A DNA stretch of 64,000 bases from assembly GCA_046563655.1 (NCBI GenBank), contig CM102287.1, positions 5,766,001-5,830,000 on the forward strand. Direction: 5' to 3'. This stretch comes from Yuukianura sp. NJ FZ-2021 (lineage: Eukaryota). Positions within the stretch are counted from its first letter, which is position 1; the number at the start of each line of letters is the position of its first letter. The position numbers and the translations under genes were made by a program. Positions 1-64,000 of this stretch are shown piece by piece. The notes beneath the pieces are model-generated. The model searched no databases, was not told the DNA's origin, and saw only the letters and a program-made list of their open reading frames with translations.

Positions 1-2566
1 GGTTTTAAAGTTCAAAAAAGTTTTAAAAACGAAGTTTAAAAAATAAACGCCCTTGAGACAGTTTAAAAAGTCAGTTTAAGACGTCAGTTCTGTCCCAGTC
101 GCTTTCACCATTTCTTTCTAAATGGCCATTAATGACACTGTGTTGTTCAGGAAAGAGTAGACAACCACTAACAAGTTTGTTGAACTGAAAAATTTTCTGA
201 GGTGCTGATGACGTCCCAAATTCAAAGAAAACAATCCGGCCAATTTACTTTTTTTGCAGACATGTTTTTTTGTGTTCATTTGGTCCCAGACATAGCTGAT
301 TTTGAAAAGAATGCCATGAAAAAGTTTTTGCGGTGTCGACGTTTTAGTGAACAACCCTGTACTATTTATTACCTTAAAGAAAAAAAGTATTTTTTTTTTG
401 CTTTCGCTTATATTACTATTTCATAGCTTATTGCTTTCTAAACAATCCAAATTGTAGATATTTTAGTTAATAATTGGATTGCATGGGACAATTTTAGCCA
501 CTTTTTGGACTAGTCTACTCTATAAAGCCTATTTCCAAAATAGTTCGACTTTATTTGCTATTTTTTTTTGAACATTAAGAATTACAAACCCTTTCATTAC
601 TAAAAATCGCCATTTCAAAAATGCAGAAAGGCGTGCTAATTTTCATATTTGAAGTGACAGGGTGTCTAATTAGGCTGTCCACAAACGTCGACGGTACGCC
701 ATCGAGCTAAATCTAAAACTAAAATTACGAAACTTAAGTATAACCTTATAACTAAAAAAAATATCTATTTTTACACAAACTTAGCCAACTTACAAAAGAC
801 AACTTTCGCGAATCTAACAAAGTTATAAAAAATTCACAAGCCTACTCGAAAAACAGTGGCCAAATCTAAAATAAGCCATCAGCACCTAAGAAAATTTGTT
901 CCAATTTCCTTGTCCTCCACCTCCGCATTGTTGGAAATCAAAATTTGGACAAATTACCTATTCTGTTTTTTTTTTCCAAAAGTAAGTTGTGATTCACAAC
1001 TCTTGAACTGCCAAGCAACAAAATAGTAGCAAGAGGAGACCTGCCAAAGTGGCTCAAATCTAATTTGAAGTAACGAGGATGACCTTTTGCTTCTCTCCCT
1101 CCCTTCGTTATTGAATTACGTGTCCAAACTCACCCAAAGTCCAGAAAACACGAAGAGACGAAAGCACGGACAGCACAACTTTCTTTTTTGATTTCTGTGT
1201 GGAATTGACACAAAAATTGAATTTCACTTTGTCCTTTTTAGAATATCCATGTTTGTAGGTTGTCAATTTGCGTGGGTTGAGGGCTTAGGTGGGATGGATT
1301 CTGCGAATGACCTTATGTGACCCCAGTCAAGGTCACAACTGAAACATTTGAAAGAATTGGTTAGGTTATGTTTATAGGCAACTAAGTGGCTGAAATCTTT
1401 GTTTGTCGTTTGGAGTCTGTTTGATCCCGTGTCCCTCGAGACTTAAAGCAGCTAAACTCTACATATGAATCAAAAGGCTTAAGTGTTCCAAGTCCATTTG
1501 TTTCTGAACAAAATCGGAGAAATAAAAGTTCTATTTTGGAAATAGGATGAGGAGAAAGTAAAAAAGTAAAGTGAAGCACTTGCTAAATAGTTTATGCAAC
1601 CAACTTTCTCTGACAACTTCACCTTCCCAAATCTTTTTAAATCTTTTTTATGTTTTGGGAAAACTTTCCTGAAAAATGAAAAGAAAAGCGGGCGAAAACT
1701 TTTCAAATGTAAGAATTAGAGACAAGAAATGAACGTATCGCTCTATAGTGGTTAGGTTAGGAATGAAACCAAGACATAAAGCTAACTTTACTTCATAAAA
1801 CATATTGCCCATGAGAGAAAAGGAAATAGAAAGCTGCTGCTACAAGGGATGTACATTAGCAAGTTGTTATTTCAAAAGCATAAGACTTTTAACATAAAGC
1901 TGACAATTTGAAGCTAAAAAGTTTTTCGAGAACAAAAAAAATGAAAAAAAAAAACCTAATACGTTACTTTCTCTATTCTACGTAGCGTGAACCAAAACAA
2001 CGCAAGCTTATAACAAGTGAAAGTGGAATCAGGAAAAGCAATTTTGTTTGAGAAACAAGCCACTTTGAGGCTTTCACTTTGGAAATTTGTTATTGAAAAT
2101 GTAATAAATTTTTGAGCAAATTATTAGTCCCTGTGATTACAAATGTTAATGATGAGCATCGTGTTTTATGAAAGGAGGTGAAGGTTTACAGCGTGTTAGG
2201 CTGTAACTTTAGCAGTATAGAAAGTGATGGTGTGGGAATTAGAATGTTAGACCACAGGGAAGGATGATCGTGGTTGGTTGCGGTTAAGGTTCCATTTTCC
2301 CGCCTTTTCCTTTCATCTTTTCTCTGCAAACGGTGATCTCTTCCGACCGAAGACTTAGCTTATACGTAAAGCAGTACTAGGTCTCCCGTTTTAATTTGAA
2401 ATCCAGCACCCAGGGATTTTATGGAAGTTGACAGTTGTTGCTAGGAGGATGAAACGTTGTGTGGATAGATTCGGAAACAACCTCTAAAAACAACCTAAGT
2501 TAGTCTAACATCTAGAAGCGTTTGGTAACAAACTAAAACGTAACCTTAGAACAAGCAAAGGAATTA

Positions 2567-3029
2567 TGCCGAATTTACACATACTGTTCCCATGCCGTGA
2601 ACGTTCCCATGCCGTTACCTTTACGTTCATTGTTTCATTTATACTTGCTGCCAAAATCCAGTAGAAAGGAATCTTTTCTCATGCTGTTCTTCTTTCCTTT
2701 CTGAATTCTACACAGAAAGTGTAAATCGTTGATTGAGGAAAATGAAGAATTGTCCAGGCAACACACAAAGATTATTATTTAAAATCTTTTCCTCTCTACT
2801 TTCCTTCAAAAAGTTGAACTCGGTTCAACTTTTGAAAATGAAGGAAAGTAAAAAGGAATGGCATGGGAACGGCAAGTATAAATGCAATTCCTTTACTTGC
2901 TTGTTTCACATCAGAAAGATGTGAGGAATTCTGTTGTCACGAGAAAGGCAACCATACACCGAAAAATCGGAAAGGAAAGCAGAAAGAACAACTGAAAGAA
3001 GAACGGCATGGGAATGTGTAAATTCGGCA
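2567..3029. mobile_element. PIF/Harbinger-type MITE
   Basis: 15-bp TIRs tgccgaatttacaca (2567) / tgtgtaaattcggca (ends 3029). Internal inverted ttcccatgccgt / acggcatgggaa motifs. TTA on both flanks (2564-2566, 3030-3032), a 3-bp TSD typical of PIF/Harbinger. Confidence 0.7.
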
Positions 3030-3733
3030 TTATGCGGCTGGGACGTAGAAGGGCGACTTTCGTGTTTACTACAATATTTTACAGTCTCCTTGACAATTTT
3101 TAAAAAAATTCATCATGTTAAGGCTTGTTCACATTTTCCCTGTGTGTGCTCTGTTCTTTCATCGCCGAGTTGTGTGTATTTCTTTTTTCCTTAATGTACG
3201 CCCAAAATTTGAACCCGTATTCTTTGCGATATTGGAAAAACAAATACGCGGATGGATACGCAAATACTCAATAACACGTAATCATATAAAGTAATCACAA
3301 TCTCCGACCTGCATATTTCGCACGCAAAAAATCGCAGGTAAGATTCACGACAGCAACCACACCCGAATCTCACAGTTGGCAATCTGCAAAAGGAAATAGT
3401 CTTCTTCAGCACGTCGTAGACGTGCGTCTCCAGAAGACTAAAACGCAGCCGCAACAAAAGAGAGAGTGAAACACTCCCAATCACGGACATTGCAGTTGCG
3501 CGCAAAAAAGTTGGAGATAGAGTACGCGTATAAAATTCCTAGGCTCAGCCAAAGTTCTTGTAGCAACAATGTAGAATTTCATTTGTTATTTCATTTTTTT
3601 TACAGAAAAAAAATTTTTTTCTTGTTGATTTACCTTCGGCTATCGTCTCATCAAGTGAAAAATAGCACTCTGACAAAATCACATATTACTCGGGCGGGAG
3701 CACACCGCTCATACTTTTTGCATGCGTTTACAA

Positions 3734-4127
3734 CAGTGTTGCTGGATACTTAAACATCCAGTGGCTTTTTTTGCTACGTCCATCAGATATCCGCTGGGTA
3801 AAATGTACCCATATGGGACGATGGATGGAAGAAATTAAAATGTAGCGTGTAACTTGAAAAAAATCAAACTGAAAACTGTAAAATATTATCAAATATCTTG
3901 CATGGTTTACATTATCGAAATATTTGAAAACGTGTTGTTGGTTTTGTGATTTAGCCTTTATTTTAATTTTTCAGTTGTTTTTTGGTTTATACTTTTTAAA
4001 TTTTTCAAACCCCAATGGCAATGCTCCGCTCATGTGGATTAATCTTTAATCTATTTCGTCCATTGCTTCTACTGCGGATATCCAGTCCTGGATGAAATGT
4101 CGAAAAAGTGCATATCCAGCAACACTA
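3734..4127. mobile_element. hAT-like MITE nested in the 3033-4646 element
   Basis: Ends cagtgttgctggata / tatccagcaacacta. The same termini occur in the short copy at 15773-15862. TSD not preserved. Confidence 0.55.
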
Positions 4128-4199
4128 TTTGGCGCTTCACATTTTTCACGCGCGATTTCATCTGCAACTTTGCAGTCGCGCTGTTTACGTTAGATTTTA

Positions 4200-4432
4200 A
4201 TTTCGATGCTTGCGTAGGGTTGTGACTTTGACGTGCAATTTGAGTTGTCTATTACACTAGGAATTTTGACGTGCGATTTACGATGCAATTTGATGGTGCG
4301 ATTTAGTGTGCAATTTTGACGTACGATTTCAGCTGCGATTTTCACGTGTGATTTTGAGTAGAATTTTGACGTGCGATTGCAGCTGCAATTTTGACGTACG
4401 ATTTCAACTGCGATTTTCACGTGCGATTTCAG
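4200..4432. repeat. Degenerate tandem repeat (~12-13 bp sub-unit, ~75 bp higher-order unit)
   Basis: gcaattttgacgtacgatttca(g/a)ctgcgattttcacgtg recurs at about 4310 and 4385, with repeated tgc(g/a)attt sub-units. Confidence 0.7.
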
Positions 4433-7400
4433 TATTAATTTACATAATATATTATATGAATATGAAATATAACACAACAATCCAATTCGTGTGAGCGATT
4501 CGCGGGTAATATTATTAGCGATTATGTGCACTTGTGTGTTCACTGTGTGCACCACCCTTAATATTCGAAAATTTTCGCGAAAATCACCAAGGAAAGTCGA
4601 AAAAAAGATGTAAACACGAAAGTCGCCTTTCTACGTCCCAACTGCACAATTGGAGACACTGTTTTCTCTTTCCCAAACTGAGCCTCCCGCGTGACTCACT
4701 TTGCTCAATCTGTCGAGGGAATAAAAAAGTTAATTGAGTCGGAGAGATGGAAGATTTTCGTGGGTTTAATTGGGTTTTGGTCCGCACTTTCTCTTTTCCC
4801 TTGGCCGCAGCCACGATCTCTCGACATTTCTTCATCTTACGCCATGCATTAACCTAACTCCATACTACAAGACAGCTAATCCACCCGCTAGTCTTTTGAG
4901 GTCACGTCTCTGATGACTACAAGCATCTCAACAATGTTAGGCTAACTTTCTCCACAAGAAATAAACATGCACTGACACTGTAGATAGGTTAAGCATACGC
5001 CCGCACTTCGTTAGTTCACACACACTTCAGTTTTCTGGCTAGGATGAACGATACGCTCGTTTTTTGGTAAGATATAACGCTGGATTGTGTGCGTACTTAT
5101 GTTTTCTAGTTGGGTTTGACGTGTTGGGTTAAGAAAACTCCAGGATATGTTGTAAGTTTGGCGAAGTGGATAACCCAGGAAACAACTACTACATGAGGAT
5201 CAGTTCCTGAAAGTATGTACATATGTTGCGGAAACGTAGGCGTGAGGGATTAAGTCCATTTGGAGTGCCTGATGATGGCTGATGCTCCTCAAGTGCCCTC
5301 CACTTTCACTTCCTCTGCCCAGTTATGTTAAGGTTAAAGTACAAACTGGGCCTTGGTTCGGTTTTCGTTATAAGTTGGAAGCGTCAGGTGAAAGTTTGGT
5401 CCAACGGGGAAAATATTGGGAGTCCCTCGAGCCCAAATGGACCATTCCAGGCCCCATCCATCCGCACATTCTCCTCATAAACGGAACTCATCCGCAGCGA
5501 AAGGCTTCAGAAGAAGCTTGTCTTACGGTTAACCTAACCTTAAGACTTCCCTGTCACTTGACTTTCTTCCATCATCTAAGGTAAGGCCAAGGGGTCACCC
5601 CAAGGGTCCTTTCCTTTCAAGATTAGGTTATGTGCCTCGTCTCCACCTACGTCAAACTCATAAAATTTTACGCTTCGATGAAATGGAACCTCTTCAAAAT
5701 GGAGAGAAAACCTATTTTTGGAATTTCCAAATTTTTTGAATTTTCGATTTCCTTTAGATAATACTGGTCTTAAAAAAAAGTTTGGTGAAAGCGGTGTGAT
5801 GTTATAGGCGAAAAAGTTGGTTTTATTTTCACAATTCAAAATCTGGTTCCAAAAACAAGGCAATAAAAAGCTTTTTTACAAAAAAGAAAGTAGTGAGAAA
5901 TAAAAAAAATTGAAGGAAAGTAAGTCGTTTTGAAAGTAAAAGGAAAAGTTGGAGGTTAAGAAACAACGTAAACAGGGAAGAAAAAGTAAAGGAAAAAGTT
6001 AATCAAAACTTCAAAACTTTGTTCTATTTCTATTTTGAATCAATTGAGTTTTTTGTTTCAAAGTCTTGTGCTTTCCCGCTTTCTCTCTACTGCCTTAATC
6101 GTGTTTTAGTCTAAAAGGTTCAATCTATTACCCAGCCCTATAAAAAAAACTTTTGTGGCAGAAATCTTTACTTTTTCCAATGTTACAAAGAAAAAGAAAA
6201 ACTCGTGCGCTCCTTTCATATTTTTCTGTCTTTTCCAATCAAAATAGACGTAACTCCATTTCCAAAAAATGGTTTATGACAAGTTCATAGTAGCATAGTC
6301 GTAGAAAGTTCAAATCCTCCATTTCCCCCCAACTTTCTCCAATTTGAATTCCGTTTTCTCCCGGGTTAATCCCTTTGATCTTTCTTCGTTTCGGAAATGA
6401 CAAGAACTTTTTTTGTGTGCCACTCGTGGATCACGTAATGACTTTCACTTTCTTGGTAATGATTTTCTGCTGCAGTGTCCTCCCCCACCGTGCAAGACAA
6501 GAGAAAGTGGTGGCACCCGCCCCGCCGCGGCCCCACCTGAGCGATGAGCCAATTAACTTTGGTTGACCACGTCCCACCTCCTGCCTTCATCCTGTCACAT
6601 CACCACTGATTGTAATTGTCATTGTGTGGAACATGTCAGCTCCAGAAAGTAGAACTCTTGCTTTCTTTTCTGTCTCTTGTCGTTGATGTGTTCGTGGTGG
6701 ATTAAGGTTTTGTGTGTGTACAAAAGTATTTCGGTGGATTATTGTCAGTTAGAGTGGCAAAGACGGAGGAGTGTAAAGAAGTTGGGATTTCTGCAGGAGA
6801 TTTTACGTTAGGTTTTTAGGTTAGAGGAAGAGGGAAAATTCTGATTGAGATTCTTGGGAGAAATCCTCCCACGCAGTTTTCTTTTCTCTCGTTACTAGAG
6901 TGGCTGCGGTGTAGTAAGCCCAACTTTCTTCTAGCTCTTCCGCAGTTCAAAGTACCAGAAAAAAGGAGTGTAGGGCCCCTTCCAGGGAAAAAGTGAACGT
7001 GAACATGACTTTCGTTTTGGAAGCTAACCTAGAACAGGTCCTATAGCTACCCTAACCTCCCTGCCTCCTCGTGTAGTAGTGGATCTTATTTTGGGAAGGC
7101 GCCGAGATGTCCGGCTGGCAGGGTGCCAACAGAGAAAGAAGTGAAAGCACATGACGTCACTACCCGTCGCTTCTTCAAGACAAAGCTTTCCTGTCATCAA
7201 CCTAACAAGACATATCCTAACAAGCTCAACACAGTCAAATTGCTACTAATACACGTACAAACAGTAACCTAAGCCTGTTACCTAGCCTAACTCAATCGAA
7301 ACCTAACTTTGTTCCTAGAAATTCGGCTTATCAGATTAGGTTAGTTAGGCGAATAAATTTTAGGAATAAACTTGATTCTAGGTAAGAATTCTTAGATTCT

Positions 7401-10400
7401 AAAAAATGCGGGGGTTTCTCTAGACGGTTTCTAACCTTTTGTTTCCTCTTTTTAACAACATTATTGTCATTAATTTTAACCTTAAATCTAATTTTAATTT
7501 TAAACTCGCCTGATGAAGTGACTGAGGTGTAATTGCCTGTTTATACAGGGTACTTTCAGAATAAATAAACAAACAAACAATAAACAAACAGAAAAGAAAA
7601 AAATCCAGAAAATTTTCACAGAATTCGTTTTCTTTCAATTTTTTAAAACTTGCAAGCAGATTTTGTTTTAAAATCCGGTGCCCCATGCATCAACTGACCA
7701 ACAAAATGACCAATGAAGCGATGAAGTTCAATGTCAAATGGTGTTCAGTTTTTCGGGGGATGAAGCATGACCTTGAACAAAGTCCTCTGTCCTCTCCATT
7801 AATCACTGCTCAAATCCACTTGTCAAGCTATGCCTTGTTTTCGTTCCTTACACACTAAAAAGTAAAAGGATTGCTTTTCCCGCCACCCGCACGCTCCACT
7901 TTCATCCGGTTCTTGTTACATTAACTTGTTTTCTGTGAATAAGAAATATGGTCTTAAAGACATCGTTTTTCCGAAAATAGCGTGAAGAGCGACAATTTTG
8001 TAAAGAGAAAGGAAAGATATATCCTGTTTGCTGGAAAATCCAGAAAACTTCCTGTTCCCAAACAGACATTTCCAAAATCTAATTCACAAAAGTGAAAGTA
8101 TGGCAAGAACTCAATTTTGGCACGGAATGATGACAGTGTAGGGGAAAACCAAGCGGGATTTCATTCATTTCAACCCAAACTCGACTTTGCTCTGAAAATG
8201 TTTATCTTGGAGTAAGAAATGTTGTACTCATTACTGCTCAACTTAAACTACGGTCTGGTAGAGAGAATAGTGGGTGGATTTTTTAGTTCTAAAACAAAAC
8301 GCATCATAACACTGGTGGATTGTTGTAAAATGGGAAAGCAGTAAAGTGGTAACGCGATTTCATGAATGGACTTCCTTTCCAAAGTGATTCTAATTTATGG
8401 AAACTCTCAAAGATACGAAAAGGACGTCTCTTTCCTCTCGCTGGAGCCAGCCGCAGTAAGCGGCGTCTCGGCGGACGACGACGTAAGCAGAATCAAAGGA
8501 ATAGTATAGTCCACTAGCAGTCTAACCCTACGCTATTCCGAGGCGCCTAGACTTTTCATTCATTCTTTCCAAAGGAGAAAGCGTCGGGGGAGGGTTGGAA
8601 GTTATAACATCAAGTCACAACTTTCTCCAACCACGTCCGCACAAACCCAAACATTGTCATTCATTGGAATAACATAACGTTATCTCCAAAACCCAACTTT
8701 TACGCCCAAACTCAATCTCACTTTCTATTTGCTATTATTCAAAGTGAAAATTTCAAAAACCACAACTTAACACAATGCAAGCTTAGTATAGCCAAGACCT
8801 TAGCCTTACATAATCCATAACCTATTTAATCCAATGGAACATTTACATTGGCTTTTGTGCCTTCCGGGATAAGATTAAAGCTACAAAAGTAAAATTTAAT
8901 TTCACTTTCCTCGTTTCCTCGTCGTTTCCTCCAGAGAATGGATTTTTAAAAATGAAATTAGGCGTGGGAAATGGAGATGGAAGTCAATTAGAACCTGAAA
9001 GCAGAGAAAGTAATACCCCCACCTTGGAAGAAACCTGAAAAGTGAGGTTGCTAACCTACATGACCTAACCTTTTAAGTTCCATTATCCTTATGTCCATGA
9101 CCTCTCGGCTTAAAGCAAGTGACCTTCTAAGATGAAGAAATAACTCTCATTTTCTTTCCAAAGTTCCACCGAAGCCGGGATTTGGACACTTTCACTCTCC
9201 AAAGTCTTGACTCAGGGCAAATAAAAGCTTCGGTGAAAGCTTAGGCTCCGACAAACCAAGTTTTGGTTGCGTTGATTAGAAAAGACACGAAAATTCATCT
9301 TTTCTTAAGTCTGTGCTCGACCGAATCACGACAGAAGAAGGTGGATACTAATACTATGTTAAAGGGGAGACTAACAAAAATAAGTTGTAGGAGCAAGGAG
9401 ACTTAAAATTTTAATTAGAACAGGCTAACCTTAACATTGCCTTAGGGTATTAACGTCATGTTGTTAAGAGAAAGAAGAGTGAACGTAGATTGACACTGTG
9501 AAAGTTCTTTTTTAAAAGTTTTCACTCAAGAATTTTTAGGCTCCCCGAAAAAGAAAGTTATGAATGACGCACAGAAACTTGAGATTTTTTTAGACTCCTC
9601 GAGAATTCTGAGACGCTTGAGAAACATCAAAAGGAAAGAGTAATGACTCAGACGATTTTTTACAACAATGTGATTCCTCTTTCTCTGGTTAGGTTAACCT
9701 AACCTAGCTTCAATTCATTACTTAAGAAATTGAATTAAAATTTTGAAAAATACATAAGTCACAAAGTGAATGTTTGAACAAAAGTGCGTGACACTTTTCA
9801 GGTAAGCATTCCTAGTCAGGGCCAAAGTCAAGGCGGAGTAAACATATTAGTCAAAGAGAACAACTTAAACACGGAAATGGCAGAAAATGTAAAAACAAAA
9901 TGGCCGTTGCATAGCAAACAAAACACAAACTTACTTCAATGTGTATTCAATTAAGAACAAGACTCTAAATTTTATTGCATGCACTTTCCAAATTGAGTAA
10001 CTTTGGCTCCCGCGTTTTTTCAAAACCCGAATAGATCGTAAGTCGTAACTGTATTAACCAGCCATTAGGCCATAAGCTGTCTGGCCCGATTCGCATTTCT
10101 CCAACAGTACTTTCACTTTCCCGCCCACGCTTTTTTTTTCTGTTTTCTCCAATTGTGTCTGAGTCTCTCATCTTTTAAGTAACTAAAGAGTCGGTTCATT
10201 TGAACATGTCACGGACATGGACTTGGACTTTGGAGTTAGGAACTTAGTGAACTAAGCGACCTTTGGCGTAACGTCTTGTCCCTGTGGGAAATTAATGAGT
10301 CAAGTCATCCCTCTCCATTTTTCTCCTAGGACGCTCTGTCATGTCATCCCAAGATAAATTCCTGTCACAGGAGATTACTTCCAGATTTTCAAAAGAGGAA

Positions 10401-10603
10401 AGAAAACCAAAAAAAAGTTGGAATTCATGGTGAATAGTGAAACTGATCCTACAGCTTCGCAGATCCAAAAGGTCATGGGTCGGGACCAGCGTAGGTCGTT
10501 GATAAACACATCAAATATTATATTGACAAAGTAGTGTGTACTAATTTAAGAGATGTATCTGTATTTAATATAAAATATAAACTATAACATCTGAAAGTGT
10601 GAT

Positions 10604-10673
10604 CACCCAACATGGAATCGAACCCAGGTCACTGAATTCATGTCAGGTGCTCTCACCACTGAGCTATTGGGCA
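10604..10673 (-). pseudogene. tRNA-derived sequence (tRNA pseudogene or SINE head)
   Basis: Minus strand tgcccaatagctcagtggtgagagcacctgacatgaattcagtgacctgggttcgattccatgttgggtg has an A box (TAGCTCAGTGG), a B box (GGTTCGATTCC) and a pairable acceptor stem. The T stem has two mismatches and U33 is absent. Confidence 0.65.
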
Positions 10674-13600
10674 CACATCTCGTAATACATATTTTACATT
10701 TTATAATATTGAATTGGAATAATGTTGGGTGAAATACAAAAGAAAAATACTTGATCATGCTCTGGGTTAAGGACGCTCGGTTGCTAGTTGCAGAGAACTA
10801 GGTTAGCCTTAAGTTAAGCCTAGCTTAAACCTAACTTAAAAGGAAGTTTTGATGTTAGTGAGATGGTGATGCTGAGGCAATTAGGTAGAAAGATGGGGTG
10901 CGTGTTGGTTGTGGTGGTGGTGGGAAAGGGATTTTCAGCACTTTCTCCGTCTGTGTCCAAAAACACGCCTTTCCTCAGAACTCCATCTCAATTAACCAAC
11001 AGTCTCTAATTTACTTCGTCACGTCTTTCCATTGTGGAACGACCTAACTAACCTAACGTTATAGTTAGTTAATCTCCCACGCAAATACGTCATATTCAAA
11101 GTAACGTTAAGGTATAGCATAGCGAAAGTAGTAGCAACTAACATAACTCTAGGATGAATAGTGAAACACTTTAGTTAGCCAGTAGACAAGGACTAAATTA
11201 TTAATTACACTTTCCTTGTGGCCATCACTACTCCTCTGAACAGACAGATTCTGTGGAGATACATAAAGTAAACAAAGAGAAAGCCCTACAACTTATTTTG
11301 AATCTCCCGGAATAGACGCCTTTCTTCGTTCCTTTGTACTCCAGCATTCAAAGTTATAAGCGCCGTAGGACGCTTGATGATAAAACTTTACAACCCGGCG
11401 CGCCCAAAATTTTCATTTCTCTCCTCCCTTATGAAACGTAACATTACGTTTGAAAAGTGTAACGCTTTTCCTTGCTACTACCCAATTTTGAACATGAAAC
11501 TGAAACAGCGATGCCTTATTTGAAAACTCCCAGAAGACTGGCACTGTGAATAATGAAATTAGCATTTGGAATTTAGAATTTCGACGTGATATTTGGTTAG
11601 ATAGGACTCGAATTGGCAAAATAATTCATGGAATTGGAAATCCTTGGAACAAGTTTAGAATTACATAAGAATTGGAAATTGTTCAACACAAAGCCTAAAC
11701 TAACACACCTTATTACAACAGAAAGTGCGGGCAAATTTAGATATATGTAACAAGAGAAAGCAGTCAAAATTTTTGTATGTTATTCGGAAAATGTTCCACT
11801 GTTCGGAATGTTTTCTGAATATATTTTAACAGAATCATGATAGTTTTTGACATGTTAAAAATAGAGGAACAACTTAACGAAATCTATCGTAGGTTACTAT
11901 AACTTTAACGTTAGGTAGAAAGCATAACTTCCGAATTGGATTTGCTACAATTCCTTTAGCCTTTTGTTGGCATTTGGAATAGATCCGTATCCGGATTACG
12001 GGAAATGTGCGTTAGACAACAACAAAAAAACGAAACAGAACGATTTGTCTTCTTGATTTCCCTTTTGTTCTACTTCCTGCGCATGTTCTTTTAGTACACA
12101 AGACAAAGAAGTGTGTAAACAAAGAAAAGTAACTAAAGGAAAAATCCATTTTTCAAAGAAAGCGACTTTTGGTGCCTATGTTAACTCAAATTGGCCTAAT
12201 CATAATCTGTTCTTACCGTCTAGCCGACTCTAATCACGTTTTGAGGCTTCTCTCAAAGTACCCACTTAAGGCCCACTCGGTTCATTTACCTAATCCTAAC
12301 CAGTAATTGAGGACTTACACTTTTTCATTCTACTTTGGAAACAATGGTGAAAGTCGACTCATCATCTCTACGTTTTGAGTCTCAAGTTGCATAAGAAATG
12401 AACATTAGGAACCGAGAGATAAACAAATTGAAACAAAAAAAAAATCAAAAAATACTCGTTTTGCAAAAAGAGCCAGTTTTCTAATGTGTTTGCGTTTACA
12501 AACTCGTCTTCTGAAAATTAGGTTTAGATGTCCCCGCTTTCCAAAACAAAAGAGCAAGTAAAATGCGAAATCCTCTCCAAATTGTTTCGAAACCGGGGAT
12601 ACGAAGCTCCAAGCTTAAGAGAAAAGAGCATGCCAAATAAAAGGACAAAAAAAAACATGTAATGTGGGGAAAATTTTTACCTGGAAAAGTGGAAAATTTT
12701 TTGTCTGGAAAATGTCAAAGGTTAACCCGAGTAACCTTGTTGGAGAAACAAAAATTTCTGGGTTTGGCGCAGAAAAAGGAAAGAAGGTGTCGTTAGAGAA
12801 AGTGCTCGACTTTCATTTCCAGAAGACAATTTCTATCTTATGTGTTTTTCTCTTCTTTTTTTTGTATCTTTTTTTTTCTACATTAGTTTCTTTGTAATTC
12901 CAAATTCTGAAAAATATGACACTGTTTTAAATTTTAGTTTCGTTTTGTTGGCGTTTTGTTACAATAAGTTCCAATTCCCATTAGATTTGCAGGTAAACAA
13001 CCCACCTGTTTCCCCTGTATACCAAAAAACCCGGGTCCTTTCACCTTGAACTCATTCAGCCCTTCAACTTTCTCTTTTTCTACTCCCTCGAGGACTTGAA
13101 ACTGGAAACTACTAGAAATAATGTTAGACCAGAGAAATGTTAGAGTGAAAGTGGAAAAGTAGGATTCCAGGAATCCTAACACTAGAAACTATCTGTAGTG
13201 CTGGGATTTTCTCTTCTTCAAAGGCATGTTTTCCCTGATTGGCACGATTTCATATTTGGCAAATCCTCTCGCCTCCCAACCCATTATCGTAATTAGAGCT
13301 CAAGGTATTCTTCAACATTAGTCCAAATTAGAACACTGTATTCCTGCTAATACATTTTTCCTTCCTTAACCCTGAAGTACTAATAACTTTTTCTTAACAA
13401 ATAACTTAATTTTTTTCAAGAAAGTCAAAATACACCTCATTCTCTAATTAAAAAACTAAAAACCTCAACAGTGAGGCTTCCTCAATGGCCAGACTGAGTC
13501 CTCAATGAAAAAAAATGGAGAAAGGTTTGAGGTTTTTAGTTTCCTATTCAGAGAATGTAATGTACAATGGATGTTACTTTTGTAAGTAAACAACAATAAT

Positions 13601-15289
13601 AACACCCACTCCTGACTTAATCTATTCCTAGGTACTCTTTTCTCCGATTTTTTTTTCTGTCTACAAGAAAGTGAGAAAATGACTAACAAGATTAGCACTT
13701 CAATGTTCTGATTGGCGCGTACCTCAAAAGCGTACCTGTGGTACCTCTTACTTTCCACTTTCTCTGGGTTCCGTTGTTCCTAGCCTAACAAAAGAAAAAG
13801 ACAATAGTTGTTCCCTGAGAGTAGTAAAAGTGGCTCTAATGTCCCAGTAGGAACTGCTCAAAGTCTAAAAATACTTTCACTCTAGCAAGCTCTACAATGA
13901 ACGACTAAGTCTTAGAAAATAGGTTTCTGGTTAGATTTTTCAAAAGAGAAAGTAATTTTTAGAAAATCACTTTTTTGAGATGATGAAGGGCACGAGACAG
14001 AAACCACAAAATAAATCTTGTACAATAAAACTTTCCCTCGGGCACTTTCCTTGCTTGTTGTGCATTCTTGGAATTTTCTCTCACCAAGACTTTCTCCCGC
14101 CTCAGCTTACGACTTATGATGTTTCTTAGAAAAGATCCAGTGTCGAGAAATGAAGTAGCGTCCATTACATAATTTAGTGACTCCATTTGAAAACCCCGCC
14201 TTTCCCTAAAAGTCCCTCAGTCTTCTACTTCCAGAAGACAGTCCCCTTTGGTCTAACTTGAGGACAAGTCTTTCCTCTTTAATTTGATTTATAATTTGGG
14301 TCCTTTGAGAAATTAACAAAAGAAGTCTCAAGACAATGGAAGTCCAACTAGGGCACGGCCAAAACTGATCAAAAGAACCGCTATACATAGCCTAATATGA
14401 ACATAACCTAACTTCTACACAAAACCTAACATATAAAAACAATATCCAGGCGAAACGCCTCTTCCTGATGAAGATAACGACCGCACTACCGTCAAATTGC
14501 ATTACAACAAGCACTCCGGGAAAGCTACCATTCAGAGAAAGTAAAAAACTAGTAAACAACGGAAAGTAAAAAATCACAACACTTTAGTCGTTTACCTTCA
14601 TAATAAAACGTAAAAGTAGCCAAACAGCCAAAATACCCGCCTTCATACGTTTGTTCCTTCCGATTGCTTTGTAACTTTTTTTTTCTAAAAAAAAAACTAA
14701 AATTCCTGGAAAAGACGACAACTAAAATAGACACACACGCAACGCAATGCAGACGAGCAACAGGCAGGAAACCGAAGAAGACAAGATCAATAGGCCAGTT
14801 GTCCAAGTTGTTGACCACGCCCATTTCCTAAAAAAGTCTTAATATAACTTACCAACCGGGTAGAAATGGTTTCTTCAAAGGAAAAACCCAGGAGAAAACC
14901 TCCCGACACAAAAGAAAGTCCCGACTCTTTCTCTTTTATTTACCTAACAAAGTGAAATCAAACAAACTTAAGTATGATTTGGCCCAAAACAGGCCCTCCG
15001 TTTACTAACAATTGAGAGTTACCGTTATAAAACTTAGGCGCAAGTAGCAAGAAAAAAAGTCAAAGGAAAAGTTTACATATCAAGTTACTTTATAGTTTAC
15101 TCCCTCCACTAGTCCTGCCTTTGAATTAACTTTGACAATACTATTCAAGATTCAACATTTACCTTTCAAAAGAACATTATGTAGCTACTAGAATTTTATA
15201 AAGAATGTACTGGAATCAAGTGACACAAGGTGACGTCAAGCACTAGTGACAAGGACTCATGACCATTTCTGTCTTCCTTTCACCAAATA

Positions 15290-15557
15290 GGTTCCATGCC
15301 ATTGTGTCAATTGAATTGTATCAATTGCCATTGCATCAACTGAATTGTGTCAATTTGAATTGCATCAACGCTCAATTGTGTCAACGGCTACTTGTATCAA
15401 CCAACGTCACCTAACCTAACCTAAGCTAAATTAAGCATTACACGCGTTGATACAAGTAGCCGTTGACACAATTGAGCGTTGATACAATTCAAATTGACGC
15501 AATTCAGTTGATGCAATGGCAGTTGATACCATTCAATTGATACAATGGCATGCTACC
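15290..15557. mobile_element. Mutator (MULE)/Foldback-type MITE
   Basis: About 110-bp near-perfect TIRs built from attg(t/c)(a/g)tcaa sub-repeats, with GG...CC termini. Short centre containing cctaacctaacctaa. Perfect 9-bp TSD caccaaata (15281-15289, 15558-15566). Confidence 0.85.
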
Positions 15558-15772
15558 CACCAAATATACACTAGAGTGGACCATTTCAGTTGTCTAAGGC
15601 TAACCAACCTAACGTAAAGAACACTAACTTAACTTTCACGAAGCTTATACTGCCGGGGTTCCTAAAGAAAGAAGAGCGAAAAATCGCGCGCAAAAACATC
15701 TTCCACTACAAATGGGGATGATCTTGCGCGCCATCTTTTTTGAATTTTTTTTACTCTCGTTCTCGGTATACG

Positions 15773-15862
15773 CAGCGTTGCTGGACGCTTAAACGTCCAG
15801 TGGCTTAATTGCCACTTGCATTGGATTCATCCATTTCGTCCGCTGGATATCCAGCAACACTG
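15773..15862. mobile_element. 90-bp hAT-like MITE
   Basis: TIRs cagcgttgctgga / tccagcaacactg. Flanks ggtatacg / ggtataag are a 7/8 match, consistent with a decayed 8-bp TSD. Confidence 0.65.
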
Positions 15863-16846
15863 GGTATAAGTAGTACTACCGCTGTCGTATCGCATGGACT
15901 ATTGTGGTAAAAGGTAGGACAGAAGATTTAAAAGGAAGGAAATGAAGAAAAAAATCCAAGTGCGTTTCCTTTTAGCGCTTGTAAAACTGATAGAGCTGGA
16001 GAAAGTTTCGGGTCGATACGTTCACTTCACAACCTGTTTGCTCTTCCTACCTTTAACCCTAGATCGTAACTCCCCAGCACTTCCAATTCACAAAAAGTAC
16101 TGGGTTTGCTCTTATTAAGTTTCGTCGGTGTGAGTGAGCCCATTAAGATCTCTCCTTCACGTTCTTCATTAACAATCAGCAGAATCTTATCCTAATAAGA
16201 GTAAACCCGCTGCAAAAAAGTTATGCACATTCTATTTTTCTTTGAGCTAGAATTATCCAATGTACAAAATTGCTTTCTTCAGACACAGATTGAATCCATT
16301 TCGAAAATGTTCATAGCATAAGTTGGTTTGCTGGTGTAGCGGCTAATTTAACACATTTTTCTCCTCGTGCGACTCCTTTGCAAGTTGGATTGGAATTTGT
16401 GTGCTTTCCCTCCTATTGTGATGCAAGGAAGCGCAGGGAATGGCGAGTCTGTTGATGCTGTTTTTCGTTTCATCTACTCAGTGTTAAAATTTACATATTC
16501 CACTTTTCAGTGAGAAAAGTTACAAAAGCTGAAATTAACTGAAAAAACCCTAGAGAAACACCTCCTAGTTAAAGACTTTAAACAAATGTTGTAGTTTAAG
16601 ATTTTAATTTTCTCCGTTTCTGTCCATTAGTTTTAGTTTTGGCAGGCTAAACTAAATACTGTCAGAGGAACATTGTTTTAAAAATATGTCAAAAATTGGT
16701 TAAAATGGCGGGCTAAATGAAAAATTACACTGTTTTCGCAAAAAATACGACGTCAGTTCTAACATTAAATGAACGATTTCCCTTTATATTTTTTTAAATA
16801 AGCAAAATAATTTGAACATTTATTTTCACCCTGTACAACACTGTAT

Positions 16847-19061
16847 TTACAAGTCCTTTCCCTTGCTCTGTCGCTTTCGTCTGGTTTCATCGTACTTCAG
16901 TTGTTGTTTGAGAAACAGAGCATTACGTAGATGGTTCTGAATAGAGTCGAATTCTTCAGTAGATTTCTCAGTTGATTTCATTGCTCTGAAAAAAGAAAGG
17001 ATATTTTTAGATATACTACAAAGGACGTACTACAATGGAAAAGTGTAAGTAAGGAGAAAGTTCAACATTGGGCTAAAAAGAATCTTTGTGTGTAAGGCTA
17101 TTTCTAATAAGTAGCAAAAGGAGTTTACTACTGCTGGATTGTTATTCTTTTCCCTAGTTGTTTTGAGTTTCGTTTTCTGTTGGACTCTATAGCGGACATT
17201 TTGAGAACTCAATGTTTGTTCTTGTTCGTTGGTTATTTATAGGAAGTAGGTGAAAGTACTGGGAGAGAAAGTGATTTCAATCAGATTGAGTCACGATCTA
17301 GGATAGAAAATAGACTGGCATGCTGGTAGCGGAGTAACTTTGGAAAGAAACGATATTGTTTTGGAAGTATTAGGAAACGAAGAAATCAAGGATCAAGAAA
17401 TGAAACGGTGTGCAGGAGGATTTGACGCTTGGATAACATTGGGGATAGTGTCAGCTTTTCGACTTCGTGTCATTCTAATTACTTCTTACCCAATAGAGTA
17501 GTCGATGTCGTAACATGTTCCTTGGAGGACGCGATGCTGGTTACTAAATTCGGTCCGTTGTTTGATGATGTTGGGAACTTCTTTCCGAACATGTTCCTAA
17601 ATATAGTCAAATTCCATTAAAAATTTAATACTGGTAAGGCTTAGTACTGTCAATGGAGAAAAGGAATCAACGACGTGAGCCCTGGAAGGTGACTGGAAGA
17701 GTTAATGGGGATGATCAGTCTGAGCTTCCAGGATTTAAGGAACTTTTGCGGTTTCTTCAAAAATGAAGAAGGTGGATCCATTAGAGGGATTCAATTTATG
17801 CTCTTCCGACGAAGTGAATGGTACCCATACGAGATGAATTTTCCTTCTTTGCTAGGCATCGTTATCAATGGACCGGTAGAATGCTCAGTGCGATCATCCT
17901 CCTCCAGTACTTCTGTACTAAGTACTTCATCAATCAAAAACCCACAGCTTCTACCCTGAATCAGATCGGGATAAAGGTCGGATTTCGGGCTTCTCGAATA
18001 TCTATGAGGGGCGAATAATGTAATTTCTGGGACTCTAATAGGAAAACGCTTCATGTTTGTTCAAACCTTACAAAACCCTACTGGTGAAATATTACCTATC
18101 AAATTCGTAAAGTATGTGGAATTGGTCAAGTGCAATTTTTAAGAACCGGACCATACAACCCGAAGAATGGGAGGTGACAGTACGCACCAATCATACAAGA
18201 ACATAAGAACAAGATTCGAGGAATGTCACGAGATCCGACCTTTTTACCAGCCACTACTGTCGAGTCCTTTCAAGTCATAGAGTTGTCAAGAAGATTTCGA
18301 TTTTTTTTTCTTTTAACTATACTGGACTGGACATGAGACATTTTTTGAAAAAATGTTGACAACATGACCTTTGACACCCCGTGACCCATGAACTATCGTT
18401 TCTAGGGGATCTGAAAATTTGCACATATGAGTTCCACATCCACATTGACGTGAATTCGTGAATAATTTACGAAATTTTGAAAAATGATACCGGCAATTCA
18501 CAGTTTGTGTGAACCTGGCTTAAACTTGAGATAAAAGCGGTTTTTTTGCCTCTTCAAAAATGTTTGAAAAATTTTCTTGAAAAAATGCCTCATGTCCACT
18601 CTAGTTAAAAGAAAAAAATCGAAATCGTCTTAACAACTCTATGTTTCAAATGGAACGTGGTATGATGATGATTTTGAGCGAATCATCACATAAAGGAAAC
18701 ATGCTACGGGTTACTTCATCGGAATCAATCTGGGAAATTATTAATACCTGAATACAGAAGAGCGCCAGAGAGGGATCGTTGGCCAGGATGTGCAGATTCT
18801 CGGATAGACGTCCAACACCTACAAAAAGTTCAAATTTAAAGTTAGTTAATTTACAATTAGTTAAATTGGACTCTTATCTTACACTAGTATAACTATAACC
18901 CACTTCGTCAACATTAGTATCGTATCTTTGTGCTTACCTTTACGTATTTTACTTGGAAGATCCCCGGCGCTACGTGCAGGAGAACCAATTGAAGAAGCAA
19001 ATGCCGACGGGGCTATGATTGAACCGCTCGCAATTGACGGATTCCGTGACATCGAAGCCAT
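16847..19061 (-). CDS. BORCS8: BLOC-1-related complex subunit 8 (MEF2BNB family), 146 aa, 4 exons
   Basis: Exons 19061-18938, 18818-18748, 17596-17490 and 16985-16847 join in frame with GT-AG introns. Translation ...SENLHILANDPSLALFCIQEHVRKEVPNIIKQR...LQGTCYDIDYSIGAMKS... matches the BORCS8 motif LANEPSVALYRLQEHVRR as recalled. Confidence 0.9.
18276..18643. mobile_element. MITE-like inverted repeat in BORCS8 intron 2
   Basis: catagagttgtcaagaagatttcgattttt...ttttaacta..ggacatgagacatttttt is the imperfect inverse of aaaaaatgcctcatgtcc..tagttaaaagaaaaaaatcgaaatcgtcttaacaactctatg (about 80 bp arms). True ends are uncertain. Confidence 0.6.
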
Positions 19062-21287
19062 TTTCCGCTTTGTTCTTTAAAGATTGAAAGTAATCCAGGG
19101 CGGTACTTCTGCTTCTGCCTAACAGGCAAGAATTTCCGGAACTATTTCTAAAAAAAAACTGATGTAGTTATCAGTTTAATCAGCGAGCACTTAGCAAAAC
19201 CCAAAAACAAAGTTATCAGATCAGAATCAGACTACCAAATCTCAAAAGAACTTGCAAAAATCAAAACAAACTTTTTTTTGTGTGTGCCTTGTTTGTTTTG
19301 ATTTTGGCTAGTTTGAATTTCGCGGAGTTTTCTTCTTCGTCTCACTTTTCCTAACTGAGCTGGCGCTTGACACTCCTATTTGAGAAATCAATAGGAGAAA
19401 GTCTTCGCAGACGCAAACCGACTTTCTCCACTTCTCCAGCATACCCGTCCAGGAACTTTCCAGCGAGTCCAGTATTGTAGCCATAGCATAACAAAACGGA
19501 AAAGCGATTGGAAAGAGGTGTATTTAGGCAAATTACCTTTAATTCACGTCCTCTACGGCCAAAATAAAAAGTTGTCCAGGAATTCAGCGCTGGTTGGTGG
19601 CCTCTATTCCTACAGCGCTGCCAGCGTCGCGTGGGTCACAAACCGAAGTTCAGCCTTCGGCTCCAGCCGAATCCAGGCCAGAGTCAAACCGCCCAAATCC
19701 TAAATTTAGCACAGCACGACGAAAGGAAACTCCCTCTTCCTCATTTTCTCTGTGCTGTATTTTGGAGTAGAAAGTAGAAAGTTAGGTTGGATGGAATAAT
19801 TATGGCCCATTTAAGGCCCTTTAGACGCTTTTTGGTAACTTTCTTCCCATTCCAATTCTATTCAGTCACTTACAATTTATGACTTTTAATAACTCTGTCA
19901 TTAGGACCCATTTTATATCATTCTCTCACATGTGAACTCCACATAAATGGTCTCACGAACATGTATTTTTGATAATCCAACGTGATGTGGTTCAAGTCTG
20001 AACGAAAGTAGCAGAAGTGAATCTAAAAGCGTTGATTTTAGTGTTGAAATCTAAAAATCTAAAGTCTATTTAAACCTTAATTGGATTGAAAAAGGAAGGT
20101 GGAGAAGTAAACTTTTATTTTTAAAATTTTTGCAAAGTAATCGGAAGTAGTTACAAGAACAATTAAAGCGTCTCATTACGTTGTTCTGAAACAGGATTGA
20201 AGTCCTAGTTTTACTGTAATGCTAAACTAAAAGTTTTCTGGACATGGTCGACTTTCACCAAATCCAAAAATAGAATTTCGAAAGTATACTATAAAAAAAA
20301 ATCCGCATGCCGATTTTGTTTTGCTTTTTTTGTGATATGTGACCAGAATTCGTGCGGCTATTTTAGATTTCTTTTGACCAATCCAAAAAAAAAGTAGACT
20401 ACTTTTACCCATTTTTTTCCAATCAAAGTACAGTAACTTTTTTCAAAATTACACACATTATGTTCGTAAATATTTAAGGCAAAAAAATCAATTACAGGGT
20501 TGACGCAACTTGTTTTTTTTCTCAAAATCGTTGAGAGAGATTGAAGATAGAAGAACATAATAAAAATGCCACCTTGTATGCTTTGAAACTATACTGACCA
20601 CTTTTATCCAATTTCAGAACACAAAACAACAATCGTCATAAGAACCCTATGTCCAGAATAGAAATCGATCCACGTCCAGTATAATTAGAAAAACCAGACC
20701 GAAATAGAACTGTCAAAATCCTCATTTATAAGAGTAGAGCTCTCGGGGAGACGCAGTGGGGCGGGAAGCCATAAATCCTAACGCCCGTCCCACAAGTGGA
20801 AAACAATATTTATTACAACCCGCCATCATTTTCTTTTTACGCAACTTTCACTTTTCCAGCCTCTTTCTAAAAAGTTTTAGAAATTGTTGACAATTCAAAT
20901 CAAATGAAAAAGGAAAGTTGTTAAATTGACTTCCATTATTTCCTTGCAGCATCCTTTGGAAACTTTTGTTTGATTTTTTTTTTCATTAAAAGCCTCCGGT
21001 TTTCCATTTTGCTTTTCTTGAGCAAAGAATGGGGCGTGTGGGATTCGAACTGGTTTTGGTCAAAAGCATTTGCGACACAAAGTCACTCTTCTACTTTCAG
21101 TCCAATCGATTATCCAATTCAGACTTTTCTCTTGGGATTAGAAATAAGTACGCAATGGACTTTGAACGCTGTCACAGGCAACTATCAAATATAAACCAAA
21201 TTGCACAATCCGAATCCTCCGAATGACGCGGTGGTCACAAGAGAGATACTCTGGTCTAATGCAACCATTTTTTTTTTGTTCTGACAG

Positions 21288-21757
21288 AGTGCCCGCTTGC
21301 CGATGACGGAATGGAAAGATTCTCATGTCCAACGCCTGACGCTGTTGGTCGTTATAGATGCGTCGACGATCACGTCCTGTGTGACGGCTTCATTGACTGT
21401 CCCAATGCTGAGGTAAGCTCTTGTAAAATTTATGAAAACGATTTTTCCAAAAAAAAAGTTTCCTATAATAATCCGAAATTGAAAAAAAAAGTTACCAAAA
21501 TCAAATTTTCACACAAACATTTTGCTTTGCTTTGCAGGATGAAGATCGGCAGGCCTGTATGTTCTACAAAACGGTAAAAATTGATTCCTTTTCATTAGAA
21601 ATTAGAACACTGTTAGAAAATTGCCAATTTTTTTTTTTGCGTTTCCGATTCAAATTTTTGTTTGACTTAATTTTGTCGGTTTTTTTTAAACTTTTAGACG
21701 AAAGCACATCTAGACGTGTTGGCGGATGCACTTTTGCGGTGGGCCCGAGGACGTTAA
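21288..21757 (+). CDS. jeb: Jelly belly (Alk ligand, LDLa domain), last three coding exons only
   Basis: Exons 21288-21412, 21538-21573 and 21698-21757 give CPLADDGMERFSCPTPDAVGRYRCVDDHVLCDGFIDCPNAE-DEDRQACMFYKT-TKAHLDVLADALLRWARGR*, the conserved Jeb C-terminus. Start and signal-peptide exons were not located. Confidence 0.9.
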
Positions 21758-24700
21758 ACCCGTAGTTCCGGATCATCTTCCACCTCCGCATAAAGGAAAC
21801 CAATGGGCATGACATCCAACGACCCATGACAACCAGCCCAACATCCTCCCATTCAAACCATTTCAGTTCTTGTTCGCCCTAACCTAACATTTCTAGGTTA
21901 ATTTCAAGAGTAATAACCATCGCTGGTAATCATCGCATCGTAACCTTCGCAGGTAACCCTCCAAAACTCCGCAACTTTCTCCCAAGTCCTCTTTTTTGAC
22001 ACTTCAAGCCAACGTCCGGCCCAAAATCTTGGGAACCAAAGAAACAATACGCCTAAACCAATCAAAAGACTCCAGTTGTTTACTGGTCTCGGGAAATATC
22101 ATTGATTTTTTTAACCTAACCTTTGTGTTTAGTTGACCTCGAGGTCATTGGCCTTCGGGACACCAGACCCCTATCAGTATTAACCTTTAACCTTTCAATT
22201 TACAGTCACTTTGCCCCCTTCATCTCTGTAAACAGACACACACATTTATTACTTGAAGAACATACAGACTGATTTTATGAAATCATGGAAAAGTTAACGT
22301 TAGCCCAGCGTTGAGTGAGGTCAGCAGTTAAAAGTAGGACAATCGCGTTTAAAAAAATATTTACAGTTGGTTATTCTTTGGGTTCAGAATTAATCATTAG
22401 TGATGTTAGTTAAGGTCAAAAGGTCATTCTCAGGTCAATACAAATCAAAACATGAATAGAAATGGAATATTGTTTGAAATACTCAACAAAAACCAAGAAA
22501 AGGAATTTTAAAAGAAAAATGAAAAAATGGATTGAAAAGTGTCGAAGAGGGTGATAAAATTTTCCGCCTAAAGTGAAAGGTAACTAGAGTGGAGAAAGCA
22601 TTTTGCGATTAACCTATAAACTTAAAAGTGTAAAATTATATCGACTAAGTTTAAATTTATTTATAAAACGGTTACAGAAGAGAAAAACTTAAATGTGATT
22701 TATGAATTTTTATGTATGGATTTATGAGAAATAGTGGATGGTTGACTTGCGGCGGTTCTTTAATGTTTGTGTCATGTCACGTGGTAAAACTGGTGTTTTG
22801 AAAATTAGTTTAGTAGTTTTAAGATTTAAGGACTGCTGCTAAATACTGAAGTTCAAATGGGGAAAACTGCGCTGTTTTGCATGAAAAAATAAGATGGTGG
22901 TGCTCTTGCTGATACTTAGAAACCTGTGTTTTGTCACCTAACCATTTTTTGTTCGCGGAAAAAATAGGCTGCCCTGATTTTTTTGGTCAAGAAAAATTTT
23001 CTTTGCAAAAAAAATTATAAGAGTGCTTGATGGTGGTGTAAACTTTTGGTGTTAAAACTTGCTAAAAACTAATTAAATGAGAATTATTAAGATTAAGGTT
23101 AAAAACACAATGAAAAAGAAAAACTTCAACAACACATATCACTAACTGATGCTAATGAACGGAGACGATGATGATATAAGTATAAAATATAAAACACATT
23201 CATAAGTTATTATTAACAATATACAAAAAGTTAGCTAAAGTTAACTTTAATAATAATACAGGAGAGAGAAAAATCTTACTACATCTTACTTCTCTTTTAT
23301 TAGACAAAGAAAAAAACGTTACGTGTAACACTAAAACAAACTTATTATGTTATGTTATGTTCGGCCAGGGGGTACTGACAAGCATTTCCACTCTACTCCA
23401 ACCCACATTCCCTTCCATTCCACTACCTTATTACCTTAGCATTATCCAGTATAGTGAAACATACGGTTATAAATTACAATTTAAGAAATTAGACTAACTC
23501 TAACAAAGTAAAAATGGTCTAGAAAAGTTTCACTAGAAAAAAATACAAAGGTTTTAGATTCTGATTTTTTAGTAAAAAGTCACAAATAAGTTAGGTACTT
23601 AAAAGAGTGTAATGTTTAGATAAGTTGGAAAAAAAAATTCTTTTGTTGTTTTTGTATTTTTTTTTTATCTCTGTGGACGTGTCTCCCATTCTTAGCTTTC
23701 CCCAACTTTCTCCACTTCTTCACTTGACCAAAGCTTAAAGCTTTAAGGAAGGGATCGGGCGATGAAGCTCGCTTCAGATCCCAAACCTAGCCTAAAACTA
23801 ACCTAGCCGTCAAAAAATAAGTTCTTGAACAAAATCCTGGACACTTAATCGATTGGGAATTCTCCGCCCGACGTTTCTGAGTTTTTCAAGTTTTGTTACG
23901 TTAGGCGAAACTGACAGTATAAGCGTTAGAAGAGAGAAAGTTGGTCTTAAAATGGACTAAAAAAGCTAGCTGTGTGGCTCCGGTCAGTGAGGCGTAGGAG
24001 CCAAAAATAGATTTGGACGTTCGACTTCATTTATATTATCCGGGAAATTTCTTTCTCCTTTATGTTACAACTCACCTTTTTTAGCTTTTCTCCGTGGAAA
24101 ACCGAATTCGGAGAAAATTTAAGTTCCTCCCGCCCCCTACATTCATCCGTCACGAGTCACTAGCCTAGCATCCCACTTGTCTCGCTGATTCTTGGCACTG
24201 AAACGGTAGTTTCGAACCTTATAAGGGACAGTAATGGAAAAACATTAAGTTTGTGTCGTGTCCAAGCCGAAAGGAGGGGGCCGTTGCCAAGTTGCCAAAA
24301 AACGGAGGTCATCCATAACCTATTAACATGCTAGGTTTTGCAGGGGTTATGGAACAGCTAAGGAGAAAGTCACCTTTTCATTGTTATTGAAGTGAACAGA
24401 AATGGTTTAAATTAGGGGAAGAGTGGCGGCAGCGCTTCAGCGATGCAGTGGCGGGAAGATACGGTTCAGATAACTTTGAATTTATTTTCCAAAGACTCAC
24501 CTGGGAATTGTAAGGAAAGCTGGGATTGGTTTAGAAGTGGAGACTTCTTGAGAGCAGCAGAGGCTATCTTTAAACCTAATTCACATTCAGGAGGTTTACG
24601 TTTTTGAGAGGGAAAACTTGAGTTTAATTGGGTCATCAAATGCATATGTACTTTCCTTTAACATTTCTTGAGGAATTAAGTTTTAGTACATTCAAATTTA

Positions 24701-27700
24701 AAATTAGGACACACTTCCCACTCTTTCTCCAGAAGTGGCACACTTACTTTCACTTGAACTTTCCTTTCAAATAAGTCAAATCCAGGAAGAAAGTTTTGCT
24801 CAAACTTCATTTCTCCTTTTTGTTAACCTTTTTTTAAAAAAAGAGCAGAAGAAACCTAAACAAAAATTGTGTTACATTACAACAGAAGCCTAGTTTCGTT
24901 TTTGAAGATTTTGGAAAGTGTCAAATTTAAATGGTGTTTCGAGGTCATGTGGAGAGTTAACTTTTCATTTTTATATTTGAAAAATTCAAATTTCTTTTTA
25001 ATCCGTTTTCTCTTCTTTTCTATCAACTACAAAAACTTTTTCCCTTGTAAAAATGAGCATAGTCAAGTCAACTCAAGAGAGTCCTAAATTGAACCCAAAT
25101 GGGAGATTAAGTCTCTAGTCCTATTATTAGGTTTTCTCCACGTCTTCCTCGGCCTCTTTTTTTTACAGTTTTATTTTTTTCAAAAAGAAATTCACAAAAA
25201 AAATTCTTCAGCGGCCGGATTTTGAACTTTCCCCGGGTAACCTTTCTTGGAGTGGGCGTGCGGAAGGAATAAAACCACTTTTCTGTATTAAAATTTTACA
25301 TTCGGTCTCTCTAAGCTAATTAAAAGGAGAAGGCGGATTCACCCTTTCCCCCGGGGGTCTGGAAAAAAAATTCATGAAATTTCATGAATTGTGAAATTGC
25401 CGGGAAAGCTAGGAGAAAGTCTATGTAACACATTGGAGACTCACGGATTTCCATGCTAAGAGCCCCAGCATGGAACCAAAACCCTCCAACAAACGAAAGA
25501 ACGTGTGGACATGAATTTTTTTTGCCCACGACTAACCCTTGTATCTCCTATGTCTTCAAGTCACACAAGAAGATACAAACAGCTTTACGTTTTTTGGCAG
25601 CCCTAAATTATGAGAAATTGTTTACAATATTTTCCTGAAAGGTGTCAAAAACTAAAGAGTGGAGGGCCCTAGAGTGTTTGGAGTGTTGAGTCTAGTAGGT
25701 CGTAAATGGAAAAAGGGGCTCCATGTGATTTCACTTAATGGAGAAAGTCTGCTGGCGCACTTTCTCCATCTTCATCAACTTCCTCCATAAACAGAGAAAG
25801 CCATTAGTTCCCCGGTTTCAAAGTTTTACAAAAGATGAGTCAAAGAGACGACAAAACACCCCCGCACCCAACCTTTGTTTACATTAACATAACCTTTAAC
25901 AAAACACTTCTTCCGAGAAAACTGAAATTAAGCTGTTAATCATTTCTCAACTACTGCATTTACAACTTTCACTCCAACTGTTTTAACCTTTACGTGACCC
26001 GCACCTTTCACTTCTCATTTTTACCTTTTAACCCTCATTAGTTTTTAAACAAGTCTTTCAGTTTTACGTGATTTTTACAACTTTTCACTTAAACCAAACT
26101 AACGGAATTTGTGTAAAAGAGATTTCTGGCGCTTATAATGTTGAACAACTAACTTAACGTAGCTTCAGCTAACGTTAGAACCGGATTGTCCATTTTTAAT
26201 TGGACGCAGTTTGGATTCTGAAGTGGGTTATACACAGCATTAGGTTTTAAGTAGTGAACGTTGAGAAGTGGGCTTTACATGTGATAAAGTGACAGACTGT
26301 TACTTTGAAGAGGGCGTGGGCCGAATGCGGATGAATGATTTAGAACCCAAAATAACCCGGATAGTCGTTAGCTTCTCTGTTTTCTGGAGGAAGGGCAATG
26401 AATTATCCAGGAAGTTACATGGTGAGTACACCTTCATTCCTGGAGACATGAAAGGGAAAGCCACAGGTGAAAGCGGCTAAGGGGTGACGCAGAGGGAGTA
26501 AATACGCAAACAAAATTTCATCACAAGAAAGCCCCTTGAACCCAAAACAGAAGCCACGCACCATGAAATTCTCAGACTTTTCGAAAAAAAAACAAGTTTT
26601 GGCGGGCTGAAGCAGCGGACAAGTAGTCACACTTTACGCTTCCTTGAGTCAGAGGGGAGTGGGAGGTTTGTTTGCACTGTTTGACCTCAGTTCTTTTGAA
26701 CGAATAAGGTCAATCTTGTTTTTGGAAATGGCGGGAAATGTAGAAGTTGATTTTGAACGTAGGGACGAGAAATTAAGATGGACTGAGCCATGCAGGAAGT
26801 GGAAGACAGTGGGAAGCCAAAGTTTGCTTTCTCTCCTTTGTTTAACTTCCTCTTGCCCCACTAATCCTTCCACTGAATTTCTCATTTCCTCTGCCCCACG
26901 TCCACAGGCCCACCGGCCCTAAATTGTACCACAGGACTAATGTAATCTTTGTGTGTTAAAGTTATAGTACTACTATTATGTGGTTAGATTGAAACTTGAT
27001 GGTAGACTGTACCACCAGGAGTTAAAAACTTCAGTTTTGCTATTTTATTATTCCTATTTACTTAACATAGGGAGCCTAGGGATTAAGACTTATGATTAAT
27101 TGTGGATCTGACTCGTAATTAAGTTCCGCTTCAACCCCTGCGTGGGAATTATTATGGATTTATTAACAGTTATTAAATAAATACCATGAGGCAATATTCT
27201 TGGAAAAAACTCCATCTTTCACTCATCAGCCACGGCATTTTCATTATTCATTCAATTTTTTTTATATATTTGAAATTTTTGAAAACTGAAAATATGAGCG
27301 TCTTTTTGTAAAACAAAATCAGAGTGTGGCTGGCTGATTCATTTGAACGGCCAGAATTATTTGAACATTAAATTCAAAAATCAAGTAATTAAAGCCGCTG
27401 GGTGTTTAACACCTTTGTGTCGCTCGGTGTTGCACGAAGTCCTGTGCTCCAACTTTTGAAACCAAAGTTAATTTTCATTGTCCATTGACGGAAGGATGTT
27501 GAAGTGACAAAGTGAAAGCGTGTGCTTTTATCCATCTCAGATCCTGACAACGTGTCAGTCAACGTGACGTTCAACGGAGGTTACTTCGGTAATGCCTTCC
27601 GGAACGACCTCCCACCTTCCGCACCGTCAGTACTTCTGACAAGGGCTGACAGAGTACTGGCGGTGTGCTTGTAACGGGAAACTGCAGTGGCACTGTTTTA

Positions 27701-30700
27701 GCAACTTTTGCATGTTGTTGTCAGCACAGAAAATGACAAATTGCTTTTCTCGGACAGGAAATGACTTTTCTTCTTAAAAAAAACTCCACTTCCGATTGGG
27801 ATCCTGACAGGTTGAGGTGTTGGCATTTTTTTCCAGAAGCCTATGAAAATGTCCTTGAATTGTTCGGAAAATTGTTCGAAAACTTTAGCAAATAATGGAA
27901 TGTTCATAACCTTTGTCATTTTTCTAGCAAAAGGGCCTTGACCTCGGATGGCCCAACTCTTTCTCCACATTCCAATTACTTCCATTGAAAACGCACATGA
28001 CTCCTTCGTTAGATTAGACTCAGAATTCGCATCATTGCGAAAACTTGGTCCATGAGTTTAGCATTGGGGCAGAGGCGGAGTGCGGAACTTTCTCCCATGT
28101 GCTTTCTTTTTTGTTGGTTAACCTGCTGGGGATGTTGAAACGCTTTGAATTGGGTAAGTGACAAACCTAACCTCAAATTTGAAAAAAAAATGTTCAAAAA
28201 TGTGCAAAAGGAGCCTCCGTTTCCGTGTCATCGATGATCAACCTGGGTGGAAACGGAGGGATTGATAGCCTTTGACATTATTAGTCTTTCTGATGTTTCC
28301 ATTCCTAACGCAATCGAATCAAATTATGCTCCAAGAAGTTTCAATACACTGATCCCATTCCCAAAGTCACTCCCAATTAAATGGACTTGGAAAAAGTAGT
28401 GGGCTAAACAGAAAGTTTCTCTACGCAACGCATCAGTCGGAACACATTTGGTGTAGCTTACGTTTGGTTGACACAGCAAACCACAAGTAAGTGTGTAGAA
28501 ATTATAGAAACGGGTGGGAGAAATAAGTTAGTACCTAGCTGATTGCTCAAATGCGCCTGAATGAAAACTTCTTTTTCTAACTTTCACCAAGCAAACAAGA
28601 AACTTTTGAGTGAAAAAGAAACTTTTTCCAAACGTTCAAATTTTTTCTTGCAATTTTTAAGTTTTTTTTGTTGAAACGTTAATTAGTATAAGCTAAAATA
28701 ATCTTGTTTAGGTTTTATCGTTCGTTTCGATTCAGACGAAAAAGTATTGCAATGTAATGTTCATGGTTTTTGAAGCCTTCCAAATTCAGTTTCAGCTTTA
28801 AAATGATTCCCGCGCTTTCCAGATTCGGACAATGTTGAGTTCGTTTAAATTTGGTTAACCTGCACATGATTTTGTTAATTAAAGGTCTTCCACCCTCTCA
28901 GCTTATCCTTTTGAAGCATCCATTGTATTAAAATCGATCAACAGAACACATTTTTGTGTTTGGTGCTGCATTAGACAAATAGACGTTAATTATTGTCATG
29001 TGTCGTGACGCTCGAAGCTGTAACTTGAGAGCACCTTCTAATCTGTTGCTGTTTGTTAACTTCCTAAATGACGGAAAGTGAAAAAGTTGAGTACGTAGGT
29101 AGGCGTTTTTGTGCCAAATAAGGACAGATTCCCACATTAGTAAGAAGAGGAGTGGAATTGCGTACGAGTTCCTTTGTGAGCTGTTTATTGTTGACTTAAG
29201 CCCCACCACCACCAACCTCCAGTGTCACGAGAGAACAAAGGAATTCGGGGAATTCAGTCTCGGCAAAGGAATAAGGTGTGAGAAGAGACTTTCTCCCACT
29301 TTCAGTCCAATTGAATTTGGGTGTACAGAATCCTACTTTGTACATATGAATCGGATCCTAATCCTCACCATTTACAGCTCCGGCTTTACCAATCCCCTTC
29401 TAGTAGTTGAAAGTTGAACAAATATGGAAATTCTAAGCACACCTTTACAACATTCTTTATTCCTATTTCCTACCTTCCAAGAAACGTGGAACGGAGAAAG
29501 AAGTTTGTGGGACTTTGGAGAGAACGCAGGATAGAAACTAAACAGAAATATTCTAAGCAACCCAAAATCTTCAATGTGCTTGAGTTATAAGGTTAGTATT
29601 TGTTGAGGCAACATTTAGCACATTACCAATGGTAAACCGGTCCAAAATCTTTGAGTCATGCATCAAAATATTCCCAAAAAATAAAAAAGCATCAAAAATA
29701 TCTCCACGCATCTAGCTCAAAACTCTACGCCCCAAAGAATACAAAAAATCAACAGCGCCAAATACCTAAGCACCAAAAAATAAAAATCTGTGTAGCTAAA
29801 GTCAAAAGCACAGGAAAAAATAATAATCAACAAAAATCTATGCATCCAAAATTTCCGTATCAAGGATCAAGACGCCTACAAATTTAGGAAAAAAAAAAGC
29901 TCCATGCGTTATCATTAATCTGAATCTAAAATTTAGTCATCAATGCGTCTGCACAAGCAGACGAGAAAGAAAGCTTTGTCTATAAATCCAACCGCACCAT
30001 GTAATGTGAAATAGTGCTTAGCGTTTAGACTGTGCTTGCAATTCTTTACATAAGTGAGTTTAGATTAAAGTAAAATTTGGTTAGATTAGGTATAATCACG
30101 CTGAATGGTACTTTCTTGCTTTGGTCTGTTGAAAATTTGTGTGCTTAAGTAATTGTTGCCTACATTTTGGTGCTGAAATGGTGCGTTAGGTTAGGTGGGG
30201 GCGGTGAAAAAAGTACTTTGGGAGAGTGAAAGTCCTGCAGGGGAAAATGAGGGAATGAATCTGGTTCTGTTGACGTCATGGCGTGGGTCCCAGGGGCTTA
30301 AAAGTCCCTTATTTTCCTGTTTCAGTTACACCGTCCTCCTGTGGATCGTCTTTCGTTTTTTTCTTCCAAAGAAAACGCAGACTAACACAACCCTTGGTTT
30401 AGAAGAGCTTAAGTCCTCCGCACTTTCACTCCAGCAAGAAAAGACACGGAACACACCAATCCCCCCAAACACCTTTCTCTCCCTCTTCAACTTACTTCAA
30501 GTGTCGCACAAGAATCTGGGATTCTGAAGTGTAAAAATAGAAAACTTTCACCTAGGCTTCATTCTGCTTCTGCCGAGGCCCAAAACCACACAGTTTTCAA
30601 CTTTCCTAACCAACCCAATTCCTCCGAGTAACAGTTCAAAATGGTTTGAATCCAAATCCAATTTCAAAAAAAGTTCAAAATCTTGAAAAGTACTTGAACA

Positions 30701-32260
30701 AAAGGGCTAAAAAATTCTATACCAATTGATACATGCTTTCAGAAATAAACCAAACCAATAACATTTCACTTTCACTACGGTTTTCTTAAGCCATGCACAT
30801 CTGAACAAAAATTTGTTAAATTTAGCAACCACCCACACAATTTTGCAGTTGCGAGTGGCGTTAAATTCAATCTAACTAAACGAGAGTTTTTGATTTCGTG
30901 TGGAGGGATTTTTGTTTCAAATTGAAACTTTCAATTTGACTTGTTGTTGAATTGAAAGTTGAATAAATTATACATTCTAATTCAAAATTCTATGCATAAG
31001 AACTTTTTTACAGTAACGTTCGATTGTTAATGTTGCAAAAATATCGATACGATGGGTTACTGCTTACGTGATTTTTTTCAAGTAATTTTTCAGTTGTTGT
31101 AAAAAAAAACTTGTTTTGAATTTTGTATTGAAAAAAAAATCAGTTTTAACCACATTTCTTGTGAAATGATACCTTACTGACGTAGGTAGGTTTGGATGAA
31201 TGTGGGCTACGCTACGGTAAGTAGGAAGGTGTCAAAGCTTAAGATGAGGTTCCATGCTGTGCCTTCTTTTTAGTTTCGTCGTCATTTTCTTTCCATTGTC
31301 ATGATGGCAGTGTCTCCCGGGTTTTTCAACAGGAAAATGGATGTCACCTACCTATCCCAAACACATAAGGCTCCACTAACATGTCTGTTTTTCACGCTTA
31401 GTTTCCCAAACCACCTTCCAATCAATCTTCCAGAAATCTGACTCCGCTGTGGGCTTACACTTGAACAGGGAAGTTGAGCCAAAACGAAGCAGATTTAGAA
31501 AAGCGCTTTTAAAATCCTCCCACAACTTTCTCTGAAACGACTTTCACTAACCACAGCCTCATCTTTCGCGCCTCACGACCAAACTCAGCCTTCAACTAAA
31601 AATCTTGGAAAGCTTAATCCTCACTTACTCTCAAAAAGAATTTAACTTTAATTTAGTAAAAGTTCAAAGAGATGATGTGTTTAGTCGCAAACTGAAATCA
31701 CATTTCAACTGAAATGCCAAAATTCTAAATTATACTTTCTTTTTTCGACTAAGCCGAAATTCATTCATTCATAAGGGTTGCCGTAGATCGGAATTTGTTT
31801 GAAATTAGTTAGAATTGAATTGCTTGTAGGCGTAAGGCCTAATGAGGTATTTGGAAATGTGCAAAGAAATTTTTAAAAAACTGAACTTTCTCTCATACTG
31901 TCTACCAACTGTCTTCTACTTCTCTTTTTAAAGAAAAACTGTAAATACTGCGACCTTATTTTTAGAAAAAGCAATTAAGAGTTTGTTTCTTTTGTTTATT
32001 CTCATAGTTGCTTTCACAAAGTTTGAATTCAATTTTAAGACTTTGAGCTAGAATCTACGGGAAACAAATAACAGAGATTGGAAGGACATTCGCAGTCGGC
32101 TTGTTCTGAATTGAAGAAATTAAGACAGGCTAAAAAAGTAGAACAGACAAATTGAAGCGGGGGCAGAAAACGAAGCTTATTATTTCTTACAAACTTTGGA
32201 CAAATTGTTTCCGTAGTCTAAGCTACTGCCTTGCATAACCATTCGTCAATAGTAAGTAGT

Positions 32261-35200
32261 TTAGTAAGAGTAGGTGTACTTGGGGGCGGAGAAACTAGTT
32301 GAAAACACTGCTGCTGGTGCATGAGCCTTAACCACTTGCTGAACTGGAGCTGCCTGGGCATAAATGGCTGGCCCGGCTGGTTGAGCGTAAACGGCTGGAG
32401 CGACAGCTTTTACGACTGGAGCTGGCTGGGCGTAAACGGCTGGAGCTGGCTGGGCATAAACGGCTGGAGCTGCATGAGCATACACGGGTTGAGCTACGGT
32501 CTTTACGACTGGAGCTGGTTGAGCGTAAACGGCTTGCTGAGCGTAAACGGCTGGAGCGACTGCCTTTACGACTGGAGCTGGTTGGTAGTAAGCTGGAGCA
32601 ACGGCTTTGACGACTGCTGGTTGAACGGCCTTCACAACAGTAGCGCCGGTTCGGTCAACAACAGCGTTGAAGCCCTGCAATCAATTTGCCAAAAATCAAT
32701 TACAAAAATTCAAAATACTCAAAAAACTGTATGCTGTCAATATTTAATAAAATTTTGAATAAAAACCTAATTTTACATAACACTCACGTTGATTGGATCA
32801 GCAGTGTAAGTGACAGTACGGATGGCTCCATCAGGTTCGACCAAGGAATACTGTCCCTTCACAACATCTCCGTCTCTTGTTTCCTATAACATTCCAATTA
32901 CTTCAATTTCAGCAAAGATCAAGAAAAATTCTGTCTTTGACCTAAGATGACTTACAGATGCTGATTTTTGATCTCCTGTAAGTCCATCTGAAACTGAGTA
33001 GGAATAGGAGTAAGCTGGATTTGGGTCATAGGGCTCTGCGACGACATTTTTCACAGCGACTGGAGCTACGGCTTTGACGACATGTTGTGGCTGGGCATAA
33101 ACAACTGGCTGCGCTACCTAAAAAATTTTTTAAAGGTATTTGTTTACTAAATTGCTTTATTATTTCTCTTAGGTTTTCAGTGTGCAACTTCGTTTGACAC
33201 CTCACGCGTGCACTTTTTCTGCACAAATTGGTTAAATGAAGCTTATTTCTCAGTAATGCAACCATTTTTTAAAGTTTTAGTTTTCACTCAAGTCGCGAAA
33301 ACACTTTTCTTTAAATTGCAACTGAAAGAATAATTGCATTGATATTCTGAACATTTTGCACTAAAATTTCCAAATTACTTTCATTTGTTCATATATTTTT
33401 TTGAAACTTTATCTGGTTTGATTCAAATAAAAAGTCCAGCTTATGCTAAATCAAGCCAACTTCGTCAAGATTCTGAAGTTGTTAATTTTTCTTTGAAAAA
33501 GAAGGCCAAAAAATATCCTATAACAATTCATATTTTAGTTTAGCTTTCGTTAAAAATCAAAAAGTCAAAAAATTGTATGTATTATGTTAACAATTTTAAA
33601 TCTTCATTCTATGAATGAAAAACTCCCTAATTTTGAAAATAGAAACTTTTGTTATAATGAGCTTAGCGAACAGTTCGAATAACTTGTTCTTTTCTTGGAA
33701 ATCGCCTCGCAGTGTGGTATTTTTTTTAAAACAGAAAACACAAACTTCGAACCCAAAAATTTTAAACTTAAACAATTGATTTCTCAAAAGTTACAGTTCA
33801 AAAATTACCTTAACTGCAGGTTGAGCATAGGCAATAGGCGCTGGTGCAGCAGCTACCGTCTGCATCAAAAAACGTAAAAAATTAGCATGACCTCTTGACC
33901 TTTTACTTTATGTTAGGTCATGTCCTTTCATCATCATCCGTATTTGTCTTATTTCGGTTTTTATTAGGTTAGGTTAGGAAATCTTTCATGACCTAAGCGT
34001 CTTTAGAAGCTATGTTTACTCTTTTTTGAATTAAAGAGCCTTTTATTTTTAAAACCTAAAGAGGACAATTTTTAAAATTTAAGGAAATGGAAAATTGAAC
34101 TTTCATTTTATAAAAATTTCCTGGAAGAACGCTTTGATCATTGGGATGGAACGGAAGAGACAGAACCAGAAATGGCTCTGAGCCTCTGGTCGTCTGTCCT
34201 ACGTGTGTTTTCCCATTTCACTTTCCCCTGCTCAAAGAAAGCCAAGAAATTGAATTATTTGGCTTGTTTAGTTCTGGTGCGGAAGTTCAGACAGGACCAA
34301 ATCCCCAGTGTAAACAAAGATGAAGTGGAGGAGGCAAACAAAACAGAGAGGAAAAGGCTACAGCACTGCGGATGGGACCTTGTGCCAATTCATGTAGCCA
34401 TAGAACCACCTTTTCCACTGACAGCCGGATACCCGCATAAGAGAACTCCACATTTATAATCATTATTGGGGATCATGACTCAAGAAGAGGTCAAAGGTCA
34501 ACTTTTAAGTGACACTTTTAGATACAAAACCCTGATACAAAAAGAAAAACTTTTTACATTTCTCACTGTTATGTCTTGGATTAAGGTTAGGATGGACTCG
34601 TAACCCTAATGACGTTAAGGTAAAAGCAGGGCTGCTGTAAGGTGAAAGTTTTCGGAAAACTGAGACCTTTACGTTAGGTTTGGCCTAACTTAAACCGCCA
34701 ACATCAAAAAACTCTTTCTCCCTGTACTCGAACTTTTTTTTTGGGTGAAAGTTCTCTGTGCTTGTCAGCGGAGTTGCCGGAAGAACAGTGCAAAAAATTG
34801 GCACAATGGGATTCCGGAAGAGGTTGGCAAAAGTTCTAAAAATAGCAAATGCAGTACCAACGCTACAGTACAAACTTTGTCCAGAGATGTTACGCGTGTC
34901 GCCGATCACAATGCGAGAAACCCCAAAAGTATTTTTTTATACGTAAAAAACGGAAAGTTCTTTGAGAACGAAACTGAAATTTGCAAAATCGTCAAGAAAA
35001 AAACCGGGTAATAGTTTTAGCGGCATAAAAGAGCGCCGAATTTGCAAGTGAAGGCGCTATATGAAATGTACTCACGTTATACGATTGGTAGTAGGGCTGT
35101 TGGTAGTACTGTTGAGGGTACTAGAAATCATTAAGGTAACAAACAATAAGTTATACTTTTCATTTTACCAATTCTGCACCCATTTCGCAATAATGTTCAC

Positions 35201-35603
35201 TTTGTGCAAAAAATTGCACACAAAAGCACTTTTAGATTATCTCTTACCTGAACGGCAGCCGGTGCTCCGGAATAAGTGTAGGTGACACCCGTTGGAACTC
35301 CGACGGCCGTGGCGACCAGCGATGCCAAAACTACTGGAATAATCTGAAATGACAATTACAAACATAGTAGTGTTAACAACAAACATCTCGGGATAAAATA
35401 TCTCGAACAAATCTCAAGGTAAAATATCTCGCACAAACTATCTCAAGAGAAAATATCTTCAACAAACTATCCCTGTGACCTATCACAGTTCTAGAGGTTA
35501 GGTTGGGCTAGAGATATTTTAGGCGAGACATTTAGGTTGAAACGTATTATATTATGGACCAAAGCACAAAGGAAAACAAATGAGTTCACACCTTGGAGTA
35601 CAT
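32261..35603 (-). CDS. Cuticle protein, RR-2 chitin-binding domain, with AAP(A/V)/YAQPAP repeats, 276 aa, 6 exons
   Basis: Exons 35603-35592 (MYSK), 35343-35248 (signal peptide), 33859-33809, 33117-32956, 32883-32788 and 32674-32261. Contains [59 protein letters not shown], a canonical RR-2 motif. Confidence 0.93.
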
Positions 35604-35781
35604 TATGGCGGTTGAGAAAACTTCTGGAATGGGGCTGATGCGTCGTTACCGTTGTTCTTTGTTGCTCTTTTAGTTCGCGCGTCTCGTTACACTTTCCACA
35701 GAAAACCTGATACTTCGTCGTCAGTTATGTTTTTGTTGGAGATCAAAGAACAAGTTTGATGGGTTTATGAAATTGGAAGCC

Positions 35782-35788
35782 TTTTATA
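35782..35788 (-). promoter_or_regulatory. Candidate TATA box of the RR-2 cuticle gene
   Basis: TATAAAA on the minus strand about 180 nt upstream of the ATG. Confidence 0.5.
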
Positions 35789-38700
35789 CGTTACTCTCAC
35801 TTTTTAAGGGCTCCCATGTCTCCTGCCCAAGGGAGTCCTAAGCACACATAACCCTAACATAACATACACTTCTAACATAACATAAGCATAACATAAAGGA
35901 GTAGACGAAGAGATGTTTACTAAAAGACAAAGGGAGATTAATGTAGTATGTAGAACTAGTCCATAAAAAGTGACTCCTCCAAGTCATCCCAATCTTAATT
36001 AGTCAAAGTGATGCAACAAACGGGATCACCTGTAATTATCGTCCATAACTTCTAGGCGTTGAGATTGAGACGCAAGTGGAATTTGGCAATGGGCGTGGTG
36101 CGTCTGTCTCAGTCTAATTCAGAAGCATTAGCATTTAAGTGTTGTTCAAATCCTTTGTTTTCTAAAGGAAATAAAATGGAAGAGTCAAGTGTGTTTTTTC
36201 TGAATCAGAGATGTTACAAAACAATTTCAAGGGAACTTGTACTGGCAATGTCAAATGATGTAACACCTACCCTACATAATACGTTATTCTGCACTTTGAA
36301 TTTTCAAACGTTTTTAATTACTCTCGTAAATCAATTCCACATGTTTGCAAAAACAGGAATTAGTTGTTTTTTGGCCTTCAACGTGTAACAGTCATCGGCA
36401 ATTCATCACTAATGATTTGCTCCAGTTTACACTTATTAAATGTCAGCTCTTACAAGATCAATCGAATAATGAAATACAAAAGAGACAACAACTTTATAAT
36501 GAAATGCAAAAAAAGATTACTACTTTGCAAACAATTTTTCAACAAAGTGTACCGTAAAGCCTCTAATAAACGCCCGGGCGTTGGTTTATTATTCCAAGCA
36601 AAAAAATACTCAATTCTGTCATAACTTTTTTTCAAATTCAACAGGTATTGGTACAACAAAATTGGTTCAGACGAAGTTTATTTTGATCAAAAACGAAATT
36701 TGGTATTTTAGAGTTAATTGATTGTAGCACGTTTTCGGGTTTGTTTTCAAAAGATTTTGAAAACCGGTGTTTGAGAATCGCTAAACGTTAAATTTTTAAT
36801 CAAAACCAATCAATAGTTGTCCAACAAGGTTGAGCAAACTCAAAACAAGGTCGAAGGATATTATGAAACTGAATTTTTGAAAAGGTCAAACAACAATTTC
36901 AGGCAACTACAAGTTTTTTTAAGCTAAAAAGTAAACTTTTAGGCAAGAACATCACTCCCCTTCCTCCTTCCCTCGTCTTTCACTTTTAATTTTGCCTTCC
37001 TTAACTTAATTATCCTGTCAACTTTTGCGGAAGTTTAACTTTGTTACGTTTAAATCTTTCTAAGTAAAAAAAAAGTCAAAAAAGTTATCCCTCTTACTAA
37101 AAACTTATTTTGACAACTTTGCATCTCTCCACTCTTTTTGTTTTTACCTGAGGACAAACTTTGCTTTTTTTTTAAACTTTTTAGATTCTAAAAGATTTCA
37201 AAACTTCTTCTATTGTTTGAATTTTTTCTTTTTTTTTATAACAATGAAACCGACAGTTTCCGTTACATAGATCTCTTCATTTAGAAATATTCAAAACACC
37301 TTGCTTCGTACAATTTAGCTTTTGCATAGCTTAACTTCTAGATGTTCCTCTTTCATTGTTTCCATCCAAGTCCAAAAATTACTTTTTAGACTCCATTTCC
37401 GCTCTACATTTAAAGTAATTACGAATTCATAAGAATCTTGGGTTTAGGAAATGGAAGACTTGGGATTCATAGTTTTTGTATTACAAAGTCTGTTTAGTGG
37501 GCTGACAACATGGACTCACATTGCACAATAAATCAGCCCAGTTCAAAAAATCAATTGTTTCTTGTTTGCCCTTTAAAGTTGCGAAATTGGAACAAAAGTC
37601 CAAAATCTCTTTTGCGAAACTTTTTTTTTTGCCAAAATGGAAACACTCTTGATCATTCCTTGGCAAATTCCCTCAACTAAAATTGAATTAACCTAGCTGA
37701 TTAAATTCCAAAAACAACAACAAACAAAACAATGCTTTTAGTTTTAAAGCAACTTTTTGACTAATTTTCACAACACCTACATAAATCAACACCAATTTCA
37801 TACACATACCTATTTGTTCTTCCAAAATCATAATCTTGTACTCATCTCTTGCAAAATTTCAAGTTGGATCTGGGTTTCAGGAGTTCCTGTTTTGGTTTGT
37901 ACTTTTTGAAGTAGCACTTTACGCCTACATTAGCGTGCTCAAAATTCCAAAGGTCAAGGTCTACATGCTTTAAAATTTTCAAAGTATGGTCATTTTATTT
38001 ACGCGTGGCAATATCTCCATCATGCGAAGCCTATTGGAATGAATTCCTCTTTAACTTGCAAAGGGAATCTGGGCGGTGGAAAAGTTGAATTCAAGCTGTC
38101 ATGGACAACAAAAGTAAATTGACAAGTGAATCGAATCAAAATGCACATGTTAGAGACATTGAATTTTGATCTTTCAAAAATAAACCCACTTATATGGTAT
38201 TCACGCGGAAACATTCAAAAACGTGCAAATTTTGAAAACAAGGTTATGTGCTATATTTGGACAAATCCAATAAACTCAAGGATGAAGAGTGACAGCGAAG
38301 AGATTGCGAATACCAATATCGAAGAAATTTCTATTTCTAACTTCAAAATATTTTGCACTACAAAGTTTTGGCCGTACTAGAAAATTTTGTGCTAAAATTT
38401 GTGCACAAGAAATAAGAACTTCGCAAATGGATATTTTAAATTTCTCCAATATTGCTCTTCGGAAATTTTTCCCCAGGATTACTCTTAAAAAATTTAATTT
38501 CAAAAATGCAGGTTGTTAGCCTCTGCGTACTGAATTGCATAATTAGTACACATTCAAAATGTAATTACAGCAGAAGTTAATAAATCATAACAAAAGAGTT
38601 TGTTGGGTAATAGGAGAATTAGCATTTGAATTGAGATCAAATCTACTTCTGCTTATTCCCTAACTTGTCAGTTGTCAAGCACATATTCGATCTCATGTCG

Positions 38701-39590
38701 CACTAAACATTCGTCTTCTATGAACACCAAGCCAAGAGATGCTTTTGAAAGATTTTGTTCAGTTAGTTAATTAATTTTCACACCTTGAGAGCTACTTTGT
38801 TTTCAACTAATAAACTGACGCAGTAAACTGCCAAAGGGTATGACACATTGAACATCGCTTTTGATCCAATTCTTACAGGTCCAAGGTTAGCTTGTTACCT
38901 AACCTAAATATAAAGTCAAAGTCCTGTATGTGGACACATTTAAAGCGTGTCGATTCAATTTCATGATCTCTTCGGATTAATTGATCAATTAAACAATTTT
39001 ACTCAAATTTAATGAACCTCTTTGAATTCCACACGTTAACTTCTGCCACCCATTAATTATAATCGATCCATTTGAGACGCTTTTGTCAATTTAAATGTTA
39101 CACACTTTTGCTAAAAAGTGTTTGCGAGCGTATAATTTTGAGAGCGTTTGTTTGATATCAAATTTCAAATGTTGCTTAAAATCATAGTAATTATTACAAA
39201 GGGCAAGGACCTTAATTCAAAATTACAAGTGAATAGCATTGCAAAAGAGGAGTTAGGTGTGTTTTGCAAAATGAAATTGTAACAACACTGAAGAGGTGGC
39301 AATGAAAACTTGTTTTTCCAAAATGAAATTGAGAAAATGTTTGTTGATTTCTATTTTTGGAAAAGTACACACTACGACTGCTGTAACTTGGCTAACATTG
39401 ACTCTAACAATTCCAAAAAGGAAGAAGATGTTTCCAATAAAATTTAGAAAGTTGTTTTTTCACAATTTGGGAAAAATGTGGCTCAAGGACACACGTAGAC
39501 CCTGCGAAGATTGATGTAAACATGGAAGGTGATGCTAAAAATAGAGGTTTTCTGAGGAAGAAAAGGGTCCAGGGCCCTGGAGAGCTCAAG

Positions 39591-39597
39591 TATATAA
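39591..39597 (+). promoter_or_regulatory. Candidate TATA box of the RR-1 cuticle gene
   Basis: TATATAA about 115 nt upstream of the ATG at 39710. Confidence 0.5.
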
Positions 39598-39709
39598 TAC
39601 ACTTCGACAGATCCACTTCCTCACCAGAATCTACAATCAGACAAGTAGTACTCTCTCAAGAACAAGATCACTTCTCCAGTTTCCAAATTCTGTTCCAAAC
39701 CAATTCCAA

Positions 39710-40360
39710 ATGCAGTCGGTAAGTCCACTTCCATTTCTATCATGGAAGCAACCAACGGGAAGAAGAGTTTCTCAAAAAAGAGTGATGAAACATATATCAA
39801 AACGTTCTTTTTGTTATAGATTGCCGTGTTCTCACTCTGCGTTGTCGCCGTGGCTTCATACACGACCTACCAACAAGCCCCACCAGCCTATGGTGGCTAC
39901 GGAACCCACCATGGATATCAGTCTAAGCCTAACGTGGGAGTTTCCTCAGCCACATTCTTAAACGTACCAGCCCCACAAATTGTTCGGCTCCACCATGAAA
40001 TGAGAGAGAATGTTGCCAACAATGTCCAGTAATTTGACAATTTCCATAAAAAATCTCCTATTTTGAAACATTTTGTTGAAACTCTATAGGAAGTTTGCGA
40101 AGTTTTAATCACTGAATATCCGAACTCTTTCTAGATACGAAACGACCAACGGCATTCGATCCGCCGACAACACTCAAATCCTTCCAGGAACTCCAAACCC
40201 CGAAAATCCAAGTGAAATGTGGAACAAGATTGCCAAATCCGGATTCTACGCCTACACTTCCCCTGAGGGAAAACCAGTCGAGATCCACTGGACTGCTGAT
40301 GGAATCAACGGATTCAGAGCCACCGGAGACGCCATTCCCACTGCCCCACCAGCTTATTAA
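39710..40360 (+). CDS. Cuticle protein, RR-1-like chitin-binding domain, 147 aa, 3 exons
   Basis: Exons 39710-39718 (MQS), 39820-40028 (signal peptide IAVFSLCVVAVAS) and 40135-40360. Contains YETTNGI...GFYAYTSPEGKPVEIHWTADGINGFRATGDAIPTAPP. Confidence 0.88.
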
Positions 40361-40822
40361 CACAAAAGCCACCACTTCCGCAACCGGAAACAAAACAACA
40401 AAGTAGCAATTGCTACACTTTAATATATTTTTGTACCGAAATTTTTTCATTCTAGAAGAATTTATGCTACTAGAATTTAATTTTTTAATGCTCTAGAAAG
40501 TCCAATTGAAAATTAAACCGAGAAAAGTTGTTTCTATTGAAGTGTTTGTGTGGGTGGGCATAATGTGTGGTTGCTGGCCTACTTTGATTTTGTTTACATG
40601 ACCATCAAACCTTCGTGTAAAAATGGAAGTGACACTTTGTGGAGAGTGTAACAATACCCCGGAAAACGAAGGTGACAAACAGCCTCTTACCTGCACTTGT
40701 GCCACTTTAGACTTCCGTACCATCACTTCGAGTCTGCAGACCAATTGAATTGACCTCATTCTAGTCACCGTGCACTGATTCAATTAGAAGTCCTAACTGG
40801 ACTTTGTAAATCGCTAGAAAAA

Positions 40823-42277
40823 ATGGACGGATCGCTTCGAATTCTTAAGCACTTGATGCTTCTGTCGCTGATTATTTCGTTATCCAGTGGGTATAAAAAC
40901 TCTGGTCGACGGCGTCATACGTTACGGCACCATACTTTACATAAACGTAAGTCAAAATTTGAAATTTCTGTAGGACTTCTTAAAACTTTGTTAAAATTTG
41001 ATAAATCAAGCGTTTCAGGCCTTAAAATTGTTAAGATTGAGCATACGCAGGTTACCAATTCATAGCTTTTTAAGACAGCGATGTTGATCTTTTTCAAAAT
41101 ATTGTCAAATCAAATCGTTTGGCAAAAAGTTTCTTTATCCAGAACGCGTTACAACAACACAACCGCCATTTCGAGTTACTACTTTGGCGTTATACCCAGA
41201 TGAATCTCAGGAACTAATGGAATCTACAACTGTAACGGAACGCTTAACTAACCAGGACAAGTATATTGACGAGGATGATCCGTCACCACGACCGAGTTGA
41301 GAATTGACCAAAAAAAGAATTCAACCTCTGACATTTTTGATCATTTTGAATTGATAATTGTTGATTTTGAATTCAAGGGAAAGTTAGGAGCTCCCCAGCT
41401 CCAGCACCAGAGTCTAACGAATATTTCGGAAAGAGAGACAGGATGAATCAGAGAAAACGTAGGTCTAACAATTACTTCCAAATTGGTCTAATGTTAGTCC
41501 TTGATTAATGGTTTTTAGGAGAGGTCAGAAATGAAAGGCCAGTGAGACAATTGGAAGAAAGTGCAGACGAGTGGGGTGGAATACAGGGGGAAGGTCGCAG
41601 TTTTGGGGGTTATGGAGGTGTGGTGGCTTCAAAAGTTTCAGAGCATCAGAGCAAAACTCCATCATCGCCGAAGTCGGGAGATGAAGCTAAGCAAGCAGCA
41701 AAAGAAAAAGCAGAAGAAGGTGCTCGCAAAGGTATGAATTTTACAAATTCCTAAATTCTTGAAAAAAAATCGCTCAGTGATGTGAAATGGTAAAGAAAAA
41801 TCTTCTAAAATTTCGATTTAAAAATCACATCGATATATGAAAGAACTGAAAAATTCTAATAAACATTGGCCTCTTCCAGGCAGAGCTGTCGATCAAGACC
41901 AGCATAACAGGAGAGCCGAATTCTTAGAGGAAGAAGACCAAGAACTTTCTCGGGAAGCACGGAAAATATCTAGCGAAGGTAAGCAAAAAGTGTTAACAAT
42001 CAAGGCTGAAGTTAAATTTTGTAAACCCACATAATCTAGTTATAGTTAGTTGAACTTTGTCCTCTTCTTGACATTTCAGAACACCATCACGGGCACGGCA
42101 GACATCACGGAAGTCATCACGGACGTCGCTCAAGGCCTAGACATGGATCAGGTCATGACATCTCACAGGAGAGTCACAGCGCAGAATACGGATCTGGTAA
42201 GATTTTAGTTTTGAAAAATTGGGAATGTTTTTTCACAACTTTCTTTTACAGATGAAGGATACCATCATCGGAAGTAA
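40823..42277 (+). CDS. Unrecognised secreted low-complexity protein (prohormone-like, His-rich C-terminus), 270 aa, 7 exons
   Basis: Exons 40823-40946, 41143-41295, 41378-41458, 41519-41731, 41880-41978, 42080-42196 and 42252-42277 join via six phase-1 GT-AG introns into one 813-nt ORF. N-terminal hydrophobic stretch LMLLSLIISLSSG. No known domain recognised. Confidence 0.8.
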
Positions 42278-42353
42278 GCAATCGGACGGTGTAGGACAGA
42301 GTTTCGGATTTTGTGCAGTTTAATTTGTTTACATTGTTAATCTTACTCACTAA

Positions 42354-42362
42354 TTTATTAAA
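42354..42362. terminator. Overlapping poly(A) signals of two convergent genes
   Basis: tttattaaa contains AATAAA on minus (42354-42359) and ATTAAA on plus (42357-42362), between stops at 42277 and 42370. Confidence 0.5.
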
Positions 42363-42369
42363 ATTCAAT

Positions 42370-45080
42370 CTATAAGTTATTGTTCTGCTGTGGCTGCTGT
42401 GGGTCCATTGGGCGTTTAGAAATTCTATGAATAGAGAGTCTGTGCAATTGGTCCACTACTGTCTTCCGACGTACTGTGAGTCTGTGCGTTTCTTCAGAAA
42501 GTTCCTTCACTTGTTCTGCCAGTGGTTTGCCAACAGTTTCCGTCAGAAGAAATGACAGCAGCGCTCCGAGTATTCCAATCAATCTAAAAATCAAATCCAA
42601 AGTTTAAAAATTCAAACAAATTCAAAAAGTTTCGAAATTCGGTGATTCTACCCAAAAACAAAGTAGGGTACTGATGGATAGTGAGATCCAAGGAATGCCA
42701 ACTGCGGTGCCAGTACTCCACCCAAAGCAGCTCCGACGCCTCCAAGTCCCGATCCCATTCCTGAAAAAAATTGGAATCATCAAAAGACACACTGCGGAAT
42801 GGGTTTTCAGAATTTCAAAAACTGGGAATTTTTTGGCGAAATTTCAGTGAAAATTTTACCTCGAACTGCAGTTGGATACAGCTCTCCAACGAGTGTTCTA
42901 GCGCAGCTTCTTCCGCCTGCTACACAAAACTTCCCTAAAAGACAGAGGACGATGACCATCGTAGGAAGTGTGGCCAATCCAATACTTATTTCCAGAATAG
43001 CCAAGGCCACGAGAAAAGAAGCGCCAATTGTCATGTACAGAGCTAGGGAAGTTCGTCGGCCCAATCTGTTCAAAAATATGCTTTTAGAAAAACAAGTTCT
43101 ATTCAAACTTTTTCAAAATGTTGTCAAATTACTACACATGCCTGTTGCAAATAAGAAGAGCTGAGGGATATCCAATGGCGTCACTCAATCCAAGCAGCAT
43201 CACGATTAAATATGGACTTCCAGCCATATTCTTAACGTTGAAGCTAATTCCATAGTAAGTGATAGCCGATGCTGCCATGATTAGAATCTGGAGTATTGTG
43301 CCGTACCGTAGGGTTTCGTCTCGGAAAAAGTCAATGTACCCGAATCGCTTGACCGCTGAAGAGTCATCTGGTGGCGATTCTTTGTCAGCTATAGCTTGAA
43401 TTGTTTCTAGCTCAATATTTTGCTTTCCGTTGAGTTTTGCCATGTACGTAAGAACTTTATGAGCGTCGCTAACTTTTTGGTTTCTGATGAGCCAACGCGG
43501 ACTTTCTGGAACAAATCTAGACTCAAAAATTAATTTGTTAGTGAAAATGATTAAATTCATTAGAATAAAATGAAATTCAACTTTTTACGGAAAAATGACG
43601 ACGAGGAGTAAGAACGGCATCGTCGTCACTCCTGTGAGCATTCTCCAAGGTCTAATTAAGTAGGCCAAGAGAGCCAACAGCATCACTCCTTCACCCCAAG
43701 GCCCCACCGAGCCACAAAGTGGGCGCCATCTTGCAGGTTGGAATTCTATGGCATACGCTGAAGTTACGCCCAAGTAACCTAAAATTAATCACAATTTTTA
43801 AAAATGTCAATTTTTAGTTCAACTTTGCTAAACTTGAGGATGATGTCATCCACAACCACAAGTCCCATTATAATACAATTCTCTTCGGCATGAGCTTGAA
43901 ATTGCTTCACAAATAATTCAAACCAAACATATTCCTAAAGAATATCTTAAGTTAAAAATAACTTTGTTGTTAAAGTTTGTAAATTTTTTTGGTTGTAATT
44001 TAGAGAATGAAAAACGAAACCATATTTTCATATTTTTCTGAAATTGGCAAATCCAGCGTAAATACAATCCAGTTTAAACTAACTTCAGATGATATTTTCA
44101 GCGTTCGAAGATCTTTGCGTTGTAAAAGTTTTTGAATATTTGTTTCATTTTTCCTTTTAGAGTTCCAGGAGGCTTTGAACGTTTTCCAACAAAATTCTAT
44201 TTTAAAAGGTATTGAAAAAGCTGGATACGGATACCTGAGAGGCCCATGCCGCTGAAAAACCGTGCGGCGGCGTATGAATATGGATCGAACGCCAACGCCG
44301 ACAATCCTTGTCCAAGGCCCATCAAAATGGAAGTTCCAAGAAACGTGTAGCGACGTCCATACCAATCTGAGAGCTTACATGCAATTAAATTCCCAAGCAG
44401 CATTGCCAGCATCTGACCACTTGTAATGAAGTCTGATACCCATCCAGTGCTGCAGACCAAATTCCACTGAAAATTAGAAACAGAGGATTCAAGTTAAATT
44501 TGGAGTTTTTTTTTTCACTTTTCAGATTTTTAGAAAATACTGTTCATCCATTTTCCAAAATTCTTTAAATTTAATAATCTTACTTCTGAGACAATTGACT
44601 CTGCATATTTAGAAGTTGTGGAGTACGGTTTGATCGTTGAATTGCATTGACAAATATCTTTAAACGTGTATTCCTTAGTTTCATTTCCGCAGCTCCATGT
44701 ACCAGGATAGCTTCCTAAAAAATATAAAAAAAAAACACAACTTTAAAAATAATTCTGAGATATCAAATTTTCTCAAGTCCAAAGTGAAAGTCAGAGCAAA
44801 AGTGAAAGCTCTGCTTAAATTAAAAGTTCGAAATCCAAACTCAAACAATTCTTCCAACAAATTTTTTTTCTGCGTGTGAAAATATAAAACTCGCATCATT
44901 ACCAACGAATACTGGCGTGAACGACACGAATGCTGCTGGAATTTCCAGGAACAGTAGCAGCACTAATGATAAAAACTGAAACGGTCCGAATCCTCCGAGT
45001 TGATCTAAGATGTCTTCAAAATTTTCCGCCACTTTGTCTCTACTGGACCTTGAAGTAATTGTTATCTTAGTCATTCCCAT
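42370..45080 (-). CDS. SLC22 organic cation/carnitine transporter family (MFS), 544 aa, 8 exons
   Basis: Exons 45080-44903, 44714-44584, 44466-44235, 43778-43589, 43516-43142, 43065-42860, 42760-42652 and 42583-42370. Motifs FEDILDQLGGFGPFQ, SIVSEWNLVC, LSDWYGRR, PESPRWL, ELYPTAVRG and LTETVGKPL. Confidence 0.93.
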
Positions 45081-46390
45081 CTTGTGAATCGGTTAGTTGC
45101 TAAGATGATCTCTGGCGATGTAGATAATACGTCGAACTGTCAGTACAAATTGAACACGAAACTACAACTATGCTAGGAGTACTTGAAGTGTCAACACTAA
45201 TTCATCATTTTTTAAAAACTAATTCCTAAACCACACAATTCTACAGAAAGTGCGCCTATAATTTAATTTTTGCACACACCTTGTTTTGATCTGACGTATA
45301 TTTTAGCCACTTTTCCCATGGAACATAAATATTAAATTGACGGATCGTATGAGTTATTTCAGTTTGCATGTGGGACAGTTTGGAATTTTTACAATTGAGC
45401 AATTTACTTTTTTTAGGAACCAAAAAACCTAAACTTGACATTGAAATTGACACAAAGGTGGGTGAGAATGACACAAAGCTTACCCCAACAATGGCAGTCA
45501 TAACCACAATGCCATGGCCAACAAACAGCGTTCGACTGTGACAAAACATTCTGGAGGATCTAGTAGTGCTAGAGGGGCTTGCATGTTGATCATGGAATAT
45601 ACACACTCATCCTTACACAACGTAATTAACAATTAAATAGAGTCAGTATGAATAATAATAGTAAAAACGGTTATAGTTAGTTCCCACGCCAAAGTCATCA
45701 TTCCAAACCCATAAGCCATGGACTAGCCCAACAAAACTTTTAGTTTGAGGAAAACCCGATTTTACGAATTACGATACGACTTTACTCAAAATTTTAGAAT
45801 TAAACCTAGGCATTTCCGAAATTCCAGGAATCCTAGAATTGCTATAAATTCCACAGACCATCAAATCTTCCGACGCTGAATAAAAGTTGAAACATCTAAA
45901 AATCTAGATTTTGATGCTGCTTTTCCTAGCTGACAAAATTTTTGGAGATACCGTATGGAAGAGATTGATCTCCTGCAGAATTGCTCGCTTTTTGGGTGAC
46001 CCAGAAAGCTGAAACAACACAACGTCATGGCCAATGTCACGTTTTTGCAGAAACTAATTTAAAGCGAAATGCAGCATTCGAATGCTGTATTTATAGGCTT
46101 GGTTGAAGAAAGCTGCATTTAAGATGATCGTGTTTGCCCATAAAATTCATTTTATAGATTCCTTTTTCCCAGAAGTTCTTGGAAAAATATAAATCTTACG
46201 TAATTTACGTAACGTAAATCAATTTCCATTTCGAAAAAAAAATATCAAATTAACCACGAGTGTATTGAAGTAAAATTGAGTACTGACACATCCAATTACA
46301 TGCCAAATTAAGCATTCCTGACGCTCCTTCCTCTTTAACCGTGAAAAACAATGAAAAACTTCTAAAAACAAGCGGGGTTTTTCAAAAATG

Positions 46391-47719
46391 TCAAGCGTCT
46401 ACAAATCCCACGTTGTCTTTACACGCACTTCTCTGACTGCTCATCACCTCCGATTCCTTAAAAAAGAAACAACATTAACGCGCTATTCAGACTACAAATT
46501 GACTTGAATGAAGTTAATGAAGCTTACATGAAATATTGCCAGTGCAAGCAGTACAACCTTTCCATAAGGATGCAAGTGAACATACGAGTCAGCCAGGGAC
46601 AATGCAAATTGAACTTTGACTCCGTCTCCAAGCAACGATAAACTTTGGAGTTCGGCAGGAAGGACGCGTTTCTGCAGTTTGCCTGAAATGATGCAATTGG
46701 AGACTTTGGCAACCAGAGAATCACCGTTGCCAGGGTCAATGACTTCCAGTCCATAGTCGTTTTTCTTGCGCTTGACCTTGGGTTTCCGCGTGAAGAAGCG
46801 TCGAGTAGTGTGGGAGTGAGGTCCATCGTGGAAGTGAATGACGTACTTGTCAATGTAACAAAAGCAGCAACTCGTGCATGAGAAGATGCACGGCATAACT
46901 TGTTTGTGCACAGGTTCAAACCATCCGATTTCCGTTCCATCGAACATCACTTTGATTCCCTAAGTCAATATCCCGAAAAAATGAAAAATGAATAGAAATC
47001 GTTCCAGTACAGATTAAACCTCACCCGATGAGCATTGCAGACACAGCAGGCTGCGCAGACGTCCCCCACACCGCCATATTGGTTTCCTTCCAGGACTAAT
47101 ACTGGGGGTTCTTCACTGCTTAATAGAATTTCATACGTAAAGTACCTCCAGGAAACGATTTCTACAACAAAAATAGCAAATGAATCACTTTTGGAATTGC
47201 ATTTACAGGGAAACATTAAAACCAGAAAACGTACCATGACTTGTCGGAGTGTTTGCAATAAAGTAAATTCTTGAACCGTCAGAAACGTACAAGTTGTATG
47301 AAAAGCGTGAGTCTTGATCTCGTTCAATAAATCCAAGTTGAACTTCTTCAAAGTAAAAATTCTTCTGGAGCCACAGAGATTCCAGTCCCACGGGACATCC
47401 TGCAATTGGCACTGGAACTAAAAAAAACGAAGTGCACAACATTTACTAATGATGTTGAATGACTCTTTTCTGTATGACCATTTTTTGAAATTTTTTAAAA
47501 AACACTTACTTGCAATAGGAGTTCCTGTTTGAATGACTGTTGCAATTGATTGTCCAGGCTCCAAGTTGGCAGTCGTAGAGGCCAAAGAAGGCTGCGGGGA
47601 ATCTATAAAGACAAAAAAACTTGAAAATCAAGCAATCAAATATGGTTTTACATTTTTAATTAATTTCTTAGCTAACCTGGTGATGCAGCGATTGGAATAT
47701 CCCGTGAATGACCCATCAT
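46391..47719 (-). CDS. Divergent phospholipid scramblase-like protein (scramblase/tubby C-terminal fold), about 317 aa, 6 coding exons
   Basis: Exons 47719-47677, 47602-47510, 47417-47235, 47161-47025, 46959-46528 and 46456-46391 join in frame. Pro-rich N-terminus, GCPVGLESL (cf. CPPGLEYL), Cys clusters CAACCVC and CIFSCTSCCFC, C-terminal KVVLLALAIF helix. The gene structure is firmer than the family call. Confidence 0.6.
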
Positions 47720-48229
47720 CAAAGTAGTCCAATTTCCAACGAACGGTACCTAACACAATACTACAAAATAAATTAAGTACAAAACTTAAACTGGAAATGT
47801 TAAACTTAACCAAATAGTTTCAGATTAGACTACTTCGGTGCACGCTTTCAAGTTTTTCTTTGTTTACTGTTTAGCAAACAAGGTTTACTTGTAAAGTTCC
47901 ACGCGAAGCAGCTTGGAGATCTTCAAACTTCCGAAATATTGAACTTAAAATTCAAATTCTGAAAACACGAAAAAAGTTCATAATTTTGAAAAGTTAGTGT
48001 TGTTAAGTTGTACTTTATTTTGCATCGTAATTGGCAGAAGTTGAATTAAAGATCATTAGATATTAAATGTTAAGATAAACTCTGCTCTATCCATCTAAGT
48101 TCATTATAGGTTGTCCCTTCTACAAAAAATTGAATAAAAAGTATTAATACCGGAAGATGTAATTTGATCCTAAAAATGTAATTTTAAAAATCAAACATCT
48201 AAAATCTTAAGTCTGCATAAAAACTGAAA

Positions 48230-60324
<12,095 letters not shown>

Positions 60325-61486
60325 GCAACTTAACTTTCTCCCAAACCCCCGTTCACATTACCCGCCGTTCAAGCTCAAAAAGGCACAAACTGACGTACGC
60401 ACAACAAAAACCAAACCACTTGACTCTCTGTATGACTCAAAAACTTCACACACGCTACTACATTCAAATCACGTCTGTTTTGACTTTGCAAGTGCTGTAG
60501 TTATATCTAATTCAAGTACAGACTTTCAAGAACAATGAACACTACAGAAAAAAAAACACGCCTATTCTCAGAAAGTCTACGGATGTCATCAACTAAAAAA
60601 CGACTTCTTCATCTCTCCACGTTTATAAAACTAAAATGCAAGATGGGATTATCGTTTCGTCTTGTACACGCAGCAGAAGATGAAGATTCGAGAAGATGCA
60701 GAATCAGCACAGATCACGAGTGCTCAGAAGACAAAGAACTCATGAACTCTGCAAATCGCATACTGTACGAAATGTTTAAAGCATTTTATTCCCCAGTGCA
60801 CTTTAAGTAAGGGTGATAACTAGTTTACATGATGGCCCTGACAGGAAATAGAGGAAATCTGAGGGGTTTTCCTTCTGACGAAACCATTCCCATCTGTGAC
60901 ATGACAATATTAACATGATCAGAATCTCATTTTACTCAACAACAATGCACATCCGTAACATACTTTAGTACTACACTCAATGGGCACGCAAATTGCTTAA
61001 AATTTTATTTGTGACCCACTTGGTACAGTAACTCTGACGTTAGCAGAAAATGAAGAATGAGGAAAGTGATGATGACTAATCTGTAGATCCGTGTTTCGCA
61101 AATAAACATAGTAAGCTTGGAACAGGAAAATGAAATGTGATAGACAAAGTGACGGCAATTTGAAGGTTGAAGAGGCGTGGATTTTGCGAAAAGTCAACGT
61201 CATGTCAATTATCACCTCTCCGCAAATGTCCATAGATATCTCCCTATAATTATAAGCTCTTAAAATCTCATTTTCAAAAAACTCAATTATCCAAAACACT
61301 ATTGTATTTAATTTAATTACTTAATTAATGGGGATTTACTACCTTAAATGCTATCATAATGGACGCCTGGCTGGACAAATTGATTGTACTTTCCTGCGAT
61401 TTCTTACAGCAAGTATGAGTTGAAAAAATTCCTCCCTATATTCTTCTGTCTACATTTACTAAAACTCAATGTTTTCGGAACGAAAC

Positions 61487-61670
61487 TTCAGATTTCAGCA
61501 GGGAAACTCAGATTTTGGAAAAGAAATTCCAGACTGCAGAAACGAAAATTCACATATCAGAAGAAAGTACACATTTCATAACGGAATTCTCACATTTCAG
61601 AAAGGAATTTTCACATTTCAGAAAGAAGATTTCACATTCCAGGAGAGAAATTTCAGATTTCAGATTCCAG
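61487..61670 (+). repeat. Degenerate ~20-21 bp tandem repeat
   Basis: Repeated ttcacatttcagaaaggaa-like units, roughly 8 copies. Confidence 0.65.
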
Positions 61671-64000
61671 CAAAGTTCAACGGCAGTTTTGGGTGTCCTC
61701 CATTACGTTACAATTATCCAAAATTCAAACTGAAATGTATGAAGGCTCAAAAGCTCTAAAAATTGTGAATGAAAACTGCGCAAAAGAAAAACTGCTACTT
61801 CGATTCCATTCCAAACGAAACTGAGTGAAAAATACAAAAAAGTATAAAACAAATTTTTTTTTAAAATAAATAATATTTAGAAAACAATAAATAGCACCGA
61901 ATAATATTCAATTCAAAAGTCACATGCTGGCTCTAAATTGCTTAACTAACTGAATTGAAATTCGTGGGGGGTTAGCCTTTGTTCTTTTGCTTGAAAAGCA
62001 AAATCAACTCAAACAATGAACTCTGACCTTTTGGACCACCGCCAAGTCAAGTATACTACAATTTCCAAAATCCTCCTTGGAGAAAATCCAATTAACCAGC
62101 AAAAACAAAAGAACAAAGGAGAAACGAGATGTCGGGATTACCGCAAACACTGTCACAATTTAAGCACGTAGAAATGTGCTTTCTACACTCAAAGTCCAAG
62201 TTCTTAACCTTAGGCCTTTCTTTTCATAATAAATTAAAATTCAACAATAAAAAACTGCAAGCCACACGGCTTTATGGCCATAAAATACAACTAATTACTT
62301 TCTCCTCTAAAAATTTCATTTCCTCCTCAAGCATTTAGTACGCATACAGTATTATGGCATAGCAGTTAGCAGATTTGTATTTCCAGAACCCACGATCGTT
62401 TACCGTTAACATTACTGCAGAGTTTTCAAAAATTCTCATTTTTTTTTTCGAAAAACTCTTTTCTCTTGTAGTGCAACTAGAGGAAATTTAATTCCAGCCT
62501 ACTTCCTCCGCATGAACATAACGCTAGAACTCCCGTGTATTTAATTTAATGAAGAGAGATATGCTTTGTTATTTAAAAAGAAAGTTATCTTCCGTGACCC
62601 CGCTGCGCAGGGACACTCCTAGGCCAAGGAGAAAGTTCTTCTGGCAAATCCCCATCTGAATTCCAATCCAATATTCTTGTAACCAGCAGGAAAAATAACA
62701 CGGACACACAAGGAACCTTCAGATTCACAGCAGTCGACCTCATAAAAACTGAGACGGTACAAGTAAGCCCCCAGAGGAACTGACAAAAGCAAACTTCTCA
62801 GAAATGCTAAAAGCACAATGGAAATTTAAGCACGTTTTTCGCCTTCAAGCCCTCCTCCAGAAGCATAATGTTGTGATATCCTTAGTGTAAAATATGGAAC
62901 GGCGATCCATAAACTAACATAACTTTCTCCACTTTCACTGGAAATGACGAACACAACCCTCACAGAGCGACAGGAAGTGAAAAATGACGTTGGCAAGCGG
63001 ACACATTGAGAATCTAATGAAAAAAATACCGCCCTTCCTCATTTTTAAAAAAAAAATTAAAAAAAAAAAACTATCTCCATTTTTAAAAAAATCCCCACCC
63101 AGGGTCCACTTCAAAAATCTGAAAATCTCCTGACCCGGCTCGGTTTTCAAAACTTTCAATTTTCAAAATATTCATTATTTTGAAAAACTAGCCTCTCCTG
63201 GGCCGGTATTTCAAGCAATCAAAAAAAATCTTCACATCAGTACTCATTTTCAAAATTCAAAACTCTCCCTTCCCTCCACTTTTCAAAAATTTAAAAGCTC
63301 TTTCATCCTCTTATGACTGACTTGCTCATTTTCCCAGTTGCCTCCTAAAACCTAACGCAACATAGACAACTTTTATGCGGATTCGGTATGCTTTCTCCAG
63401 TTAGTAACTTTGTCCCCAGGGAGAACTGAGTTGCGGTCGGCTCAAAATGAGCCGCAGCTTCAAAGTTTCAATGAGACAGAAAGTCAAAAAGAACAGAGAA
63501 AAAACTTTTCCCTGTTTAAACTCACTTTCTTTTATTTTTCCAGCAGCCCAAGCTTTTGAATTGCCCAACATTTGAACAACGAAGAGCAGCCAAGGCCCGG
63601 GATCAGCCGAAACAAGCTTCCAGAGAATTTCGGACAGAGGCACAACGGCCAGAACTAGAAATCCACAAAATTTAGAAAATCCCTTTCATCTCATTTCAAC
63701 CGCAAACGTAAAAAAGTTCTAAAAATTTGGACCACAGCTGCTGTATGCTGGAAGTACTACTAGTAGTAGAGGCTCTAAAAGGCTATAAAGTGCTAGGAAA
63801 CCTTAGTAACCACATCATACGACGTCCCACTTCCTCCCTTCTAGTCGTTTTAGAAGTTCTTCCCAGGAAAAACCGCATTGCCAAAATGTCAAAGAGACTT
63901 GCCAAATTATTGACGTCGGGATTTGGTGTTGTGGCATAAAAGGTTTTGTATCGTATGGTAAGAAATTGTCTAAAAACCCAACTTTTCGACTTTTCGTTTT

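Follow-up and report, generated by a model that had tools for sequence, protein, structure and literature searches.

A seven-exon gene beside a cuticle-protein gene in Yuukianura sp.: prohormone-like motifs in a predicted secreted, disordered and strongly charged protein

The window analysed here, i.e., the whole stretch of 64,000 nucleotides from contig CM102287.1 of Yuukianura sp. NJ FZ-2021, contains on its forward strand a candidate gene whose seven exons compose a CDS of 813 nt, coding for 270 amino acids plus a TAA stop. It lies between a cuticle-protein gene of the same strand, whose stop is 462 bp from the candidate ATG, and a convergent sugar-transporter gene, whose last open frame ends 95 bp from the candidate stop. 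The main features of the locus are the following:

32264-32680, minus strand: ORF with Ala/Pro/Val/Tyr repeats typical of cuticle proteins, 8 kb upstream of the candidate
39710-40360, plus strand: R&R (Chitin_bind_4) cuticle-protein gene, 147 aa, with three exons (39710-39718, 39820-40028, 40135-40360)
40823-42277, plus strand: candidate gene
40823-40946, plus strand: exon 1, 124 nt; ATG in AAAAAATGG context; donor GTAAGT
40823-40891, plus strand: signal-peptide-like part of exon 1, aa 1-23
41143-41295, plus strand: exon 2, 153 nt, phase 1-1; acidic, rich in Thr/Pro/Asp/Glu, net charge -5
41378-41458, plus strand: exon 3, 81 nt, phase 1-1; (R)KVR-SSPAPAPESNEYF-GKR-DRMNQ-RK(R)
41389-41427, plus strand: candidate 13-mer SSPAPAPESNEYF, within exon 3
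41428-41436, plus strand: Gly-Lys-Arg of exon 3, directly after the 13-mer
41519-41731, plus strand: exon 4, 213 nt, phase 1-1; opens with the RxxRxxR run EVRNERPVR
41880-41978, plus strand: exon 5, 99 nt, phase 1-1; acidic Glu/Asp/Gln segment with RR and REARK
42080-42196, plus strand: exon 6, 117 nt, phase 1-1; His-rich block
42252-42277, plus strand: exon 7, 26 nt; ends ...GYHHRK-TAA
42373-44493, minus strand: gene for an MFS sugar transporter, running towards the candidate; ORFs 42810-43112, 43135-43584 and 44200-44493 carry Pfam Sugar_tr/MFS_1

The cuticle gene was assigned through Pfam PF00379 (E=2.1e-11; score 44.4 bits, cut-off 25), and this neighbour supports the arthropod origin that the preliminary description had assumed. 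The Pfam survey took in 246 of the window's 265 ORFs (stop to stop, at least 62 aa), the 19 left out all lying between 57.3 kb and the window end, and no immune-type neighbours were found among the ORFs surveyed. Further R&R exons were sought in 83 ORFs of 38-61 aa located in 30.5-40.2 kb, together with the repeat ORF, and none of the 84 gave a Pfam family at E<=0.01. The FTZ-F1-type site YCAAGGYCR occurs nine times in the window (3.3 expected), with no site between 7.8 and 43.0 kb and hence none near the candidate or the cuticle gene; this absence is uninformative as to a shared ecdysone-type regulation. A polyA-like ATTAAA is present at 42357, 3' of exon 7.

Rebuilding the exons reproduced the 7-exon, 270-aa, Cys-free ORF of the preliminary description, as well as its coordinates for exon 3 and the RKVR-SSPAPAPESNEYF-GKR content of this exon. 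The six introns (55-196 nt) all have GT..AG borders and are all in phase 1, a regularity that had gone unmentioned, and the internal exons are all multiples of three (153, 81, 213, 99 and 117 nt). The codon for the first Arg of RKVR straddles the exon 2/3 junction; the acceptor of exon 3 ends in gaattcaag, the exon itself starts with GG, and its donor is GTAGGT. The candidate gene looks real because exon and intron GC separate completely (0.38-0.55 vs. 0.25-0.32; Mann-Whitney P=0.0006) and because translation through each of the six introns runs into a stop 2-40 codons on; exon 3 taken whole has a GC of 0.47, with 0.27 and 0.32 in its flanking introns. It is very improbable that the locus is not protein-coding, be it an accidental spliced ORF or a non-coding or decayed locus. 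Such a possibility would suit the empty homologue searches and the barely positive codon scores of the candidate (0.03-0.10 bits per codon, exon 6 being negative, vs. 0.16-0.32 in the ORFs of a small training set of 918 codons from neighbouring Pfam-hit ORFs), but is opposed by the separated GC values, by the six canonical introns with a stop in every read-through, by a frame unbroken across seven exons that starts with a Kozak-like ATG, the first of the open frame, and by the model frame scoring best of all six frames in five of the six exons tested, with the His-rich exon 6 as the exception. The candidate looks to be a genuine, lineage-restricted arthropod gene with a secreted, intrinsically disordered and strongly charged product.

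The protein has a single hydrophobic stretch, residues 4-24; R6 and K9 precede the stretch, and S-S-G occupies positions -3 to -1 before Y24, which by rule of thumb bears out the signal-peptide-like N-terminus and, as far as the tools reach, the secreted character that had been proposed. After this part, exon 1 continues with the basic, His-bearing sequence YKNS-GRRR-HTLRHHTLHK. The protein contains no Cys and is dominated by Arg (31), Ser (30), Glu (29), Gly (23) and His (20), with Lys+Arg amounting to 18%. The mature part is predicted as disordered, its mean hydropathy (0.32) falling under the charge-hydropathy boundary (0.418), with 35% of charged and only 15% of order-promoting residues. 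Exon 2 is the least low-complexity portion. Exon 4, which after EVRNERPVR is Gly/Ser/Lys/Glu-rich with one GGYGG and a helix-prone Lys/Glu end, gave in single-sequence AlphaFold2 modeling a mean pLDDT of 59.6 and a pTM of 0.16, with a single helix at residues 53-68. Like charges are locally clustered beyond shuffled sequences (0.078 vs. 0.048, P=0.0007), and the long-range charge patterning (SCD) is the same as in shuffles (P=0.43). Glu, His, Arg and Gly together account for 40% of the residues in the mature protein and for 66% of its last 47 (224-270), which include 13 His; His thus rises from 7.7% in the mature protein to 28% in the tail. Exon 6 includes ...GSHH-GRR-SRPR... and three S-x-E motifs, of which the whole protein has eight (2.9 expected; P=0.004, or P=0.0014 with block shuffles). 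S-x-E is the motif of Fam20C, a secretory-pathway kinase, and fits acidic matrix phosphoproteins. Self-BLAST of the spliced model gave the identity match only, with no internal repeat or paracopies, and tblastn against the window recovered the gene itself, the best other match (E=0.71) revealing no paralogue.

The basic sites listed in the preliminary description (GRRR, RKVR, GKR, RKR, RPVR, RR and GRR) are all present in the protein, and the 13-mer is bounded by RPRKVR upstream and G-KR downstream, all around exon 3. Their number was compared with 20,000 shuffles of the candidate protein. Dibasic pairs are close to what composition yields (11 vs. 8.0 expected, P=0.14), and this lack of enrichment points against a prohormone, the main rival of a matrix role. 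R-x-x-R (7 vs. 3.5, P=0.04) and G-[KR][KR] (3 vs. 0.67, P=0.025) exceed expectation; at least one G-[KR][KR] arises in 51% of the shuffles, and at least one such motif preceded by a hydrophobic residue in 10% (P=0.10). The motif of exon 3 carries little weight because the protein has 18% Lys+Arg. The earlier proposal of a precursor for SSPAPAPESNEYF-amide is thereby neither demonstrated nor disproved: the motif exists, and its significance is lessened, with no dibasic excess and one hydrophobic-Gly-dibasic motif in every tenth shuffle. The Arg-rich make-up of the candidate largely accounts for its prohormone look. The three G-[KR][KR] motifs and the local clustering of like charges do exceed composition, and they are also compatible with a matrix protein that is a blocky polyampholyte. 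Among Arg/Lys-rich disordered secreted proteins, an aromatic-Gly-Lys-Arg with an upstream basic site is to be expected in roughly one in ten by composition alone, so that peptide calls from Gly-dibasic motifs need conservation, expression or peptidomics.

No Pfam family was found at E<=10 in any of the six candidate exon translations. A CPR cuticle protein was discarded through this same search, which gave PF00379 at 2.1e-11 for the neighbour and at no level up to E<=10 in the six exons. The large protein sets were queried with two single exons, 2 and 4, exon 3 (26 aa) being too short for a query of its own. Exon 4 (70 aa) gave 131 word candidates among longer proteins, none at E<=0.01, no phmmer match at E<=0.001 against 1,835,955,588 representatives, and no usable match in the ESM Atlas; exon 2 (50 aa) gave eight word-based candidates among longer proteins, none at E<=0.1, and neither exon matched the PDB at E<=1. 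The term "orphan" used for the gene is in line with these sequence and feature searches, as far as the tools reach. Empty searches are weak evidence here because the source lineage is hardly represented: a single protein, of 61% identity, was found among 517 candidates for the neighbouring transporter ORF.

The peptide, in which the preliminary description recognised no named arthropod neuropeptide family, matches none: the [ST]EFL-amide and sulfakinin/CCK cores are absent from it, and the words EYFGKR, NEYFamide, EYFamide and NEYFG were not found in the literature. Peptides of the sulfakinin/CCK type combine a sulfated Tyr amid acidic residues with a ...G-H-M-R-F-amide or G-W-M-D-F-amide core behind it; this type was rejected, since the peptide, although Glu stands at -1 and -4 of Tyr108, ends directly in Y-F-Gly and the core is missing. 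YFamide neuropeptides appear in the literature excerpts available from starfish and Platynereis, with no arthropod among them. An EFLamide/TRH-type kinship was considered for E-[aromatic]-[hydrophobic]-Gly and ruled out by the strict [ST]EFL motif. In the available part of the report on the EFLa preprohormone of Pyrrhocoris apterus, the peptide occupies its own small exon of 117 bp, the EFLa peptides of arthropods close with [ST]EFL-amide and come in 1-18 copies, Hemiptera and Locusta share an IDLSR-like Proh-4 peptide, and brain-specific expression and orthologues support the assignment (PMC7294237). As far as that description goes, the two proteins share a signal peptide and a single short Gly-ending peptide that lies between convertase sites and has a small exon to itself (81 nt in the candidate), whereas the candidate ends its peptide in NEYF-Gly, has it once and bears no IDLSR-like stretch.

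It is unlikely that the candidate is a neuropeptide or peptide-hormone precursor in which cuts after RPRKVR and after GKR, followed by a carboxypeptidase and the amidating enzyme, would yield SSPAPAPESNEYF-amide; its Tyr, which follows Glu at -1 and -4, may carry a sulfate, and YKNS-amide and the His-rich ...GSHH-amide could be other products. We judge it unlikely, too, that exon 3 is the self-contained 81-nt cassette of an undescribed arthropod hormone precursor giving an amidated, possibly Tyr-sulfated ...ESNEYF-amide, with the His-rich tail as a second amidated product or as a granin-like domain whose pH/metal-dependent sorting and aggregation would serve dense-core granules. Such a precursor is in keeping with the signal peptide and the cleavage sites, with the count of three Gly-dibasic motifs (P=0.025) and with the acidic spacers. 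In favor of a hormone precursor are the signal-like N-terminus, the placement of the 13-mer in one symmetric 81-nt exon with Arg at P1, P4 and P6 upstream and Gly-Lys-Arg downstream, the excess of G-[KR][KR] and R-x-x-R, and the acidic spacers that part the basic clusters. Against it, dibasic pairs stay at the level of composition, the hydrophobic-Gly-dibasic motif appears in a tenth of the shuffles, and a basic site about every 15 aa almost guarantees one upstream. Furthermore, the peptide is single-copy without paracopies, fits no named family and is not of the [ST]EFL-amide type, exons 2 and 4 found no relative and hence gave no sign that the peptide is the conserved part, and SSPAPAP, the N-terminal half of the 13-mer, resembles a Pro/Ala/Ser linker. 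The tail with its 13 His is also atypical, His-rich tails being unusual among prohormones. The published traits of single-copy peptides (signal peptide, flanking convertase sites and C-terminal Gly) are present, and GKR is an established convertase/amidation signal (PMC7294237, as far as available); on the other hand, "neuropeptide-like" genes nominated by motifs have proved otherwise, e.g., nlp-29 of C. elegans (PMC2453101, PMC11993903, in the parts available). If a hormone precursor were nonetheless encoded here, it would represent a new arthropod endocrine ligand family, whose orphan receptor would have to be sought, from a lineage barely covered by public protein sets.

Two other kinds of secreted protein have to be weighed. 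In a host-defense peptide precursor, which we hold to be improbable, a furin-type protease would free cationic His/Arg/Gly-rich fragments (e.g., ...HHHGHGRHHGSHH, ending in Gly-Arg-Arg) able to bind metals or membranes. Arthropods do have Gly/His-rich antimicrobial peptides, and the NLP-29-type proteins of nematodes are Gly/Tyr-rich. The latter, although named neuropeptide-like, are described in the available text as antimicrobial peptides that the epidermis secretes to the apical matrix (PMC2453101, PMC11993903); judged from these descriptions, they share with the candidate secretion and the lack of Cys, and advise caution against motif-based calls, whereas they belong to another phylum and are much shorter. 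The His/Arg/Gly-rich block of exon 6, bounded by REARK and GRR-SRPR, and the unusual count of three Gly-dibasic motifs would agree with host defense; against it, the predicted fragment, with Glu and Ser in it as well, has no strong positive charge at neutral pH, tandem copies and relatives are absent from the self-comparison and the exon 4 search, and the surveyed window ORFs include no immune-type neighbours. More plausible, while still doubtful, is a fast-evolving secreted disordered protein unrelated to cuticle (salivary, seminal-fluid, gut-lumen or a mineral-associated phosphoprotein), for which the adjacency to the cuticle gene would be coincidental. The secretory and disordered features fit it too, the S-x-E enrichment (P=0.004) fits substrates of a secretory-pathway kinase, orphan status suits rapidly evolving secreted proteins, and six of six introns are in phase 1 with symmetric exons, a pattern of modular extracellular proteins. 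Against it, nothing in the window indicates a particular tissue, and the sole functional context is the cuticle gene 462 bp upstream.

The best reading, which we hold tentatively and somewhat short of an even chance, is that of a secreted disordered protein, restricted to its lineage, that belongs to the matrix or is associated with the cuticle. Two things left unweighed in the preliminary description, the His-rich tail and the adjacency to the cuticle gene, favour a non-hormonal secreted protein, with adjacency in a compact genome as weak evidence for a matrix role. The protein would then act extracellularly as a matrix component, being neither a folded enzyme nor a hormone; judging from position only, the epidermis would make it alongside the neighbouring cuticle protein. 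The signal peptide would be cut off after Gly23, S-x-E serines may be phosphorylated in the secretory pathway, and the polyampholyte chain, in which basic and acidic blocks alternate, might bind itself and other matrix proteins electrostatically. The His-rich tail and Tyr could provide sites for quinone/laccase-type cross-linking or for metal binding, as in His-rich cuticle proteins, and the basic clusters, RKVR and GKR included, would be a by-product of a blocky Arg/Lys-rich composition. Several traits sit less well with a matrix protein: the chitin-binding domain is absent (Pfam, six exon translations), GGYGG occurs just once, the Ala/Pro/Val repeats that cuticle proteins usually have are missing, and a purely structural role leaves the three Gly-dibasic motifs (P=0.025) unexplained. 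Were the matrix role true, the gene would add one more polar, His-rich, domain-free member to the "hypothetical" cuticle and secreted matrix proteins, a class that is poorly charted, an ordinary outcome that is useful for annotation.

Among known systems, the His-rich cuticle proteins of lepidopteran scales, described in the available text as having 6-45% His and being cross-linked by laccase 2 with N-acyl-dopamines, resemble the candidate in being secreted and His-rich (7.7% in its mature part, 28% in its tail), whereas BmorCPR152 bears the CPR family name and the candidate is without an R&R domain (PMC8062583). TcCP30 of Tribolium castaneum is described, in the part of the report available, as a Cys-free, disordered cuticle protein of 171 aa that has a signal peptide but lacks an R&R motif, with 92% Glu+His+Arg+Gly and a single exon (PMC4440208). 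The candidate departs from this description in its 270 aa and seven exons, in being Ser-rich too, and in the 40% of these residues in its mature part: the TcCP30-type combination of about 90% Glu+His+Arg+Gly with a single exon is absent, which tells against the matrix role. The two proteins, so described, are alike in the signal peptide, the lack of Cys and of an R&R domain, the predicted disorder and a polar composition, with charge blocks, in which Glu, His, Arg and Gly predominate. This likeness is an analogy of composition and does not imply kinship; it is most apparent in the tail of the candidate, the last 47 residues with their 13 His.

What is shown directly for the candidate gene is limited to its structure, its composition, its motif statistics and its neighbourhood. 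The preliminary description had presented it as an orphan secreted gene of prohormone architecture with a predicted amidated YFamide peptide, and its sequence observations were reproduced by exon assembly and motif inspection, exon 3 (41378-41458) falling exactly where it had been placed. Three-frame translation and exon assembly gave the following features:

40823-40946, 41143-41295, 41378-41458, 41519-41731, 41880-41978, 42080-42196 and 42252-42277, + strand: candidate exons 1 to 7
41389-41427, + strand: 13-mer SSPAPAPESNEYF (exon 3 translation)
41428-41436, + strand: GKR after the 13-mer (exon 3 translation)

The 813-nt coding sequence specifies 270 aa followed by TAA, without Cys and richest in Arg (31), Ser (30), Glu (29), Gly (23) and His (20). 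The exon 3 product is (R)KVR-SSPAPAPESNEYF-GKR-DRMNQRK, the first Arg of RKVR being split by the exon 2/3 junction. All six introns (55-196 nt) are of the GT..AG type, with donors GTAAGT, GTTGAG, GTAGGT, GTATGA, GTAAGC and GTAAGA in order, and all lie in phase 1, a feature absent from the preliminary description; since the five internal exons are also multiples of three (153, 81, 213, 99 and 117 nt), any of them could be skipped with the frame kept. No sequence similarity was seen between the exons, so recent exon duplication does not explain this cassette-like layout.

On genomic rather than transcript evidence (GC, read-through stops and codon scores), the answer to whether this is a genuine gene appears to be yes, and a non-coding locus is highly improbable. 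Exon GC (0.38-0.55) is fully separated from that of the introns (0.25-0.32; Mann-Whitney P=0.0006), and translation continued from each upstream exon into its intron hits a stop 2-40 codons on, so that the open frame depends on splicing. With a codon table of 918 codons from neighbouring Pfam-supported ORFs, the model frame ranked top of the six frames in five of six exons, the exception being the His-rich exon 6, although scores were small (0.03-0.10 bits per codon vs 0.16-0.32 in the training ORFs). The ATG, in A-rich surroundings, is the first of its open frame; the initiator-like TCATTC is found near the start (40756) and a polyA-like ATTAAA past the stop (42357).

The only hydrophobic stretch of the predicted protein (aa 4-24), with R6 and K9 ahead and Ser-Ser-Gly then Tyr24 behind, has the layout expected of a signal peptide on a rule-of-thumb reading, in keeping with the secretion previously proposed. 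The mature product would comprise 247 aa (45 K+R, 42 D+E and 19 His; pI 9.0), with 35% charged and 15% order-promoting residues, and its mean hydropathy (0.32) lies under the charge-hydropathy boundary (0.418), which predicts disorder. AlphaFold2 on exon 4 alone returned a pLDDT of 59.6 and a pTM of 0.16, and placed a single helix, at the end rich in Lys and Glu. Net charge alternates exon by exon (+6, -5, +5, 0, -4, +1); like charges are locally segregated beyond shuffles (P=0.0007), and long-range charge patterning is not (P=0.43). Thirteen of the C-terminal 47 aa are His, and E+H+R+G account for 66% of this tail. No N-glycosylation sequon is present in the protein.

Processing motifs were assessed against 20,000 shuffles of the mature sequence, global or in 30-aa blocks, both with the same outcome.

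Motif counts in the mature candidate protein against shuffles
Dibasic pairs: observed 11, expected 8.0, P=0.14
G-[KR][KR], at least one: P=0.51
Hydrophobic residue + G-[KR][KR], at least one: observed 1, expected 0.10, P=0.10
G-[KR][KR], three or more: observed 3, expected 0.67, P=0.025
R-x-x-R: observed 7, expected 3.5, P=0.04
R-x-[KR]-R: observed 0, expected 0.62, no P given
S-x-E: observed 8, expected 2.9, P=0.004

The three Gly-dibasic sites are YKNS-GRRR, NEYF-GKR and GSHH-GRR. As basic sites recur every ~15 residues, any Gly-dibasic motif is almost certain to have a cleavage site close upstream; together with the shuffles, this makes the key motif real yet just mildly above composition, which weighs against a peptide-hormone precursor, a reading that we regard as unlikely. 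The most strongly non-random motif is S-x-E, the consensus of a secretory-pathway kinase and not a processing site. Tyr108 stands in an acidic context reminiscent of sulfakinin/CCK; these peptides have a characteristic core, which is missing here, and that identity was rejected. EFLamide membership also fails: the arthropod peptides are strictly [ST]EFL-amide, in 1-18 copies or spliced onto the IDLSR-bearing Proh-4, and the candidate has a single NEYF-Gly without IDLSR (PMC7294237). Among the papers listed by a literature search, all that use YFamide concern peptides of annelids and echinoderms, and four peptide words of the candidate occurred in no paper of the literature search.

The surroundings were scanned with Pfam over 246 of the 265 ORFs of at least 62 aa, the remaining 19 lying beyond 57.3 kb:

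39710-39718, 39820-40028 and 40135-40360, + strand: three-exon, 147-aa gene of a cuticle protein with the Rebers-Riddiford (R&R) chitin-binding domain (PF00379, 2.1e-11)
32264-32680, - strand: 139-aa open frame with PAVYAQPAP-type repeats, ending ...KYTYSY
49046-53402, - strand: several protein-kinase-domain exons (Pfam, best 2.2e-18 at 51225-51488)
18649-18873, - strand: short exon matching BORCS8, BLOC-1-related complex subunit 8 (Pfam 3.9e-06)
10603-10673, - strand: tRNA-Ser, anticodon TGA; the 64 kb contain no other Rfam match that reaches the gathering score

The R&R gene, whose first intron follows codon three inside the hydrophobic N-terminus, lies directly upstream on the same strand, its stop 462 bp from the candidate ATG. 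It assigns the source to Arthropoda, as previously supposed, and the Atlas match of the neighbouring transporter agrees. The repeat ORF has no Pfam family; its repeats are of a kind typical of cuticle proteins, and it resembles the low-complexity portion of one. Taken with the R&R gene (39.7-40.4 kb), it points to a small cuticle-gene group. Downstream, a convergent MFS sugar transporter (- strand) has its last open frame ending 95 bp from the candidate stop. Within the interval between them (42277-42373), polyA-like signals of both strands share ~40 bp (42324-42362), which implies that the 3' UTRs either overlap or are very short.

Our tentative preference, short of an even chance, is for a secreted matrix protein, disordered and restricted to its lineage, that is probably associated with the cuticle. 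A precedent is TcCP30, a low-complexity polar cuticle protein of Tribolium castaneum, which is Cys-free, disordered, domain-free and made of Glu/His/Arg/Gly, and yet forms a major part of the cuticle, cross-linked by laccase (PMC4440208); the same chemistry cross-links cuticle proteins rich in His (PMC8062583). The likeness to TcCP30 is confined to the candidate's tail; exon number and overall composition set the two apart, which makes the comparison one of analogy and not of membership. Another kind of secreted disordered protein, possibly phosphorylated, is a less probable but credible reading, with which the S-x-E excess would be compatible. A host-defence peptide precursor is somewhat more doubtful still than a hormone precursor; C. 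elegans NLP-29, named neuropeptide-like yet an epidermal antimicrobial peptide (PMC2453101, PMC11993903), cautions where motif-based neuropeptide calls may lead. Under every reading, what leads from the sequence to a function is inferred. The orphan, secreted and arthropod parts of the preliminary interpretation stand, whereas the prohormone part is possible and unproven.

Orphan status rests on single-exon queries, exon 3 (26 aa) being too short for one. Pfam at E<=10 gave no family for any of six exon translations. Exon 4 found no relative among 131 word candidates, no phmmer match among 1.84 billion representatives, no usable Atlas match and none in the PDB; exon 2 found none among 8 word candidates or in the PDB. 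Neither a paralogue within the window nor an internal repeat was found. The absence of relatives is weak evidence, as even the adjoining sugar-transporter ORF, of a conserved family, matched a single protein (61% identity); the source species and its near relatives are missing from the protein sets.

Elsewhere, the positions of the kinase exons in the domain model suggest either two genes or a single gene whose kinase domain is duplicated, and the BORCS8 exon is the sole Pfam match in the first 31 kb. A nest of repeats occupies 55438-59474, where the window is richer in GC (0.49), with at least four copies of a ~420-nt unit at 91-97% identity:

55813-56239: unit copy, inverted
56466-56886, 57778-58200 and 58685-59087: unit copies, direct
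56894-57383 and 59077-59307: arrays with 14/21/28-nt spacing

The long open frames inside it, the largest of 313 aa, probably derive from the repeats and are not genes. The nuclear-receptor half-site pattern YCAAGGYCR occurs nine times between 1327 and 59794 (3.3 expected; none of 100 shuffles reaches nine), and with five of the nine sites inside the nest, at 56-60 kb, the excess is probably carried by repeat copies.
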